NCBI GenBank assembly: GCA_965227295.1
Contig: OZ245742.1
Span: 64,001-128,000, forward strand
DNA length: 64,000 nt
Origin: Leptonemataceae bacterium
Lineage (GTDB): Bacteria > Spirochaetota > Leptospiria > Leptospirales > Leptonemataceae
Direction: 5' to 3'
Shown here: positions 1 through 64,000 of the stretch, in pieces
Numbering within the stretch: the stretch's first letter is position 1
Layout: the number at the start of each line of letters is the position of its first letter
Position numbers and translations under genes: made by a program
Notes under the pieces: generated by a model
Database searches by the model: none
What the model saw: the letters and a program-made list of their open reading frames with translations, nothing else
What the model was told of the DNA's origin: nothing

Positions 1-1085
1 GTTATCGACCGCGGATACCAGCCCAACGGCAGGGTCACAGGATCCGACCACAGGACGCCGTACTTTGAGCGCTGTCCGGAGATGTTGACGATTTTATCCT
101 TGCCGAAGACCGCATCCCCTCTCACGGCCTGGCTCCCATAACGCGCCATGTTTTGACCGTAGGCCAACCTGGGGGCCCCCGGCACATAGGCGCCTGTTTC
201 AACGGAACTCTCCGGCATGAAGAGCACGTATTCGTCCTCCGGGAAGGTGACAAACCAGGAATCCCCGGGGGCTATGAAGCGATTGCCGGCCTCGTCAACG
301 ACGTGCATCTTCAGATACAGAGTCTTTCCGTAGGGGAGATTCTTCAGTTCAAAGAGATGGTCGCCCAGAGGCGTGGTCGGAGGGCCCACGAAAACGTACT
401 CCGGCTCGATGCCCGGTCCGCCCAGAGTGTCGACGATGTCTTCTTTGACATAGAACTCGAAGATGAGGTCCTCATCGGCCGTGACATCATCGAAGTCCTG
501 CCCGTTCATCCGGGCCACAAAAGTGTTCCTGGCACTCAGGCCGTCGACATTCAACTGCGCGACCGGTGGAGTGATGTCCGCGGCGCTATTGCCCGGCCGA
601 ACCACCGTAATCGTCAACTGGATGGAACCCTGGAACGACACCAGCTCAAACGTAACTTCGTCAGCGGTTACGATGATGCGAATGACGAATGAGCCGATGA
701 CCACGTCATTGTAAACGATTTCCGCACTGAGAGTGATTTCAGTTCCGGCAGGAAGATCGACTTCGTAGGCCCAGCGTCCGCTGCTATTCGTAACACTGCG
801 GGTGAGTGAGGCGCCTTCGCTGCGCGACGCGTCACCGAACACCACCTCGGCGCCGTTGAGCGGCTCCCCCGAACCACTGTCGCGAAGCGTGCCGGAGACC
901 ATGACAGCTTCCGAAGAACTCGTGAGATCGGAGGTGCCGGAGGAACTCAGACCGAGCAACGGGAGCAGCGCGGCGGCGGAACCGGCCTCGTCTCCGCCGG
1001 AGTCACTGAACGCCGCCAGGGAAAGACAACCCGGGAGAAGCGATGATACCAAAAAAAACTTAAATACCAGAAAAGGAATGCGCAT
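1..1085 (-). CDS. Putative lipoprotein, beta-rich/Ig-like; runs off the window's left edge (3' end missing)
   Basis: Hand translation from ATG at 1085 gives MRIPFLVFKFFLVSSLLPGC (lipobox-like Cys) followed by VSGTLRDSGSGEPLNGAEVVF (carboxypeptidase-regulatory-like/Ig strand pattern). Frame appears open to position 1, which is why it is absent from the ORF track. Confidence 0.7.
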   Translation of the reverse strand, partial: MRIPFLVFKFFLVSSLLPGCLSLAAFSDSGGDEAGSAAALLPLLGLSSSGTSDLTSSSEAVMVSGTLRDSGSGEPLNGAEVVFGDASRSEGASLTRSVTNSSGRWAYEVDLPAGTEITLSAEIVYNDVVIGSFVIRIIVTADEVTFELVSFQGSIQLTITVVRPGNSAADITPPVAQLNVDGLSARNTFVARMNGQDFDDVTADEDLIFEFYVKEDIVDTLGGPGIEPEYVFVGPPTTPLGDHLFELKNLPYGKTLYLKMHVVDEAGNRFIAPGDSWFVTFPEDEYVLFMPESSVETGAYVPGAPRLAYGQNMARYGSQAVRGDAVFGKDKIVNISGQRSKYGVLWSDPVTLPLGWYPRSI

Positions 1086-1164
1086 CGAGGCCTCGTTTAG
1101 CGAACACAATTATAACACGGCTCACCACATCTTCGTGCACATTTTTCCAGGTCGGAGGATTTTC

Positions 1165-1647
1165 TCAGCCCGGTCCCAGGCGTTTGCGTTTGATGAACAT
1201 CTCAAGGCCGCCGTTGGCTTCGGCGCGGATCTTGTTTTGCACGGAGGGCAGCCAGCCCATCAGCTTGCCGGTGAGACCGAGAGCCATGCCGGCCCAGCGC
1301 CACAAACTGAAGCTGTCCGTATGTTTAACGATCTTACCGTCGCGAAACTCGAACCGCGCGTCGATGATGTTGTGAATGCGGTTGCCGGTTTTCGCGAAAT
1401 CGTAGCGGGGTTCCCAGTGCGCGGAGCCGGAGCTGTCGTCGGCTTTGACATTCGAGAACGCCAGCTCGAAGTTCTGCGCGCGCTCGCAGAGCATGCGCCA
1501 CATGGCCTTCGCCTTCCAGCCCTGGAGGTCCCGAAAAACGGGATCCGAGAACTCCACGTCGTCGTGGTAGCAGGATTGCATCGTCTCCCAGTCCTGTTTC
1601 TGGAAGGCGGAGTAAAACTTCGTGATCAACTCTTCGTTAGCATGCAT
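1165..1647 (-). CDS. SnoaL-like / NTF2-family protein
   Basis: LITKFYSAFQKQDWETMQSCYHDDVEFSDP...FEFRDGKIVKHTDSF is the typical NTF2/SnoaL pattern. Confidence 0.85.
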   Translation of the reverse strand: MHANEELITKFYSAFQKQDWETMQSCYHDDVEFSDPVFRDLQGWKAKAMWRMLCERAQNFELAFSNVKADDSSGSAHWEPRYDFAKTGNRIHNIIDARFEFRDGKIVKHTDSFSLWRWAGMALGLTGKLMGWLPSVQNKIRAEANGGLEMFIKRKRLGPG

Positions 1648-1671
1648 GAACGGCCTCTCTGCTTTTATCTT

Positions 1672-1810
1672 TTGGCCACAGAGGCGCAGAGGACACAGAG
1701 TTTGCGAAAGGTTGGGGCATCAGACTATTCAAGTCACCAGGCTACGAACGCGTTCTTGCGCCGCTTCCCCATCAACCTCTTCTCTGTGTTCTCTGTGCCT
1801 CTGTGGCAAA
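1672..1810. repeat. Intergenic element with ~28-bp imperfect terminal inverted repeats (REP/MITE-like)
   Basis: tggccacagaggcgcagaggacacagag (1673-1700) versus the reverse complement of ctctgtgttctctgtgcctctgtggcaa (1782-1809). Confidence 0.75.
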
Positions 1811-1822
1811 GGGAACTTCAGC

Positions 1823-2236
1823 TCAGTCACAGGCGACGACCAGGTCGCCGGCGACTTTGGTTTCGCCGTTGACCTGAGCTTCGAGAGAAACGGTCATCTC
1901 TTTCGCGTCGTCGTTTTTCTTTTTCACCTTGCCCTTGCAGACGATAACGTCGCCGGGGAACGTCATCCCCTTGAACTTTACGCCGAAGGATTTCATTTGT
2001 CCGGGATGCACCCAGTTTGTCGCCAGGCGACCGAGTTGGGCCATGACGTACATACCGTGGGCGATGGTGCTGTCGAGACCGGCCTCTTTCACGGCGAACT
2101 CGGGGTCCGTGTGAATCGGGTTGAAGTCCCCGGAAGCGCCGGCGTAGCGCACCAGGTCCATGTGTTTGAGCGGTCCGACCTGAAGTTCAGGGATCTCCGC
2201 GCCTTTTTCGTATTCGTCGTATTTAATGCGATTCAT
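1823..2236 (-). CDS. MaoC-family (hot-dog) dehydratase, catalytic HadB-like subunit
   Basis: YAGASGDFNPIHTD...IAHGM hydratase-2 motif. Confidence 0.9.
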   Translation of the reverse strand: MNRIKYDEYEKGAEIPELQVGPLKHMDLVRYAGASGDFNPIHTDPEFAVKEAGLDSTIAHGMYVMAQLGRLATNWVHPGQMKSFGVKFKGMTFPGDVIVCKGKVKKKNDDAKEMTVSLEAQVNGETKVAGDLVVACD

Positions 2237-2260
2237 AAGATTCCTCCAGAAAATGTGGCT

Positions 2261-2704
2261 TCAGTCCGGTCGGATGACGATGGCCATTTCGGCTTCGATG
2301 CATACGTCGCCCTTTTCATCTTTGAACTCGGTCTTAAACGTGACCATGTTCATTTTACCGATTTTTACATCGATGACCTCGCCCGCGGCGTGAATCGTTA
2401 CCCCGGGGTAGACCGGCTTATGATAGTTGTACTCTTCTTTCATGTGCAACAGGCGCGTGGTATCGATACCCATGTTGCTCATGTCGTCCCAGATCTTCGG
2501 ATAACCCCAGAACTGGAAGGCCGTCTGAAACGTCGGCGGGATGGGGGTATCGTCGAAGCCGGCTGCTTTCGCGGCGGCGGGATCAGTGTAGATCGGATTC
2601 GTTTCGCCGATGGCTTTCAGAAATTCCTGTACTTTGCCGCGTTCCACCGCGAACGTGTACGGATCGAGTTTGGTTCCAACAATGTCTTTACTGAGTTCAG
2701 GCAT
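2261..2704 (-). CDS. MaoC-family dehydratase N-terminal-like (HadA/FAS1_N-like) subunit
   Basis: [22 protein letters not shown]...IPPTF...[14 protein letters not shown]; adjacent and co-oriented with the MaoC gene. Confidence 0.85.
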
Positions 2705-2774
2705 AGCGGAGGCAAATTAACGAGGCGGAAATTCCCGGTCAAGCAATTCAGACCGAGCGGTCAGAATCGTCTGC

Positions 2775-4559
2775 TCATAGCGCCAGCACGAACCCCAGCA
2801 TGTACCGCGCATAAAACCGGGTCGCCGGCTTCCGCAGCTCGCCCGTGAGCGCGTCCGGTTCGTTCTCGGACGGCCGAAACCAGGCCGCCGTGGCGCTCGC
2901 CTGCACGGCCAGGTCCACATCCACGAACGACAGCGGATAACGCAGCGCCGCGATGCCCTCGAAGCCGTCGCCGGTTAGAAAGTCCGCGTAGTTCGCAAAG
3001 ACGTCCACGGTGAGCGCGCGCCAGGGAACGGCGCTGAAACGCAGCGAGGCCATGGTCAGCCCCTGATTGTCGTAGACCGGCCGCGCCGGATCGCTGTTGT
3101 CCCGGGCCTCGTCGAAATCCGGCAATCGTTCCGCGGCCACGCCCGAGTCGGCGAAGATCTCGCCGGGCTGGTAGTTCCGGAGCGGCGGGCGCTCGTTGCC
3201 CGGCGCCGGACCGGTGAGCAAAATCGAAGCGGCCCCGCCCATCACGCCGGGCAGAGGTCGCAGTGCGCCGAAACCGCGAAGTTCGTTGTCGCTGTCGTCG
3301 CGGTCCCGGGTGGCATAGAGCCCGGCCAGGGCCAGCTCCGGTCCGCGGCGCACCGGCAGATCACGCACGCAATCCACCCGCGCCGGCTGGCTCGCAATGC
3401 AGCCCGGGCTGCTCTGTTCCCATCCCAGGTGATAGACCACCTCGCCGAAGGCCAGGGCCCCGCCGATCTCCCGGCGTGAGGAAGCGATCCGCGTGCCGGC
3501 GGTATCCACGGCGATTTCGCGCCCTCTATTATAGAAAAAACTCCCGCGCAAAGAGAACGGCGCGGCCTGGCCGAAGTCCTTTGCGAAGCGCAGTCCGTAG
3601 TAGTGCACGTCCAGGTCCGGCAGCGCCGCCTGCCCTGTAGGAACTGTTACCCGCGTCGGCGGAATGCCGGGAAGCTGGAGGTCGGGAACCGCCGCCCGGC
3701 CCGGGGAACGGTAGAAGCCGTAGAGCGCGCTGACGGAGTAAGATGAGCCGGTGAGTCCGATGCTTCCCGTATAAAATGCCGCCGGACTTCCCTCCGGCCG
3801 GCCGATGGCCCGCACTTCGCGCTCCATCTTCCAGCCGGCCAGCACCAGGCGCAGGGCAGTCGCCCCGTTCCCGGTCCACTGAAGCAGTCCACCAGGAGCC
3901 TCGCCCGCGAACAGCAGGCCCTCGGACTCCGTGCGCTGAAAGATGCGCCCACCGGCGACGAACAGGCCGCGGCGCAGTTGCTCCTCACGCTCGATGCTGC
4001 CGACCAACAGGGCTGCCCGATCCGCCCCGGGATGAAACCGCCCGGCCTCGTCCCCGGCGCCGGGATCCGCCGACTCGCCCGGGTTCCAGCGAAAGTACGC
4101 AAAGGTTTCGCCAGGCCGGCCCGGACCCGTCCAACGATCGCTTTCGCCATCGGGGCCGCCGTCGCCGTAATAATGGTAGTCATTCAGGGCGCGCATGGAG
4201 GCCCGCAGGCCAAGAACCAGGCCGGGCCGGTAGACGGCCAGATCCAGGCCGCGCTGCGATCGCTGGCGCGCCCGGTTCTGCTCCCGAAATTCCTCACGGT
4301 TCCCGCCCGCCTCCGAGCCCACGGCGTAGGCATCGCGATAGACCGGGTGCAGATACAGCCACTCGCCGAGTTCCGGATCGATCTCGCTCGCCAGGTTCAG
4401 CATGCCGGCCTGTTCCCAGCGGTCCCGGAACGGGCTGCTGGAAGATGCCCCGGCCTCCGGCTCCTGGGCTCCGACGGCGATGCTCACGCCCACAACGATC
4501 GTCGCAATGCATCCCCACCGAAAGAACACGGCACCACAAATCCGGAGCACGATGAGCAC
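2775..4559 (-). CDS. Exported hypothetical protein, probable outer-membrane beta-barrel
   Basis: Signal-like N-terminus, alternating aromatic/hydrophobic strands, C-terminal ARYMLGFVLAL. Confidence 0.55.
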   Translation of the reverse strand: MLIVLRICGAVFFRWGCIATIVVGVSIAVGAQEPEAGASSSSPFRDRWEQAGMLNLASEIDPELGEWLYLHPVYRDAYAVGSEAGGNREEFREQNRARQRSQRGLDLAVYRPGLVLGLRASMRALNDYHYYGDGGPDGESDRWTGPGRPGETFAYFRWNPGESADPGAGDEAGRFHPGADRAALLVGSIEREEQLRRGLFVAGGRIFQRTESEGLLFAGEAPGGLLQWTGNGATALRLVLAGWKMEREVRAIGRPEGSPAAFYTGSIGLTGSSYSVSALYGFYRSPGRAAVPDLQLPGIPPTRVTVPTGQAALPDLDVHYYGLRFAKDFGQAAPFSLRGSFFYNRGREIAVDTAGTRIASSRREIGGALAFGEVVYHLGWEQSSPGCIASQPARVDCVRDLPVRRGPELALAGLYATRDRDDSDNELRGFGALRPLPGVMGGAASILLTGPAPGNERPPLRNYQPGEIFADSGVAAERLPDFDEARDNSDPARPVYDNQGLTMASLRFSAVPWRALTVDVFANYADFLTGDGFEGIAALRYPLSFVDVDLAVQASATAAWFRPSENEPDALTGELRKPATRFYARYMLGFVLAL

Positions 4560-4703
4560 GCCAGCCTTTCCGCTCAGGATGCCTGACCCGCCGCAGGTTC
4601 AGTACAACCTTGCATGAAGTGCTTGACCGTATAGTGCGCCGCAAAAATATGACCCCATCATTAGTGCGGCGCACACATCACGAGCGCCGCCGAAGAGGAC
4701 GAC

Positions 4704-5384
4704 ATGCTCACAAAGCTGCAATCCATCGCCCGCAAAACGCTCATCGCCCTGGTCATCCTGGGCCCGGCAGTACTCGGCCTGAACGGCTCCGACCTGACCC
4801 CCGGCCGCCTGGCCGCCAACGATCAGTATCTGGCGGCCCGGAAAGAGGCCCGGCTGCGCATCGGTGCCTACGTCGCCTTCAAGAATCCGCACAAGAGCAA
4901 GGCCGAGCGTATGCAACTCGTCGAGGTCATCCTGGATCAGTCCGAACGCCTGCGCATTCCGGAGCACTTCTACATCGACGGACTGTCCGTGCATCCGGCG
5001 TACTTTCTCACGGCGCTGATCGGCGTGGAGTCCACGTTTTACCGGGACGCCGTTTCTCACGCCGACGCCCGGGGTTACATGCAGCTCATGCCGGCCACGG
5101 TCGCCTGGATGGATGTGAATCTTCTGAGCGAAGGGAACGTGACCGAACTGGATCGGCTCTTTGAGGCGCGGACGAACGTGGCGCGGGGCGTGAGCTATCT
5201 GAACTTTCTCATCAAAGAAATGGACGACATCCGCCTGGTTTGCCTTGCCTACAACGCCGGTCCCGGTAACGTGCGCCGGGGATACTGGGTCGAAGAGTAC
5301 TGGACGCGCGTCCATGCCAACTACCGGGAAATCCGCCGGGGCGAGTTTCTCTTCCGCGAGGTTCGCGGCACCGTGACCCTCTAA
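4704..5384 (+). CDS. Lytic transglycosylase (SLT domain)
   Basis: ALIGVESTF, ARGYMQLMP, AYNAGPGNV motifs; RBS gagga upstream. Confidence 0.9.
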   Translation: MLTKLQSIARKTLIALVILGPAVLGLNGSDLTPGRLAANDQYLAARKEARLRIGAYVAFKNPHKSKAERMQLVEVILDQSERLRIPEHFYIDGLSVHPAYFLTALIGVESTFYRDAVSHADARGYMQLMPATVAWMDVNLLSEGNVTELDRLFEARTNVARGVSYLNFLIKEMDDIRLVCLAYNAGPGNVRRGYWVEEYWTRVHANYREIRRGEFLFREVRGTVTL

Positions 5385-5394
5385 CCATAGCACG

Positions 5395-7068
5395 ATGACC
5401 GACAGCCGCCGCGACGATGGTCCGCGCTCTCTGCGACGGAGACTTCCGACGTTGACCGGCGCGAGTTTCCGGTGTGCCGTCTTCGTGGTCCTCTGCGTTG
5501 CGCTGACGCCCTGCTCCCTCCTGACCTCCGGCGACAGGGACCCGGAAGATCTTTCCTGGCTCATGTGGACCGGTTACCACGCCGTCGTCGTCGCCTCCGC
5601 TTCCGAACTTCAGAACATGCGCCGGGACTTCGGTGTCGTCCCGGAAGAGATGGTCTTCGTCGACGTGGATCAGGATACCGGCGACGGCATCTATCGCCTG
5701 CCCGGTCGCTTTCGGGAAGACCTCCGCCTGGGCGAGTACCGGATCATGGAGTCCCCGCCGTTTCGCTTTATCGATCCGGACATCGTCCGCCGGCGAGAGT
5801 CGGACGATCCCGCGGTCTGGGCGTCCGGTTACAAGGACGAAGTCATCGCCGAAAAGATGTTACGGCGATTGGCCCGGGACTTTCCCGATTACACGAAGCT
5901 GTATGAGATCGGCAAAAGCCGCGAAGGGCGGACGATCTACGCGCTGAAGATCTCCGACAACCCCGGCATCGACGAGGACGAGCCGGCGCTCCTGTTCAAC
6001 GGGGCGCACCACGGCGGCGAGTTCCTGGCCGTGGACTACGTCTTAGATCTTGCTCAGTTCATCTTAAGCGGACGCGGGCAACACGCCGGAGACGGCTCCT
6101 GGCTCGACACGTTTTACGAAAAACAAAACGGAGTCGGCGTTACGCACTGGCGCCGGGCCCGGCAGCAGGAATGGATCAATCGCTTCGAGTTATGGTTCGT
6201 ACCCGTGGTGAATCCCGACGGCCTGCACATCGCCTGGAACCGCGCGTACTGGTCCGGGCGCAAGAACGCCCGGGACACGACGGCACCGCGCCGCAAGTGG
6301 AATCGCAAAGACGGCGTGGATCTCAATCGCAATTATCCGTTCTTCTGGAAGTCCGATCTCGAAGGGGCGAGCAGCGGCAAACCGTACAGCATCTTTTATC
6401 GCGGGCCGAAGCCCGGCAGCGAACCCGAGGTGCGGGCGATCATGGGCCTCGCCCAACGACAGCGTTTCGTTGCGGCGTTGTCGTACCACTGCTTCGCGAC
6501 AAAGGTCCTGGTTCCCTACACCATCGACGGGGCCGTGTCGCCGATTCCGAATCCGGCCTGGCGATTGGGTGAATCCCTGGCGGCGGCCGGGAAAAGTCAT
6601 CGCCCGGTGAAACGCTACACCGCCGAACGAAACCTGTATGCCGTCGACGGAACGGACCAGGACTGGTTGTTCCACACGTTCGGTACGATGGCGTTCATTG
6701 TAGAAGGGAGTTATCTTACACCGGACTTTGAACCAAAGGCCCGGCTTTCGATTCAGGGGATGCGCCCGTTGTCGGTGCGTATGCTGGAACTTTATGAGGA
6801 AGGCCCGATCATCGTCATCCACACGCGCGACGCCAGCGGCGGACCCATCCCGGCGCGGGTGGAAGTCCTGGAGACGGCCTACTACGAGGGCGAAATCTTC
6901 ACCAGCCATCCCACGAGCGGACGCTACGACTACTGGCTCGCCGGCGTAAACGATGGTCCGTTCACGGTGCGCGCGTCGAAAAATGGCTACTATCCGGCGG
7001 AGGCGCGGATTCGCTGCGGCTCCGGCCTGTGTCCGATCGTCCTCGAACTGGAGCCGGTTTCACATTGA
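5395..7068 (+). CDS. M14 zinc carboxypeptidase (carboxypeptidase T-like)
   Basis: IGKSREGRTIYALKISD, GAHHGGE (HxxE), PVVNPDG, RKN, GVDLNRNY, SEPE, LSYH. Confidence 0.9.
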   Translation: MTDSRRDDGPRSLRRRLPTLTGASFRCAVFVVLCVALTPCSLLTSGDRDPEDLSWLMWTGYHAVVVASASELQNMRRDFGVVPEEMVFVDVDQDTGDGIYRLPGRFREDLRLGEYRIMESPPFRFIDPDIVRRRESDDPAVWASGYKDEVIAEKMLRRLARDFPDYTKLYEIGKSREGRTIYALKISDNPGIDEDEPALLFNGAHHGGEFLAVDYVLDLAQFILSGRGQHAGDGSWLDTFYEKQNGVGVTHWRRARQQEWINRFELWFVPVVNPDGLHIAWNRAYWSGRKNARDTTAPRRKWNRKDGVDLNRNYPFFWKSDLEGASSGKPYSIFYRGPKPGSEPEVRAIMGLAQRQRFVAALSYHCFATKVLVPYTIDGAVSPIPNPAWRLGESLAAAGKSHRPVKRYTAERNLYAVDGTDQDWLFHTFGTMAFIVEGSYLTPDFEPKARLSIQGMRPLSVRMLELYEEGPIIVIHTRDASGGPIPARVEVLETAYYEGEIFTSHPTSGRYDYWLAGVNDGPFTVRASKNGYYPAEARIRCGSGLCPIVLELEPVSH

Positions 7069-7099
7069 CCGCCTCCGCTTGCCGTTCTTTGATGTCCCG

Positions 7100-7720
7100 G
7101 TGAAACGCCCCATCGTCCTGCAGGGAGATCTCAGCGAAGAAATCGCCGCTACATTCTCCGGAGCTTCCGAACTCGGTGTGGATTGTGAGATGATGGGACT
7201 CAACTCGTTTCGGGACCGCCTGTGCGTGGTGCAGGTGGGCGTCGAGCGTGGAGACATTGTCCTGGTGCAGGTAGACGAACAGAGCGGCGCGCCACGACTC
7301 AAAGCCCTATTCGAGAATCCGGACATCGTGAAAATCTTTCACTATGCACGCACGGACATCGTGTTTTTGAAGCATCGCCTGGGCATCGACGTAACCAACA
7401 TCTACTGTACGAAGATCGCCTCGCGCCTTGGGCGCACGTATACGGATCGCCACGGACTCAAAGAAGTCGCCCGGGAGCTGGCCGGGGAAATCATGGATAA
7501 GTCCTCGCAGTCCTCGGACTGGGGTCAGAGCGAACTCAGCGAAGATCAAGTCTACTACGCCGCCGACGATGTGCGCCATCTTTTCGAAATCAAACGTCAA
7601 CTCATGAAGATGCTGGAACGCGAAGGCCGCACGGACCTGGCGCAGCGCTGTTTCGACGCTCTCGCAATTCGCCGGGATCTCGACATCGCCGGCTTCGACT
7701 TCGACATCTTTGCACACTGA
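7100..7720 (+). CDS. Ribonuclease D-like 3'-5' exonuclease (DEDDy)
   Basis: GVDCEMMGL, IFHYARTD, YCTKIASRL, QSSDWG, YAADDV; GTG start at 7100 inferred. Confidence 0.85.
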   Translation: MKRPIVLQGDLSEEIAATFSGASELGVDCEMMGLNSFRDRLCVVQVGVERGDIVLVQVDEQSGAPRLKALFENPDIVKIFHYARTDIVFLKHRLGIDVTNIYCTKIASRLGRTYTDRHGLKEVARELAGEIMDKSSQSSDWGQSELSEDQVYYAADDVRHLFEIKRQLMKMLEREGRTDLAQRCFDALAIRRDLDIAGFDFDIFAH

Positions 7721-8321
7721 AGCCGCGACCGTGGCGGAAGATCTTGCACAACTACGCACAAGTATCGAGCGACGGATCGATCTTCCGGCCGAACAGTGGC
7801 CGCTCTTTGCCGAAATCCTTCAACCGCGTTCCCTCGCAGCCGGAGAATCCTTTGTACGATCCGGCGAACCGGCCACGGAGTTTGCCTTCGTTCTGTCCGG
7901 CGTGCTGCGCGAGTTTTATCTGACCGCCGACGGCACGGAGTACAACAAGAGCTTCTGCCTGGCCGGCGACTTCACCGGTTCGTACGCGGATCTGCTTTCC
8001 GGTAAGCCGTCCACCGCCGACATCGAAGCCATTACTCCCGCGCGACTCATGGTCGGCACGTACCGAAACTTTGTTGCGTTGTTCGATGTGCATCCGTGCT
8101 GGGAACGCCTCGGCCGGCTCACCGCGGAGCACTTGCTCATGATCAAGGCGCGGCGGGAGTACGAGTTTCTCGCGTTATCCGCAACACAACGCTACGAACT
8201 CTTACGCGAACGCTATCCGCATCTCGAAGATGCCGTGCCGCAGTATCACATCGCTTCGTACCTCGGCATCACGCCGGTGGCGCTCAGCCGCATCCGCGCG
8301 CGAAAAAAGCAGGGAAATTAA
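7710..8321 (+). CDS. Crp/Fnr-family cNMP-binding transcriptional regulator
   Basis: FVLSGVLREFY cNMP-binding region; C-terminal QYHIASYLGITPVALSRIR HTH. Confidence 0.9.
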   Translation: MHTEAATVAEDLAQLRTSIERRIDLPAEQWPLFAEILQPRSLAAGESFVRSGEPATEFAFVLSGVLREFYLTADGTEYNKSFCLAGDFTGSYADLLSGKPSTADIEAITPARLMVGTYRNFVALFDVHPCWERLGRLTAEHLLMIKARREYEFLALSATQRYELLRERYPHLEDAVPQYHIASYLGITPVALSRIRARKKQGN

Positions 8322-8365
8322 CCCGGGTTAAGGAACATCACTCTGCTTGCTGATAGCCTGCGCCC

Positions 8366-9225
8366 ATGGAACGCAAGCATCTCGATCTGAACGGAACAAT
8401 CGCCACGTACCTCGAAGCGGGGAGCGGCCCCGTCCTCCTCTGTCTGCATGCCGTCGGACACGACGCCGACGACTACGGTGTACTACTGCGCTCGCCGCAA
8501 ATCACCGCGCGCTTTCGCGTGATCGCGCTGGACTTTCCCGGCCACGGCGGCTCCAGTCCGTCCGCAGCGAAAGATATCTCGGCCACGCGTTTTGCTCGCT
8601 TCACGACGGAATTTCTCCGGACCCTCGGCGTACAACGAGTGGCCATTACCGGTAACTCGATCGGTGGGGCGGTGGCGCTGCGACTCGCGAGCGGAAGCGA
8701 CGGCCCCACCGTTAACGCGCTCATTCTTGCAAATCCCGGCGGCCTGGATAACCGACGCCCGCCGGGTGATCTCGTCCTGCGCACGATGGCGGCGTTCTTC
8801 CGCGCCGGCGAACGCGGGGCGTTCTGGTTTCGCCCGCTCTTTCGCGCATACTACGGGCTCGTCCTGCGCCGATCCACTCCGGCCAGCAGGCAGCGGCGCG
8901 AGAGTCTGATGGCGACGGCGTACGCTCTCGCGCCGATGCTCGCCAGGGCCTGGGAGAGTTTCGCATTGCCGGAAGATGACTTACGCAACCGCATTCATAA
9001 TATTCGCTGCCCGGTAGTTTCACCTGGGCCATGCGGGACGTATTCATTCAGTTTCGCCGCAATCGCGATGCGTTGGAGCGCTTCGTGGATGTCCGCTTGA
9101 GTCGCTACAAGAATGCGGGTCACTGCCCGGCCCTCGAAACCCCGGAACGTTTCGCGAATGAAGTCGCGGAATTTCTTGCAGATTGCAGCCGGCGTAGTAT
9201 CGATAGCAGTGCTTACAGCGCCTGA
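8366..9225 (+). pseudogene. Alpha/beta hydrolase split by a 1-nt frameshift near 9018-9021 (true pseudogene or sequencing error)
   Basis: 8366-9100 has LDFPGHG and the GNSIGG nucleophile elbow. The C-terminal acid/His region (WAMRD...AGHCPALETPERF) lies in another frame (9031-9225 ORF). Confidence 0.75.
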
Positions 9226-9625
9226 CATTCGAACGTCGATCTGCATAAGCGGTTTGCTGATGGCGATGACGGCATGTCTGGTTCCGGGATCTTCGCCGCA
9301 TCTCGGTGATGTCTGCACCTCGCGCGATCCCTGTCCCGACGGCCTGGTCTGCTATCGCAATGGTTGCTACGAAAACTGCGCAGCCCCGGACGAACCACCG
9401 CGGCCGGGTGGTTGGTGTCGTTTCCCCGCGAATGCCCAGAATCCGGGCAGGCCGGAGCGTTCGGTGCAGGCGTGCGGCGGTCTTCACGCGTGCCAGGAAC
9501 TATGCGAAGCCGTTGTCGAAGACTGCCGCGCATTACGGTTCACGGCGACGCCGCCGGCACGACAGTCGAACGCCCCGGCTGAATGTCGTACCCGTTACGA
9601 CGGCGCACTGGAATGTGACTGGTGA
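9113..9625 (+). CDS. Small cysteine-rich exported protein/lipoprotein (true start probably downstream)
   Basis: LLMAMTAC lipobox-like segment followed by about 12 Cys (CTSRDPCPDGLVCYRNGCYENC...). Confidence 0.55.
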   Translation: MRVTARPSKPRNVSRMKSRNFLQIAAGVVSIAVLTAPDIRTSICISGLLMAMTACLVPGSSPHLGDVCTSRDPCPDGLVCYRNGCYENCAAPDEPPRPGGWCRFPANAQNPGRPERSVQACGGLHACQELCEAVVEDCRALRFTATPPARQSNAPAECRTRYDGALECDW

Positions 9626-9776
9626 ACAGCCGTTCGTCCGGTAAACGCTGCTTTCGCGCGGAAATATACCCGGCTTCACTTTATTTCCTTTACAGAATTT
9701 GTATTTCGCATGCCCTTTCTCGTGTCGCTTTTCTTCGTCTCATAGTTTCGTGAATACCGCCATACTCAGGACCGCC

Positions 9777-10739
9777 ATGATTCGCTCGCTCATCCCCGGT
9801 TTCCTTATCCTGTCAACTTTTGCCTGCACCTCGTATGAATTGAGGAGCCCGGATCAACGCAATCCCGTGGTCCTCGCGGTCAACGCCGATCCTGCAAAAT
9901 GTGAAGTCGTGCACACGGACGGCATGTACGCCCTGCTCTTCGGCGCGGTTCCGCTCACGAGCCTGGAGAAGTATCAGAGCTTTCCGCCGGCTGCGGACGG
10001 TTCGAGCCGAACCTACGTCGTCAGCAAAAAGGCGACGTGGGTGGACTTCCTGGTCAACATCTTCGGCGGCTGGGCCGTGACGCTGACCCGGAGCACCATC
10101 GAAGTCCAGGCCTGTAAGGAGCAGGTGGCGATTCAGAGTCAGGAAGCCCGGGAAGAAGAGCTGCGTAAGACGCTGGCGAAGTATGCCAATCGTTCGGGCG
10201 ATCCCATGGTGCTGACGACCAGCGGAGAAGCATTCCAGGGACGCATCGTGGAGTACGACGAGAGCGGCATCACCATCGAAACCGTGCAAGTCCGCAAGCT
10301 GGATCCGCCGAAGAAGATGGACGTCGTCTACATGAAAAGCGGCGAGACCATCCGCGGTCGCGTGACCAATCAGTCCACGGACGCCATCACGGTTCGCACG
10401 GAATCCGGTTCCACGAGACGCCTGCGTAAGTCTTCCATGGCGCGCCTTTCCCTCGACGTGCTCGTGGACGAAGAAGAAATCCCTACGAAGAAGACCATCG
10501 CCCGGAGCGATATTCGCAAGGTTATTCTGCTCAAGGACGCACCGCGCCCGACTCCGGAAGAATCGCAATCGAACGAAGAAAGCAAGCAGCCCGAATCGGA
10601 GAAGAGCGAAGAATCTTCCGGTGGCGAATCCTCGGAAAAAGCGCCCGTGAAAAAAGAATCCGAAGACACGAAAGCTCCGGAAGAAAGCAAAGACGCGGCG
10701 AAAGACTCCGAAGCCGAGAAGAAACCGGCGGACAACTAA
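9777..10739 (+). CDS. Lipoprotein with Bor/TRL-like N-terminus, LSm-like segments and an acidic low-complexity tail
   Basis: LSTFAC lipobox; YALLFGAVP...TLTRSTIEVQAC; two 'x(T/K)SGExxxGR(I/V)' segments; E/K/S-rich tail. Confidence 0.65.
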   Translation: MIRSLIPGFLILSTFACTSYELRSPDQRNPVVLAVNADPAKCEVVHTDGMYALLFGAVPLTSLEKYQSFPPAADGSSRTYVVSKKATWVDFLVNIFGGWAVTLTRSTIEVQACKEQVAIQSQEAREEELRKTLAKYANRSGDPMVLTTSGEAFQGRIVEYDESGITIETVQVRKLDPPKKMDVVYMKSGETIRGRVTNQSTDAITVRTESGSTRRLRKSSMARLSLDVLVDEEEIPTKKTIARSDIRKVILLKDAPRPTPEESQSNEESKQPESEKSEESSGGESSEKAPVKKESEDTKAPEESKDAAKDSEAEKKPADN

Positions 10740-10773
10740 AGACTCATTCAAAATTCAACCGGGCGACGATCTT

Positions 10774-13545
10774 TCAATATCCCTTCGCCTTAAGCAGCCC
10801 GTCCACCTGCAACGCGGCCCGGTTGTCCGGCTCAATGCGCAGGGCTTCCTGCACCAGTTCCCGCGCCCGGCCGGGGTCTCCTAGAATGCGATAGCTGTCG
10901 GAAAGATTGATGAGATTCGCCAGACGATGCGGCTGTAGTTCGCGGACCTTTTCACCGGCGTCCCGCGCCTGTTCAAAACGCCGTTCCTGTTTGTAACATA
11001 CGGACAGCAGAAACCAGAGGTTCACCACGGATGAGTCCAGCTCCAGGCAGGACTCGAGCCAGTACGCCGCATCCGCGTACTCCGCGCGATCGTAGTAGGC
11101 CTGGCCGAGCAATCGCAACGGTTCCACCGCACGGGGATCGGCGTCCGCGGCGGCTTTGAGTTTCGCGATGGCCGCGTCCACGTTTCCGGAGTCCAGTTCC
11201 AGGCGACCGGCGAGCAGCAGCTCCGCGGCGGAGCCGTTGCCCGCCGCGGGTGAGGCTTCCGATCGGCGAACTTCCTGAAATCCGATGCGCATCAACGACA
11301 GGTCGTCCGTGGCCGCACCGAAGCCGTGAATCTTACCGACGATGCCGTCCAGCGAGGCCCGCGATTCTTCGACGAAGATCAAAAACAAGCGCTCGTCCTC
11401 GTTGATGGTGCGTACGGATTCGCCCGGGGTTATGTCGATGTCCTCGCGACCGTCCGAGCCTAAAAAGAGCACGTCACCCGGTTCCAGTTGGTGTTCCTGA
11501 ATGCGAAACTCGAACTCACTGGGCGATCCGAGTTTCCGCAACAACAGCTCGTGCTCGATGAACTCCGCCTTGCCGTCGCGATAGCGAACGGTCCAGGGGT
11601 GCTCCGCGTTGACGTACAACAGGCGGCCGTCGGTTTCGTGCAGGAGGCCCATGGCCACGGACGCCATCATCATGCCGTCGAAAGTTAAGAAGACGCTGTG
11701 CAGTTCCCGCCAGGTTTCGCGCAGCCATTCGTGGGGGGACATGTCCAGGACGTTATCCTCTCCCGCGGAGCGCGCCATGATGTTGTTTACGGATGTGCCG
11801 AGGACGATGGCGCCGCCGGCCCCCTGCATGGACTTGCCCATGGCGTCGCCGTTTACGAAGAAAACCCAACGGTCCTGCTCGCCCTGAAAGCGCAGGTTCC
11901 CGGTGATGCAGATATCCCCGCCCAACTCGGAGTCACGCTCACGAAAGGCGAATTTCTTTTTTTGTTCAATGTAGAACTCCGTGGTGACGTTGTAGGATTT
12001 GTTCCAGTTCGTGGCCAGGGGTTTCGCGATCAACGCGGTCAGAAAGTAATCGCCGTCCTGCTGCACCTTGAGGGCCTGCACCTCTTCCATCTTTTCGTTG
12101 AGGTCCTTCGTGCGTTCCTTGACCTTTTCTTCGAGGGTGTCGGCGTACTCCTGCAATTTGACGCGCGAATCGAGAATACTCTTAACCATGCGGTTGAACG
12201 ATTCGGACAGATACCCGATCTCGTCCTGGACCATGACGGGAATCTTGACCATGAGATTGCCCTCGTTCACGGAACCGACGCCTTCCAGTAGATTATTCAA
12301 CGGACGCACCAGGCTCCGCGAAAAAAAGATGGGATACAGTACGAGAACGACGAACACCAGAACGCCGGTGAAGATTGCAATGTTTCGTCCGGTCTCGTTC
12401 ACAAAGCCGCGGTATTGAAGATAGGGATAGCCGATCTCGTAGATGCGGTCCTTCTCCAGGTCGCGGACATAGTAACTGAAGTAGATGGCCTCCTGACCGT
12501 CGGCGCCCTGAAAGCGACGCTGCTGCCGACCGTCCGGTCCCGCGGCCAGGGCTTCGGATATTTGCGCCTGCAGGCCGCTCAACACCGTACTGTCCACGGC
12601 CAACGCGTCGGTGTTATGAAGGATGAGCGCATCGTAGGTGGAATCCAGATTGCGGCCGGGGTACGAGAACACGTAGCGCGCGCCCACCGGCAACTCGTAG
12701 TTCACGAGAAACTCGCGCGAATTCTTTGAGTGGATCTGGTCGTAGTACTTTTCTTTCTGGAGATTCACCACGGTGGACAGGCCCTGAATGACGAGCAGCA
12801 TGGTGACGACGGAGATGCCGACGATCTTCGTCATGAACGAAGTGCGGTCCACGGTGTTGTTGATGAATACAATCGTAAACGTGAAGTAGCCGAGCAGCGT
12901 GAACAACACGAAGAATTGCTGAAAGGTTCCGTGCGTTACCAGCTCGCGCTGATGCAGGAGATTCACGATGCCCGGCCCCAGCGTCGCAAGCAACAACGCC
13001 ACGGCCATCTGGATCACGGCAGTGCGTTCTTCACCGCGCAGATAAACGGCACGGATGATTGCAAGCACCAGGAAGATGCCCACCTGAAAGAGAATGCCCC
13101 GGGCCACGGGACGACCGAGGTCGCTGGAGTAGTTGTAGAGATTGCCTTCGAAGACAAAGCGCGGCTCCTGCACGAGAGCTTCGTAGATGAACCAGACCGT
13201 GAGCCCGGTCGCGATCACGAGTCCCAGGGCCGTGAGCGCGTAGTAGAGATACTTGCGCGCCCAGGTCGCAGCAAAACGACGCGGAAAAGCGAAGGCGAAC
13301 TGAAATAAAAAGAACGAACCGAACAGCGCGCCGGGCACCGTGAGAAAACGATGATAGGCGCCGAAGGGATACGGTAGCGCCGCGCCCAGGAAAAACCCCA
13401 GATCCATGAAGAACGCGGCGACGAACATCCACGCCAGGCTGCGCGTGTACCACGCGCGACTGTTCAGCGAAAACAGGAAGATCGCCAGGATGGCGGTGAA
13501 GATTGTGCAGATGCCCGCGGCGATGGCCCACGCGTTGAAGAACAT
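10774..13545 (-). CDS. Membrane PP2C/SpoIIE-family protein phosphatase with HAMP and C-terminal TPR
   Basis: Multi-TM N-terminus; HAMP (RPLNNLLEGV...DEIGYLSESFNRM); GGD, GDAMGKS, NAEHP, LGSDG, TDDLS; TPR helices. Confidence 0.9.
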   Translation of the reverse strand: MFFNAWAIAAGICTIFTAILAIFLFSLNSRAWYTRSLAWMFVAAFFMDLGFFLGAALPYPFGAYHRFLTVPGALFGSFFLFQFAFAFPRRFAATWARKYLYYALTALGLVIATGLTVWFIYEALVQEPRFVFEGNLYNYSSDLGRPVARGILFQVGIFLVLAIIRAVYLRGEERTAVIQMAVALLLATLGPGIVNLLHQRELVTHGTFQQFFVLFTLLGYFTFTIVFINNTVDRTSFMTKIVGISVVTMLLVIQGLSTVVNLQKEKYYDQIHSKNSREFLVNYELPVGARYVFSYPGRNLDSTYDALILHNTDALAVDSTVLSGLQAQISEALAAGPDGRQQRRFQGADGQEAIYFSYYVRDLEKDRIYEIGYPYLQYRGFVNETGRNIAIFTGVLVFVVLVLYPIFFSRSLVRPLNNLLEGVGSVNEGNLMVKIPVMVQDEIGYLSESFNRMVKSILDSRVKLQEYADTLEEKVKERTKDLNEKMEEVQALKVQQDGDYFLTALIAKPLATNWNKSYNVTTEFYIEQKKKFAFRERDSELGGDICITGNLRFQGEQDRWVFFVNGDAMGKSMQGAGGAIVLGTSVNNIMARSAGEDNVLDMSPHEWLRETWRELHSVFLTFDGMMMASVAMGLLHETDGRLLYVNAEHPWTVRYRDGKAEFIEHELLLRKLGSPSEFEFRIQEHQLEPGDVLFLGSDGREDIDITPGESVRTINEDERLFLIFVEESRASLDGIVGKIHGFGAATDDLSLMRIGFQEVRRSEASPAAGNGSAAELLLAGRLELDSGNVDAAIAKLKAAADADPRAVEPLRLLGQAYYDRAEYADAAYWLESCLELDSSVVNLWFLLSVCYKQERRFEQARDAGEKVRELQPHRLANLINLSDSYRILGDPGRARELVQEALRIEPDNRAALQVDGLLKAKGY

Positions 13546-13570
13546 GGCCGACCCTGCATCGTACCGTACT

Positions 13571-14869
13571 TTAAGGCAACAACTTCTGGGCGCTCACGAG
13601 TTTTACGCACACGGCAACGACCTCCATGGCCGCCGTGATCTCCTCGACGGACGGCAGCGACGGAGCAATGCGAATGTTCCGATCTTCGGGATCCTTGCCG
13701 TACGGAAAGGTCGCCCCGGCCTTCGTGAGCTTGACGCCCGCCTCTCCGGCCAGGCGCACGACTTCGCTCGCACATCCAGGCATGGTATCGAGACTGATGA
13801 AATAACCACCCTCCGGTCGGGTCCACTCGGCGATATCGGCACCGGAGAGCTGCGTTTCGAAAATGTTCAACACTGTATCGAACTTCGGCTTCAGGATCAG
13901 AGCGTGTTTGTCCATGTGCGCCCGAAGCCCGTTCATATCGCCGAAGAAACGGATATGGCGCAGTTGATTGACTTTGTCCGGACCGATGGTCTGAATCGCG
14001 AGATGTTGTTTCGCGTCGGCGATGTTCGCTTCACTCGCGGCGAGGAAGGCGAGTCCGGCGCCGGCAAACGAAATCTTCGAAGTGGAGCCGATCATCCATA
14101 CGCGCTCGCCGTTGCCGGCATCCTTGCATGCATCGAGTAAGTTCTTGAGCGGTGCCGGCCCGTCGCCGAGATGGTGTTCCGCGTACGCGTTGTCCCAGAC
14201 GATGCGAAAGTCCGGCGCGGCGGTCTTCATGGATGCGAAGCGATCGACCGCCGCGTCCGAGTACACAATGCCCGTGGGATTGCTGTACTTCGGCACGCAC
14301 CAGATGCCCTTGATGTCCGCGTCCGCGCCGGCCAGGCGCTCCACCTCGTTCATGTCGGGGCCGTCGTCGTTTAACGGGACGGGAATCATTTCAATGCCGA
14401 AGTGCGCGCAGACCGCGAAGTGCCGGTCGTAACCGGGCACGGGACAGAGGAACTTCGGCTTGCCCTGAATCCACGGCTTCGACGTGCTCAAGTTTCCGTT
14501 CGCGTCACGCACCGGCACTCCGTGAGTGAGCGCACGCACCACGCAATCGTGCATGATCGTAAGACTCGCGTTCCCGCCGATGATGATCTCATCCGGCGAC
14601 ACGCCCATGTACTCCGCGAACAACGCCTTCGCCTCGGGGATGCCGTCCACCCCACCGTAGTTCCGCGCGTCCGTGCCGTTCGCGGTTTTATAATCGTCCG
14701 GTCCGGGCAACGTGAGCATGTCGTTGGCCAGATCGAGCTGTTCCGGCGACGGTTTGCCCCGGGTCATGTCCAGAGCGAGGCCCCGGGCCTTCATGGCGTC
14801 GTAACGCTGCTGCAATTCCGCCTGCAGTTGCTCCAGGTCGTTTTTTGTTAATGTCTTCCAGTCGTTCAT
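13571..14869 (-). CDS. PLP-dependent aminotransferase class I/II (aspartate aminotransferase-like)
   Basis: LDMTRGKPS, VPGYDRHF, VPKYSNPTG, WDNAY, STSKISF (PLP Lys), IRIAPS. Confidence 0.9.
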   Translation of the reverse strand: MNDWKTLTKNDLEQLQAELQQRYDAMKARGLALDMTRGKPSPEQLDLANDMLTLPGPDDYKTANGTDARNYGGVDGIPEAKALFAEYMGVSPDEIIIGGNASLTIMHDCVVRALTHGVPVRDANGNLSTSKPWIQGKPKFLCPVPGYDRHFAVCAHFGIEMIPVPLNDDGPDMNEVERLAGADADIKGIWCVPKYSNPTGIVYSDAAVDRFASMKTAAPDFRIVWDNAYAEHHLGDGPAPLKNLLDACKDAGNGERVWMIGSTSKISFAGAGLAFLAASEANIADAKQHLAIQTIGPDKVNQLRHIRFFGDMNGLRAHMDKHALILKPKFDTVLNIFETQLSGADIAEWTRPEGGYFISLDTMPGCASEVVRLAGEAGVKLTKAGATFPYGKDPEDRNIRIAPSLPSVEEITAAMEVVAVCVKLVSAQKLLP

Positions 14870-14879
14870 TAAGGGTTCC

Positions 14880-16517
14880 TCAGGTTCGTGCACGACCCGA
14901 ATCAACTTGTGAATCTTGAATGTCTTGCTCTTCTCTCCCGCGAATCATTGCGGCGGCGCAAACAGCGCTCAAGAACGCCAGCACGGCCGAGATGTACATC
15001 GCCACCCGGTAACTTTCCAGGAACGCGGCGTGAATGGCACCACGTATCGCAGTGCGCCTGGATTCGTCGAGCGCGAAGTCGTCCGGAATTTCCGTGGCGG
15101 CCATGCGATCCTGTTCGTTCATCAGGTGTTCGTACACGTCCCGGGGGACGGACACGCCGTCCGCGGCCTCCAGCGCCCCCAGAGATTCCCGCAATTCCCC
15201 GGGATAGATCAAGAGCGCCACGGCGCCGAGAACGGCCACGGCCTTCAGCCCGGCAATCCTCGATACGGCATTGTTGATACCGGAGGCCGCCCCCGCATCG
15301 TCGTCGCTGACGGCGTTCATTACCGTGGTCGTCAGCGGAGCCACACTGACGGCCATGCCGACGCTCATGATCACCATGGCCGGGAACAACGTCGTCCAGT
15401 AATCCCCGGGACCGTCTCCGTCCGGCCCGATCAGCCCAAAGAGCAAACAGCCCACGGCGGCGATGAACGGCCCCACCACCAACGGTAACTTTGATCCGTA
15501 CGAACTTACCAGCGAGCCGGACCAGCGCGACAACAACACCATGATCACGGGGAACGGCGTAAAGGACAGACCGGCCTGGAAAGACGTATAACCCTGGACC
15601 TGAATCATCAGAAAGGGCAAAAAGAAAAACACGCCGCTCATGGAAAAGTACAGAAAGAGCGTCAGCAGATTCGCACCGCGAAAGTTGGTCGATCGAAACA
15701 GGTGCAGCGGCATCATCGGTGAGGCGATGCGGGACTCCACGAACAGAAACAACGCCAGCACCAGGGCCCCGCCGCCCAGCAGGAACCAGACGTCCCACCC
15801 GGCCTGGCGCGTTTCGGAGTAGAGGGTCAAACCCAGCACGAACGACCCCAGGCCCGCCACCGCCAGCAAGGCGCCGGGGAGATCGATGCGTCGCGCGCTT
15901 TTGCTGCGTGACTCCGGCATGCGCCACAACGTGATCACCAGCGTAACCATCGCCAGAGGAATATTAATAAAAAAGATCCAGCGCCACGAAACCGCCTCAA
16001 TGAGCCAGCCGCCCAGGGGCGGGCCCAGGGCCGTCGTAATGGCCGAGGCCCCGGCCCAGAGCCCGATGGCCTTGCCCCGTTCCCCCGGCGGATAGAACGT
16101 TGTAATGATGGAAAGACTGCCCGGCACGAGCAGTGCGCCGCCGACACCCTGCAGCGCGCGCGCGAAGATCAACGTCTCCACGTCCGGCGCGTATCCGCAC
16201 AACACGGACGCCGCCGCAAAGGCGACAACCCCCGTCGAAAAGATGAGGCGCCGTCCGAAGAGATCCCCGGCGGACCCGCCCGGTAGAATCAACGCCGCGA
16301 GGAAAAGCGTATAAGCGTTCACGACCCAGGTCATGGCGGTGACGCTCGCGGTAAAATGCTTCTGCATCGCCGGCAGAGCGACGTTCACCACCGTGCCGTC
16401 GATGAAGGCCATGCTCGACCCCAGGATCGTGGCCGCAAGAATCCAGGGACGGGCAGATTGCGGGCACGGCGCTTCCGGCGCTGTGGGAACGTCCGACACA
16501 GATTGATGGTCCATCAT
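14880..16517 (-). CDS. MFS efflux transporter (DHA2/EmrB-QacA type, 14 TM)
   Basis: MAFIDGTVVNVALP, GDLFGRR, RALQGVGGA, GPPLGG, WRWIFFINIP. Confidence 0.9.
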   Translation of the reverse strand: MMDHQSVSDVPTAPEAPCPQSARPWILAATILGSSMAFIDGTVVNVALPAMQKHFTASVTAMTWVVNAYTLFLAALILPGGSAGDLFGRRLIFSTGVVAFAAASVLCGYAPDVETLIFARALQGVGGALLVPGSLSIITTFYPPGERGKAIGLWAGASAITTALGPPLGGWLIEAVSWRWIFFINIPLAMVTLVITLWRMPESRSKSARRIDLPGALLAVAGLGSFVLGLTLYSETRQAGWDVWFLLGGGALVLALFLFVESRIASPMMPLHLFRSTNFRGANLLTLFLYFSMSGVFFFLPFLMIQVQGYTSFQAGLSFTPFPVIMVLLSRWSGSLVSSYGSKLPLVVGPFIAAVGCLLFGLIGPDGDGPGDYWTTLFPAMVIMSVGMAVSVAPLTTTVMNAVSDDDAGAASGINNAVSRIAGLKAVAVLGAVALLIYPGELRESLGALEAADGVSVPRDVYEHLMNEQDRMAATEIPDDFALDESRRTAIRGAIHAAFLESYRVAMYISAVLAFLSAVCAAAMIRGREEQDIQDSQVDSGRART

Positions 16518-16619
16518 GTCATTTTGATGCTGCAAGATGAGTGATATTTCGCATAGGAAAAAAGAAACTTTGTGGGTGCAAAGCGCGGCGGACCGTGTTA
16601 ACTTGCCCTGAGACACGCG

Positions 16620-17327
16620 ATGAAAGTTTCTCATGGCACATCTTCCCGTGCAAACGACGGACAGTTGATTCTGCGCCGCGAGACAACGGCATTCGTTCTG
16701 GAACTTTCGTACCGCAACGGCGGGACCGGCGTGTATATCCTGCGACTCTCCGGCGAGTTCGATCTCTACGGCCAGCGCATGTTTTCCGAAATCATCGAAG
16801 ACGGCATCTCCGACGCCGTGCACGCCCTCATCGTGGTGGACCTGAGCGGCCTCCTGCACCTGGACAGCACGGCCCTGGGCGCGCTGGGCGGACTGCGTTC
16901 CCGGATTTTCGAGTTCGCCCTGGCCAGTGTCCCCGTGCCGGTCCGCAAGGTCTTCGAGCTCACCTCATTTCGCGGCGTACCGTTTCCGCACTTCGACAAC
17001 ACGGACGCGGCCGTGGAATATCTGCGCGAGTTCGCCGGGGATATTGAAGACGAGAACGCGTCCGTGGATACCCTGCAAACGGCGGCCACGAAATTCCGGC
17101 TGCGGCGTAACTTCATTGTCGCCCACGAACTCTACGATCGCCTGCTTGAGCTCAGCGACAGCGTCACCGCCGACCAACACGCAAAGTTCTGTTATTACGC
17201 GGCGTACTGCCTGTACCACCTGCGCGGGTTCCAGCGCGCCGCCGTGCTGGCAAATCGCGCCGTCGTCCTCGATCCGCGCTTAAAGTCTGCTCAGTCACTG
17301 TTAGCAGACATCCGCCGCGCATCATGA
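16620..17327 (+). CDS. STAS-domain protein with C-terminal TPR-like helices
   Basis: ILRLSGEFD, VVDLSGLLHLDSTALG (STAS phospho-Ser motif), VRKVFELT. Confidence 0.75.
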   Translation: MKVSHGTSSRANDGQLILRRETTAFVLELSYRNGGTGVYILRLSGEFDLYGQRMFSEIIEDGISDAVHALIVVDLSGLLHLDSTALGALGGLRSRIFEFALASVPVPVRKVFELTSFRGVPFPHFDNTDAAVEYLREFAGDIEDENASVDTLQTAATKFRLRRNFIVAHELYDRLLELSDSVTADQHAKFCYYAAYCLYHLRGFQRAAVLANRAVVLDPRLKSAQSLLADIRRAS

Positions 17328-17409
17328 GCGGCGCGCCCGGAGATCTCAGGTGCGCCGCTATCTCGACAAAAGCGAATAGACCTGCGCGCCCGGCGGGGCA
17401 CCGTGGCTC

Positions 17410-17727
17410 ATGCCTCACGCCATCGACACCGAAGCCGTACCCGCCGCGGAAGTCGCGGCGCTAAGAGAAGAACTGCGTAAGTTTATGGAAATCCACACGG
17501 GCACGCGCCTGGTCGAGAGCAACGCCGGTGCCCTGAAGATGCTCGTTCTGCACGCGAAAAACACGCTGAACAAGAAACCCAAAGACAAACTCATCAACTG
17601 GAAGCTTTCGGAAGTCCGCAAACGTCTGCTGGAAGATGAAAACGCGAAGATGAAACGCCGGGACTTCGTGATCTGCGAGTTCCTGGTGGAAGAACTGAAG
17701 AAGTACGTGGCCAGTCAACTGCGGTGA
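17410..17727 (+). CDS. Hypothetical protein
   Basis: 105-aa ORF with host-like GC3-rich codons. Confidence 0.65.
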   Translation: MPHAIDTEAVPAAEVAALREELRKFMEIHTGTRLVESNAGALKMLVLHAKNTLNKKPKDKLINWKLSEVRKRLLEDENAKMKRRDFVICEFLVEELKKYVASQLR

Positions 17728-17844
17728 GAGATCCGCTTCGCCCGAATGACTTCTTCCGCGGACCACAAAGAAAGTTTCCACTCGTTGAAAATCGCTTGAA
17801 TTCCCTCAATCACCGAGCCCAATTGGATTACCGGGAGGCGGAGC

Positions 17845-18033
17845 ATGGCGAAGAAGTCCGATATTGTAAGCACCGTTCACAATGGCAAGTTCGTAGCATC
17901 AAAGCAGTTGCCAACTTCATCGTCCAAACAGGCTGCGGCATCCAACCCGTTTCTGCCGCAAAACCGCACCGGACAAACTCAACCGCCGTCCGTGTCCAGG
18001 TCCGGCGACGGTTCAAATGCAAAGAACAAATAG
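17845..18033 (+). CDS. Small hypothetical protein
   Basis: RBS ggaggcggag before ATG; lies directly upstream of the next gene. Confidence 0.4.
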   Translation: MAKKSDIVSTVHNGKFVASKQLPTSSSKQAAASNPFLPQNRTGQTQPPSVSRSGDGSNAKNK

Positions 18034-18042
18034 TGCGGATCC

Positions 18043-18735
18043 ATGGTTCTCGGGCCGGCGTTAACAAGTCTTCTCATCCTGCTGGTCTTTATAGCGCCGG
18101 GCTTCGTTGCAACCGGACGCCTGAGACAAAAGCTCTCCCTCAAAAAGGACACCACCTTTGAGCTTACTGCCCAATCCATCGTATTCAGTGTTTTCTGTCA
18201 CCTCCTGCTTTTTTGTCTATTGTGGGCGACGAGTTTGATTCCTTACCTGGAGCCGTTTTATCAATGGGCAACGACACAAAGGTTTCCCGGCTCGGATAGC
18301 TCCGTAACCTTTGCAGATGTATTTCGGGGCTCGTTCATAGTCATTGCATACACTGCCATATCAATCGTAATAGGTCTATTGTTAGGAGCGGCCTATCTAA
18401 AGCTGACATTGCGCCGTACAGACTTACCCGAATTGATGCCGGTATGGGTGAACGTTTTTAACCGTGACGATGCGCTACTCCGATGCAAAGTCCGAACGAA
18501 GTTCGGGGTAATTTATGTCGGAGAAGTCGCTACGGTAACGATGGACCGCGAATCTATCGACAACGGGCAGAGAGATATCACGATCGATAATGCCTAAATC
18601 CTCAAGAGAGATTTCTGGGGGAAGGAAGTAGCGGAACCGATCCACATATCCGATCCAACGAACGGCCTGGTCCTCTTGAATGCTCGCGACATAGATAGCA
18701 TCGAACTAATACACGAAGCACTGCCTGCCCAATAA
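18043..18735 (+). pseudogene. DUF6338-like membrane protein with an in-frame TAA at 18595-18597
   Basis: FIAPGF, 3 TM segments, PVWVNVF, KVRTKFGVIYVG. The same frame continues after the stop as ILKRDFWGKEV...GLVLLNARDIDSIELIHEALPAQ*, which resembles the expected C-terminus. Confidence 0.6.
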
Positions 18736-18753
18736 CTTCGGCGACAGCCTGTC

Positions 18754-19605
18754 TCAATCCACCGCATCCCGCAGACTGTACGTGTGACTCCGCAAATGCG
18801 CCATGAGTTCTCGGCGCGTCGCGAAGTTCTCGAGAGACGTGTGCTCAATCGCGTCGCCGATGCGAATGCTGATGTCCTTGCCGATCTTGTTGCGCACCTC
18901 GTGCAGCAGTAACGAGAGGCGCAGGGACTGGGAAATGTGGCTCGCGATCTGGAAGAGCCGCGAGTTCTGGCCCTGAAAGAACATGGGCACGACGCGACCG
19001 CGGGACTTGAGAATGAGCTTCGACGTAAACGGGTTCCAGTCCGGATCCTCCGCAGCGCCGAAGGGCGTCTTCGCCGTGGACACCGCACCGCCGGGGAAGA
19101 TGATGACGGCCTCTCCGCGTTCCAGGCACTGCAGCGCGCGCTTGCGGGTATTGAGGTTCACCTGAATGGCCTCCGGCGTGCCGTCGAACTCCACCGGCAG
19201 AAAGTACTGCTCCACCCCGGGGACGGCGCACAGTACGTTGTTCGTAAGGATCTTAAACTCCGGGCGCACCAGAGAGACCAGGTAACAGATGATGATGCCG
19301 TCCAGGACGCCGAAGGGGTGGTTCCCCACGACGACGAGCGGGCCGTCGGTGGGGATGGCCCGGAGCCGTTCCTCGTTGTACTTAAGGTTCAGCCGCAAGA
19401 CCTTAATGATTTGCTCCCATACGTTGAGATCGCTCGCCGGGTCCAGGCTCGCGTAGAGTTTGTCGATCTTCTTGCGTCCGGAGACGATCTCGATGAGCTC
19501 CATGAGGTTCTTTTTGAGCTTCGGCGTGTTCGGCGACGCGTAGCTCAGCCGCTCACGGTTGTTGTACTTCGCTTCGTCGATCGTTTCGTTGACTGCTTCG
19601 TTCAT
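18754..19605 (-). CDS. Lysophospholipid acyltransferase family protein
   Basis: VVGNHPFGVLDG (HxxxxD), IIFPGG. Confidence 0.85.
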   Translation of the reverse strand: MNEAVNETIDEAKYNNRERLSYASPNTPKLKKNLMELIEIVSGRKKIDKLYASLDPASDLNVWEQIIKVLRLNLKYNEERLRAIPTDGPLVVVGNHPFGVLDGIIICYLVSLVRPEFKILTNNVLCAVPGVEQYFLPVEFDGTPEAIQVNLNTRKRALQCLERGEAVIIFPGGAVSTAKTPFGAAEDPDWNPFTSKLILKSRGRVVPMFFQGQNSRLFQIASHISQSLRLSLLLHEVRNKIGKDISIRIGDAIEHTSLENFATRRELMAHLRSHTYSLRDAVD

Positions 19606-19776
19606 GGAACACTCCGGCCTGAGGCCACTCCGGGGTTGTACCCCGGACCGCCGTTCTGTCAAGCTCATCCGACTTTTACGTGAATGTTTTGGTTCACGGC
19701 TATGCAACGCGCGACGGGACGTCGCGGGCTGACAACGTGTCGAACAATCGACTATATTTAGGAAGATTCGCGCCCT

Positions 19777-20694
19777 TTACCAGGACCCGGAACTGCCGCC
19801 GCCGCCGAAGCTGCCGCCACCGCCGGAGAACCCGCCGCTGGAAAAGCCGCCCCCGGACGACCAGCCCGAGGAACTGCTGGAAAAACCACCGCCGCTACTA
19901 CTGGAAACCTTGATGTTCTTTTCGGCCCAGGCCCCGACCGGTGTCCGCGGCAGAATCAACTTGAGCACCGGAAACAGCAGCAGGTATCCGAGAAAAACGA
20001 ACGCGCCCGTGGGCCAGCCGAACACGACGAACGACCCGGCACCCCAGAAGGGAATCAGAAACAGGTAAAAGAACCAGGCGACGCCCTGGCGAATGATCAA
20101 CGCCGTAATCGTAAAGAGGCCGACGACGCTGAACCAGATGGAACCGAACATGAGGCGAAACATCAGCGGCGGGGCTGTGAATCCTTCGCTCGTCGTCTCC
20201 GTCTCCGACGGCGTATACGTGCCCTCGATGGTGCCCAGAATCGCTTCGACTCCCGCCGTAATGCCGCCGTCAAAGTCGCCGTCCTTAAAGTGCGGCACGA
20301 TCTCCCCGCGAATGATGCGGCTGGCCTGCACGTCGGTGAGATCCCCTTCCAGGCCGTAACCTACTTCGATGCGAAGTTTGCGTTCGTCCCTGGCGATCAA
20401 CAACAGCACGCCGTTGTCTTTGTCCTTCTGGCCGAGCTTCCAGGTTTCGGCCGTGCGCAGGGAAAATTGTTCGAGCACTTCGCCTTCGAGGGAGGGAATC
20501 GTGAGTACGACGACCTGATTCGAAGTGGCCTTTTCGTGGGCGGCCAGCTTTTCGCTGAGCGCGTCTTCGGTGGACGCGGAGAGGATCTGCGCTTCGTCCA
20601 CCACGTGCCCGCTGAGATACGGGACCTCCAGGGCGAACACTGCCGCGGGCAGCACCAGCAGCAGGCAGGCGATGAATGATCTGGTCATGGCCAA
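19777..20694 (-). CDS. TPM-domain (YgcG/DUF477) membrane protein with Gly/Ser-rich tail
   Basis: VVDEAQILS, WKLGQKDKDNGVLLLIA...RIEVGYGLEG, GGGGSFGGGGSSGSW. Confidence 0.9.
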   Translation of the reverse strand: MAMTRSFIACLLLVLPAAVFALEVPYLSGHVVDEAQILSASTEDALSEKLAAHEKATSNQVVVLTIPSLEGEVLEQFSLRTAETWKLGQKDKDNGVLLLIARDERKLRIEVGYGLEGDLTDVQASRIIRGEIVPHFKDGDFDGGITAGVEAILGTIEGTYTPSETETTSEGFTAPPLMFRLMFGSIWFSVVGLFTITALIIRQGVAWFFYLFLIPFWGAGSFVVFGWPTGAFVFLGYLLLFPVLKLILPRTPVGAWAEKNIKVSSSSGGGFSSSSSGWSSGGGFSSGGFSGGGGSFGGGGSSGSW

Positions 20695-20782
20695 ATAATA
20701 CGACGGCCCGAAATCAACGCAATCGACTTTCCCTCGACTGAAGGTGCTTGACGAAAACAGCGCGGTCGGCTGAAATCAATTT

Positions 20783-21193
20783 ATGATTCAGTGGGAAAGT
20801 AAATACGAGTTGCAGATTCCGAAGATCGACATGCAGCACCGCGTACTGGTCATGCTGATCAATCGCCTGGAGAAGTTGCAGAACGAGCACAAGACCACGA
20901 CCCGGGACATCGACGAAATCCTGAAGCACCTCAGCCAGTACATCGACACGCACTTCAAGTTTGAGGAAGATCTGCTGCAACAGTACGACTATCCCGACTT
21001 CGCCGCTCATAAGCGCCAGCACGAGGCCTTCGTCGCGAAGGTTCAGGAGTTTCGCTCAAAGTACGAGGCCGGCGAGGACATCGGCGCGCGCGTGCTTACG
21101 TTTCTCACGGACTGGCTGCTGCATCACATCAACGAGAGCGACCGGGACTACGCCGAGCAGTGGCAGGCGTCCGGCGTGGCGGCGAAGATCTAA
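20783..21193 (+). CDS. Bacteriohemerythrin
   Basis: IDMQH, HFKFEE, HKRQH, WLLHHINESD iron-ligand pattern. Confidence 0.92.
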   Translation: MIQWESKYELQIPKIDMQHRVLVMLINRLEKLQNEHKTTTRDIDEILKHLSQYIDTHFKFEEDLLQQYDYPDFAAHKRQHEAFVAKVQEFRSKYEAGEDIGARVLTFLTDWLLHHINESDRDYAEQWQASGVAAKI

Positions 21194-21208
21194 GGTTCCG
21201 TTGCTTGC

Positions 21209-22609
21209 TCAATTCCGTCCGGGAATATAGTCCCGCGTAATCTTCGCCGCCACCCCCGCGAGCAGCAACAGGCCGACCAGGTTCGGCAGGGCCATGAGTC
21301 CGTTGAATACGTCCGAGACCAGCCACACCGTATCGATCTTCGCCACGGCTCCCACAAACACGAGCACAATGAATATTAAGCGAAACGGAATCGAGACCGC
21401 CGTGCCGCCCAGGTAGACCGCCGCACGTTCGCCGTAATAGCTCCAGCCCAGGATCGTGGAGTACGCAAAAAACGCGAGGGCAATCGCCACGAGTTTGCCG
21501 CCGGCCCCGCCGAAGGTCCAGGCGTCCAGGCCCTCGGTGAACGCGAAGACGGTCATGTCCGCACCTTTCAGGCCGCTCATCCATCCGCCGGTGACGATTA
21601 AGATCAAACCGGTGATCGTGCACACGACGAGCGTATCGATGAAGGTCTGCGTCATGGATACCAGGGCCTGGCTCACGGGGTGTTTGGTCTGCGCCGCCGC
21701 GGCGGCAATGGGCGAGGAACCAAGGCCGCTCTCGTTCGAAAAGATGCCGCGGGAAACACCCATGCGAATCGCATCTTTCACGAGCGCGCCCGCGAAACCA
21801 CCGGCCGCCGCCGTCGGAGAGAACGCGGACTCGAAGATCAACGCGAAGGCGCCGGGCAGCGCGGCGGCGTTGGCCGCGAGAATCACCAGACCCGCCGCCA
21901 TGTAGGCCAGGATCATGAACGGCACGACGAACTGCGTCACCTTCGCAATGGAACGGATGCCGCCTAAGATCACCAGACCGGACATTAAGAACAGAATAAA
22001 GCCCGTTAAGAATTGCGGCACATCGAACGCGGAATGTAACGCCTCGGCCACCGAGTTCGATTGCGTCATGTTGCCGATGCCGAACGAGGCCACCGTGGCG
22101 AAGATCGCGAAGGCCACGGCGAGAATTTTACCGACGGCCGGCATTCCAAGGCCGCCGAGGCCGCGACTGAGATAGTACATGGGCCCGCCGGCCATACGCC
22201 CCTGTTCGTCCGTGGTGCGATACTCCACGGCGAGGACCGCCTCGGCGTACTTCGTCGCCATGCCCACGAGGCCGGTGATCCACATCCAGAACAGCGCCCC
22301 CGGTCCGCCGGAAAAGATTGCCAGCGCCACACCGACGATGTTGCCGGTGCCCACCGTCGCCGAGAGCGCGGTCATCAGCGCCTGGAAGTGCGTGATGTCG
22401 CCGGGTTCGTCGCCGGGCTCTTTGCGTTTTACGAGGGCGAGCCAGAGGGCCGGTCCCAGTTGTGTAAACTGAATGAACCGCAGGCGAATCGTTAAGTAAA
22501 GACCGGTGCCGACTAAGAGGATGATCAGCGGCAGGCCCCAGACCCAGCCGCTCGCCACGTTCAGGAAGGCGTTGAGTTGATCGAGAAAGGTCGGTTCGGC
22601 GATGGGCAT
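21209..22609 (-). CDS. Sodium:alanine/glycine symporter (AGCS family)
   Basis: [36 protein letters not shown]. Confidence 0.92.
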
Positions 22610-22939
22610 GATGCGAAGATGCAACGCGCATCGTGGGCGTCAGCAAGAAAAGCGGCGGGAACCGATCTTCTCAAGGCGTTTTTCCGGTGTCCGAAGAACT
22701 GTCGCGCCCGGTGTTCGCGACGAAGACGCCGTTCCGGTCCGCCTTACCCCGCTCCCCTGCACGACAACCGCACGTTAGCTGGAACCAGTTGTGACCACTA
22801 AAGTGCTAATCTAAACTGACAATAACTTACGCAGAGTTTTTTTTTGCTACGGCTCTTCGGAGTTGTGGATTTTCGTTTTGCAAAGAACGCTCGCTTCGAC
22901 CCGGACGCCGGTTGTGCGACTCAGCTATCGCTCGCGTCG

Positions 22940-23908
22940 TCACTCCAACGTCAACTGTTGCTCCTCGCGATTCACCAGCGCGTACCGCTTGTTCGTAACG
23001 TCGAACTCCACCTTTTCGCCGATGTCGAGCAACAGAATGCGATCCGCCAGGCCGCTCTTTGCGATGGCGTCGTCGATCATCTCGCGCTCGGCGCCGCCGC
23101 GGCGATAGAACGTGCTGTGGTGGATCGGGATCATCCACTTCGCGCGCACGTCGCGGAAGACGTCGACGGCCTCGTACGGATCGACGTGGACGATCTTACC
23201 GATGCTGCGACCCAGGCCGCCCTTGTTGCCGCTCGGTCCTACCGGAATGAGCGCGATGTCCACGTCGAAGCGTTCGCCGATCTCTTTAAACAACGTATCG
23301 TTGTAACCGGTGTCCCCGGCGAAAAAGACCGTGACCCCGCCGTACTCCACGACGTAGCCGTGATAGGGTTCGCCGTCCCAGAGATTGTCCACGATGAGCC
23401 GGCCGCCGAAGTGCTGGGCCGGCACCGCGGTCACCTTCGCGCCGTCGGCGTCGGTGTAAGACTTCCAGTTCTCAACGCCGTGAACCTGATCGAAGATACC
23501 GCCGGGAATGTACGGCACGCCGCCCTCCGGCGTTAACAGTTGTTTACTGCCACTTAGCATGCGCAACGACGGCCGATCGAGGTGATCGTAGTGCGTATGC
23601 GAGATCATGACCCAGTCCGCCGTCGGGATCTTATTCACGTCGATGCCCACGTCGACGTAACGCCGGACCACGCCGCCCAGGTACTCGGTGAAACAGGGGT
23701 CCGTGAGGAACCACTTGTCTTTGATCTTGAACAGCACCGTCGCGTGGCCCACCCAGTAGAGTTCCACGTCTTCCAGCTGCACGGCCCCGGCGTTGGGATC
23801 GGGCTGGTAGGCGGCCGGATCGAGGGTGCGGAAGGCCTGACAGTGCAGCGCAAAAACTGCAAGCAGTGCGGCGGCGGTGAAGAGTAAGATGGGACGGCGA
23901 TGTTTCAT
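22940..23908 (-). CDS. MBL-fold metallo-hydrolase (NAPE-PLD/RomA-like), probably exported
   Basis: WVGHAT, LTDP, ISHTHYDHLD, PAQH, FAGDTG, IPIHH. Confidence 0.88.
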   Translation of the reverse strand: MKHRRPILLFTAAALLAVFALHCQAFRTLDPAAYQPDPNAGAVQLEDVELYWVGHATVLFKIKDKWFLTDPCFTEYLGGVVRRYVDVGIDVNKIPTADWVMISHTHYDHLDRPSLRMLSGSKQLLTPEGGVPYIPGGIFDQVHGVENWKSYTDADGAKVTAVPAQHFGGRLIVDNLWDGEPYHGYVVEYGGVTVFFAGDTGYNDTLFKEIGERFDVDIALIPVGPSGNKGGLGRSIGKIVHVDPYEAVDVFRDVRAKWMIPIHHSTFYRRGGAEREMIDDAIAKSGLADRILLLDIGEKVEFDVTNKRYALVNREEQQLTLE

Positions 23909-24197
23909 GGTGGGGAGAAGTAAGGGAGCGCGGGCGCGAAGGGCAACCAAAAATGGACCGGTGGTCCGAAATTCCGTGTAAATTTGTGTTAACGGACCCC
24001 GGGCAAAATGATTATAATTCGGAACCTGGCTTATCCTCGACCAAAGCCTTGCCGTCAACACCCGCGAGCCCTGGTGATGATCGGAATAATGACAGGCCTC
24101 ATGCTCTGTGCATACGTCATGATGCAGCATCAAGTCCGACATTCTCGATACTGAAAATTCGCTTGTCGCGCTCACTCCGACCGGAAGTCTTCATAAC

Positions 24198-24440
24198 ATG
24201 AACACCGGCCGGCGGCCGCCGTTTTACGTTCGGCTGATTCTGCTGATCTATGCTCTGGTATTCTTGCTGCACGGTCTAATTTGGTTCAGCGCCTACGCCG
24301 ACTTCGCCGATTCACCGCTGTTGCAATCCCCATCCTGTTCCGACAATTACCGGGGCTCTTCGCAATCGGGTACGTCGCGTTCAGCATTGCGCTGTTGCTC
24401 ATACTCTGGCGGAGCCGCTAATGATGCTGCGTCAGGCTGA
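24198..24440 (+). pseudogene. Small membrane-protein fragment, possibly frameshifted or internally deleted
   Basis: TM helix in the first frame. From 24311 another frame reads FTAVAIPILFRQLPGLFAIGYVAFSIALLLILWRSR* (stop 24421), also TM-like. Confidence 0.35.
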
Positions 24441-24559
24441 TAGAAAGCACGCCGCTTCCGCGGATCACTCGCCATTAAGCACCGCACTATCATCGTAGTG
24501 CCGACGCCGTTTTCTGACCTATCGGTAAAAAAATAGTTTCAGTACCAGACGCGATCTGA

Positions 24560-26602
<2,043 letters not shown>

Positions 26603-26655
26603 GTCTTCTCTCGCGCCAATGCGAAAGCGTTGAACCTTGCGCTGCAAGGTTACGC

Positions 26656-27369
26656 TCACTGCTCTACGCAGATCACCTTGGCGTTGTTGGCACAACCTGA
26701 GGTTCCGATGCTCAGGAGATTCGTGTTCGTTTGATCGTGCAGGCCGGTGGTACCGGTCGTGGCCGTGGAGCCCCAGTTCGAACAATCGTTGGTGCTGCTG
26801 GTCCAGTTCGTATTGAGTCCGGTCCAGGTGGAATTCGTGCCGACGGTTACAGTCTCTACCTCGGCGGTCAGCGGAAACGAAAAGACTCCGTTGGCGGTGG
26901 TCGTCCCGATGACCGTCGTTCCGTCCGACCGTCGATATTCTTTGTTCGGCTTCAGAACCCAATCCGTATGTTCTCCGGTGCCGCCGCCGCAATTGGCCGT
27001 CGTGCAGGCGATGCGATTCGTACCGTCCGCCACCATGGCTTTGTAGGTTCCACCGCCGGAAGGCTTCGCGGCATCGGAGGCACAGTTGGCGTCGAGCCCG
27101 CTGATGCCCGCGTTCGTTGTCGCATTGCCGGAGGTACGAAACATCATGCAGGCCCCTGTTCCCGCACAGGTGGTGTCGGTAGTGCTGCCGTCTCCGCTAT
27201 CGGAGCCGCCGTTGGAGGAACCGCTCGCGGCCAGAGTCGTCGCCTGCAGGGCAAGCGCGGCACCGGTAACCAGAGCGGTCTGATCGGTGTCGTCGGTATC
27301 GCAACGGAACAAAACAACGCAAACGGCGACGCAGAGAAGCCGGGGAAGGAATTCGGGAATTCGAGTCAT
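26656..27369 (-). CDS. DUF1554 / leptospiral endostatin-like (Len-type) lipoprotein
   Basis: GISGLDANCASD..P..GTYKAMVADG.NRIAC...DWVLKPN.EY.R.DG, WTGL, C.NW, C-terminal ICVEQ. Confidence 0.85.
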   Translation of the reverse strand: MTRIPEFLPRLLCVAVCVVLFRCDTDDTDQTALVTGAALALQATTLAASGSSNGGSDSGDGSTTDTTCAGTGACMMFRTSGNATTNAGISGLDANCASDAAKPSGGGTYKAMVADGTNRIACTTANCGGGTGEHTDWVLKPNKEYRRSDGTTVIGTTTANGVFSFPLTAEVETVTVGTNSTWTGLNTNWTSSTNDCSNWGSTATTGTTGLHDQTNTNLLSIGTSGCANNAKVICVEQ

Positions 27370-27587
27370 ATAGTTAATTTTATTTATTAATAGCGGTGAC
27401 CGTCAAGATAAAATGAAGCTCCTTCAGTTCGTTGCAGTGTACCGGATTTGCGCCGCGCATGGCCGGCAGCGATATACGGCCGCGGGGTACGGTTACGGAT
27501 GACAACTTTTACGAAGCGCATCAAAATTTCGGGGCCCTCCCCGCGCGGCGCGGACGACAGTCGCTTCCGCATCGCGTATGATGCAGC

Positions 27588-28436
27588 ATGTTCCGGGCGG
27601 GCCGACTTCAAATACTACCGATGGCCTGCATCGTCCTCGCCGCCGCTCTGTTCCCGGCCTGCGGCCCCGGAGCGATCTTCAGCTATCCGATCGACGCGCG
27701 CATCCATGCCCTCGACGAGACCACCGGCTGCATCCGCGGCGTGAGCACGCATATGGACCCGGCCCTGCCGGAATGGATCCGCACTAACTTTACCTGCGTA
27801 ACAGCTACGGTTGCGGGCGATCATATCATCTTCCACACGCTCAATCTGCCCAACACAGAAAGCTACTACTATGGACCGCGCTCCCCGCTCTACGCCGACA
27901 TGCCCGCGGATCATGTCGCGAATCCGGGACGCATTGTGGCGCAGGATCTGCGTTTCGCGATTCCCGCCGCGCCGGCGCGCGAAGATGGGCAAGCGCGGGC
28001 GACCCAGGGTGGCCCGATCGGCCTTACGGTAAACGGCGTGGCCATCTTCAACAATGCGGCCCGGGCCGGGGCCTCCCTGAGCCGCGAGGCCGGCACCTTT
28101 GACGCATACAACGGCCATCCCCAGGAATGGGGCGTGTATCATCATCATACCGAACCGCTGAATCTTTCCAACGACGATGCGAACCTCGTCGGCATTGCTC
28201 TCGACGGCTTTCCGATCTACGGCCGGCGTTGTGATAACGGAACTGCAATTCGCGAAGATGACTTCGTTCCGGACGCCACGGGCACTCACGTCCTGGACGA
28301 CAATCACGGCCACATCGCAGCAACCCGGGACTTTCCGGACGGCATCTATCATTATCACGCCGCGCTGGATGATACGGCATCCATCGTAACACTGCTGGGT
28401 TCTTACTTCTACGGACACCCTGGCCATGCTCATTGA
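27588..28436 (+). CDS. YHYH-domain lipoprotein (copy 1, divergent)
   Basis: IGLTVNGVAIFN, YNGHP, GVYHHH, GIALDGFPIYG, LDDNHGH, GIYHYH. Confidence 0.85.
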   Translation: MFRAGRLQILPMACIVLAAALFPACGPGAIFSYPIDARIHALDETTGCIRGVSTHMDPALPEWIRTNFTCVTATVAGDHIIFHTLNLPNTESYYYGPRSPLYADMPADHVANPGRIVAQDLRFAIPAAPAREDGQARATQGGPIGLTVNGVAIFNNAARAGASLSREAGTFDAYNGHPQEWGVYHHHTEPLNLSNDDANLVGIALDGFPIYGRRCDNGTAIREDDFVPDATGTHVLDDNHGHIAATRDFPDGIYHYHAALDDTASIVTLLGSYFYGHPGHAH

Positions 28437-28605
28437 ATTCTTACATTGTTCGATGGCAGGTCCAGGGGAAAACGGCTTGATGGATGCACTATATATGAAA
28501 TAAACACGCCTACGCCGCGCGGCGTGGACGACAGCATCCAGTAATCTGATGTATGCTCGCGTCACATTCCTCAGACAGCATTCCTAGAAAACTCAGGAGC
28601 AAACT

Positions 28606-29502
28606 ATGTTTCTTTCCAGAAAACTTTCCGTACTCGCACTGTGCGTCGTTACGGCTTTCGGCACGAGCGCATGCAGCCTGTTCGGCGGTTCGGACGACGG
28701 TGACGATACCGATCTGCTCGCCCTGGGCAGCCTGGCCGCCCTCGTCGTCTCCAGCAGTTCTACCGTATACACGCTCGACTCATCGACGGGCTGCATCAGC
28801 GGTGTCACCATTTCCATGGACAGTTCGTTGCCGGACTGGATCAAAAACAACTTCACGTGCATGACCGGTACGGTCTCCGGCTCGAACGCCGTATTCAGCA
28901 CGCTTAACCTTCCGAACACGCGGAGCTACTATTACGGAACGTCTTCCCCGCTCTACGAAGCCCTGCCCGGCGGCAATACGCCGGCCGGTAACAACAGCAT
29001 CATCGCCCAGAGCATCAGGATGACCGTGCCCACTTCGCCTTCGCAGAACACCGGTACGCTGACAAGCACGAGCACCGGTGCCATCGGCCTCACCACGAAC
29101 GGTCTGGCCATCTTCAACAACGCCGCGGCACCGGGAGACACCCTCGCCAGCGAGGTGGCCACCTTCGATAACTTCAACGGTCACCCGCAGGAGCAGGGCA
29201 TCTACCATCACCACGCACAGCCGCTGAACCTCACGAACGAATCTTCGGAACTCATCGGCATTGCCCTCGACGGTTTCCCGGTCTACGGACGCAAGTGCGA
29301 CAACGGCACCAGCAGCACCGGCGACGATTTTACACCGGACAGCACCGGCACCAACGTCCTCGATTCCCTGCACGGCCACACATCGGCGACGATTCACTTC
29401 CCGGGCAGCCAGTATCACTACCATGCCGCGCAGGATTCCACGGCGACCATCGTCACGCTCATGGGCTCCTCGTACTACGGCAACACCGGCTCAATTCAGT
29501 AA
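28606..29502 (+). CDS. YHYH-domain lipoprotein (copy 2)
   Basis: TSAC lipobox; FNGHP, GIYHHH, LDGFPVYG, LHGH, QYHYH; RBS aggag. Confidence 0.9.
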   Translation: MFLSRKLSVLALCVVTAFGTSACSLFGGSDDGDDTDLLALGSLAALVVSSSSTVYTLDSSTGCISGVTISMDSSLPDWIKNNFTCMTGTVSGSNAVFSTLNLPNTRSYYYGTSSPLYEALPGGNTPAGNNSIIAQSIRMTVPTSPSQNTGTLTSTSTGAIGLTTNGLAIFNNAAAPGDTLASEVATFDNFNGHPQEQGIYHHHAQPLNLTNESSELIGIALDGFPVYGRKCDNGTSSTGDDFTPDSTGTNVLDSLHGHTSATIHFPGSQYHYHAAQDSTATIVTLMGSSYYGNTGSIQ

Positions 29503-29566
29503 CAATCATGAAGCCCGGGGCGACAAACAGCCGAACCCCGGGTAATTCCATTTCAGGAGAAAAAAG

Positions 29567-30481
29567 ATGAGACTCTACAAACCAGCCGGCATGCTGATGC
29601 TGTGTGTCCTCACGGCCTTCAGCACGAGTGCGTGCAACATCTTCGGTGGCTCCGACGACGGCGACACCGACCTCCTCGCTCTGGGCGGCCTCGCGGCCCT
29701 CGTTGTTTCCTCCAGATCCACGGTATACACCCTGGACTCAACGACGGGTTGCATTACCGGCCAGTCTGTCTCGATGGACAGCAGTCTACCGGACTGGATC
29801 AAGAACAACTTTACCTGCGCCACGGGTACAGTCTCGGGTTCCAACTACGTGTTCACCTCGCTGAATCTTCCGAACACGAACAGCTTCTATTACACCACGG
29901 CCTCACCGCTGTATGAGGCTCTGCCGAGCGGCAACAATTCCGCCGGAACGAACGTGATTTCGGCCCAACCGTTTACGTACACAATTCCGGCATCACCGAC
30001 GCAGAATACCGGCACCTTAACGAGCACCCAGGCCGGGCAGGCTTCCATCGGCCTCACCCGCAACGGTCTGGCCATGTTCAACAATGCCGCGGCTCCGGGG
30101 GACACCCTCGCCTCGGAAGTGGCGACCTTCGATAACTTCAACGGCCACCCGCAATCCAGCGGCATCTACCATCACCACGCCCAACCGTTGAACATTACGA
30201 ACGAAGACTCCAGCCTCGTCGGCATTGCCCTCGACGGTTATCCGGTCTACGGACGCAAGTGCGATAACGGCACCAGCAGCACCGGTGACGACTTCACCCC
30301 GGACAGCACCGGCACGAACGTTCTCGATTCCCTGCACGGCCACACCTCGGCGACGGTCCACTTTCCCGGCGGCACCTATCACTACCATGCCGCGCAGGAT
30401 TCCACGGCGACCATCGTGACTTTGATGGGTTCGAGCTTTTACGGCATCACCGGTTCCACCAGCGGAGTCCAGATTCAATAA
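29567..30481 (+). CDS. YHYH-domain lipoprotein (copy 3)
   Basis: TSAC lipobox; same motifs; long stretches near-identical to copy 2; RBS aggag. Confidence 0.9.
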   Translation: MRLYKPAGMLMLCVLTAFSTSACNIFGGSDDGDTDLLALGGLAALVVSSRSTVYTLDSTTGCITGQSVSMDSSLPDWIKNNFTCATGTVSGSNYVFTSLNLPNTNSFYYTTASPLYEALPSGNNSAGTNVISAQPFTYTIPASPTQNTGTLTSTQAGQASIGLTRNGLAMFNNAAAPGDTLASEVATFDNFNGHPQSSGIYHHHAQPLNITNEDSSLVGIALDGYPVYGRKCDNGTSSTGDDFTPDSTGTNVLDSLHGHTSATVHFPGGTYHYHAAQDSTATIVTLMGSSFYGITGSTSGVQIQ

Positions 30482-30540
30482 GGTTCTTGCGAGATAGACA
30501 CGGCCGTCCCCGCGGGCGGCCGGCATCCGCCTCTATACTT

Positions 30541-31116
30541 ATGCCGGCTAAAATCTTACAGATTACGGTTAGCATCGTGCTCCTCACGCTCTGCCACTGC
30601 GGCTCCCGCACGGTCCTTGAGCACAACGACCCCGGTCTGCAAATTCGGAACGACGTCTACCATCACGACGGCACGCCGTTCACCGGAATCATTCGCAGCA
30701 TCGTGCCGGCCGTGGAGATGGTTCGCCTGGTTCCCTATCGCGACGGCCTTGTGCACGGCACGGTGAAGGCGTATCATTCCTCCGGGACGCTCATTGAAAA
30801 GGGCCGCTACGAAGACGGCAAACCCACGGGTGTCCATCGCAGTTGGTACAACGACGGCCAGAATCGCAGCTACGCCGTTTACGAAGACGGTCTGCTGGAA
30901 GGCGAGCGGTGGGTCTGGCACAAGAACGGCCGCGTGTTTCAGTTCCAAACATACGAAGCGGGCAAGATGCGCGCGCACAAGCAGTGGCGCGAAAACGGCC
31001 TCATCTACATGAACTACGTCTACTATACCGACGGCGCGATTGCCGGCCTGCCGGGAAGTAAGGTGTGTGAGCCGGTGAGCAAAGTGACAGAAGCAGAGAC
31101 GGAAAAGGACCTATAA
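30541..31116 (+). CDS. MORN-variant repeat (YwqK-like) lipoprotein
   Basis: LCHC lipobox-like; PFTG, repeated Y.DG..HG...W/Y..G units; PGSKVC tail. Confidence 0.85.
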   Translation: MPAKILQITVSIVLLTLCHCGSRTVLEHNDPGLQIRNDVYHHDGTPFTGIIRSIVPAVEMVRLVPYRDGLVHGTVKAYHSSGTLIEKGRYEDGKPTGVHRSWYNDGQNRSYAVYEDGLLEGERWVWHKNGRVFQFQTYEAGKMRAHKQWRENGLIYMNYVYYTDGAIAGLPGSKVCEPVSKVTEAETEKDL

Positions 31117-31127
31117 TAAATTCTTTT

Positions 31128-31238
31128 GGGGCGTGCCCCTCCGCGCTTCGCGCTCCGGGTCGGGCTGTTCCGCACTCCGCTTCGCTTCGGTCTCGCGAAG
31201 ACGCGAGACTGGCGGCTACGCCGCCATGCTCCGCATCC
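31128..31238 (+). repeat. REP-like multi-hairpin repeat, copy A (left part; interrupted by IS110, right part at 32728-32745)
   Basis: ggggcgtgcccctccgcgcttcgcgctccgggtcgggct...ctccgcttcgcttcggt...gcatcc; shares blocks with 60203-60324 (-) and 60404-60529 (+). Confidence 0.8.
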
Positions 31239-31261
31239 TATATGTCCCCGTGAGGCTGTCG

Positions 31262-31495
31262 GGACGGGGTTTTCCTGGCCATCGAACCGGCGGTGCCGTA
31301 GATGAGTATCGAAGGCTATAGACTCCGGGGAGAACCCACTCGTATCTGTGTGAACCTTAGCCGGGGAAACACTTGTGAGGGCTCTATGTTCCCCCGGAGC
31401 CTATCTCCAATCGATACCACTTATAGTGAGTTTGCCCTGCCTTGCAAGGGTTTCCTGAATATAGGAATCGTGGATGATTTGGAGTGATAGCCTCA
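31262..31495 (+). ncRNA. IS110 bridge RNA (5' hairpin, target-binding loop 31323-31399, donor-binding loop 31401-31490); RNA ends approximate
   Basis: Two stem-bounded internal loops carry segments matching the target (TCGTATCT, GTGAGGG) and the donor junction (ATAGTGAG, ATATAGG). Confidence 0.85.
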
Positions 31496-31506
31496 CCGGA
31501 GGTAGT

Positions 31507-32685
31507 ATGAATCAGACAGTAGCAGGCATCGATTGGAGCGCGCACTTCTTTGACGTGTGCGTATACAGCACGACGGACGGCGTTCTTTACGAAGGCCGAT
31601 TTAACATCGACGGCCCCGGTATCAATCGATTGCTCGGCGTTCTCAAGCGGCACGGACCTATCGAAGCCATCGGGATCGAGGACGGGCGGCAGCTCGTGGC
31701 GAATCGAATGATGCAGCACGGCTATGACGTGCGCACCGTGCATCCGTTTTCCCTGGCGCGCTTCAAAGAAGTCTACGAAACCACCCGCCGCAAAGATGAT
31801 CGCATGGACGCGATGTACATCGCCCGCATGCTCGCCGAGAAACCGCAGGCGTTTCGAAGTATTACGCAGAACAGCCCGGAATGCACGCGGCTGGAAGCGC
31901 TGAACCGTCAGAAGCGCCGCCTGGTCGAGGACCGCAGCCGTTTGCAGAATCGCCTGCGTGCCGTGCTGCGCGGCTATTTTCCCGCGTTTTCCGGCTGTTT
32001 TCAGCGCAACCTGTCGCGGTCGGCCCTGCAATTGCTACAACGCATCGAACGGCCCTCGGTCATCGCCGGACTGAGCCGTGAGGCTTTCCTCGAATACGCA
32101 GAGGGATGCCGATTCAACGGCGCCCGCAAACTTGCGATCTATGAACGTTTAGTAGAGCATACGATTGTCGAAGAGCCCGGCGATATAGAGGAACGCGTGC
32201 TGGAGATGCAGCACCTGGTGCAGATGATGATACTCCACGACATGCAGCTCCAGCAATTACAGGAGTCCATTGATGCCCTCTACGACTCCCATCCCATGGC
32301 CGGCGTGTTTGATTCGATTCCGGGCGTGGCCGGAGACCTGCGCGTTCGCCTGCTGACGGCATTCGGCGACAATCTCAATCGTTTCCGGGACCATCGTGCT
32401 GTGCAGGCGTTCGCCGGAACCGCGCCGATCACGATTCGTAGCGGCAAGCGCGAAGTCGTAACCATGCGCACCGGCTGCAACAAGGCGTTCCGGGATACGC
32501 TCTACCAGCTCGCGTTCACGACGATGGGTCGCCTGCCGTGGGCGCGGGCCCATTACAATCGCCAGAAGGCCGCCGGCAAATCGCACTCAGCAGCACTGCG
32601 CTCCCTCTCGAACAAATGGGTCCCGATCCTGTTTTCCATGTGGCGCGCGAGCGAAATCTACAGCGAAGACCGGCGGGCCGCATGA
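31507..32685 (+). CDS. IS110-family DEDD recombinase/transposase (392 aa)
   Basis: RBS ggaggt; AGIDWS (D), IGIEDG (E), KDDRMDA (DD); C-terminal SIPGV...RF...AFAGTAP..RSGK (catalytic Ser)...GCNKAFR. Confidence 0.95.
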   Translation: MNQTVAGIDWSAHFFDVCVYSTTDGVLYEGRFNIDGPGINRLLGVLKRHGPIEAIGIEDGRQLVANRMMQHGYDVRTVHPFSLARFKEVYETTRRKDDRMDAMYIARMLAEKPQAFRSITQNSPECTRLEALNRQKRRLVEDRSRLQNRLRAVLRGYFPAFSGCFQRNLSRSALQLLQRIERPSVIAGLSREAFLEYAEGCRFNGARKLAIYERLVEHTIVEEPGDIEERVLEMQHLVQMMILHDMQLQQLQESIDALYDSHPMAGVFDSIPGVAGDLRVRLLTAFGDNLNRFRDHRAVQAFAGTAPITIRSGKREVVTMRTGCNKAFRDTLYQLAFTTMGRLPWARAHYNRQKAAGKSHSAALRSLSNKWVPILFSMWRASEIYSEDRRAA

Positions 32686-32704
32686 CCACCGCGTCGGAAT
32701 TTTC

Positions 32705-32710
32705 TTGACG
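32705..32710 (+). promoter_or_regulatory. -35 hexamer (TTGACG) at the IS right end; completed by TATATG from the left end on circularisation
   Basis: In the predicted circle: TTGACG - 17 nt (cggcgacatagtgagcc) - TATATG. Confidence 0.65.
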
Positions 32711-32750
32711 CGGCGACATAGTGAGCCCTCACGCGAAGAGTTGTAACATC

Positions 32751-33446
32751 ATGAAAATCATCCAGACTGTATTCCTCTTAATGTTTGCAGTAGGCCTCCC
32801 GGGCTGCGGCGAGGATGCTCCGCCGTTTCGTCCCGAGGTCGCCGGTTTTTCCGAGCCTCGCGCCGGCATGTTGCCTTACTTCCAGGGCCGCGACATGAAT
32901 CCCTACTGGCCGCCGGAAGACGCGGAGACACTGCCGGAAGACCTGCGGCGGCCGGCGAACTTCACGTTGCTCAGTCACAACGATGCAAAGTTTACTCCGG
33001 ATGATCTTAACGAAAAGTACACGATTCTGAACTTCTTTTTTACGCGCTGCCCGGGCATCTGTCCGCTGATCACCCGCAACGTGAAAAAGGTCTCGGCGCA
33101 GATTCCGAACCAGGCCGATCTTCAGTTCGTTTCGATTTCGGTCACGCCGGAATACGATCGCCCGCCGGAGATGCGCCAGTACCGCGAGGAACACCGCGTC
33201 TCCCAGGCAAACTGGCTCATGCTCACCGGCGAACGCGAACCCATCTACGAAATGGCGCGACTACAGTTCGGCGCCGACGTGCGCACCGACGTCGAAGAAT
33301 TCACGAGTCCCGAGGACTTCGTGCATACGGAGAACGTGTATCTACTGGATCGGCAGGGTTATTTGCGCGGGGTGTATCGCGCACGGGGCATGGGCGACCT
33401 GGAGCGATTGGTGCAGGAGCTGGAGGTTTTGCGGGGGAGTGAATGA
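32751..33446 (+). CDS. SCO1/SenC-family copper chaperone lipoprotein
   Basis: LPGC lipobox; FFFTRCPGICP (CxxxCP); SISVTPEYD; FVHTENVYLLD. Confidence 0.92.
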   Translation: MKIIQTVFLLMFAVGLPGCGEDAPPFRPEVAGFSEPRAGMLPYFQGRDMNPYWPPEDAETLPEDLRRPANFTLLSHNDAKFTPDDLNEKYTILNFFFTRCPGICPLITRNVKKVSAQIPNQADLQFVSISVTPEYDRPPEMRQYREEHRVSQANWLMLTGEREPIYEMARLQFGADVRTDVEEFTSPEDFVHTENVYLLDRQGYLRGVYRARGMGDLERLVQELEVLRGSE

Positions 33447-33490
33447 TTCAAAAAGAGTGAGCATCCTCCAGCAGAGTTTTCCCGGCATCG

Positions 33491-33829
33491 CTATGAAACC
33501 ACGGACTTGCGTATCTCCGGTGAAAGGCTCTCGTTCCTCGTAGCAACACGGGGCCCGGGTTCGAACGCAAACACCAAGTCAACCTCCTCCGGAACGCGCC
33601 CAACAGGATAAACTGTGACGATAGAAGTCGGAATTGCGTCTATCACATGCGCACGCTGGGAATCAATAATGATACTACAGCTGCCGATCCAATCATTCAC
33701 GACGGACTTAACGGAGTCCTGGCTCGATGCAAGAAAGGGTGCAAGCATTACGGCCATACCGGCGGCAATTCGCCTCCCAGAAAATGCACCGAGAATCTGC
33801 TCTAGGATATTTTTTTGATTGCTATTCAC
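33491..33829 (-). CDS. Hypothetical protein at the island edge, possibly truncated
   Basis: 112-aa ORF with an N-terminal hydrophobic segment; divergent from 33875. Confidence 0.45.
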   Translation of the reverse strand: MNSNQKNILEQILGAFSGRRIAAGMAVMLAPFLASSQDSVKSVVNDWIGSCSIIIDSQRAHVIDAIPTSIVTVYPVGRVPEEVDLVFAFEPGPRVATRNESLSPEIRKSVVS

Positions 33830-33874
33830 AAGAAACTAGTGCCTAGAATGTTAAACTAGATCCGGAGCACTTGC

Positions 33875-36800
33875 ATGAGGCGCCACCCTAAAGCTAAAGC
33901 GACACTTCTGTCAATAATCATCTGCCTGGCAGGATTACAGCCCAACACGCTCCAGGCACAGGCACCGACCAGCCATGAAATCAATCACGAATGGACTAAT
34001 TTTCGAGCGGCGTATCCTTATCATGTACAAGTAATTGCCGTGAAAGAACGTCTTGCAGACGGCAGCTCACTCTTTATCCTCTCGGAGCCGCCACCTCACG
34101 TTACTCTGGATGGCTTGAAGCAAAGCGCCGGAGTAGAGCTCAGCAACCTCAACGTGCTGGACCATCGCATCGGGTACGATGGATTTCTCCGAGATATTGT
34201 CTTTACGGCAAGACCAGGGACGGGCAACAGCCTGACCACGTTCGTCAGTCGCCTTTCTATATACCTCTATGGCACATCTTACAAAGCAACATTTACCTCC
34301 CTCCCGATCAAGAATCAACAGAGAGGAAACGAACAGTTAGACCTCAGGATCTCGACGTTTGACCTAAAGCAGTGGTCAATTGATAGCAGCGAAAAGTTTG
34401 AACCTGTATTAGGTGGCCGCGCCAGCCCTGTGCAGACACTCCTGCAAGATCCTCGCCCCGGGGTATACCGGAGCGGGAAACCCGGCCTGATTCTCTGGGT
34501 AGTACCTCGAAATGCCAGGCTCGATCAGTATACGCAGGAAATTCGCCAATTCACGCTGGATTCCGATATCGTACTTGGTGCCATAGGAGGGAATCAGGCC
34601 ACTCTCATAGTCGGCCGCGAACGGGTCGCAGCCCTCGAAACTTTGCCTCCGCTGCGAACGGAAACTATCCTGCTGCTGGCGGCGGCGACCTCAAATGAAC
34701 TCGCGCAAAGCTACGAGCGAAACCACTTACTTTCCGGGAAGACAAGGGATGGGAACGATTGGGCACCAATCTACCTCAGCCCCGATTTGATCAATACGGA
34801 ATACGGCAGTCTGCTCAATATCACGGATCAGCTATTAAAGGGTTGGTCCATGAACGGCACAGTGCGATATATCAACTTCGACTACCCGCCCCCGAACACT
34901 GGCTGGCCTTTCCCGAAGCCCCTATCCCAATTGATCAAGGGTTCCAGTGTAACTTTCAACTGGAATACAAAGGGCGTCGGTTATACTGTGGAAGATGGTT
35001 CATATGCGTATTTTGCGCTCAATCGAACCGGCTCACTGCCGATGACTTACATCGCAGAGGAATCCGGCTCTTCTGAATATGATAAGCAAGGCTATGAGTA
35101 TTTTGCGACCCTCAGCGATCCCAATCTCGTGCGCGTAGTTCAGTATGCGGCGCTCTATCAGATATTCCGCCAATTCGATCTAAAGGCCGATACGCCCGGC
35201 ATTATGGGCAGGGGCGCACGGCGCTATCGAGACGCAAACGCTGCACTTGTTCAATCGACCAAGAACGCGCTCATTAAGATTCGCAATGCCAATGAACAGA
35301 TGCTGAAGCAAACGGCGAAGGAAATGGCGGCGGATGACCGTGCGATCCCGGACGACTTAATGCCGCACGTACTGAAGCCGCTTCTGATTTACGTCGGCAT
35401 GGAACAGTTGCGAGCGGAACATCCTGGCGCCACGGAAGAACAACTCTTTGCGACCGTTTCCGCAGCCGTCGACCAGTTATCAGCCGGGCAACTGAAGGAA
35501 ATGAGCGACGAATTGAATGAAAAGATGACCAAAGAACAGCAGCAAGAGCTACGCATGGCGTTCGTCGCGACTATGCTGCAAGCCTCTGTGAACTCTCTTC
35601 AGGAAAAGCTCAATCACCTACCTGGGCCTCTGTGGCCCGACGTAGCAGAAGATCTGGCACGAAACCTGATTAATCCCCGTGAAGAGATCGACACAACCCG
35701 GCTTCAGAAAGTCGCCGAAAGTGAGGACGCATCCGGCTTAGACCATGATACGATGGTCGATTTTGTAGCCGTGTGGATCTTGAACGAACCTTCAAGCCGC
35801 ATCATCGGCACTTTCGCAGATATCGACCGCGCCAAAGCAACATACGTAAAATACGGCCGGTCCGCTGAACAACCTGGATTCATCGTCACCCCGTCGATCG
35901 TCCAGTCCCGTGTAGACGCGAGCATGGCGGGCGCAGTCGGCGGACACAATCTGGATTCGGCAATCACCCGTTTTCGTCCCAGCACGCAAATTAGACGCGG
36001 TTCAGTGAAAATCACGGGCTCGAAGGAAGCCCCGGTCATACTATTCCATCCCGGCGACGCAAAAAAAGTTCAGGCACTTGTGGAGACCGCTGGCAAGCAG
36101 TCCACGGACCCGAATCTGGCCACAAACTTGCAACAAACGCTTAAAAACGCGCCAGTTGTAGGATTGAAACGAGAAGAAGCCCTGGCGCTTGCCGGACGAC
36201 CGGACCGATCGCGCGGGCTCCAGCATCCGAGCCTTGTCAAACTTGGTGACGACATGATTTCCGCTCCCGGGTGGAAACTTGACGTAACGTCACTAAATTC
36301 AGAGGACCGAAACCTGATCAAGGCGATGAACACTTCGTACAATCCAGCGATCGTCGTCCGGAAGAGCAAAGGTGGTACATACGAGGTATTGATGCCGAAC
36401 ACGGATGCAACGATCCGTGTAGGGAATGTCGTGGACCTCTCCGACGCTCTATCGTACACAATTTTCAGGGACACGGACGGCACACGCCCGCTTCACCTTT
36501 CGACAATCGGTTTTTCGGAAGATGAGACCCGCGCGCTCGCTCATACTACGAGCCTACGATTGGAAGCCGCCCGTGACCGCCGAAACGCGAGCGCGTTCTT
36601 CAGCAAATTCGACGAACACATGCCTCCAGGCAAGCAGGCTTCGCCGCGTGCTTTCATAGAAGGCCGGTTCGACTTCGCACACCTGGAAATTTCGAAGCCG
36701 GTCAAGAGTCAGGTCATCTCCACCGGGCCGCGTAGCGGTCAGTACAGTGTCGATGTAGTCGCCAAAATTCCCATCAGCCACGCCGGGAACTCCACACCCT

Positions 36801-37066
36801 TCCAGGTGCAGATTGCGGTCTTCTTCAAGAACGTAGTTTCCAATAGCATTGTAGAGAAAATTCAGACTCTGATTCGGCAGACTTTCAGTAGAGCCGCCGC
36901 ACAGAAGCTTTCCAACGACGCTACCATGCAGGCCCTGGAGACAGACTTACGGCAGGCTGGCCTCGACGCGGAAATCAGGGCCCAGGGAGAGCAATTCGAT
37001 TCCTTCTTCGTTCGGTTCAAACAGGTTGAGCATGAGTCTAGCAACTACGCTTACGCGTCCCGATAA
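33875..37066 (+). CDS. Large exported hypothetical protein (1063 aa)
   Basis: Sec-type signal (..LQAQA); long open frame; atypical, less GC3-biased codons; motifs ELAQSYER, DWAPIYLS, TEYGSLLNITDQLLK, VGGHNL. Confidence 0.8.
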   Translation: MRRHPKAKATLLSIIICLAGLQPNTLQAQAPTSHEINHEWTNFRAAYPYHVQVIAVKERLADGSSLFILSEPPPHVTLDGLKQSAGVELSNLNVLDHRIGYDGFLRDIVFTARPGTGNSLTTFVSRLSIYLYGTSYKATFTSLPIKNQQRGNEQLDLRISTFDLKQWSIDSSEKFEPVLGGRASPVQTLLQDPRPGVYRSGKPGLILWVVPRNARLDQYTQEIRQFTLDSDIVLGAIGGNQATLIVGRERVAALETLPPLRTETILLLAAATSNELAQSYERNHLLSGKTRDGNDWAPIYLSPDLINTEYGSLLNITDQLLKGWSMNGTVRYINFDYPPPNTGWPFPKPLSQLIKGSSVTFNWNTKGVGYTVEDGSYAYFALNRTGSLPMTYIAEESGSSEYDKQGYEYFATLSDPNLVRVVQYAALYQIFRQFDLKADTPGIMGRGARRYRDANAALVQSTKNALIKIRNANEQMLKQTAKEMAADDRAIPDDLMPHVLKPLLIYVGMEQLRAEHPGATEEQLFATVSAAVDQLSAGQLKEMSDELNEKMTKEQQQELRMAFVATMLQASVNSLQEKLNHLPGPLWPDVAEDLARNLINPREEIDTTRLQKVAESEDASGLDHDTMVDFVAVWILNEPSSRIIGTFADIDRAKATYVKYGRSAEQPGFIVTPSIVQSRVDASMAGAVGGHNLDSAITRFRPSTQIRRGSVKITGSKEAPVILFHPGDAKKVQALVETAGKQSTDPNLATNLQQTLKNAPVVGLKREEALALAGRPDRSRGLQHPSLVKLGDDMISAPGWKLDVTSLNSEDRNLIKAMNTSYNPAIVVRKSKGGTYEVLMPNTDATIRVGNVVDLSDALSYTIFRDTDGTRPLHLSTIGFSEDETRALAHTTSLRLEAARDRRNASAFFSKFDEHMPPGKQASPRAFIEGRFDFAHLEISKPVKSQVISTGPRSGQYSVDVVAKIPISHAGNSTPFQVQIAVFFKNVVSNSIVEKIQTLIRQTFSRAAAQKLSNDATMQALETDLRQAGLDAEIRAQGEQFDSFFVRFKQVEHESSNYAYASR

Positions 37067-38021
37067 GATCCTCATCGCCTGCGCGATACCTTTTACGCGA
37101 GATCAATTTTTTAAAGATCTACACCCAGGAAGCATACGGGATTTCGCAAAGCACATCGATCGCGTCTCGAATTATGAAGGCGAGGATCTCTGGAACTACT
37201 ATTACGATTCGACGTTGAGCAAGGTTGAGAACGTGCTGTCGGAAGCCGAACAAAAAGGAGTAACCGTCCTACGAAGCGTCAGTCGCGGAGACCTGGCGCA
37301 CATTTTCGATGCGCATGACGTGGTAGTCTTTCTGACCCACTTCAAAGGAGCGAGCTTTATCCCCGATGACTTTCACGATCCGGAGAGGTTTGCCTCCCGT
37401 CTCGCGGAGGTTCAGGACCCGGTCTGCCGAAAAATACGAGCAGGAATCGTTACGAGTCGTCTCACGCAGTTGAAGGCCAAGGCCGCGCGAACGAAGTTTG
37501 CGGACGAACTTACGAAACTCTGTGCACGCGAAGCTATCTTTCTGGAGATCGAGCCGCATCTACCCGAACAAAACTTCACAGACAACCTCCTTTACCTGAA
37601 TCGGATCGCACTGGAACGCCATTTCGTCGGCGAACTCCGACCCGGAGGCGTCGTGGACCTCTCGGACGGCGCCTGCGCTCCTCTTGAATTCGCACAAAAC
37701 CTTCCCGTAGCAAAGCCGGGCATCCTCGATCTGACAATCTGCGAGTCGTATATATTGGGGCAGGCAATCAAGGGTCATCATCCAGGCACTTTGGTCTTGG
37801 TGAATGAGAAACCTGCGACCATCGTGTACAGAATGATTTTCTTTAAGCACTTGCTAGACGAACTTTCAAAAAGAGGCGCGAACTATGCACTGCGGCACTT
37901 AGAAATGCGAAAAGAACTAACACGGAGGATCAACCTTGAAAAGTCTGGATTCTTTGCTTCGAGAATACTCAAGTGGATCGGTAACTGCTGGCGGCGGTGG
38001 ACCACGAAAGTCTCTAAGTGA
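37032..38021 (+). CDS. Putative caspase/CHAT-like cysteine protease-fold protein
   Basis: hydrophobic strand-His (DVVVFLTHFKG), 'VDLSDG', strand-Cys (ILDLTICES) in caspase-HetF order; overlaps the upstream gene. Confidence 0.55.
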   Translation: MSLATTLTRPDKILIACAIPFTRDQFFKDLHPGSIRDFAKHIDRVSNYEGEDLWNYYYDSTLSKVENVLSEAEQKGVTVLRSVSRGDLAHIFDAHDVVVFLTHFKGASFIPDDFHDPERFASRLAEVQDPVCRKIRAGIVTSRLTQLKAKAARTKFADELTKLCAREAIFLEIEPHLPEQNFTDNLLYLNRIALERHFVGELRPGGVVDLSDGACAPLEFAQNLPVAKPGILDLTICESYILGQAIKGHHPGTLVLVNEKPATIVYRMIFFKHLLDELSKRGANYALRHLEMRKELTRRINLEKSGFFASRILKWIGNCWRRWTTKVSK

Positions 38022-38316
38022 CTTTGCCGAAGAAGTCCGAAAGAGCAAACGCGCCAATGCCTTAAGATATTACGTCCTCCTCGGGCTGTTCACTGTAGTG
38101 CTCATCGGGCTGGTCATATTTGTGGCCATTACTGGTTCCAATCCGCATCAACTGGCCATAACGGGTGGTACCGGCGGGATTGGAATCGGCGTGGTATTGC
38201 GATACATATTGAAACTGAATACCGAGCTAACAAACTACGATACGCTACTCACGCTTTCCCTGAAAACGTCTGACAGCACCCTGCAAAGTGTCATTGACAA
38301 CCTGTCAAAAAAATAA
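37936..38316 (+). CDS. Small 2-TM membrane protein
   Basis: TTG start preceded by ggagg; Gly-rich linker, two TM segments, helical C-terminus. Confidence 0.65.
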   Translation: MKSLDSLLREYSSGSVTAGGGGPRKSLSDFAEEVRKSKRANALRYYVLLGLFTVVLIGLVIFVAITGSNPHQLAITGGTGGIGIGVVLRYILKLNTELTNYDTLLTLSLKTSDSTLQSVIDNLSKK

Positions 38317-38327
38317 ACATGTGCCCC

Positions 38328-39599
38328 TCACCCCGCCCAGATCACCACCAACGCCTGCAACCAGCCCACAAACGCGCCCAGCACGCCGCCGACGAGGATC
38401 AGCAGCCACTCATCCTCACGAAAGGCCCCGCGCAGAATCTCTTCGAATTCGTTCGGCGGCAGCGCATTTAAGCGCTCGCGCATCGTAGCTTCCACTGCTA
38501 AACTATCAGCAAGATACGGCTTAAGCAACACATAGGCCTCCGGGGCGAGTTCGGCAATGCGGCGCACGGCGTGTTCACGGATGCGGTGATACTCCTCCGG
38601 GCCGGCGGTCAGTCGGATCATCGGCTTCGCCACGCCGGCGAAACGATCCACGCTTTCGTGGACACAGCTCTCTACGATTTCGAACACGCGCTCCTTACCG
38701 TTGCCGCGATACAGCTCCTGTAAGACCCGGCGGCTGTTCAGAATTTTTTCGGCGGTGAAGTGCGCCATCTCACGGGAGACATCCGGCTGGCGTTTGAGAA
38801 ACATGCCCTGCCATTCAACGTCGCCGAAGCGCCGCGGTTCCAGCGGGCGAAAGATCATGCGAATGGCCAGCCAGTTCGTGGCGAAACCGACGAAGGCGCC
38901 GGCCAGGGGCAGGGTCCACCAGGCCGGAAACAAAAGCCACAACACGATTTGCAGCGCGCCGAAGACGCAGCCGAAGTAAAAGCCTGCGGTTTCAATGAAC
39001 TTCAACTCCGGGCTGCCCACGCGTTCGAAGAGGTCCACCATGTTGCGGACCCGCGGCCCGGTGAGTCCGCGGTAAACGACGTCACCCACGTGAAAGACGT
39101 CATCGAGTTCTTTTTTGATCTTACGAACGATTTCCTCAAACGCGCGCATACTTTCTTTGCGAGCCTGGGCGATCATCGCTTCCTGAACGGTCGGCGGCGT
39201 GAGCACGCGAATGAGCGGATGCATGTGATCCATAACCGTGCGAATCAACGCGGGAATTTCACGATCCAGCAGCGGGCCAAGGAGTTCGCCGACAGTGCGT
39301 CCGTTCACGTTCGCGGCCAGCTCACGAAAACTCAGAAGCCGGCCGGTGATCAGCTCCACCGATCGTTCGGCCATCTTACGCGCCTTGCGCGGGATGATGC
39401 CCTGCCAGCCCAGGTACGGCGGAATGCCGACAAACTTTACGGGATAGAAAGTCATGCGCAGAGCGACCACGTTCGTCAACCAGCCGGCGAAGCCGTAGGT
39501 CAGCGGCATGAGCAAAAGCGCCAGGATATAAACCGAAGTCGTCACGCGGAGCACCGACGTTCGTTTTTCTGCGAACTTTCGTAAACAGTTTTTCTCCAA
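38328..39599 (-). CDS. DUF445-family membrane protein (start probably ~39545)
   Basis: GWLTNVVALRMTFYP, WQGIIP, second GFATNWLAIRMIFRP..WQG, EDEWLLILVGGVLG. Confidence 0.85.
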   Translation of the reverse strand: MEKNCLRKFAEKRTSVLRVTTSVYILALLLMPLTYGFAGWLTNVVALRMTFYPVKFVGIPPYLGWQGIIPRKARKMAERSVELITGRLLSFRELAANVNGRTVGELLGPLLDREIPALIRTVMDHMHPLIRVLTPPTVQEAMIAQARKESMRAFEEIVRKIKKELDDVFHVGDVVYRGLTGPRVRNMVDLFERVGSPELKFIETAGFYFGCVFGALQIVLWLLFPAWWTLPLAGAFVGFATNWLAIRMIFRPLEPRRFGDVEWQGMFLKRQPDVSREMAHFTAEKILNSRRVLQELYRGNGKERVFEIVESCVHESVDRFAGVAKPMIRLTAGPEEYHRIREHAVRRIAELAPEAYVLLKPYLADSLAVEATMRERLNALPPNEFEEILRGAFREDEWLLILVGGVLGAFVGWLQALVVIWAG

Positions 39600-39667
39600 A
39601 TCAAGGCGGCCTTTCTCTTGCGCATCTTTGGAACGCGCTTAAGTTTTGCCCGAGGAGAGTCATTCCC

Positions 39668-41542
39668 ATGGTATACATTCAAAGCACCGGAACCTTTCTC
39701 CCCGGCGAACCCGTGGACAACGCGACTATGGAAGCGCGCCTCGGTACCATCGGCGGCAAGGCCTCGCGTCTCAAAGAACGCATCCTCAAACAAAACGGCA
39801 TCCGCACCCGTCACTACGCCATTGCCGGCGACAATCAAACTTCGCAGTACCGCAATTCCGAGATGGCGGCCCATGCCATTCGCAACGCCCTGTCCCAATC
39901 CACCGTGGGCCTGGAAGACATCCAGTACCTCTCCGTGGCCACGTCTCAGGGCGACCTGCCCCTGCCCGGCTTCGCGTCGATGGTCCACGGCGAGTTGGGT
40001 AATCCCTCGTGCGAGATTTCCACATCCCACGGTATTTGCGCGAGCGGCATGGCCGCACTGAAGAACGCCTTCGTGCAAATCAAGGCCGGAGAGAAAAGCA
40101 ACGCCGTCGTATGCGCCAGCGAATTTGCGAGCCGTCTGTTGAAAGGATCGCGCTACGAACACCAGGCAGCGTATCGCCAAAGCGGCAAGATTCCTTTCGA
40201 TACCGAGTTTCTGCGCTGGATGTTATCCGACGGTGCCGGCGCCTTCGTACTCACCGACCGGCCGGCGGAGCGCGGGCTTTCGATTAAGATTGATTGGCTG
40301 GAACTTAAAAGTTACGCCGACCGCCACGAAGTCTGCATGTTCATCGGCGGCAACAAGAACGGCACCGGCCGGGTGGAGAAATCCTGGCTCGATTACGCGA
40401 GCTACCAGGAATCCGTGGACGACGGTTCCATGAATCTCAAGCAGGATGTGCGCATTCTCGACAACGTGGTCCGCGTGGGCGTGGACTTCTTCTTTGAGCT
40501 GATCGAAGCCGGGCGTATGCAGCCGTCGGAGCTGGACTGGATTGCCTGCCACTATTCCTCGCACGTCTTTCGCGGTAAGATCTTCGAACTGCTGGCAAAA
40601 GGCGGCGTGCACATTCCCGAAGAACGCTGGTTCTCGAATCTATACACGAAAGGCAACACCGGTTCCGCTTCGATCTTCATCATGCTCGACGAACTCTTTC
40701 GCTCCGGCAGGCTGCGGCCGGGACAGAAGATCCTGGCCATGGTTCCCGAGAGCGGGCGCTTCATCGCCTCGTACATGTTGCTCACCGTCGTCGACGGCAA
40801 TCAGGCGGCGCGCGCAACCACCAGTGGCGTAACGATCCCGGAACCGGCGGCGCCGCGGTTGAACGTGAAGAACGGCGACGCGATCGTCGAATCCCTGGTG
40901 CGCCGACTCACGCGGGTGTGGATCGACTTCGAAAGCCGTCTGAATCAAACGCCCATCGTCGCGAAGCTAAATACCGGTAACTTTACGTTAGAAGATTACC
41001 GACGCCTGCTCTTCAACATGCGCCAACAGGTGATGGAGGGCGCACGCTGGATCGCCCGGGCGGCGTCCGGCATTACCATCGAGGCGTTTCCATTACGATC
41101 GCTGTTCATCGCCCACGCCGGCGACGAGCACCGGGACTATCAAATGCTGGAACGCAACTACGTCGCCGCCGGCGGCCGCCGGGAAGACATCGTCGCCGGT
41201 GAAAAGAACATCGGCTCCGAGGCGCTCTCCGCCTGGATGTTTCATCGCGCGAGCCGCGAGAACCCGTTTGATTTGCTCGGGGCGATGTTCATCATCGAGG
41301 GTCTGGGCACGCGCATGGCCCATCGCTGGGGAACGATGATCCGCGATCAGCTCGGCCTGGACGATGAGGCGGTCTCGTTTTTATTGTACCACGGCGCGAA
41401 CGACGAAAATCACTTCGAACGATTGGAAGAAGCCCTGGACTCCGGGCTGCTGTCCGAAGCACTGGCCGACCAGATCGTAAAGACGGCTAAAGTTACGGCA
41501 AGATTATATTTGCTGCAACTGGAAGAGCTGGATAATGTTTAA
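39668..41542 (+). CDS. StlD/DarB-like beta-ketoacyl synthase III fused to a heme-oxygenase-like (iron-containing redox) domain
   Basis: KAS III triad GICASG (Cys), CHYSS (His), KGNTGSAS (Asn), FLRWMLSDGAGA; C-terminal QVMEG, HAGDEH, FIIEG, YHGANDENH. Confidence 0.85.
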   Translation: MVYIQSTGTFLPGEPVDNATMEARLGTIGGKASRLKERILKQNGIRTRHYAIAGDNQTSQYRNSEMAAHAIRNALSQSTVGLEDIQYLSVATSQGDLPLPGFASMVHGELGNPSCEISTSHGICASGMAALKNAFVQIKAGEKSNAVVCASEFASRLLKGSRYEHQAAYRQSGKIPFDTEFLRWMLSDGAGAFVLTDRPAERGLSIKIDWLELKSYADRHEVCMFIGGNKNGTGRVEKSWLDYASYQESVDDGSMNLKQDVRILDNVVRVGVDFFFELIEAGRMQPSELDWIACHYSSHVFRGKIFELLAKGGVHIPEERWFSNLYTKGNTGSASIFIMLDELFRSGRLRPGQKILAMVPESGRFIASYMLLTVVDGNQAARATTSGVTIPEPAAPRLNVKNGDAIVESLVRRLTRVWIDFESRLNQTPIVAKLNTGNFTLEDYRRLLFNMRQQVMEGARWIARAASGITIEAFPLRSLFIAHAGDEHRDYQMLERNYVAAGGRREDIVAGEKNIGSEALSAWMFHRASRENPFDLLGAMFIIEGLGTRMAHRWGTMIRDQLGLDDEAVSFLLYHGANDENHFERLEEALDSGLLSEALADQIVKTAKVTARLYLLQLEELDNV

Positions 41543-42972
41543 GTATCTTCCGTTGTGCTCCGGACGAACCGATCCAGCTCCGCTTTCACCACGGGCGCCA
41601 GGAAGTACATTCCCAGTATGTTCGGAACACAGATGAAGAACACCAGCGCGTCGGAGAAATCCAGGACGGCGTCGAGTTGAATGGAGCTCCCGAGAGCCAC
41701 AAACAGGCAGTAGACGATCTTAAAACATCGTTCAGACCAAACGTGCCGCCCGGTAAGATAGGTCCAGCCCTTGAGACCGTAGTAAGCCCAGGAAATCATC
41801 GTCGAGAACGCAAACAACATCGCGGCGAAAGCCAGGGGATACGGCGCCCAGGCGATGTTGCGTTCGAAGGCCCGCGAGGTCATCTCTACGCCGCCAGGAA
41901 TCGCGGTGAACGCCGGTTCGTAGTAGAGCGTCGTGACAATCACCAGGGCCGTCATTGTACAGACCACCACCGTGTCGATGAACGGCTCCAGCAAGGCCAC
42001 GATGCCCTCGCTCGCCGGAAGTTTCGTGCGTACCGCCGAGTGCGCGATCGAAGCGGAGCCGATGCCGGCCTCGTTCGAAAACACCGCGCGCTGAAAACCG
42101 ACGATCATGGCGCCGAGCATGCCGCCGGCCGCGCCCGCACTCGTAAACGCCTGCGCGAAGATCGCATGCACCGCAAAGGGCAACGCCTCGTAGTTCATGG
42201 CGACGATCACCGCCGCAAAGCCGAGATACAACACGGCCATCACCGGCATGATCTTCTCGGTGACCCGCACGATGGAACGCAGGCCGCCGACGATCACAAA
42301 ACCGACGATCAATGCGAGGATCGAGCCGAACAGCCAGCCGCGGCCCTGCCACCAAGGAGTGCCGGTGACATTTAAGAACTGCGCGTAAGCCTGGTTCGAC
42401 TGAAACATGTTGCCGATGCCCACGCAACCGATGAAGATGCCGATCGCATATAACGTGCCGGTGAACTTTCCGAGGCGCACCAGGCCGCGTTCCGCGAGAC
42501 CACGTTCGAGATAGTACATGGGTCCGCCGCTCACGGTGCCGTCCTCGTGTTCGCGCCGATACTTCACGCCGAGTGTACACTCAACGAACTTCGTGGACAT
42601 GCCCAGGAGTCCGGCGACGATCATCCAGAATGTGGCGCCGGGCCCGCCGACGGAAATCGCCACCGCCACACCGCCGATGTTGCCGATCCCCACGGTTCCG
42701 GACAGCGCCGTAGCTAAAGCCTGGAAATGCGACACCTCGCCCGGATGATCGGCGGACTTCGAGGAATCCCCGCCCACGATTCGCAACGCACGCGTGAAGT
42801 AACGTATGTTTATGAAGCGAAAGTACAGCGTAAAATAAACGCCGCCCGCCACGAGCCACACGACGACGAGCGGTATCTCCGCGCCGCCGATCGTCACGCT
42901 AAAAAACACGATCGAAGACAGCACTGCCGTGATCGGCTGCACCGCCTGGTTGATGAGCGCGTCGAGGGTCAT
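41539..42972 (-). CDS. Alanine/glycine:cation symporter (AGCS family), second copy
   Basis: ALSGTVGIGNI, GGPGATFWM, GGPMYY, FSNEAGIGS. Confidence 0.92.
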   Translation of the reverse strand: MTLDALINQAVQPITAVLSSIVFFSVTIGGAEIPLVVVWLVAGGVYFTLYFRFINIRYFTRALRIVGGDSSKSADHPGEVSHFQALATALSGTVGIGNIGGVAVAISVGGPGATFWMIVAGLLGMSTKFVECTLGVKYRREHEDGTVSGGPMYYLERGLAERGLVRLGKFTGTLYAIGIFIGCVGIGNMFQSNQAYAQFLNVTGTPWWQGRGWLFGSILALIVGFVIVGGLRSIVRVTEKIMPVMAVLYLGFAAVIVAMNYEALPFAVHAIFAQAFTSAGAAGGMLGAMIVGFQRAVFSNEAGIGSASIAHSAVRTKLPASEGIVALLEPFIDTVVVCTMTALVIVTTLYYEPAFTAIPGGVEMTSRAFERNIAWAPYPLAFAAMLFAFSTMISWAYYGLKGWTYLTGRHVWSERCFKIVYCLFVALGSSIQLDAVLDFSDALVFFICVPNILGMYFLAPVVKAELDRFVRSTTEDT

Positions 42973-43111
42973 GCGAAAGGGAGCGGCATCGCGCTGGAGC
43001 TGTCAAATTGAAGAATCGCCAGAACCACAAACATAAAAATACTCAACTTTAATGATTGTTTATTATTAGTGTTGACCGCTCAGGCCTTTCCGCTGCTCTG
43101 GCTATTCTCCC

Positions 43112-43594
43112 ATGTTTTTCAGCAAGACCTTACTCCGCGCGCTTCCCACAGTATTCTTATGCGGCACGCTGTCCTGCGGCGGCGGGGGTGGCGGTGGCGG
43201 TGAAGCCTTCGCCCTGCTCGGCGCGGCGCTGGCCTTTGCCGGACCGGCTCCGGCCACGAACACGACAACGCCGGAAGAAAGCGAAGACGACGCGCCGATC
43301 CAGACGGTCGATTGTCCGCTGCCCTGTTCCATCACATTCAACTGGTCTTCGAACGCGGAAGCAGCGGTACATACCGGCGGCGGCGGCTATCAGGTCTGCT
43401 ACAGTACGACGGCCGGCTTTGCCCTCGCCACCGGAATCTGCACCAGCGTTCCTTACGTCTCCGGGGCGACGGCTCCCACAAACACGACCATCGAATTCAC
43501 GGCCAACGGAACGTACTATGTCCGGGTCGCGGCCTTTTCCGCCCTGAACGCGGCGGGCACGGCTTCGCCCCAGATTCAGGTCAACGTAGACTAA
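43112..43594 (+). CDS. Lipoprotein with an FN3-like domain
   Basis: TLSC lipobox, poly-Gly, ITFNW...GYQVCYST...GTYYVRVAAF. Confidence 0.7.
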   Translation: MFFSKTLLRALPTVFLCGTLSCGGGGGGGGEAFALLGAALAFAGPAPATNTTTPEESEDDAPIQTVDCPLPCSITFNWSSNAEAAVHTGGGGYQVCYSTTAGFALATGICTSVPYVSGATAPTNTTIEFTANGTYYVRVAAFSALNAAGTASPQIQVNVD

Positions 43595-43616
43595 GCGACG
43601 GAGGCAGGTGCTTAAC

Positions 43617-45533
43617 ATGCGAAAACATATACTTTACCAGAGCACTGCGGTCGTCCTCACCGTGCTCCTCGCAACGCCGGTATTCGCGCAGCAAGGCACG
43701 CGTGTGCTGGAGCAGCGTTTCCAGAGCGGGACCACGTTGCCATTGCCGCCGGAATCACCGCGGCATGTACCGGGCGAAATCCTGGTAAAGATCAAGCCGG
43801 GTGTGTCCCGGTCCACGGGCCTCGCCCGGGTGGCCCTCATCGGCGGGACCCCGGTCCTGGAAGAACGCGGGAGTCTCCACTACGTCAAAGTGCGGCTGCC
43901 GGCGTCGCAAGACGTGCTCATGTCCGCAAGTTTTCTCGCGACCGATCCGCTCATCGAGTACGCAGAACCGAACTACATCTGGCGCGCCTCGAACACGCCG
44001 AACGATACGGACTACGCGCAGCAGTGGGCTCATAACAATACATCACAAACAATTAGCGATCCCATGGATACGAACGGCCTGGAGTCCTTCCACAACCCGC
44101 CGTCGGTCGGCGCTGCCGTAGATCTCGACTCGGAAACCGCCTGGGACCTCCAGACCGATTGCACTTCGAAGATAATCGCCGTCATCGACTCGGGCATTAA
44201 CTACAATCATGCCGACCTCGACGGAAACATGTGGAGCCCGACCGGTTCGTGCTACAATGAAAACGGTTCGGTCATCGGCGGCGGTTGCCCGAATCACGGC
44301 TGGGACTTCGCCGATGACGACAACAACCCCACGGACCCGGAAGGCCACGGCACCCACGTCGCGGGTATCATCGGAGCCGAGGGCAATAACGGCAGCGGCA
44401 TAGCCGGCATGTGCTGGAACGCGAAGCTCATGGCCGTGCGCGGTCTGGGAACCGGCGGCGGTACCACGGCGGATATCGTGGCCGCCATCGACTTCGCGCG
44501 CCACAACGAAGCGAACATCATCAACATGAGCCTGGGCGGTTCCGTCTATTCCAGCGCCATGCGCCAGGCCATCGAGCGCGCCCGGGACGCCGGCATTCTC
44601 GTCGTCGTCGCGGCGGGCAACGACGGACTCAACCTGGACCTCGGCGGCAACGAAGTCTATCCGTGCGAGTACCCGACGGAAAACATCGTCTGCGTGGCCT
44701 CATCGACGCAGGGCGAAAGTCGATCCACTTTCTCGAACTACAGCGAGCAGTCCGTGGACATCGCGGCGCCCGGACAGAACATATTAAGCACGTGGGCCGG
44801 TGCGCAGAGTACGATCCAGGACGACTTCTCCGGCTGGACGACCACGGGCTCCTGGGGCGTGGACCAGGGCTTCAGCTTTAATAACTGCGGAATCCTCACG
44901 AAGGTCCTGGCCAATCCCTCGACCATTTGCGATACGCTCTACTATTCCGCGAACGTCAGCGAGACCGCGCACCGGGCCTACACGATCAGCGGCGCAGACG
45001 TAATCGTCTTTTCGACAGTGATCGACTATTACCTCGCCCTCGGCGACACCTTCGAGATCCTCTACGACGACGATGCGGATCCGTTCAGCGGCGGCACCAC
45101 GCTCTTCTCCGAGACCGCCACCGACGGCGGCGCCTACGCGCAGTACACCTACAATCTCACGGAGTGCGCGGGAGATGCAACGTGCTCCGTGGGCACACGC
45201 CTTACCACGAATCCCGGCACCGTGGACCTGGGCGTCCTGCTCCTCGGCGAGGACTACACGTACTTCGCGAGCATCGATTACGATCAGAGCCGCTACGATG
45301 TCATCAGCGGCACTTCCATGGCGACCCCGTACGTCGCCGGCATCGCGGCGTTGATCTGGTCTTACAATCCCGGCTACAGTTACGCCGACGTCCGTGACGC
45401 GATCTACAGCGGCGGAAGCACGTCGTCCGCGTTCCCCACAAGCTACGTCACGTCCCAGGGCAAGATCGCGAATGCGCGGGGTAGTTTGATTCACCTGCAG
45501 GCGCCCACGGGCTTCTCCGCCAGCGTGGATTAG
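43617..45533 (+). CDS. S8 subtilisin-family serine peptidase with prodomain and inserted beta domain
   Basis: IAVIDSG (Asp), GHGTHVAG (His), AAGNDG, SGTSMATP (Ser); ~170-aa insertion before the Ser. Confidence 0.93.
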   Translation: MRKHILYQSTAVVLTVLLATPVFAQQGTRVLEQRFQSGTTLPLPPESPRHVPGEILVKIKPGVSRSTGLARVALIGGTPVLEERGSLHYVKVRLPASQDVLMSASFLATDPLIEYAEPNYIWRASNTPNDTDYAQQWAHNNTSQTISDPMDTNGLESFHNPPSVGAAVDLDSETAWDLQTDCTSKIIAVIDSGINYNHADLDGNMWSPTGSCYNENGSVIGGGCPNHGWDFADDDNNPTDPEGHGTHVAGIIGAEGNNGSGIAGMCWNAKLMAVRGLGTGGGTTADIVAAIDFARHNEANIINMSLGGSVYSSAMRQAIERARDAGILVVVAAGNDGLNLDLGGNEVYPCEYPTENIVCVASSTQGESRSTFSNYSEQSVDIAAPGQNILSTWAGAQSTIQDDFSGWTTTGSWGVDQGFSFNNCGILTKVLANPSTICDTLYYSANVSETAHRAYTISGADVIVFSTVIDYYLALGDTFEILYDDDADPFSGGTTLFSETATDGGAYAQYTYNLTECAGDATCSVGTRLTTNPGTVDLGVLLLGEDYTYFASIDYDQSRYDVISGTSMATPYVAGIAALIWSYNPGYSYADVRDAIYSGGSTSSAFPTSYVTSQGKIANARGSLIHLQAPTGFSASVD

Positions 45534-45732
45534 CCTGCCTGGGATTCTTCGCCGGCGGCGAGGGCTGGCATGCCAATCATCACATGTTCCCGCGCAGCGC
45601 GCGTTTCGATTTGCTGCCCGGTCAGTGGGATTGGGTCGGCGCATTGATTGACATGATGGGACGATTCGGTATTCTCAGCGAGGTTCGCCTTCCCGCGGCG
45701 GACGAGATTGCCGGCAGGCTAAGGTCAGCGCC

Positions 45733-46662
45733 ATGAATGTTAGAACGAACTCCAGCACGAACCGCCAGCCCGACTACGCCGCCTACTTCGAGCACATGCC
45801 CTTCGATCCGGAGGACCCGAACCCCTGGCACGCCTTCTTCCTCGACCGCAGCTTTCCCATCGACGAATCCGCGAAAGCCGCGGTGCTCGTATCCATGCAG
45901 TCCCGCTCGCGCCAGTACTTCTTACCGGTGGTCCGCCCGTTGGCCCGCATCGGCATCAGTCTCATTCAAATCTTCAAAATCTTCGTGCCGAAACTCTTTA
46001 CCTCGTCACGTTTCCTGCATTGGCTCATCTACGTCGGCCTCAAGGCCTTCGTGCGCCCGGACGCGAACTACGTCATCATGCGGCACTTTCACCTGGGCTC
46101 GGAGATCCTGGACTTCATTGCAACAAACGCGAAGGACGTGGACATCCCCCTGCGCCCGCTGCGCCCGCAAACCCTGGCCGACCTCAAGGACGACCTGTTC
46201 TTAAAGCACGATCTCAATCTCTTTAACTTCGTCATCCGCCTGAACGCGGACCTCCGTAAACACGACACCGAACTCCAGCCCGCCGGCCCGCTCGACTTTT
46301 CCATGATCACCGACGACGGCGACTTCGGCATCGAGGCCTTTCCGAATACCTGGCACAACTTCATCGACGTGCAGACCGCCATCGAACTCTACACGCCGCT
46401 GTACCAGCTGTTCCTCTCGGACAACGACTTCTGGCGCGCATCCAACTCACTGCAACTGGACGAAACCGTGGCCCTCTACGCGGCGCGCATGGTGCCCGGT
46501 GCCGCCCCGTACCTCGGCCTCCTGAACAACAAACACCCCATGATCCCGCTGTCCACTCTCGGGGCCGGCTTTCGCCTCATGCTGCACGGCCTGGCCACCG
46601 AAACGCTGCACGCCATTCTCGTGCGTTTGAAACAAAAACAGGCGGCGGGCATCCCGCTCTAA
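45733..46662 (+). CDS. DUF6999-like hypothetical protein
   Basis: DPEDPNPW..FLD.S.P, SRSRQYFLP..RP.AR, RHFHLGSE, SNSLQLDET recalled as family motifs. Confidence 0.65.
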   Translation: MNVRTNSSTNRQPDYAAYFEHMPFDPEDPNPWHAFFLDRSFPIDESAKAAVLVSMQSRSRQYFLPVVRPLARIGISLIQIFKIFVPKLFTSSRFLHWLIYVGLKAFVRPDANYVIMRHFHLGSEILDFIATNAKDVDIPLRPLRPQTLADLKDDLFLKHDLNLFNFVIRLNADLRKHDTELQPAGPLDFSMITDDGDFGIEAFPNTWHNFIDVQTAIELYTPLYQLFLSDNDFWRASNSLQLDETVALYAARMVPGAAPYLGLLNNKHPMIPLSTLGAGFRLMLHGLATETLHAILVRLKQKQAAGIPL

Positions 46663-46673
46663 TCGTATCCCAC

Positions 46674-48635
46674 ATGAAGTTAGCAAAATACCGCGACCCC
46701 GCGCTGCACGGCCTGGCCGCCCTGGTGTTGATTGCAAGCCTGTTCTATCTGCCCCGCCTGCGCATCGATAGCGACGTTCTGGACTGGCTCCCGGACGATC
46801 ACGAAGCCGTGCAGGCTTACGTCGAAGACGGCGAGCGCAACGGCTTCGCCTTCGACATGGTGTTGGTGTTGCCGTTGAACGCCGGTTCTCCGCAGACCGT
46901 CGTCGACTTCACGGAGACGTATCTCACGGAACAAACGGCATACACCGACGACGTAAGCTACGTCCTTGCACCGAACGACGAACATCACGACGCCGTCTTT
47001 CGCTTCGTGATTCGCACGCCGGCCGGTCCCGACGCCCGCGAGCATGTCCAGCGCGCGCAGACGGAGGCCCTGGCCGGCCTCGACAAACTCGAGACACAGC
47101 TGGAGAAGCTCCACGGCGCGGCGCTGCGCTCTTCGCCGAAGCTCGCCGGTTCCCCCGTCACGAACCGCGCGTTGAACGAGGTCGTCCTCGTCCGCGGCGC
47201 ACCCGTCATCGGTCTCAGTTACGTGGTGCTCTTCGGCCTGCTTATTCTCTTTTTGTATGATCGACCGGCCATGCTTTTCGTAAGTTTCGCCGCGATGATA
47301 TTAGCGTCCCTCAGCACGTTCGCATTCATGGGCGCCTGGGACATCCCGCTGAACCTCATGACCGTGGCGGTCCCGTCCCTGGTGCTCATTCTCTCGATCG
47401 CCGACGTGCTGCACATCAGCCGGCATTTGCGCGCACACCCCGGCGAATTGAGCGGAGTCCTCGCGCCGTGTTTCTGGACCACCGTCACCACCGGTGCGGG
47501 CTTTGCCTCGCTCATGTTTACGCGGCTGCCGATCCTCTCCGGCTTTGCCGCGGCCTCCGCCGTGGGCATCTGCGCGGCGTTTTTCTGGAGCTTCTATCTG
47601 TTTCATGCCACACGTTCCCGGCACAACCAACCGGACAGCGCCCGCCCGGAACGTTTCGCCTTCGGAGCATATCTGCTACCGCTCCTCCCGCGCGCGCGTC
47701 CCGCCGCCGTCGCGCTGATCATACTCGCGGGTCTCGGACTCCTGCTCGTGCCGAACCTCAGGGCGGACACGAACCCCATCGACTATTTGCCCCGCGACGA
47801 TCGCACCTACCAGGATCTCACCTGGATTCACGAACATCATGCGAGCCCCTATCGCCTGGACTTTCAGTTCGAGTACGATGCAAAAAACAACGGGCGCGAG
47901 TACCGGCCGGGGTACGCGGAAGCCGTGCAGAATGTCCGCGCAACCTTAAAGAACCACCGCTACGAAGACGTGTTCTTCACACCGCTGGTCCAGGCGGAGC
48001 CGCCCGCCCTCCGGCTTTCACTGGGTGTGCCGCCGGAGACCTCCAGCCGGGAGATTCGCGAGCAAGTGCGAAAGATCACAAGCTTCGAGTACGCGGGATT
48101 TCCGCGAACGGAGGCCACGGGTTTCCTGCGCCTGTTCTCGTTGATTGTAGACAATCTTCTGCGTACCCAGGTCCGGAGCGGCCTCGCGGCCCTGGGGCTC
48201 ATCTTTCTCATATTGACGGCGCTCTTCCGGCGCCCGCGGTACGTCCTCGCCGGCATTCTATTCAACACGGCTCCCATTTCGCTAACTCTCGCTTACATGG
48301 CCTTAGCGAACATCCCTCTGGACATCTCCACGGTTTGCGTGGCCGGCATCGCCGCGGGCATCGTTGTGGATGATACGATCCATCTGCTCTGGGCCCTGCG
48401 TCGTCGGCAAAGTTCGGAACAAGGCAACGACACGCAGGAAAGTCTGAGTGTCACGCTGACGGCCGTCACCCAGACAACACTGATCGTATGCTGCGGCTTC
48501 GCGGTGCTCGCCCTGAGCGACGTGCGGACCATCCATCTCTTCGGCGGCCTGCTCGCGCTGACGGTGGGTTTTGCCTGGCTCTTCGATGTCCTGGCTATTT
48601 CGCTTTTTTTAGATCGCCCGAATTCCGAAAGTTAA
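46674..48635 (+). CDS. MMPL/RND-family lipid transporter
   Basis: Two TM repeats, LSIADVLH and GIVVDDTIH motifs. Confidence 0.85.
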   Translation: MKLAKYRDPALHGLAALVLIASLFYLPRLRIDSDVLDWLPDDHEAVQAYVEDGERNGFAFDMVLVLPLNAGSPQTVVDFTETYLTEQTAYTDDVSYVLAPNDEHHDAVFRFVIRTPAGPDAREHVQRAQTEALAGLDKLETQLEKLHGAALRSSPKLAGSPVTNRALNEVVLVRGAPVIGLSYVVLFGLLILFLYDRPAMLFVSFAAMILASLSTFAFMGAWDIPLNLMTVAVPSLVLILSIADVLHISRHLRAHPGELSGVLAPCFWTTVTTGAGFASLMFTRLPILSGFAAASAVGICAAFFWSFYLFHATRSRHNQPDSARPERFAFGAYLLPLLPRARPAAVALIILAGLGLLLVPNLRADTNPIDYLPRDDRTYQDLTWIHEHHASPYRLDFQFEYDAKNNGREYRPGYAEAVQNVRATLKNHRYEDVFFTPLVQAEPPALRLSLGVPPETSSREIREQVRKITSFEYAGFPRTEATGFLRLFSLIVDNLLRTQVRSGLAALGLIFLILTALFRRPRYVLAGILFNTAPISLTLAYMALANIPLDISTVCVAGIAAGIVVDDTIHLLWALRRRQSSEQGNDTQESLSVTLTAVTQTTLIVCCGFAVLALSDVRTIHLFGGLLALTVGFAWLFDVLAISLFLDRPNSES

Positions 48636-48679
48636 GGTTAAGTTCTTGCCGCCGCCAGGTAAGCTGATACAACGGCTGC

Positions 48680-48862
48680 ATGGGAATGACAATCGGATAC
48701 ATCGTCGCGCTGATCGCTCTGGTATGGGTAATCTACGACGTGCTCGTAAATCAGAAGCGCATGCAGGGCCTGCACAAAATCCTCTGGATTATCGCGGCCA
48801 TCCTGTTCAGCATCATCACGGCGATCGTTTACTTCCTCGTCGTGAAAAAAGGCAAGTTCTAA
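48680..48862 (+). CDS. PLDc N-terminal-domain small membrane protein
   Basis: WVIYDVL....KILWIIAAILFSIITAIVYFLV. Confidence 0.8.
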   Translation: MGMTIGYIVALIALVWVIYDVLVNQKRMQGLHKILWIIAAILFSIITAIVYFLVVKKGKF

Positions 48863-48868
48863 GCGCGC

Positions 48869-49966
48869 TCAGTCTTTCACGAAGTGCAGGGCCATCATGT
48901 CGCCCTGCGCCGTGCGCTTCACCAGCGGATCGGCGACGGCCTTGGCCGCGCGGTAGAACAGGCTCGCGTTCTTTTTGCCCGTGAGGCCGCTGCCGTAGGT
49001 CACGGAGGCCACCGTGCGAAAGCCGCAGTCCGCGGCCAGGTTCCGGATGCCGTCCAGGCTGAAGAAGAACAGGTGCTCGGGCACGTTCATGAAGCGCCAC
49101 TGCTCGCCGCGCCAGCGCGCGAGCAAACCGTAACGACACGTGGAAAGGATCAGACGGCCGCCGGGTTTCAGGAGCTCGGCGCAACGCTCGAAGACCCGGC
49201 GCGGGCTGTGCATGTGTTCGATGCTCGCCCAGAACGTCAGCAGGTCGTAACTTTCTTTCGGCAAACGTTTAGATGTCAGAAAATCGGCGATCAGAATATT
49301 CAGGCCCAGCTCGTCGATGCCGAACTTCGCCGCCGCCCGGGAGAGTTCCACGCCCTGGGAGTTCCAACCACGATCCTGTAAAAACTCCACGAAGTATCCG
49401 GCGGCGCAGCCGGCGTCCAGGGCCCGCGGCCGATAGTCGCGATGTTCGGTTTCGGCTCCGGCCTGCTCTTCGCAGTGTTGCATGAACCAGGCGTCGCTGA
49501 GGCAGCTCTCTTCGTACTCGAAGAAGCCGAGATCGTTTAAGTTCTGCTCGTAGACCCGACGAATCTGCTGCTTGAGTTCGCCGGAGAAGTAGTTGTCGTA
49601 ACCGCGGTCGGTCCGTTTTTCGAAGTACGACGCTTCATAGTACGGCGCCACGGCCGCGGCGTCCGGCTGGGGGTTGACCTGCACGAGATCGCAGTGCACG
49701 CAACGCACCACCTGAAAGCTCTCATCCCGGGAGGAATCTTTTTCGAACAGAGTCAAAAACTGACTGCTGCCGCACTGATCGCAGGGCACGTCCCGCACGC
49801 TGCCGCCGTTTTCCTCGGAAATCACCGCTGCAACGTCTGTGGCCTCTTCGCCGGCGTCGTCATTCACCACCGGCGGACGCAGCGCATCCAGATCACGTTC
49901 CATCAGTGAGCTAAATCTTCGGTTCATAAATGCCTCGTTTACCCATCGGCCAAATACCGGTAACAT
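48869..49966 (-). CDS. Class I SAM-dependent methyltransferase with N-terminal Cys motifs (start uncertain)
   Basis: CDQC...CVHC; ALDAGCAAGYF; GVELS; IEHMHSP; LKPGG. Confidence 0.88.
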   Translation of the reverse strand: MLPVFGRWVNEAFMNRRFSSLMERDLDALRPPVVNDDAGEEATDVAAVISEENGGSVRDVPCDQCGSSQFLTLFEKDSSRDESFQVVRCVHCDLVQVNPQPDAAAVAPYYEASYFEKRTDRGYDNYFSGELKQQIRRVYEQNLNDLGFFEYEESCLSDAWFMQHCEEQAGAETEHRDYRPRALDAGCAAGYFVEFLQDRGWNSQGVELSRAAAKFGIDELGLNILIADFLTSKRLPKESYDLLTFWASIEHMHSPRRVFERCAELLKPGGRLILSTCRYGLLARWRGEQWRFMNVPEHLFFFSLDGIRNLAADCGFRTVASVTYGSGLTGKKNASLFYRAAKAVADPLVKRTAQGDMMALHFVKD

Positions 49967-50074
49967 TTAGTATTTCTGGGCCAGGCTCAGCACACGGCGT
50001 TGCGGCAGGATCCCGGCGCCGCCGTGGTACCAAAAAACGTTTTCGAAATCGGTGCACTGCGCTTTCGTGGAACC

Positions 50075-50788
50075 GTGGAGCGACGGAAGTTTTTCTCGGA
50101 CGGCCTCAAGGGCCTGGCAAAGGATTTCTACAATACTCCCATCGGCGAGTACTTCGACCGGCGGCTCCACGGTCTCGCGAACATGCTGGATCCGCGCGGT
50201 CTGGATCATGTCATGCGCGAGCACGGCCTGGGCGGCTCCGACGACGACAGCGCCGCCCCGGCTCCGGGCGCCCGGCCGGACGATCGCAATTTCGCCCGGC
50301 CCCCTGGCGCGCTTCCGGATCCGCAGGCCTTTCGGGACGCCTGCACGCGCTGCGGCGATTGCATCATCGCCTGTCCCCACGGCGCCATCTTTCGCCAGGG
50401 CCTGGAATCCGGCCCCGTCCTGGACCCGAACCTGGCCGCGTGCCGGCTCTGCCCGGATACGCCGTGCATCACGGCCTGCGGCGACGGGGCGCTTTTGCCC
50501 CTGCCCGGAAACTCCCTGCCGAAGTTCGGCCAGGCGGAGCTGATCGACGGCCGCTGTCGCAACGAAAGCGCGCAAGAAAAATCATCGCGCGGTTCAAAAA
50601 GCGGTCGAAAGATGGACCGCAAGGCATCGTATTGTCGGGAATGTCAGCGGGCCTGTCCCGTGTCCGGCGTCATCACCTACGATCGAAAAACAAAGCTGCC
50701 GCGCTTTGATCCGGATATCTGCACCGGCTGCGGACTGTGTGTGCAGGCGTGCCCGGAAGTTCCCGCGGCCATCGAGGTACGAATTTAA
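50075..50788 (+). CDS. MauM/NapG/NapF-like 4Fe-4S ferredoxin
   Basis: RPPGA, CTRCGDCIIACP, CRLC..PCITAC, CRECQRACP, CTGCGLCVQACP. Confidence 0.88.
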   Translation: MERRKFFSDGLKGLAKDFYNTPIGEYFDRRLHGLANMLDPRGLDHVMREHGLGGSDDDSAAPAPGARPDDRNFARPPGALPDPQAFRDACTRCGDCIIACPHGAIFRQGLESGPVLDPNLAACRLCPDTPCITACGDGALLPLPGNSLPKFGQAELIDGRCRNESAQEKSSRGSKSGRKMDRKASYCRECQRACPVSGVITYDRKTKLPRFDPDICTGCGLCVQACPEVPAAIEVRI

Positions 50789-51594
50789 TGGCATCGAATC
50801 CCCCGCAGTCCGGGAACGCCGAAAAGCGGCCCGGCTTCTGGAGCGCCGTCAAATCGCTCTACTACTGGACGCTCTTAGTCTTTACCACGTTACTCATAGG
50901 TCTGGCCGTGCTGCCGGCAATCCTGTTTCGCATTCGCCCCGTCATGTCCCGCGTGGCCGTCGTCTGGGGCCGCACCCTCACCTGGCTCGCCGGCATCCAC
51001 ATCGACATCGAGAATGCCGAAAAGTTTCATCGCAACGGTCCGGTGGTCATCATCTCAAACCACCAGTCCATGGTGGACGTCATTGTTTTCTACAGCGGAC
51101 TGCCGGTGCCGTTCGTCTGGATGGCCAAGGCCTCCCTGTTTAAGATTCCCATCATGGGCTGGGGTATGACCGCCGCCGGTTACATTCCGGTGGAACGCGA
51201 AAACCGTCGCAAGTCCCAGGATTCGTTAATGAAGGCGGCGGACATCGTGCGCAAGTACTCGCGTTCGGTGATCGTATTTCCCGAGGGCACGCGGGGTTAT
51301 CCCGACGGCAGCATGCGCCCGTTCAAGAAGGGCGGCTTCCTTCTGGCGAAACGCGCGGGCGTGGTCATTCAACCGGTAACCATCCACGGCGCGGCCTCGG
51401 TTATGCCGCCGAAACAAACGGGCATGTTCATGCAACGCATCTACGGCGGCAACGTACACCTGGTCTTCCACGATCCTATGATGCCGGAAGAGTATCAGGA
51501 CATGTCCGTGGAAGCACTCTCGGAACACGTGCGCGCGGTGATCGAACGACCGCTGGAACGTTTGATCAAGATGGACGCCGTGTTGCGAGGCTGA
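50788..51594 (+). CDS. plsC: 1-acyl-sn-glycerol-3-phosphate acyltransferase (PlsC-like)
   Basis: SNHQSMVD, MAKASL, FPEGTR, PFKKG; TAATG coupling to the upstream gene. Confidence 0.88.
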   Translation: MASNPPQSGNAEKRPGFWSAVKSLYYWTLLVFTTLLIGLAVLPAILFRIRPVMSRVAVVWGRTLTWLAGIHIDIENAEKFHRNGPVVIISNHQSMVDVIVFYSGLPVPFVWMAKASLFKIPIMGWGMTAAGYIPVERENRRKSQDSLMKAADIVRKYSRSVIVFPEGTRGYPDGSMRPFKKGGFLLAKRAGVVIQPVTIHGAASVMPPKQTGMFMQRIYGGNVHLVFHDPMMPEEYQDMSVEALSEHVRAVIERPLERLIKMDAVLRG

Positions 51595-51595
51595 T

Positions 51596-52402
51596 TTACC
51601 CGATGGTAGACGGATCTTCAAAACGCTCCAACAGACGCCGGCAGCTTTCGGCCAACTCCGAGGAGTACTTTTTTGTGATTCGGCGCGCCGCCGGGAAATT
51701 CCATATCGTTCTTCCGGTTATTTGCTGAGCTTCCCGCGCAATATCCCGGAAGACCTGAAAGTCCGGATCGTCATCGTCTTCTGTAATAAAAAACTGGCAC
51801 TCAACAATCCTCCGGCTCGCCCAAACCGGGTAATCGTCGAATCTCCGTTCTTGCAAAGCCGTAATTTCCTTTATGAGAATCTGAACCGATTCTTCAATCA
51901 GCATAGGATCGAGGAGTCGGTCGGTCACCTGGCGCAACTCGTACAGTTCGGCCTCCTCGATAATGCGGCCGCTCAACTTATCAACATACACATACTCGAC
52001 TCCGGGGATGTACCCGCGATCCTGCAATTCTTGCGAGCGGGCTGCAAACACCCAGGCCTTGATGCAATTCTCCGGGCTCCGATCGATTTCTAAAGCTGAA
52101 AAACGCGGATCGAAACCTTCTTCATTTACGAAGTAATTTCGGATTGTTTCCAGAGCTCCCTCCGCAATGGCCAGACCTTCCTCCGGCGAAATAGCCGGCT
52201 CCCTGTACTCGCATTCCGCGATCCATCCCCGGTACCCGGCCCGATAGAAGGTCCCATACACCGCGCGACATTCCTGCCAGGTTCGAGAAATACCGAGCCA
52301 GGCCGGCAGGTCGCGCAGCGAAGCTTCCAGGGCCGGCTCCAATGCGATGGGACGCGTGGTGCGCGCCACCGGGAACAGGTAAACGTCATACAGCTGCGAC
52401 AC
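51596..52402 (-). CDS. Hypothetical protein, central region weakly YrhB/Imm35-like
   Basis: AWVFAARSQE...PGVEYVYVDKLSGRI. Confidence 0.5.
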   Translation of the reverse strand: MSQLYDVYLFPVARTTRPIALEPALEASLRDLPAWLGISRTWQECRAVYGTFYRAGYRGWIAECEYREPAISPEEGLAIAEGALETIRNYFVNEEGFDPRFSALEIDRSPENCIKAWVFAARSQELQDRGYIPGVEYVYVDKLSGRIIEEAELYELRQVTDRLLDPMLIEESVQILIKEITALQERRFDDYPVWASRRIVECQFFITEDDDDPDFQVFRDIAREAQQITGRTIWNFPAARRITKKYSSELAESCRRLLERFEDPSTIG

Positions 52403-52567
52403 CCGGTTTCACTCTCCGATTCCAGGAACCATGCTCACCCCGGCCCGTCCACCAGTTCACACTTCCCGCTACTGGAACATCTTACTCAGAATTTACTCCG
52501 CTACTGCAATAATCGTTTGCAGCGACGGTGTTGCCGGGTTCCTGACTACCGCCAGGAGGAATCTGTC

Positions 52568-53008
52568 TTGAAACAATCAAACTTAATGCGCTGTTGTATG
52601 ACTTTGCTGCTCGGCCTGGCCGTGGCATTGACCAGCGTAAACGCCCAGCCCCCGGGCAAACCGGACAAAAACGAAAAGAAAGAAGAAGCGCAAAAGAAAC
52701 GCGAAGAAGCGAAAGAAAAGCGCGACGAGAAGAAAGAAGCCGCGAAAGAAAAACGCGAAGAAAAGCGGAAAGAACGTCTCGAACGCAAGAAAAACAAACT
52801 CACCGGCCTCGAACGTAAGATCGAACGGCTGAAAGTTATCGCCGCTCGTTTAGAAGAAAAAGGCAAGACCGAGCAGGCGGCCCGTCTGCGCGAGAAGATC
52901 AAAAAAGCCGAAGAAAAACTCGCTAAGAAAGAAGACGAAATAGAAGCGGAAGAGGGCGAAGAAGTAACGGTCGAAGTCGAAGATGAGGAGGCAGGCGATG
53001 ATGAATAA
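52568..53008 (+). CDS. Exported Lys/Glu-rich coiled-coil protein
   Basis: aggagga RBS before TTG; signal peptide (..VNA); KKREEAKEK repeats. Confidence 0.7.
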   Translation: MKQSNLMRCCMTLLLGLAVALTSVNAQPPGKPDKNEKKEEAQKKREEAKEKRDEKKEAAKEKREEKRKERLERKKNKLTGLERKIERLKVIAARLEEKGKTEQAARLREKIKKAEEKLAKKEDEIEAEEGEEVTVEVEDEEAGDDE

Positions 53009-53204
53009 AATCTTTACCATTACGGCGGCCGTGTTCGCGGCGCTCATGCTCACGGCCTGCCCGGGCGGCGGCTCATCCGGCGACGGCATCGACGAAGGCG
53101 GCGATGAAAACGATGCGCTGAAAAGCGCGCCGGCCGATCAGATCAACGCCGACAACGCACTGGAAGAAGCAGACAAGATTCTCGAAGACATCGAAAATCT
53201 GTAA
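52998..53204 (+). CDS. Small acidic lipoprotein
   Basis: gaggagg RBS; MLTAC lipobox. Confidence 0.75.
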   Translation: MMNKIFTITAAVFAALMLTACPGGGSSGDGIDEGGDENDALKSAPADQINADNALEEADKILEDIENL

Positions 53205-53229
53205 TCACTACTCCGTAGATTCGTACCTT

Positions 53230-53262
53230 GCGGGCCCGTCGTTTCGGCGGGCCTTCGCTTTT
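53230..53262 (+). terminator. Intrinsic terminator-like hairpin between convergent genes
   Basis: ggcccgtcg-ttt-cggcgggcc followed by ttcgctttt. Confidence 0.6.
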
Positions 53263-53269
53263 AGCCGCT

Positions 53270-53695
53270 TCACCAGAACTTCCAGCGAGATTGCCGCTTC
53301 TGAATTTGCCGGTAGATGTCGGTTAATTCTTCGCCCGGAAGTTCACTCCCCTTGCGAAACGATTGAATCAAAATCCCCCGGCGCCCCACCGAATTCACGA
53401 AACGCACTTCCGCGGGGTCGTCGTCGATCAACACATCGCCCTGAATGCTGCGGATGTCTTTCGAAGCGCCGGTGTTGTTCGGATCGTAGTCCTCGCGAAA
53501 GATGAAACGATCGAAGAAACGATGCAGGCCGTGCTCGCCGAGAATGTCCTTCGCACGATCCGCCGTACTGTTCGTCCAGAGAGTCAACGTGTGGCCGTCG
53601 GAACGCAAACGCTCCAGAAAGCTACGAATCCCCGGCCGGGTCATGGATCCGTGATCGTCGGTGAGCGTGTTGTCCATGTCGATGACGATGTGCAT
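53270..53695 (-). CDS. HAD-superfamily (NIF/DUF705-like) phosphatase
   Basis: IVIDMDNTL (DxDxT), LWTNS, KD, VLIDDD. Confidence 0.85.
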   Translation of the reverse strand: MHIVIDMDNTLTDDHGSMTRPGIRSFLERLRSDGHTLTLWTNSTADRAKDILGEHGLHRFFDRFIFREDYDPNNTGASKDIRSIQGDVLIDDDPAEVRFVNSVGRRGILIQSFRKGSELPGEELTDIYRQIQKRQSRWKFW

Positions 53696-54003
53696 GATCA
53701 AAAAAAACGATAACGGAATTCCACGGGACTTCGTCCAATCATCCACATGTTTCTCGAAACCTGCAAGCGAGAATCTCCGAGCACAATCATGAAGACTCGA
53801 CTCCTCTTTTATACGAGCGCGGACCGGAAGACGGTCCCGCATCCCGTGTAAGTGCGTTGCTTCCCGGCGCGCTCGCGCCCGCGTACTGTCCTTCGGCCGC
53901 CGCTTCCTGAAAACGTAACCGCTACGCCGCTCGTGCTGTAGCTCCATGTTCCGAACGCGCTTGCCTTCGGAAGCGGGGAAGTTATATCTATTCGGAGTTC
54001 GAG

Positions 54004-55216
54004 ATGAAACTCTCTCAATATCAAACACAAGGCCGTGACGTACGTTTCGTACGCAACATCGGCATCTCTGCGCACATCGACGCGGGTAAGACCACGCTTT
54101 CGGAGCGCATTCTGTTCTACGCGGGTCGCATCCATCGCATGGGTGAAGTGCACGACGGCGGCAGCACCCTCGATTATGACAACGTAGAGCGGGACATGGG
54201 CATTACGATCCAGTCCGCGGTCACGGCGTTCGCCTGGAACGATGCGATGATCCATCTCATCGACACCCCGGGACACGTGGACTTTACCGTGGAAGTGGAA
54301 CGATCGTTGCGCGTCCTGGACGGGGCCGTGCTCGTGCTCTGCGCCGTGGGGGGAGTGCAATCGCAAACGTTCACGGTGTGGCGCTTCGGCGGTGACGAAG
54401 GTCGCACCGTTCTCACGGAAGCGATTCCGGAGGAACTTCGCGAAGAAAGCCGCCAACGTCGGGCGGCGCTCGTGGAGTCCTTAGCTGATGCTGACGAAAC
54501 ATTAGCGGAGCTCTGGCTCGCCCACGCGGACACTGCGTCGAATACCGGAATCGCGGCCGCGGACGTGCACGCCGCGCTCCGGCGTAGCGTACTCGCGCGA
54601 ACGTTCGTGCCGGTGCTCTGCGGTTCGGCCTATCGTAACGCGGGAGTCCAGCCGTTGATGGACGCGGTGGTGCGCTATCTGCCGTCTCCGGCGGACGTAA
54701 AAGTCCGGGACACGGGCGGGTGCGAGCTCAGCCGGAGTGAGGAAGATGCGGCCGCGCTGTTCGTGTTCAAGCTCGAGGACGGTCGCTACTGTGGCTGTCG
54801 AGCCGAAAAGCAGCGCGCAGCGGGATGCCTTCGCGAAGGCGTTGCGTAAGTTCACGCGAGAAGATCCTACGCTCAGGCTGCGGCAGGATCCGGAAAGCGG
54901 ACAGACCTTGCTTTCGGGCATGGGTGAGCTGCATCTCCAGGTGAGCCTGCGGCGCATGAGCGAAGAGTTCGGTTGTGAGATCGTCAGCGGCACACCGCGT
55001 GTGCAGTACCGCGAAACGATCACGCGCCGGGCCGACTTCGACTGCACGCTGAAAGAACAGCACGGCGGCCAGGGTCAGTTCGCGCGCATTGCCGGATACT
55101 TCGAGCCCCTGGATGCGCGGGCAACGCAGGACTTCGAGTTCGTGAACGCCGTCAGCGGCGGCACGATTCCTTCGGATCGTTTTTCGACTTCGCGTACAGG
55201 CTTAACGAAAGACTAA
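54004..55216 (+). pseudogene. fusA: Degraded elongation factor G paralogue (internal deletions, frameshift, 3' truncation)
   Basis: [32 protein letters not shown] present. NKxD and domain II are missing. Domain III (VAVEPK...EDPT...SGMGELHL) and the start of domain IV are in another frame and end after GGTIPSD. Confidence 0.85.
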
Positions 55217-55305
55217 TACTTAAGAAACTACAAGACCGCGAATTTCTGCCGAACAGGTTTTTTAGTTGGCCGGGCTGCACAGAAACGCAACTCTGCACCG
55301 CGCGC

Positions 55306-55611
55306 ATGCACGTTGAAGTACAACAGAACGGATCACAGTTATTCGTACGCCTCCTTGCGCCTCGCCTGGAAGGCGACAACCATGTCGTGGACGCATTGAA
55401 AGAATATGCAGAGCCCGCCCCGGAACTCGTAGAACTGGACTTCGACGGGGTCAATTATCTGAACAGCCGGGGCATCACCGAACTGGTCAGCCTGTATCGC
55501 CTCTTCGATAACGAAGTCACGAGGCTGCGCTTCATAAACGTAAAAGGACGCGTCCGCCACGTCATGGACCTGGTGGAGTTGCATCATATCGCCGATATTC
55601 CCGGCACGTGA
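55306..55611 (+). CDS. STAS-domain anti-sigma-factor antagonist
   Basis: VELDFDGVNYLNSRGITEL...VRHVMDLVEL. Confidence 0.8.
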   Translation: MHVEVQQNGSQLFVRLLAPRLEGDNHVVDALKEYAEPAPELVELDFDGVNYLNSRGITELVSLYRLFDNEVTRLRFINVKGRVRHVMDLVELHHIADIPGT

Positions 55612-55633
55612 AGGCTCGCCGCGGGGCGTCCGC

Positions 55634-57061
55634 TCACGAATCCAGGAGCGGCAGACAGGCGCAAAACTCCAACCCGCCGGGAATCTCCCGCACCTCCAGG
55701 CTCCCGCCGGCATTCTCGAAGAAGCGGGCGGCAATGGCCAGGCCGAGGCCGGTCCCCGCCGGTTGTTCCGTTCCCGCCCCGCCGCGATAAAACGGCTCGA
55801 AGAGGCGTTCCCGTTCTTCCGGCGCCGGGGGCTCGCAGTCGTTGGTTATGCTGATCCGGCATTCGGTTGGACGCCAGACTAAATCCACCCGCACCGTGCT
55901 GCCGGCCGGGCTGTACTTCGCGGCATTGTCCAGCAGGGCGGAGAGCGCCGCCTGCAAACCGGGTGCGTCTCCGCGCGATCGCCGCGCAGATCCAGGCCCC
56001 GGCTCCGGGACTGCGAGGCGAATCGACCGGCTCGCGAAGAGATCGCCGTAGCGGGCCAGCAACTCGCGTAAGACTTCCGCCGGCCGCACGCCGTTTTCCG
56101 AAGACGGGACGTCCGGGCGGCGATTTTCAAAGTCCAGCTTCGACAGTTCCAGAATGCGACCGATCAAACGGTCCAGGTCTTCGATCTCGGTACGGATCGA
56201 TTCCAGGTGACGCCGACGATCCGCACTCTTTCCGTCCTCGATCAATTCCAGGGCGATGCGCATGCGGGCGAGGGGCGAACGTAGTTCGTGCGAGACATGG
56301 GCGGTGAGTTCCCGACTCCCGCGGATCATGCGCTCCACCCGGGAAGCCATATCGTTGAACGCCGCCGCCAGTTCGCCGATCTCGTCTCCGCTGCTCACCG
56401 CCGCCCGCCGGGACAGATCTCCCCCGGCGATGCGCAGGGCCGAATCGCGCAGCTCACGCAACGGCCGGCCCAGGTACTTCGAAAGCGGATACAGTAAGAT
56501 GCCGAAGGCCAGGGCCACTCCCACAAGCGCCGTCAGAAAACCGTAGCGTTTGTGTTCGCCGTACTGCGCGAAGACATGGGCATAGAGGCGCCGCTCGCCG
56601 TACCGAAACGGCAGCATGCCGTAGAGCCGGCCGTCATCGTCCACAAACGAAAACGACTCGAAGCGGACCACGTCGTCGTCGGGAAACTTTGCGCGCAGGG
56701 CATAGTAGTCTACCCGGCTGAAGCCCGGATCGCCGTCCGAAGCGGTGCGTCCCACGACAGCGTTGTCGTAGCGCAACGGCTCCACCAGGCGCCGGCCGTG
56801 CACGTCACCGATCCAGACGTTCGCTCCCTCGTAGCGCCGGGCCAGGTCGCGCACGACCTCTTCCAGAGACGCCCCGGTTTCCAGGCGTAGTTCGATGTAG
56901 CCGCGCATGAGGCCGGCATGGTTGTCCGCCATGCGCCGGAACTTGCCGCGGATCTCCTCGTGACTGAGGCTGCGCACGATACCGAAGACCAGGAACTCCG
57001 CCCCGATCAACGCGGCCAGGAACCAGAGAAAGATCTTTATGTAGAGCTTGCTGATTTTCAT
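55634..57061 (-). CDS. HAMP-containing sensor histidine kinase (CpxA-like)
   Basis: 2 TM, HAMP (DEIGELAAAFNDM), SHELRSPL H-box, LLDNAAKY, FEPFYR, GTGLGL. Confidence 0.92.
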   Translation of the reverse strand: MKISKLYIKIFLWFLAALIGAEFLVFGIVRSLSHEEIRGKFRRMADNHAGLMRGYIELRLETGASLEEVVRDLARRYEGANVWIGDVHGRRLVEPLRYDNAVVGRTASDGDPGFSRVDYYALRAKFPDDDVVRFESFSFVDDDGRLYGMLPFRYGERRLYAHVFAQYGEHKRYGFLTALVGVALAFGILLYPLSKYLGRPLRELRDSALRIAGGDLSRRAAVSSGDEIGELAAAFNDMASRVERMIRGSRELTAHVSHELRSPLARMRIALELIEDGKSADRRRHLESIRTEIEDLDRLIGRILELSKLDFENRRPDVPSSENGVRPAEVLRELLARYGDLFASRSIRLAVPEPGPGSARRSRGDAPGLQAALSALLDNAAKYSPAGSTVRVDLVWRPTECRISITNDCEPPAPEERERLFEPFYRGGAGTEQPAGTGLGLAIAARFFENAGGSLEVREIPGGLEFCACLPLLDS

Positions 57062-57816
57062 GTTCTCGTGCCGGACGTGCTGCCGGATTCCTGCCCCGCC
57101 GTTTCGACGAAACGATAGCCGGCGCCGCGCACGGTACGGATGCGGTTCGCCTCGCCGGCTTCTTCCAGGCGCGCGCGAATGCGACTCACGTGCACGTCGA
57201 TGCTGCGCTCAAAGCCCATGTAGTCGCGACCGTGCAGATGGTTCATGATCTCGTCCCGGCTCAGGGTTTCGCCGACGTGCCGCAAAAAGAGTTCCAGCAA
57301 TCTCAGTTCCACGGATGAAAGCTCTAACTCCTGTTCATCGACAGTTACCACAAAACGCCGCGGGTCCAGAACGATGCGTCCGGAGCGCAGGGGGCCGGCG
57401 GGCTGCGTTTCTTCGAGCGGGGCCGGCTCTTCCGCGGCGGCACGCTCCTGCACGCGACGCAGTACGGCGCGCACCCGGGCCAACAACTCCCGCGGATTGA
57501 ACGGCTTGGGCAGATAGTCGTCGGCGCCGAGCTCCAGGCCGACGATGCGATCGCTGTCGTCTCCGCGGGCCGTGAGCATGATCACGGGCAGTGCACGGAA
57601 GTCCCGGCGCAGATCGCGCAGGATTTCCAGGCCGTCCCGCTGCGGCAGCATTACGTCCAGGATCAGCAGGTCCGGCCGGTTGCGCCGCACGGCCGCTTCG
57701 ACGCCGGGACCGCCGTCGAAGTGCGCCGCGATCTCGAAACCCAGGCCCGAGAAATACTCGCGCAACAATTCCTGAAGCTTGCGGTCATCGTCTACGATCA
57801 ATAGTTTCGCTTCCAT
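57058..57816 (-). CDS. OmpR-family response regulator (CpxR-like)
   Basis: LIVDDD, LDVMLP, MLTARGD, ADDYLPKPF, RSIDVHVSRIR, TVRGAGY. Confidence 0.93.
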   Translation of the reverse strand: MEAKLLIVDDDRKLQELLREYFSGLGFEIAAHFDGGPGVEAAVRRNRPDLLILDVMLPQRDGLEILRDLRRDFRALPVIMLTARGDDSDRIVGLELGADDYLPKPFNPRELLARVRAVLRRVQERAAAEEPAPLEETQPAGPLRSGRIVLDPRRFVVTVDEQELELSSVELRLLELFLRHVGETLSRDEIMNHLHGRDYMGFERSIDVHVSRIRARLEEAGEANRIRTVRGAGYRFVETAGQESGSTSGTRT

Positions 57817-57902
57817 ACTATGGGGCGCCTTTCGGAAAGCAGGCGCAGGCGAAGCTTCATCGCCGCCTGGAAATTGCGCCACCCTTTCCCGGCCCGGCCC
57901 GT

Positions 57903-57956
57903 GCAAATCCGTGTAAATCCCGCGCCCGGACCTTACATAAGTTTACAATCGTTTAC
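57903..57956. promoter_or_regulatory. Tandem CpxR-type boxes GTAAA-N5-GTAAA
   Basis: Minus strand GTAAA-cgatt-GTAAA-cttat-GTAAG (57956-57932); plus strand GCAAA-tccgt-GTAAA (57903-57917). Confidence 0.7.
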
Positions 57957-58075
57957 GCGGCGGCGCGCGGGATTTACGTCACCGTAACGACGATCGGCGC
58001 CGCCCGTGCTCTACTGAAGGTGTTCGCGCCGGCCCCGGCCGCGACGAACACACAGTCATTCAAGGAGCACAGTAC

Positions 58076-58513
58076 ATGAACTGGAAAAAATTCTTTTTCG
58101 TATCCACGGTCGCCGTTCTAACTCTCGGCGTCGCCGCCGCCTGCGGACACCGGCATCGTTTTGACGAACGCCGCGCCGAAAAGATCGTGAAACACATGGA
58201 CCGCAAGGTCTCGTACCTGGACCTCACGGCGGAACAGGAGCGCAAGTATCAGGACCTGCGCGGTCGCATTCTCGCGGACCTGAAAGCGGGCATGAACGAA
58301 CGCAAGTCCGGTTTGCAAAAGATCAAGGCCGAGTTTCAAAAGAACGACACCGACATTGAAGCCGTGGCGACCGAAATGAAACAACAGATCTCCGAGGGCA
58401 GCGCGCGCTTCGAGAAGATGCCGGACTATATCGTCGAATTCTACTCGATGCTGGACGACGAACAAAAGGCTGAAGTCAAAGAACGCGTCCTCGATCGTCT
58501 CGAAGATCTGTAA
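58076..58513 (+). CDS. Spy/CpxP-like helical lipoprotein
   Basis: AAAC lipobox; LDLTAEQ and MLDDEQK (LTxxQ-like) motifs; divergent from the RR/HK pair. Confidence 0.75.
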   Translation: MNWKKFFFVSTVAVLTLGVAAACGHRHRFDERRAEKIVKHMDRKVSYLDLTAEQERKYQDLRGRILADLKAGMNERKSGLQKIKAEFQKNDTDIEAVATEMKQQISEGSARFEKMPDYIVEFYSMLDDEQKAEVKERVLDRLEDL

Positions 58514-58585
58514 GATTTTCGCACCCGTTTACTTTTCTCCACTGCTCGCGGGGGGCCGCCCGGTCCTCCGCGAATTTCTTGCGGC

Positions 58586-59452
58586 ATGGCCGCGATACCG
58601 CCCGGATGGCCCATGACCGCGGCTCCGTTTTTAGAACGCATTTTTGTCTATCCCATCAAGTCCCTGGATCGCGCGGAGGTGCGCACGGCGACGATCAGTC
58701 CCGGCGGCGCTCTGATGTACGACCGGCGCTTCGCGATCTTCGACGAACAGGGCGTCTACGTGAACGCGAAACGCACGGCCCTGGTCCATCGCGTTCGCGT
58801 GCGCTACGAAGCGCAGCATCTGCTGCACGCGAGCTTCACCTTCCCGGAGGACAACGACACGTACGCCTTCGATCTCGGTTCCGAAGCGGACCGCCGCCGG
58901 GCCGGCCTGCGCCTCGGCGAGTACTTCGGCTTCGGCGTCGAACTGCGCTCGGACGAACACGTCGGCTTTCCGGACGACCGGCAACGCACCGGCCCTACCG
59001 TGATCGCGTCCGCGACGTATGCAAAGATCGCCGAAGAGCTGAACACTCGCGCGCCGAAGTACGGCGGCGGCGGACCAATGCTCGGCGCGGAGGATCTTTC
59101 GCTCCGCATGCGCGCGAACCTGGAAATCGGCGGGGTGCCGCCGTTCTGGGAGGACCGGCTGAGCTACGGCGCGGGCGTTAACTTTCAGGTAGGTGACATT
59201 ACCGTGACAGGACTGCACCCCTGCGCGCGCTGCGTGGTGCCGTCCCGGCATCCGGAAAACGGCGCGATCTACCCGGGCTTCGCAAAGATGCTCACGGATT
59301 TGCGCCGGGAAAGCCTGCCGCCCTGGGCCGATCGCGGGAAGTTCGACCATTACTTCCGTCTCGCGGTGAATACGCGCATTCAGGAGACCGAGAGCAATAA
59401 ATCGATGTCCGCGGGCGACGAGGTGCAAGTTGTTACACAGTCTTCGCCCTGA
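58586..59452 (+). CDS. MOSC-domain protein
   Basis: IFVYPIKSLD, YDRRFAI, RMRANL, PCARCVVP. Confidence 0.88.
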   Translation: MAAIPPGWPMTAAPFLERIFVYPIKSLDRAEVRTATISPGGALMYDRRFAIFDEQGVYVNAKRTALVHRVRVRYEAQHLLHASFTFPEDNDTYAFDLGSEADRRRAGLRLGEYFGFGVELRSDEHVGFPDDRQRTGPTVIASATYAKIAEELNTRAPKYGGGGPMLGAEDLSLRMRANLEIGGVPPFWEDRLSYGAGVNFQVGDITVTGLHPCARCVVPSRHPENGAIYPGFAKMLTDLRRESLPPWADRGKFDHYFRLAVNTRIQETESNKSMSAGDEVQVVTQSSP

Positions 59453-59594
59453 ATTTACGACGCCGTCATCGTACGGCAACATACGGCGCTTACATTGCCG
59501 TATCGATTCACGATAAGCAATCGCTTGACCGGAAAGCGCGCGGGCTTCACACGCAATGCATACCAAAACTCACACGCTTATTATGGAGCATTGC

Positions 59595-60002
59595 ATGAAT
59601 GTCATTCGCACGATTTCTCTCGCCCTCGCTTTGATCGCAACGGCCGCCTTCGTTGCCGGTTGCGCCAGCCCGGAGCAAATTCAAAAACGTAAACTCAAAA
59701 AACTCGACGAAGGTCGCAACATTGAACTGGCCCTCGTCGGCAGTTGCAACTACACGAAGATTGAAGGCGTCTGCGTGAATCTTTACGCGAATATTACAAC
59801 GACCATGAAGAAGTTCGCGCTGAAAGGCTGCGAGGTCATCGAAGAACCCTGCGACCGCATGAACACAGCCATGGTCTGCCTCGATCCTTCCGAGAAAGGC
59901 ACGGCCAAAATCCAGTACGAGTTCTACTTTCCGAAGGGCACAAGTCTCGAAACCGCTCAGAAGGCATGCACGGGCGGGAACCGGGAACTCATTACGCTCT
60001 GA
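59595..60002 (+). CDS. Cys-containing lipoprotein, hypothetical
   Basis: VAGC lipobox; GSCN...VCVN...C...PC...VC...AC..G. Confidence 0.7.
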   Translation: MNVIRTISLALALIATAAFVAGCASPEQIQKRKLKKLDEGRNIELALVGSCNYTKIEGVCVNLYANITTTMKKFALKGCEVIEEPCDRMNTAMVCLDPSEKGTAKIQYEFYFPKGTSLETAQKACTGGNRELITL

Positions 60003-60028
60003 TTTCCACTATTCCACAACCGATCACC

Positions 60029-60055
60029 GACCGGAGCCCGCTCCGGTCTTTTTTT
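60029..60055 (+). terminator. Rho-independent terminator
   Basis: gaccggagc-cc-gctccggtc followed by a T7 run. Confidence 0.8.
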
Positions 60056-60202
60056 ATACCGGCGCAAGTCTATATGATATAATAATACATCATATAAATA
60101 TATCGCAATTCAGGTCATCGTGCTTGCGTCAGAAAGGCGAGGGATGGCCGAAGACCCGGGGAATTGCTCAAGGAAGACCAGGCGGCCGCAAACTATCAAT
60201 TC

Positions 60203-60324
60203 TTGCGTTAGCGATTGGAGGGGGCGCGCGTGAGCGCGCGTCCGGAGCGAAGCGCAGGACCGAAGCCGTAAGGCGGAGCCCCGCAAAGCGCGACCCGGAG
60301 CGCATAGCGCGGAGGGGAACGCCC
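60203..60324 (-). repeat. REP-like multi-hairpin repeat, copy B (unoccupied)
   Basis: Reverse complement gggcgttcccctccgcgctatgcgctccgggtcgcgct...gcttcggtcctgcgc...ccaatcgctaacgcaa matches copies A and C. Confidence 0.8.
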
Positions 60325-60403
60325 ATCCCGACATTATTTTATTTTAAGTTAAAAATCCTGATTTCGGCTAAAAATACAGTAAAATCGGAAGCTCATCATT
60401 TTT

Positions 60404-60529
60404 GGCGCCTCGCCGCTCGCGCGGCGACCGGGCTGCTACAGGCTCCGCTTCGCTTCGGTCCTGCGCGCTTCGCGCTCCGGACTCGCGCTAACGCGCGACC
60501 TTGCGCATCCCTGGCGCAAAGAGTTGTAC
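60404..60529 (+). repeat. REP-like multi-hairpin repeat, copy C (unoccupied)
   Basis: ccgggctgct...ctccgcttcgcttcggtcctgcgcgcttcgcgctccgga...gcatccctggcgcaaagagttgta. Confidence 0.8.
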
Positions 60530-60679
60530 ATCCGGCATGAGTTATTTTTTGACAGGCACCGGACCGTCCGAATTTTTTGGCCGACCCCTCCCTGCACAAT
60601 CCCCGCTATCCCCGGCGCGAGAAGCCGGCCCCTGGCCCTGGCACAGTCCGTGCAACTCTCCTTACAACGGAGAACGATC

Positions 60680-62200
60680 ATGCACGGACACACCACAACC
60701 ATCCTCGCAAACCTGACGCGCGCCGCCGTCGGTGTGGCCCTGGCCGCTGCCGTGAGCGCCTGCGATACGCGTCCACCGGTCAATCATACCGAACCCGCGC
60801 TGATGCTCCTGCTCTTATACAAGGCGGACCCGATGGCGCCGCTCACCGACGCGGAGTTTGCGAGTCTCGAACCGGATCAACAGTACCGCGTCGCGAATCG
60901 TTTTCTTTCGGCGATGTACTCCGGTGTCGGCGCGGATGAGTTCTTTCATCTCTCCGCCGGCATCGAGGCGCGCCAGGCCCGGCCGCAGTTCGGCCGTTTT
61001 CTTTCGAACATAAACCAGGTCATGCTCGCGCCCATGGACGCCGGCACGAAGAGCGAAAGCGAAGGCCGCGCGTACGGTCATGATGTACAACATCGCGGTC
61101 AGGGCGAACCCCTGGCCGTGCTGCACGAGTTTCCCGTGAGCCGCGAACGCACCAATGCCTGGATGGCCTACGTGCTGGCAAATTCGGTGTGGTTCTCGCC
61201 GGCCTACGAGCTGGACACCGTCGAAGCCAACGACATGGCCCGGGTCTACGACCGGCTGCTCGCCGGCATTGAACAGGACCGCCTGGTCCGCGACATCGTG
61301 TATGATCATATGATCTCCCAGGAAAACTGGCGACGCTTTCGTTCCCCCGAGGACAACACGCGTGAGATGATGGAGATCTACAACGGCCACTTCGTCGACG
61401 CCGACGTACCGAAGGCTTCCCGGGCGTGCCAGAACTGGTCCCTGAGCCGCAAAGGGGAACTGGTCATCGGCGCCGATCGCAACACGGAGCCGCAAACGTT
61501 GAGCTACGGTGCGACGGTTACGTCCTGTGAGGACTTTTATCGTTCGGTGGCGGACAACCCCATGCTGATTCCGGTGCTCTCGTACGTTCTCGTGGACCAC
61601 TTCTTCGCGGGACGCAGCGAAGGCGAGAAGTATCTGCTGGCCTACGGCGTCATCATCCAGAAGCCGCGCACGGTACGCGAGGTGTTTCAGATCATTCTGA
61701 ATTCGAAGGCCTTTCTCTTAACTTCCGATCGTGGTAAGTTTTTCGAAGAAGCGTTCTACAACTTCCGCGCGAAGACCGGCTGGCGCGCCCCGGACAATTT
61801 CTTTAAGAGTTTGCCGAAAGATCTTAAGAACATGAACCAGGATCTCTTCGAACTGAAGCTCGGCCGGGAGAATCCGGTGCCCCTGGACACGCTCTCGCTC
61901 GCGAACTTTCACAACAAGCTGCGGAACTCCGCCGCCCTGGATCGCAGCAACGGCTCCGACGACGGCGGCTGGGACGTGGACCGGTTCACGGACCTGGACA
62001 TTCCCGACGAACAGTACGTGCGCTTCCTGTTTCTTTCGATCCTGGAACGCGAGCCGCGGTCGGAGGAAACGGAGACGCTGGAGTCCATCTTCGCGGACGA
62101 GGGTTACTCGTTACCGAAACACCGCACGCAGATTACGCAGATCTGCTTCGACTACTTCACGCGTCTGCCGGAGTTGTATGTGTATCGGAAGGTTTTTTGA
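60680..62200 (+). CDS. Hypothetical lipoprotein, DUF1800-like partner of DUF1501
   Basis: VSAC lipobox; EDNTREMMEIY resembles the 'EN.ARE..EL' motif; lies upstream of a DUF1501-like gene. Confidence 0.65.
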   Translation: MHGHTTTILANLTRAAVGVALAAAVSACDTRPPVNHTEPALMLLLLYKADPMAPLTDAEFASLEPDQQYRVANRFLSAMYSGVGADEFFHLSAGIEARQARPQFGRFLSNINQVMLAPMDAGTKSESEGRAYGHDVQHRGQGEPLAVLHEFPVSRERTNAWMAYVLANSVWFSPAYELDTVEANDMARVYDRLLAGIEQDRLVRDIVYDHMISQENWRRFRSPEDNTREMMEIYNGHFVDADVPKASRACQNWSLSRKGELVIGADRNTEPQTLSYGATVTSCEDFYRSVADNPMLIPVLSYVLVDHFFAGRSEGEKYLLAYGVIIQKPRTVREVFQIILNSKAFLLTSDRGKFFEEAFYNFRAKTGWRAPDNFFKSLPKDLKNMNQDLFELKLGRENPVPLDTLSLANFHNKLRNSAALDRSNGSDDGGWDVDRFTDLDIPDEQYVRFLFLSILEREPRSEETETLESIFADEGYSLPKHRTQITQICFDYFTRLPELYVYRKVF

Positions 62201-62210
62201 AGAAGAATTT

Positions 62211-62269
62211 ACTCCGAGGACCGAGGTCACGAGGGAGAAGACGAACCCCGGTCTCTCGGTCCTCGGAGT
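62211..62269. repeat. 15-bp perfect inverted repeat in the intergenic space
   Basis: actccgaggaccgag ... ctcggtcctcggagt. Confidence 0.7.
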
Positions 62270-62288
62270 AGACGAAGGATTAAATGTT

Positions 62289-63608
62289 ATGAACACAAAA
62301 ATAAACCGCAAAGATTTTCTCAAACTCTCCGCCGCCTTCGGTTCGGCGCTGCTCGTGCCCTCGGTGTTGCGCGCGCAGGCCATTTCCGATGCCGTGAACT
62401 CGGTCTCGTACTCCCGGCCCGGCGTACTGCCCACGGTGATTCACATTTTTCTCTACGGCGGGGCTTCGGAACTCGGCGGCAATTTCTCCAATCGCGCCGA
62501 CATCTTCGATGCCTCCGTGAACGCCTACCCCGGCGACCAGGTCACCGTCACCGCCAACGGTTTCTGGGAGCAGGCCGGCGGAGCGCTCATGGAAGACATG
62601 CTCGCCGCCGGGGACATGTCGATCTTTCGCACGATTCATCGCCGCAAAGACGATACCAAGGCCCACGCCCGCAGCATTACCCAGAACCTGGTCGGCAACA
62701 CCGACATCGACGCGCCGGGCATCGCCACGACCCTGGCCGCGGTACTGGAGCGCTTCGGCGCGGTCGATCCGGGCAACGATCTGTTTCCGTTCGTCTCGTT
62801 GGAAGGCGAGAGCGAAGTCTTCACTTCCGGTGAGTTGAAGTTAAGCGACGCCCTGCGCCCGGTTTCTCTGGGCTCGAACTTCCAGAATCCGTACGAACAA
62901 AAAAAGAACGGCTACATCAGCGATGCTTCGGCGAATCGCCTGGAAGACCTGGCCAACGAGGTCTCCGGCCTGCAACGTCTGCTGTGGCCGCTCTATCGCG
63001 ATTTCTCCCGGGCGGGGGACTTCTTTTCGAAGCGTCGTGAAATCAAAAACTTCGTCGACAACATCCGCAGCATGCCGCTGCCGGCGGGCGTCGAGTATCC
63101 GGCGAACAATCCCATGGCCGATCGACTGCGTTCGGCGGTGAACGTCGCCGTGCACAATCCGGGCACGCGTTTCATCAGCGTGGGCAACGGCGGCATCGGC
63201 GGCTGGGATGCGCACTCCGGCGCCATCGATACTTACACGACGAACATGAGTCGCGTCATGGCGGCCGTGCAGGCGGCGGTGAATCATCTGAAAGCGAGCG
63301 GCGCCGATGACCGCGTGATGATCAACGTCTACGGCGACTTCGGACGTAACGTAAACCTCAACGGCTCGCGGGGCTGGGACCACGGCAACAACCAGAACCT
63401 GTATACGTTCGGCGGCAAGGGCTTCCGCTCTCTGGGCCGCATCGTCGGCGAAACGGTATTGACCGGCAGTGCTTCGAACAACCGGCTCTTCACCGTACCG
63501 AAAAACGGCAGCGTGGAGTACGAACCCTTCGCCATCGCGTCGACAGTATACAAACACTTCGGCGTGCGGAATCCGGAAGTACTCACCGGCGAGGCCTCGA
63601 TCGATTGA
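62289..63608 (+). CDS. DUF1501-like protein with a Tat-like signal
   Basis: INRKDFLK; IFLYGGAS; GGWDAH; YGDFGRNV..NG..GWDHG. Confidence 0.85.
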   Translation: MNTKINRKDFLKLSAAFGSALLVPSVLRAQAISDAVNSVSYSRPGVLPTVIHIFLYGGASELGGNFSNRADIFDASVNAYPGDQVTVTANGFWEQAGGALMEDMLAAGDMSIFRTIHRRKDDTKAHARSITQNLVGNTDIDAPGIATTLAAVLERFGAVDPGNDLFPFVSLEGESEVFTSGELKLSDALRPVSLGSNFQNPYEQKKNGYISDASANRLEDLANEVSGLQRLLWPLYRDFSRAGDFFSKRREIKNFVDNIRSMPLPAGVEYPANNPMADRLRSAVNVAVHNPGTRFISVGNGGIGGWDAHSGAIDTYTTNMSRVMAAVQAAVNHLKASGADDRVMINVYGDFGRNVNLNGSRGWDHGNNQNLYTFGGKGFRSLGRIVGETVLTGSASNNRLFTVPKNGSVEYEPFAIASTVYKHFGVRNPEVLTGEASID

Positions 63609-63748
63609 ACGCTGAGTTTCACTTTGTTTCCCGGCGCGGTATGCGGACGGTAAGATAGTTACAAAGTCCGTGCGGATTCTTCCGCGGCGCTGTTGAACGT
63701 TACGAAAGTCCGTTGCGGTTCTCTTCGCAATGTTTTGTACGATGGGCC

Positions 63749-64000
63749 ATGCCCGCGCACTTCACCGAGCACGCCGAAGATCACGCGCCGGACGTTTGGG
63801 AAGCCGACGCCCCCGGGGAACACAGCCGCATCCTGGATGCGCTACGCCTGGGTTTTCTGCTGGTCGAGACGTATCGCATTCTCCGGCCGCGGGTGGAGTA
63901 CCGGGCGAAAACGTTCGCAAAACCGAAACCCGAGGACGCGCGGCATCGCAGCCGCTTCGATTACACGAGCCACGGTCGCCTCAATCGCAGCAAAGCCATC
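63749..64000 (+). CDS. Hypothetical protein, 5' part (runs off the window)
   Basis: Open frame MPAHFTEHAEDHAPDVWEAD... continues to the window end. Confidence 0.4.
   Translation, partial: MPAHFTEHAEDHAPDVWEADAPGEHSRILDALRLGFLLVETYRILRPRVEYRAKTFAKPKPEDARHRSRFDYTSHGRLNRSKAI

What the first reader, a model, noticed from the sequence alone, without database searches (positions are those of the whole stretch)
31128..32745. IS110 inserted precisely into the 3' end of a dispersed REP-like repeat (CC core, no TSD)
Seen: left junction ...ccgcat[CC]tatatgtc (CC 31237-31238) and right junction catagtgag[CC]ctcacgcgaagagttgta (CC 32726-32727). The empty site gcatccctcacgcgaagagttgta aligns with intact repeat ends at 60505-60528 (gcatccctggcgcaaagagttgta) and copy B (aatcgctaacgcaagaattg). 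Known: IS621 targets E. coli REP sequences. Inference: a parallel REP-targeting IS110 lineage using a different repeat and core.
Basis: partly seen in the sequence, partly recalled or inferred. Interest (0 to 1): 0.8.

Follow-up and report, generated by a model that had tools for sequence, protein, structure and literature searches.

The report
Bridge-RNA IS110 inside a structured repeat
A single jumping gene of the IS110 type sits inside one copy of a short repeated DNA element, at the site its own guide RNA specifies; this behaviour is already known from related elements in other bacteria.

Summary
A 1489-bp IS110-family element (31239-32727, + strand) splits one copy of a dispersed ~120-bp repeat, with CC at both junctions (31237-38 and 32726-27). 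With the element removed, the flanks align without a break to other repeat copies. The recombinase has both Pfam IS110 domains. The 268-nt left end holds a bridge-RNA-like fold. Four guide segments lie in the order and on the strands described for IS621, and they match this target and the element's own ends. That arrangement arose in 1 of 20000 shuffles.

The element is single-copy in its genome. A related element on a metagenome contig (L038) sits at the same repeat position, at a different locus in a related organism. Its target guides have changed to match that copy's variant.

Two qualifications apply. The repeat is not a classical REP: it is a multi-helix element with strong covariation, found across Leptospirales, with no Rfam match and no Y1 (RAYT-type) transposase in the genome. 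Only 3 other sites in the genome match the 12-nt target exactly.

IS110 targeting of repeats is already known, so this is a new member of a known kind.

The parts
31124..31238 (+). Left (5') part of the interrupted repeat copy. It covers HMM positions ~14-123 and ends in the core CC (31237-31238).
   Evidence: nhmmer hit 31113-31238, HMM 2-124. BLAST of the rebuilt empty site crosses the junction in 95 other copies.
31239..32727 (+). IS110-family insertion sequence, 1489 bp counting one copy of the CC core. It has no terminal inverted repeats.
   Evidence: Junctions read. Repeat homology stops at 31238 and resumes at 32728. TIR test negative. Homology to the L038 element starts right after ...ATCC.
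31239..31506 (+). Non-coding left end (268 nt) that encodes the predicted bridge RNA. TATATG at 31239-31244 is the -10 half of the predicted circle-junction promoter.
   Evidence: It aligns with the L038 left end.
31323..31399 (+). Predicted target-binding stem-loop. The outer stem is 31323-31330 paired with 31392-31399. The left target guide CGUAUCU is at 31341-31347, the right target guide GUGAGGG at 31375-31381, and the handshake CU at 31382-31383.
   Evidence: Guide matches. Consensus fold with L038, including a U-A to C-G compensatory change in the outer stem.
31417..31473 (+). Predicted donor-binding stem-loop. The left donor guide AUAGUGAGUU is at 31423-31432, the right donor guide AUAUAGG at 31459-31465, and the handshake AA at 31466-31467.
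   Evidence: Both donor guides are identical in L038.
31507..32685 (+). Recombinase gene (392 aa). The start is the ATG at 31507, preceded by GGAGG. It has a DEDD RuvC-like domain and a Tnp domain with Ser-Gly at residues 312-313.
   Evidence: Pfam PF01548 E 3.2e-27 and PF02371 E 2.6e-14. The start agrees with P0002 and L038. Alignment to IS621 chain 8wt6_A.
32686..32727 (+). Short non-coding right end. TTGACG at 32705-32710 is the -35 half of the predicted circle-junction promoter. The left donor sequence ATAGTGAG and the core CC (32726-32727) lie at its end.
32728..32740 (+). Right (3') remnant of the interrupted repeat, CTCACGCGAAGAG (HMM ~124-135).

Best explanation
This is an intact IS110-subgroup insertion sequence, a bridge-RNA-guided DEDD/serine recombinase element. 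It recombined as a circle into one copy of a structured dispersed repeat, at the site its bridge RNA specifies.

Shown:
- The element's exact limits, and the CC present at both junctions.
- The recombinase domains and the conserved Ser-Gly.
- A left-end RNA fold with two internal loops.
- The guide matches in those loops. The 5' sides match the top-strand sequence of the left target (CGCATCC, with two U.G wobbles) and of the left donor (ATAGTGAGCC, with the core read as UU). The 3' sides are the reverse complements of core plus right target (CCCTCAC) and core plus right donor (CCTATAT).
- A second lineage member at the same repeat position, with matching changes in its target guides.

Inferred from the published IS621 mechanism:
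- Excision gives a circle whose right-end/left-end junction forms a TTGACG-17-TATATG promoter.
- That promoter drives the bridge RNA and the recombinase.
- A recombinase tetramer holds the donor junction and the repeat target through the two loops and exchanges strands at the CC core.
- The nucleotides just 3' of each right guide (C in the target loop, A in the donor loop) pair with position 7 of the other DNA. This is the handshake arrangement.

The target is the 3' strand of the two helices that close the repeat. Those positions vary between copies in compensated pairs, so each guide variant addresses only a sub-family of copies.
For: Element and limits:
- Pfam IS110 domains are present.
- Alignment to the IS621 transposase chain 8wt6_A gave E 6.4e-9. 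Query RSGK aligns with the IS621 S241-G242 loop, and RRKDDRMDA aligns with the D102/D105 segment (residue roles from passages of PMC11208158).
- Repeat homology stops and resumes exactly at the CC junctions.

Guides:
- The four guides are at left-end positions 103-109, 137-143, 185-194 and 221-227, in the order and on the strands given for IS621 in PMC11208160 (passages).
- In 20000 dinucleotide-preserving shuffles of the left end, a target pair arose 106 times, a donor pair 143 times, and all four in order once.

Fold:
- The consensus fold with L038 puts the guides in internal loops of two stem-loops. Five of the 48 pairs show changes on both sides.

L038:
- Its left flank matches the own-genome repeat HMM at E 1.1e-10 and ends at HMM position 123.
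- Its left target guide reads CCAAUCU against the flank CCAATCC, where ours reads CGUAUCU against CGCATCC.
- Its right target guide GCCAGGG predicts CC|CTGGC. Joined to its flank, that gives TTCCAATCCCTGGCGC, the commonest repeat variant in this genome (20 copies).
- Its flanking gene is 80% identical in DNA to own-genome positions 5891362-5891900, so it is a different locus in a related organism. The own genome holds an unoccupied repeat copy there.

Promoter:
- The only sigma-70-like match of 8 or more of 12 in the rebuilt circle junction spans the junction (9 of 12). There is none in the integrated left junction and none in the integrated element by the tool's scan.

Other runs:
- Contigs of metagenome run X3 cover 31227-32739 at roughly 85-94% identity, reaching 12 nt past each end. 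An X4 contig covers 31320-31504 with 4 differences and 1 gap.
Against: - There is only one copy in this genome, although the repeat has about 241 copies and 3 further exact targets. Activity here is not shown.
- No RNA data exist: no listed sequencing run is on record as RNA.
- The -10 hexamer TATATG lacks the T at position 6 that the scanning tool requires. The junction promoter is therefore only a 9 of 12 match.
- The left guides read the second core base, and in the donor loop both core bases, by U.G wobble instead of Watson-Crick pairing.
- The bridge-RNA fold rests on two sequences only. The MFE z-score for the single sequence is weak at -1.82.
- L038 lacks its right junction, so its right target is predicted and not seen.
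- The letters of the X3 contigs in the flanks could not be read.
Confidence: 0.88

Rival explanations
1. The insertion into the repeat is a one-off accident. The element's preferred target is some other sequence, and this copy merely resembled it.
For: The element is single-copy in this genome. Of 43 genomic sites with one mismatch to the 12-nt target, 21 lie outside repeats.
Against: - Repeats cover only about 0.5% of the genome (241 copies of ~125 bp in 5.94 Mb).
- L038 is at the same position of another copy, with a matching guide change.
- All 3 other exact targets lie in repeats.
- The guides match this site with no non-pairing position over 7+7 nt.
Confidence: 0.04
2. The repeat halves are the true ends of a longer element, and the ~240 dispersed copies are internally deleted (MITE-like) derivatives of this IS.
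For: The repeat is mobile or gained and lost. The orthologous locus in two same-genus genomes has neither repeat nor IS.
Against: - The repeat occurs in 28 of 40 other Leptospirales genomes, while the recombinase was not found in any of 60 relatives at E<=1e-20.
- The repeat's helices pair its 5' part with the 12 nt beyond the IS, so it is a unit in its own right.
- The guides and the junction promoter fit the 31239/32727 limits.
- L038 and the window share the IS left end, but their flanks differ as much as any two repeat copies do.
- The repeat ends have no TIR.
Confidence: 0.02
3. The element is what it seems but is a dead end here. It arrived once and is no longer mobile in this host, for example because the integrated copy lacks a promoter or because too few sites match.
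For: - It is single-copy despite 3 exact free targets.
- No promoter-like site was found in the integrated element.
- No copy was found in the 60 relatives searched.
Against: - The frame is open.
- Catalytic residues and both guide loops are intact.
- GC content matches the genome: 58.7% against 59.8%.
- Near-identical or related copies occur in other sequencing runs.
- Low copy number is common for IS110 elements (recalled, not from a call).
Confidence: 0.2

Closest known systems
IS621 of Escherichia coli (IS110 family; bridge recombinase)
   Same: - Domain architecture.
- A long non-coding left end upstream of the gene and a short right end.
- No TIR and a 2-nt core at both junctions.
- Two-loop guide RNA with the 5' sides reading the bottom strand and the 3' sides reading the top strand, plus a handshake position.
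- A promoter formed across the circle junction.
- A natural target inside a dispersed extragenic repeat.

Sources: PMC11208160 and PMC11208158, passages only.
   Different: - Protein similarity is low. Only the Tnp domain aligns significantly, at E 6.4e-9.
- The core is CC instead of CT, read by wobble in the left guides.
- The right target guide is 7 nt here, where IS621 has 4.
- The target is a ~120-nt multi-helix repeat, not a ~35-nt REP hairpin.
- The element is single-copy in its host.
ISPpu9 and ISPpu10 of Pseudomonas putida (IS110 family, inserted in REP or conserved intergenic stem-loops)
   Same: These are IS110 elements whose insertions all map to a repeated, structured intergenic sequence. 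For ISPpu10, a target-encoded stem-loop is reported as a second specificity determinant. Sources: 10.64898/2026.03.19.712850, abstract and outline; PMC12288879, listing and start of abstract.
   Different: The host phylum, the repeat and the guides all differ. Whether the repeat's structure contributes to recognition here is untested. The target lies on the 3' strands of two long-range helices, not beside a simple hairpin.
REP-targeting IS elements surveyed by Tobes and Pareja 2006 (PMC1525189)
   Same: The general phenomenon is the same: particular IS families insert at fixed positions in extragenic repeats. Source: search listing and start of abstract only.
   Different: That survey covers classical REPs of Proteobacteria. 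The repeat here does not meet the REP definition.

Membership tests
IS110 family, IS110 subgroup (bridge recombinase elements) | N-terminal DEDD RuvC-like domain | tested here: met
   PF01548 covers residues 17-170 of the 403-aa frame, E 3.2e-27, 95.6 bits against a 29-bit cut-off. GIDWS, IGIED and KDDRMDA are invariant between P0001 and P0002. Residue-level alignment of this domain to IS621 is weak (i-Evalue 44).
IS110 family, IS110 subgroup (bridge recombinase elements) | C-terminal Tnp domain with the conserved catalytic Ser (followed by Gly) | tested here: met
   PF02371 E 2.6e-14. Query S312-G313 aligns with the IS621 SG loop. The role of S241 comes from PMC11208158 passages.
IS110 family, IS110 subgroup (bridge recombinase elements) | No terminal inverted repeats, and a short core shared by both junctions in place of a longer target duplication | tested here: met
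   CC is at both junctions and the adjoining bases differ. The best end-to-end match was 10 of 20, and 494 of 2000 shuffles did as well.
IS110 family, IS110 subgroup (bridge recombinase elements) | Long non-coding left end upstream of the gene, folding into two stem-loops with internal loops | tested here: met
   The left end is 268 nt and the right end 42 nt. The consensus fold with L038 gave 48 pairs, 5 of them with changes on both sides. Only two sequences support it.
IS110 family, IS110 subgroup (bridge recombinase elements) | Loop segments complementary to target and donor in the LTG/RTG/LDG/RDG pattern, core included | tested here: met
   all four in order arose in 1 of 20000 shuffles. 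The target guides change together with the flank in L038.
IS110 family, IS110 subgroup (bridge recombinase elements) | Promoter reconstituted across the RE-LE junction of the circle | tested here: inconclusive
   TTGACG-17-TATATG matches 9 of 12 and is the only match of 8 or more in the rebuilt junction. The -10 lacks T at position 6.
IS110 family, IS110 subgroup (bridge recombinase elements) | Circular intermediate and RNA-dependent recombination | not testable with these tools
   No RNA run was listed. The runs laid were contigs only, and none showed a circle junction.
REP / BIME elements | Unit of about 20-40 bp forming a single imperfect palindrome | tested here: not met
   The conserved unit is ~112-121 nt, with three long-range helices and three hairpins.
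REP / BIME elements | A cognate Y1 (RAYT) transposase in the genome | tested here: not met
   PF01797 gave 0 matches in the own genome (93.55% complete). The control search hit 6 of 14 reference genomes.
REP / BIME elements | High copy number | tested here: met
   241 hits, 128 on + and 113 on -.
REP / BIME elements | Mostly extragenic location | tested here: inconclusive
   45 of 185 full-length copies overlapped my crude ORF set. That gene set is too rough to settle the point.
MITE | Terminal inverted repeats and a target-site duplication | tested here: not met
   The ends of the intact copy 60395-60533 gave a best match of 9 of 20, and 1012 of 2000 shuffles did as well. TSDs were not examined systematically.

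The most novel reading that the evidence does not exclude
The target is not a REP. It is an undescribed ~120-nt multi-helix element that is conserved across Leptospirales, including Leptospira-like genomes. This IS110 lineage has specialised on the 3' strand that closes the element's two outer helices.

Those positions vary between copies only as compensated pairs, so the repeat falls into discrete target sub-families, and the bridge-RNA target loop diversifies in step with them. The resident guide has 3 further exact sites. The L038-type guide would have 20 in the same genome.

If so, this is a natural case where the internal structure of a repeat partitions and limits the spread of an RNA-guided transposon. 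The target's fold may also act as a second recognition layer.
Probability: 0.35. Interest if true: 0.6.

Novelty: new member of a known kind. Interest (0 to 1): 0.4.

Why it matters
The finding adds a divergent bridge-recombinase and bridge-RNA pair from a phylum where none has been studied. The nearest protein is 71% identical, on a contig that could not be fetched, and all other hits are at most 36% identical. The pair has a CC core read partly by wobble, a 7-nt right target guide, and a natural pair of guide variants (window and L038) that shows retargeting in the wild.

It also points to a structured repeat that is abundant in this genome and widespread in the order, and that no library here recognises. 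For genome annotation, the practical points are that the element is a new IS, that it lies 23 nt upstream of the SCO1-family gene's ATG (32751), and that it splits a repeat copy.

It does not change what is known about how IS110 elements choose their sites.

Tried and rejected
- Other copies in the own genome: none by DNA or by protein.
- Relatives' genomes: 0 of 60 at E<=1e-20. In 400 further genomes of the phylum, 6 had matches at E<=1e-40, all at 30-36% identity. None of the 11 loci around those matches has a repeat-model hit.
- Collection scans with the protein or with alignment A1: genome contigs twice with nothing, viral contigs with nothing, metagenome contigs with one locus, L038. Plasmids by tblastn gave 1349 records, all under 60% identity, and the 8 rows listed were 30-32%.
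- Rfam: only chance-level hits over the element (3 hits, E 4.9-6). No hit at E<=1 over 10 loci holding intact repeat copies.
- Empty site at the same locus in same-genus genomes G001 and G002: the locus is there but has neither IS nor repeat, so it cannot serve as an empty-site control.
- RNA evidence: no RNA holder was listed. Run X5, which has the same species label, laid nothing.
- GAGCCTAT at left-end positions 159-166 equals the donor junction. It lies in the outer stem of the target loop, and I treat it as unexplained or chance.
- Orientation of repeat copies relative to a crude ORF set gave no clear rule.
- One literature search for a described Leptospira repeat of this kind returned nothing relevant among the 12 papers listed of 303. 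That is too thin to claim the repeat is not in print.
Full report
**What is there.**
The stretch 31239-32727 (+) holds one long frame. Its product matches both Pfam families that define IS110 transposases: PF01548 at E 3.2e-27 and PF02371 at E 2.6e-14. The real start is the ATG at 31507, giving 392 aa, preceded by GGAGG. The closest protein (P0002) and the L038 element begin at the same place.

The bases next to the CC differ on each side, so the shared core is exactly two bases. The ends are not inverted repeats: the best match was 10 of 20, reached by 494 of 2000 shuffles.

**The flanks are one interrupted repeat copy.**
A DNA search of the own genome with 31100-32760 returned the locus itself plus 40 matches, all confined to the left flank. 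I joined 31100-31238 to 32728-32790 in a script. BLAST then gave 128 HSPs, of which 95 elsewhere in the genome run across the join.

An iterated nhmmer profile finds 241 copies. Of these, 128 are on + and 113 on -, 169 are full length, and 209 include the 3' end. The 3' block ...CGnATCCCTnnCGCGAAGAG is among the most conserved parts, and the IS lies between profile positions 123 and 124.

**The element carries a bridge RNA that specifies this site.**
Passages of PMC11208160 give the rule for IS621. [quoted passage not shown] The core is included in all four.

The 268-nt left end holds four segments in that order and sense:

| Guide | Sequence | Window position | Matches |
|---|---|---|---|
| Left target | CGUAUCU | 31341-47 | top-strand CGCATCC, with two U.G wobbles |
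| Right target | GUGAGGG | 31375-81 | reverse complement of CC+CTCAC |
| Left donor | AUAGUGAGUU | 31423-32 | top-strand ATAGTGAG+CC, core by wobble |
| Right donor | AUAUAGG | 31459-65 | reverse complement of CC+TATAT |

In 20000 dinucleotide-preserving shuffles of the left end, single wobble-tolerant 7-mers were common (1785 to 5870 shuffles). A correctly ordered target pair arose 106 times, a donor pair 143 times, and all four in order once.

The base after each right guide fits the handshake rule described in PMC11208158 (passages). The C after GUGAGGG pairs with donor position 7 (G) and not with target position 7 (T). The A after AUAUAGG pairs with target position 7 (T) and not with donor position 7 (G).

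The single-sequence fold is not compelling on its own (z -1.82). The consensus fold with L038 places the guides in internal loops of two stem-loops. Five of its 48 pairs changed on both sides, including a U-A to C-G change in the outer stem of the target loop.

**Catalytic residues.**
The IS621 chain 8wt6_A is the best solved relative (E 6.4e-9). The query's R-S-G-K aligns with the IS621 loop that carries S241-G242, and RRKDDRMDA aligns with the D102/D105 segment. Alignment of the N-terminal domain to IS621 is weak, so the DEDD assignment rests mainly on Pfam and on invariance between P0001 and P0002.

**Circle-junction promoter.**
In the rebuilt RE-LE junction, the only sigma-70-like match of 8 or more of 12 is TTGACG (32705-10), a 17-nt spacer, then TATATG (31239-44). 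It spans the junction and scores 9 of 12. The integrated left junction has no such match, and the tool's scan finds no promoter in the integrated element. This fits the published model. The -10 lacks the usual T at position 6, so I rate this feature as inconclusive.

**Other members of the lineage.**
This genome has a single copy and no fragments. I found no relative in 60 related genomes. In 400 further genomes of the phylum there were only distant relatives at 30-36% identity, in 6 genomes. Their surroundings carry no repeat-model hit (0 in 11 loci).

In the large protein collection the closest sequence is 71% identical, on a 1505-bp contig that I could not fetch. The rest are at most 34% identical.

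The one metagenome locus recovered, L038, is decisive:
- It holds the first 73 residues of a 58%-identical recombinase, a left end that aligns with ours, and the left junction ...ccctccaatCC|tatgtcacc.
- Its flank matches the repeat profile built from this genome (E 1.1e-10) and ends at profile position 123.
- Its left target guide reads CCAAUCU against CCAATCC, where ours reads CGUAUCU against CGCATCC.
- Its right target guide reads GCCAGGG, predicting CC|CTGGC. Joined to its flank, that gives TTCCAATCCCTGGCGC, the commonest variant of the repeat in this genome, with 20 copies.
- Both donor guides are unchanged.
- The gene beside it is 80% identical in DNA to own-genome positions 5891362-5891900. 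So this is a different locus in a related organism, and the own genome has an unoccupied repeat copy there (5891996-5892152).

As weaker support, contigs of metagenome run X3 cover 31227-32739 at about 85-94% identity, stopping 12 nt beyond each end. An X4 contig covers the guide region with 4 differences and one gap. I could not read their flank letters.

**How many sites the resident guide can use.**
The 12-mer CGCATCC|CTCAC occurs at 3 other places, all in repeat copies (5855470 +, 2501998 -, 3205610 -). Of 43 one-mismatch sites that keep CC, 22 are in repeats. The small number of exact sites is one plausible reason for the single copy. A recent arrival or low activity are others. GC content does not mark the element as foreign: 58.7% against 59.8% for the genome.

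**What the repeat is.**
It is not a REP in the strict sense. Across copies there is extensive compensated variation:
- A closing helix pairs positions 19-23 with 126-130.
- A second helix pairs 49-54 with 119-124. For example, pair 54-119 reads TA 75, GC 75, AT 23, CG 17, and pair 50-123 reads GC 119, CG 72.
- A third helix pairs 59-61 with 112-114.
- There are two terminal hairpins and an invariant unpaired CUCCGCUUCGCUUCGG.
- 18 of 26 predicted pairs show changes on both sides among 23 copies.

The IS target is the 3' strand of the first two helices. The variable target positions (119, 123, 126, 127) are the ones that covary with the 5' part.

A covariance model of the repeat finds it in 29 of 41 genomes of the order, including the own genome. 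By family that is 13 of 24 in the host's family and 15 of 16 in the neighbouring one. Named relatives of the adjacent SCO1 protein place the host in Leptospirales, with Leptospira species at about 48% identity.

Rfam has no match, and the genome has no Y1 transposase. At this locus, two same-genus genomes have neither repeat nor IS. So the repeat copy itself was gained or lost before the IS arrived. Its function is unknown.

**Rivals.**
- Chance landing in a repeat is made very unlikely by L038 and by the guide match.
- The idea that the repeats are deletion derivatives of this IS is contradicted by the repeat's much wider distribution, by its own internal pairing across the insertion point, and by the guides fitting the inner limits.
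- The copy may be stranded in this host. This remains possible and is compatible with the main reading.

**Comparison with what is known.**
IS621 inserts in E. coli REP elements (PMC11208160). ISPpu9 and ISPpu10 insert in P. putida REP or stem-loop sequences (PMC12288879 listing; preprint abstract). An earlier survey described REPs as IS targets (PMC1525189 listing).

This element works like those and meets the family's testable features. It differs in host phylum, in sequence (a distant branch), in core (CC read with wobble), in right-guide length, and in the kind of repeat. I file it as a new member of a known kind, of moderate interest. The structured repeat is the less expected item. Supplementary files of the papers were closed, so I could not check whether this lineage or this target motif is already in the published catalogues of IS110 orthologues.

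Noticed in passing
window 31124-31238 + 32728-32740; 60190-60340 (-); 60395-60533 (+); 241 places in the own genome: The dispersed repeat is a ~120-nt multi-helix element. Among 23 copies, 18 of 26 predicted pairs show compensatory changes. It has an invariant unpaired CUCCGCUUCGCUUCGG. A covariance model finds it in 29 of 41 Leptospirales genomes, including 15 of 16 of the Leptospira-like family. There is no Rfam match, no Y1 transposase in the genome and no TIR. Its function is unknown.
   Followed up: partly
window 60190-60533: Two repeat copies lie head to head, with their 5' ends facing each other across a ~55-nt AT-rich spacer.
   Followed up: no
window 31397-31404 (left-end positions 159-166): GAGCCTAT in the outer stem of the target loop equals the donor junction GAGCC|TAT. 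It is conserved in L038 apart from the compensated stem base. It could be chance, or an unrecognised donor-like site.
   Followed up: no
window 31113-31123 and the 5' edge of most copies: Most repeat copies are preceded by a T-run (profile positions 11-16). This could be an insertion-site preference of the repeat. On neither strand does the element look like an intrinsic terminator.
   Followed up: no
own genome 2279748-2289701 and 2367720-2381512 (outside the window): There are clusters of near-identical repeat copies at intervals of a few kb, which suggests the repeat lies inside larger duplicated units there.
   Followed up: no
window 32728-32751: The IS and repeat remnant end 23 nt before the ATG of the SCO1/SenC-family gene (32751-33446), in the same orientation. 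The insertion separates that gene from the upstream MORN-repeat gene, which in genome G002 lies about 15 nt upstream of it.
   Followed up: partly

Follow-up and report, generated by a model that had tools for sequence, protein, structure and literature searches.

The 64,000-nucleotide window (the whole stretch of DNA that was analyzed) carries an IS110-family element at positions 31239-32727, 1489 bp long when one copy of its core is counted. All features of the element and of the repeat that it interrupts lie on the forward strand (+). The recombinase gene, encoding 392 amino acids, occupies 31507-32685 as an open frame from an ATG at 31507 to a stop codon at 32685. Its ribosome-binding site, GGAGG (31498-31502), is recognizable in the sequence 4 nt 5' of the start codon. 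The gene lies between a non-coding left end of 268 nt and a right end of 42 nt. Such a long left end and short right end, with no long terminal inverted repeats, are as in the IS110 group. The GC content is 58.7% in the element and 59.4% in the window. No other copies were found in the 5.94-Mb genome, and the copy number of the element is one.

The recombinase has the two Pfam domains DEDD_Tnp_IS110 (PF01548, 3e-27, residues 6-159) and Transposase_20 (PF02371, 2.5e-14, residues 268-350). At E ≤ 0.01 the PDB gave matches to only two proteins, the transposases of IS621 (6.4e-9) and ISCro4 (4.3e-8). In an alignment of 32 homologous sequences residues D9, E58, D98, D101, S312, and G313 are invariant, and the SG of the recombinase lines up with ESG in the IS621 chain. 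The catalytic residues of IS621 are described as D11, E60, D102, D105, and S241-G242 of the Tnp loop (PMC11208158). The original prediction had judged that the element appears intact. At the level of sequence this holds, with the frame open and D9, E58, D98, D101, and S312 in invariant columns.

A search of 5.8 billion proteins gave as best non-self match a protein of 71% identity (P0002), encoded on a 1505-bp contig, and the start codon at 31507 agrees with that of this relative. All other proteins in the search were at most 34% identical. With the protein as query no match to the recombinase was found in 40 other genomes of the same genus, family, or order. Close relatives were likewise absent from the genome collection and, when the protein alone served as query, from the metagenome collection.

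Two tandem paralogous lipoprotein-like genes are found at 28606-29502 and 29567-30481, the second with a YHYH domain (PF14240, 3.3e-25). An SCO1/SenC-family gene (PF02630, 1.9e-25) runs in the same direction as the recombinase gene, and its start codon lies 23 bases after the end of the element (32727-32753). Because the element adjoins the start of this gene, the insertion separates the gene from its former upstream sequence. A 1063-residue open frame at 33875-37066 had no Pfam match at E ≤ 0.001.

Host repeat and element boundaries

On its left the element interrupts a REP-like dispersed host repeat, the left part of which occupies 31117-31238 and gave 118 blastn rows in the same genome. The repeat unit is ∼120 nt long (122 nt in the left flank) and is made of GC-rich hairpins. 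The insertion point is 13 nt short of the end of the repeat. One of the GC-rich stem-loops, TGGCGG-CTAC-GCCGCCA, ends 4 nt 5' of the target.

As a single-copy element offers no comparison between copies, the host repeat was used to place the boundaries, which were set by comparison with uninterrupted repeat copies and without use of the guides described below. Of the 118 blastn rows, 38 extend to the end of the left-flank query, which is the end of the target. Uninterrupted copies, such as that near C1:3205622, read ...CCGCAT-CC-CTCACGCGAAGAG, with CCGCATCC followed directly by CTCACGCGAAGAG. At the insertion, the left target CCGCAT and the left copy of the CC core (31237-38) together occupy 31231-31238 and correspond to CCGCATCC of the uninterrupted repeats. 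The 13 bases at 32728-32740, CTCACGCGAAGAG, comprise the right target CTCAC and what is left of the repeat beyond the insertion, and the same 13 bases are present in the uninterrupted copies. The feature at 32718-32727 consists of the donor-left sequence ATAGTGAG (32718-25) and the right copy of the CC core (32726-27). When the two junctions are compared with empty repeat copies only CC is common to both, and the duplication is this 2-nt core. It follows that the target is CCGCAT-CC-CTCAC, that the joined donor is ATAGTGAG-CC-TATAT, and that the element spans 31239-32727.

The exact 13-mer CCGCATCCCTCAC is present and unoccupied at one site in the genome. Another 13-nt site shows a single difference, which is at a wobble-compatible position. 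The tails of the repeat vary within the genome (...CGCATCC-CTCAC, ...CCAATCC-CTGGC, ...GGATCG-CTAAC, and others), and relatives of the element appear to differ in which of these variants they target.

Among the 40 other genomes of the same genus, family, or order no orthologous empty site was found, and the left-flank query matched repeat fragments only. Two sequencing runs, possibly of the source sample, contain the stretch, and none of the runs listed for it is of RNA. In metagenome run X3 short contigs that are ∼87-94% alike cover 31227-32739, reaching 12 nt beyond each end of the element. No joints for the element locus were detected in the contigs of the sequencing runs, a type of data in which rare circles would escape notice. 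One sequencing-run record that connects 31196 to 32726 was considered as an excision product and was rejected, as it matches a paralogous repeat copy.

Guides and folding of the left-end leader

Four short segments of the left end correspond to the two halves of the target and the two halves of the donor. The guide for the left target (LTG) is TCGTATCT (RNA UCGUAUCU) at 31340-31347. It reads the left target and the core on the bottom strand and, relative to CCGCATCC, has five identities and three C>U differences. These differences are accounted for by wobble pairing between an RNA U and a bottom-strand G. The guide for the right target (RTG), GTGAGGG at 31375-31381, is the exact reverse complement of CC plus CTCAC (32728-32) and reads the top strand. 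The guide for the left donor (LDG) extends over 31423-31432. Its first part (31423-30) is ATAGTGAG, equal to 32718-25, and is followed by 2 nt over the core; it reads the bottom strand, with the core met via two U:G pairs. The guide for the right donor (RDG), ATATAGG at 31459-31465, reads the top strand and reverse-complements CC plus TATAT (31239-43) without a mismatch. Thus the CC core is included in all four guides, the left guides reading the bottom strand and the right guides the top strand. The second C of the core is met by U in both left guides (LTG ends in CU and LDG in UU, against CC), giving a U:G pair, and its first C is met by C in LTG and by U in LDG.

The original prediction had placed guides at these four positions and had assigned the first pair to the target and the second to the donor. 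All of its coordinates and strings are present in the sequence. RTG, RDG, and LDG proved exact, LTG consists of 5 identities and 3 U:G pairs, and the target and donor assignment was confirmed once the uninterrupted host-repeat copies had fixed the boundaries.

The frequency of such matches by chance was estimated with 20,000 dinucleotide-preserving shuffles of 31247-31506. In the real 260-nt left end RTG, RDG, and LDG are each found once. RTG occurred in 1084 of the 20,000 shuffles (5.4%), RDG in 434, and LDG in 138. At least two exact guides were present together in 59 shuffles and all three in none (0/20000). An 8-nt pairing of the LTG type, with wobble allowed, was found in 3839 shuffles (19%), and LTG by itself is therefore weak evidence. 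The guide set as a whole, with its right order, strands, and loops, is not the product of chance.

Handshake guides are described as lying 3' of RTG and RDG and as complementing positions 6-7 of the other substrate (PMC11208158). At the expected place after RTG the dinucleotide CU (31382-83) complements AG of the donor (32724-25) at both positions. After RDG, AA (31466-67) complements the target at one of two positions, the first A with T31236 and the second unpaired. Both segments are too short for statistics.

The guides are located in the internal loops of two predicted stem-loops. The putative target-binding stem-loop spans 31323-31399, with a closing stem of 31323-35/31388-99 and an inner hairpin at 31348-73. 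The putative donor-binding stem-loop spans 31401-31490, with a closing stem of 31401-20/31470-90 and an inner hairpin at 31434-51. The segment containing the target-binding fold (31320-31400) has a predicted energy of −32.8 kcal/mol and a z-score of −2.56, with 2 of 200 shuffles as good. The donor-binding segment (31400-31492) gave −25.2 kcal/mol and a z-score of −1.69, with 13 of 200 shuffles as good. Both segments fold with the closing stems and inner hairpins of the original prediction. The latter had also proposed a 5' hairpin at 31280-31304. A hairpin is indeed predicted at about this position (−9.7 kcal/mol), but with a z-score of −0.53 it is no better than shuffled sequence (53 of 200 shuffles equal it), and it lacks clear conservation in the sole alignable relative, L093 (below). 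A search of 30800-33000 against the Rfam 15 families gave no match at E ≤ 1, a negative that carries little weight.

In a consensus fold the two ends of the leader pair with each other. This leader-closing helix joins GUGAGGC (31250-31256) to GCCUCAC (31490-96) and is found in a shifted register in L093. It has 7 bp, or ∼12 bp when G:U pairs are counted, lies directly upstream of the ribosome-binding site, and competes through its outer part with the bottom of the donor-loop stem. On this model the helix might couple folding of the bridge RNA to translation of the recombinase.

A 6-bp subterminal inverted repeat, TATGTC (31241-31246) and GACATA (32715-32720), flanks the donor. Short subterminal inverted repeats flanking the programmable donor are described for the IS110 group (PMC11208160). 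The left end also contains a −10-like hexamer, TATATG (31239-31244), and the right end a −35-like hexamer, TTGACG (32705-32710). When the right end is joined to the left end on a circle these hexamers form TTGACG-N17-TATATG, a sigma-70-like arrangement that exists only on the circular junction. It has 9 of 12 matches, and its sixth −10 position lacks the consensus T. In the integrated state no promoter-like site of this kind was found within 31000-32900. From its sequence, TTGACG-N17-TATATG is a candidate junction promoter.

Relatives of the element

The closest relative with an alignable leader is L093, a partial metagenome locus that includes the first 73 residues of a recombinase with 58% amino acid identity. 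It was found in the metagenome collection with a two-sequence alignment as query. Between the element and L093 the target guides vary and the donor guides are constant, the letters of LDG and RDG being the same in both. LTG of L093 is UCCAAUCU in the same columns as UCGUAUCU of the element, and RTG is GCCAGGG instead of GUGAGGG. The left flank of L093 is also REP-like and has the sequence ...TCCAATCC, with no gap before the element end TATGTC. L093 LTG matches this flank, its own, at seven of eight positions and has in addition the same U:G at the second base of the core. From RTG, the right target of L093 is predicted to be CC-CTGGC, the contig stopping short of the right flank. A repeat variant, ...CTCCAATCC-CTGGCGCG, is present in the genome that carries our element. 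After RDG, L093 has AU, which is the full complement of its own ..AT.

RNAalifold analysis of the two leaders (n = 2) gave a consensus of 72 pairs, of which 6 are changed on both sides and none is broken. The closing stem of the target-binding loop has one compensatory change from U-A to C-G between the element and L093, and further compensatory changes occur in its inner hairpin. The closing stem of the donor-binding loop has one compensatory change from A-U to G-C, and there is another in its inner hairpin. A further segment, CGTGAGG (31249-55), was considered as a second guide for the right target and was rejected. It is kept in L093 despite the different right target predicted there, and for this reason it is read as an arm of the leader-closing helix.

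A more distant set of 80 loci, mostly from Actinomycetota and with ∼30% identity, was examined by crude fixed-geometry scans in which our own element was counted. A combined LDG, RTG, and RDG score of at least 21/22 was reached by 11 of 71 usable loci (10 of 70 without our element), compared with 1 of 140 downstream-swapped controls. The other 60 of the 71 loci scored lower, and most distant relatives thus lack clean guide matches in a scan of fixed geometry. For RTG the right end was placed by LDG alone. All seven positions matched in 7 of 59 loci (6 of 58 without our element), compared with 0.1% of 3338 permuted pairings, and at least six matched in 12 of 59 loci, compared with 3.2% of the permuted pairings. 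For LTG at least six of seven positions matched in 9 of 26 loci, compared with 6.2% of 648 permuted pairings. The distant relatives thus show an enrichment of guide-to-flank matches, not a rule. An earlier self-consistency scan, with one mismatch allowed per guide, was equally noisy in real loci (16 of 81) and controls (32 of 241) and had mis-anchored one locus, L052; the geometry-restricted scans replaced it. The original prediction had expected guides to covary with targets among homologs, and this was not refuted. LTG of L093 matches its own flank, and the distant relatives exceed permuted controls.

One Verrucomicrobiae assembly contains three related copies (L017, L018, and L022) that share the donor guides GAGAGAAC.. 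and GTATCAG. L017 on the one hand and L018 and L022 on the other have two different pairs of target guides, each matching its own flanks. Judged from these matches, the three copies exemplify natural retargeting inside a single genome.

The leaders of the actinobacterial loci (alignment A5) have a poor consensus structure, and our leader cannot be aligned with them by sequence. In A5, LDG (..GATG, columns 145-148) and RDG (CATT.., columns 188-191) are partly complementary to each other, probably as a consequence of the donor's subterminal inverted repeat.

Proposed function and relation to known IS110 systems

Bridge RNAs have been predicted in 85.7% of IS110 elements (PMC11208160). As defined in the reports on IS621, a bridge RNA is encoded in the left end and has two loops, the target loop preceding the donor loop, with the core included in every pairing. 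Its left guides read the bottom strand and its right guides the top strand, its first loop is variable and its second conserved, and its promoter arises on the circle (PMC11208160, PMC11208158).

The element shares with IS621 of E. coli a DEDD RuvC-like domain together with a Tnp domain containing the catalytic Ser. In both, the RNA is placed in a long left end upstream of the gene, with the target loop first and the donor loop second, and the strand rule and the presence of the core in every guide are the same. Also shared are a short subterminal inverted repeat and a target in a repetitive extragenic element. The bases that follow RTG and RDG on their 3' side are candidate handshake guides as in IS621, and the site formed on the circle junction is a candidate for the split promoter of IS621. 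The original prediction had recognized an IS110 bridge-RNA architecture. That assignment agrees with the Pfam domains, with the IS621 and ISCro4 matches, with the location of the RNA upstream of the gene, and with the presence of the core in the guides and the strands that they read.

There are also clear differences from IS621. The two proteins align weakly (E = 6.4e-9), mainly over residues 244-382, and our protein has 392 residues compared with 328 in the IS621 chain. Between the aligned blocks it has about 80 more residues (∼127 versus ∼48). The core is CC rather than the CT of IS621, in which T is described as nearly invariant (PMC11208158), and the left guides, unlike those of IS621, read the second base of the core through U:G. 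Whereas the right guides of IS621 have 4 bp and its RDG is discontiguous, those of our element are contiguous 7-mers. The two loops are of 77 and 90 nt, compared with 65 and 68 nt in IS621. An IS621-type bridge RNA has a 5' stem-loop before both loops; the corresponding feature is uncertain here. The long-range helix that closes the leader, on the other hand, is a feature of our element and not of IS621.

We consider it about 90% probable, from the sequence evidence, that an IS110-group insertion sequence with its structure intact occupies 31239-32727 and that a bispecific bridge RNA is encoded in its left end. Of the two internal loops, the first (LTG 31340-47, RTG 31375-81) would read CCGCAT-CC-CTCAC in the tail of the REP-like repeat. 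The second (LDG 31423-32, RDG 31459-65) would read the joined ends of the element, ATAGTGAG-CC-TATAT. By analogy with IS621, excision would join the right end to the left end. The junction would set TTGACG 17 nt from TATATG, and from there the RNA, and probably the recombinase too, would be transcribed. A tetramer of the DEDD/Ser recombinase would hold both loops, cleave beside the core via a phosphoserine intermediate, and exchange the strands, and the circle would be inserted into a matching copy of the repeat. Transcription, binding of RNA to protein, catalysis, and present-day activity are what we infer from that analogy.

The same identity would hold if the element were a quiescent or dead relic that no longer excises or inserts in this host. 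We regard this as unlikely. It would fit the single copy in a 5.9-Mb genome in which an exact 13-nt target is left unoccupied and another site differs at a wobble-compatible position only, and it would fit the lack of a match to the protein query in the genomes of 40 relatives. The dependence of LTG on wobbles at its site and the imperfect promoter-like site at the junction also point in this direction. Against it, the frame of 392 codons is open with all five catalytic positions kept, and both loops, the stems, and the guides are intact. A low copy number is usual for site-specific insertion sequences and so is no sign of inactivity, and rare circles would be invisible in contig data.

It is highly improbable that the repeats in the left end are instead subterminal transposase binding sites acting at the DNA level, with no RNA involved. 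LDG and RDG repeat the element's own ends, as protein-binding sites also would, but two of the four matches are to flanking DNA of the host and not to the element. The matches are located in internal loops of stems that have compensatory changes, and the guide that matches the flank changes with the flank both in L093 and between L017 and L018/L022. Furthermore, the RNA mechanism of the IS110 family is reported as experimentally established for IS621 (PMC11208160, PMC11208158). Complementarity by chance in GC-rich sequence can be practically dismissed, since single guides are not rare in shuffles (RTG, 5.4%; LTG-type pairing, 19%) but three exact guides never coincided in 20,000 of them, the order, strands, and loops are all correct, and the boundaries were fixed independently of the guides.

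Taken as an intact element with a bispecific bridge RNA, the locus reads as a well-preserved and decodable addition to the known class of IS110 bridge RNAs, and its clade may already figure in the supplementary tables of PMC11208160. Knowledge of the class itself, a system first described in 2024, is unchanged. As the guides, the core, the donor, and an unoccupied target can all be read from the sequence, the element is a convenient test case. With a recombinase distant from IS621 and with CC in place of CT as its core, it could also broaden the range of cores for bridge recombination.

More tentatively, the element and L093 might form a small, deeply divergent IS110 subclade with a CC core, a U:G reading of the core, and a leader-closing helix, a grouping that we think rather doubtful. 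The divergence is seen in the finding of one protein of >34% identity among 5.8 billion. As to the U:G reading, LTG ends in CU in both members, and the UU letters of LDG are identical, the L093 contig being without its right end. Should the three features prove functional, the subclade would represent a bridge system that is orthogonal and follows another core rule.

Among named protein relatives the nearest are IS117-type ("minicircle") and related actinobacterial IS110 elements, with ∼27-34% identity and lengths of ∼400-430 residues. The IS117-type name is the source label on one of them (P0026). They share with our element the order and spacing of the guides, with 42-48 nt from RTG to LDG and 26-42 nt from LDG to RDG, and a short right end in which the core lies 19-50 nt after the stop codon. 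The donor differs, being ...TGGGATGT-CT-AATGG in most actinobacterial loci and ATAGTGAG-CC-TATAT in our element. The elements of the IS1111 group (seekRNA elements) share the recombinase family and the RNA-guided logic described for them (PMC11208160, PMC13604230). In these elements the RNA is encoded downstream of the gene, in a long right end, and the subterminal repeats are longer, whereas our element has its RNA upstream and a right end of 42 nt.

ISPpu10 and ISPpu9 of Pseudomonas putida are IS110-family elements described as inserting into repetitive extragenic sequences, as is the case here, and our element is another IS110 element that homes to a REP-like repeat with a stem-loop beside the paired site. 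The target of ISPpu10 is reported to include a GC-rich stem-loop 5' of the paired site (10.64898/2026.03.19.712850, PMC12288879). The stem-loop that ends 4 nt before our target may have a similar role, as a parallel only.
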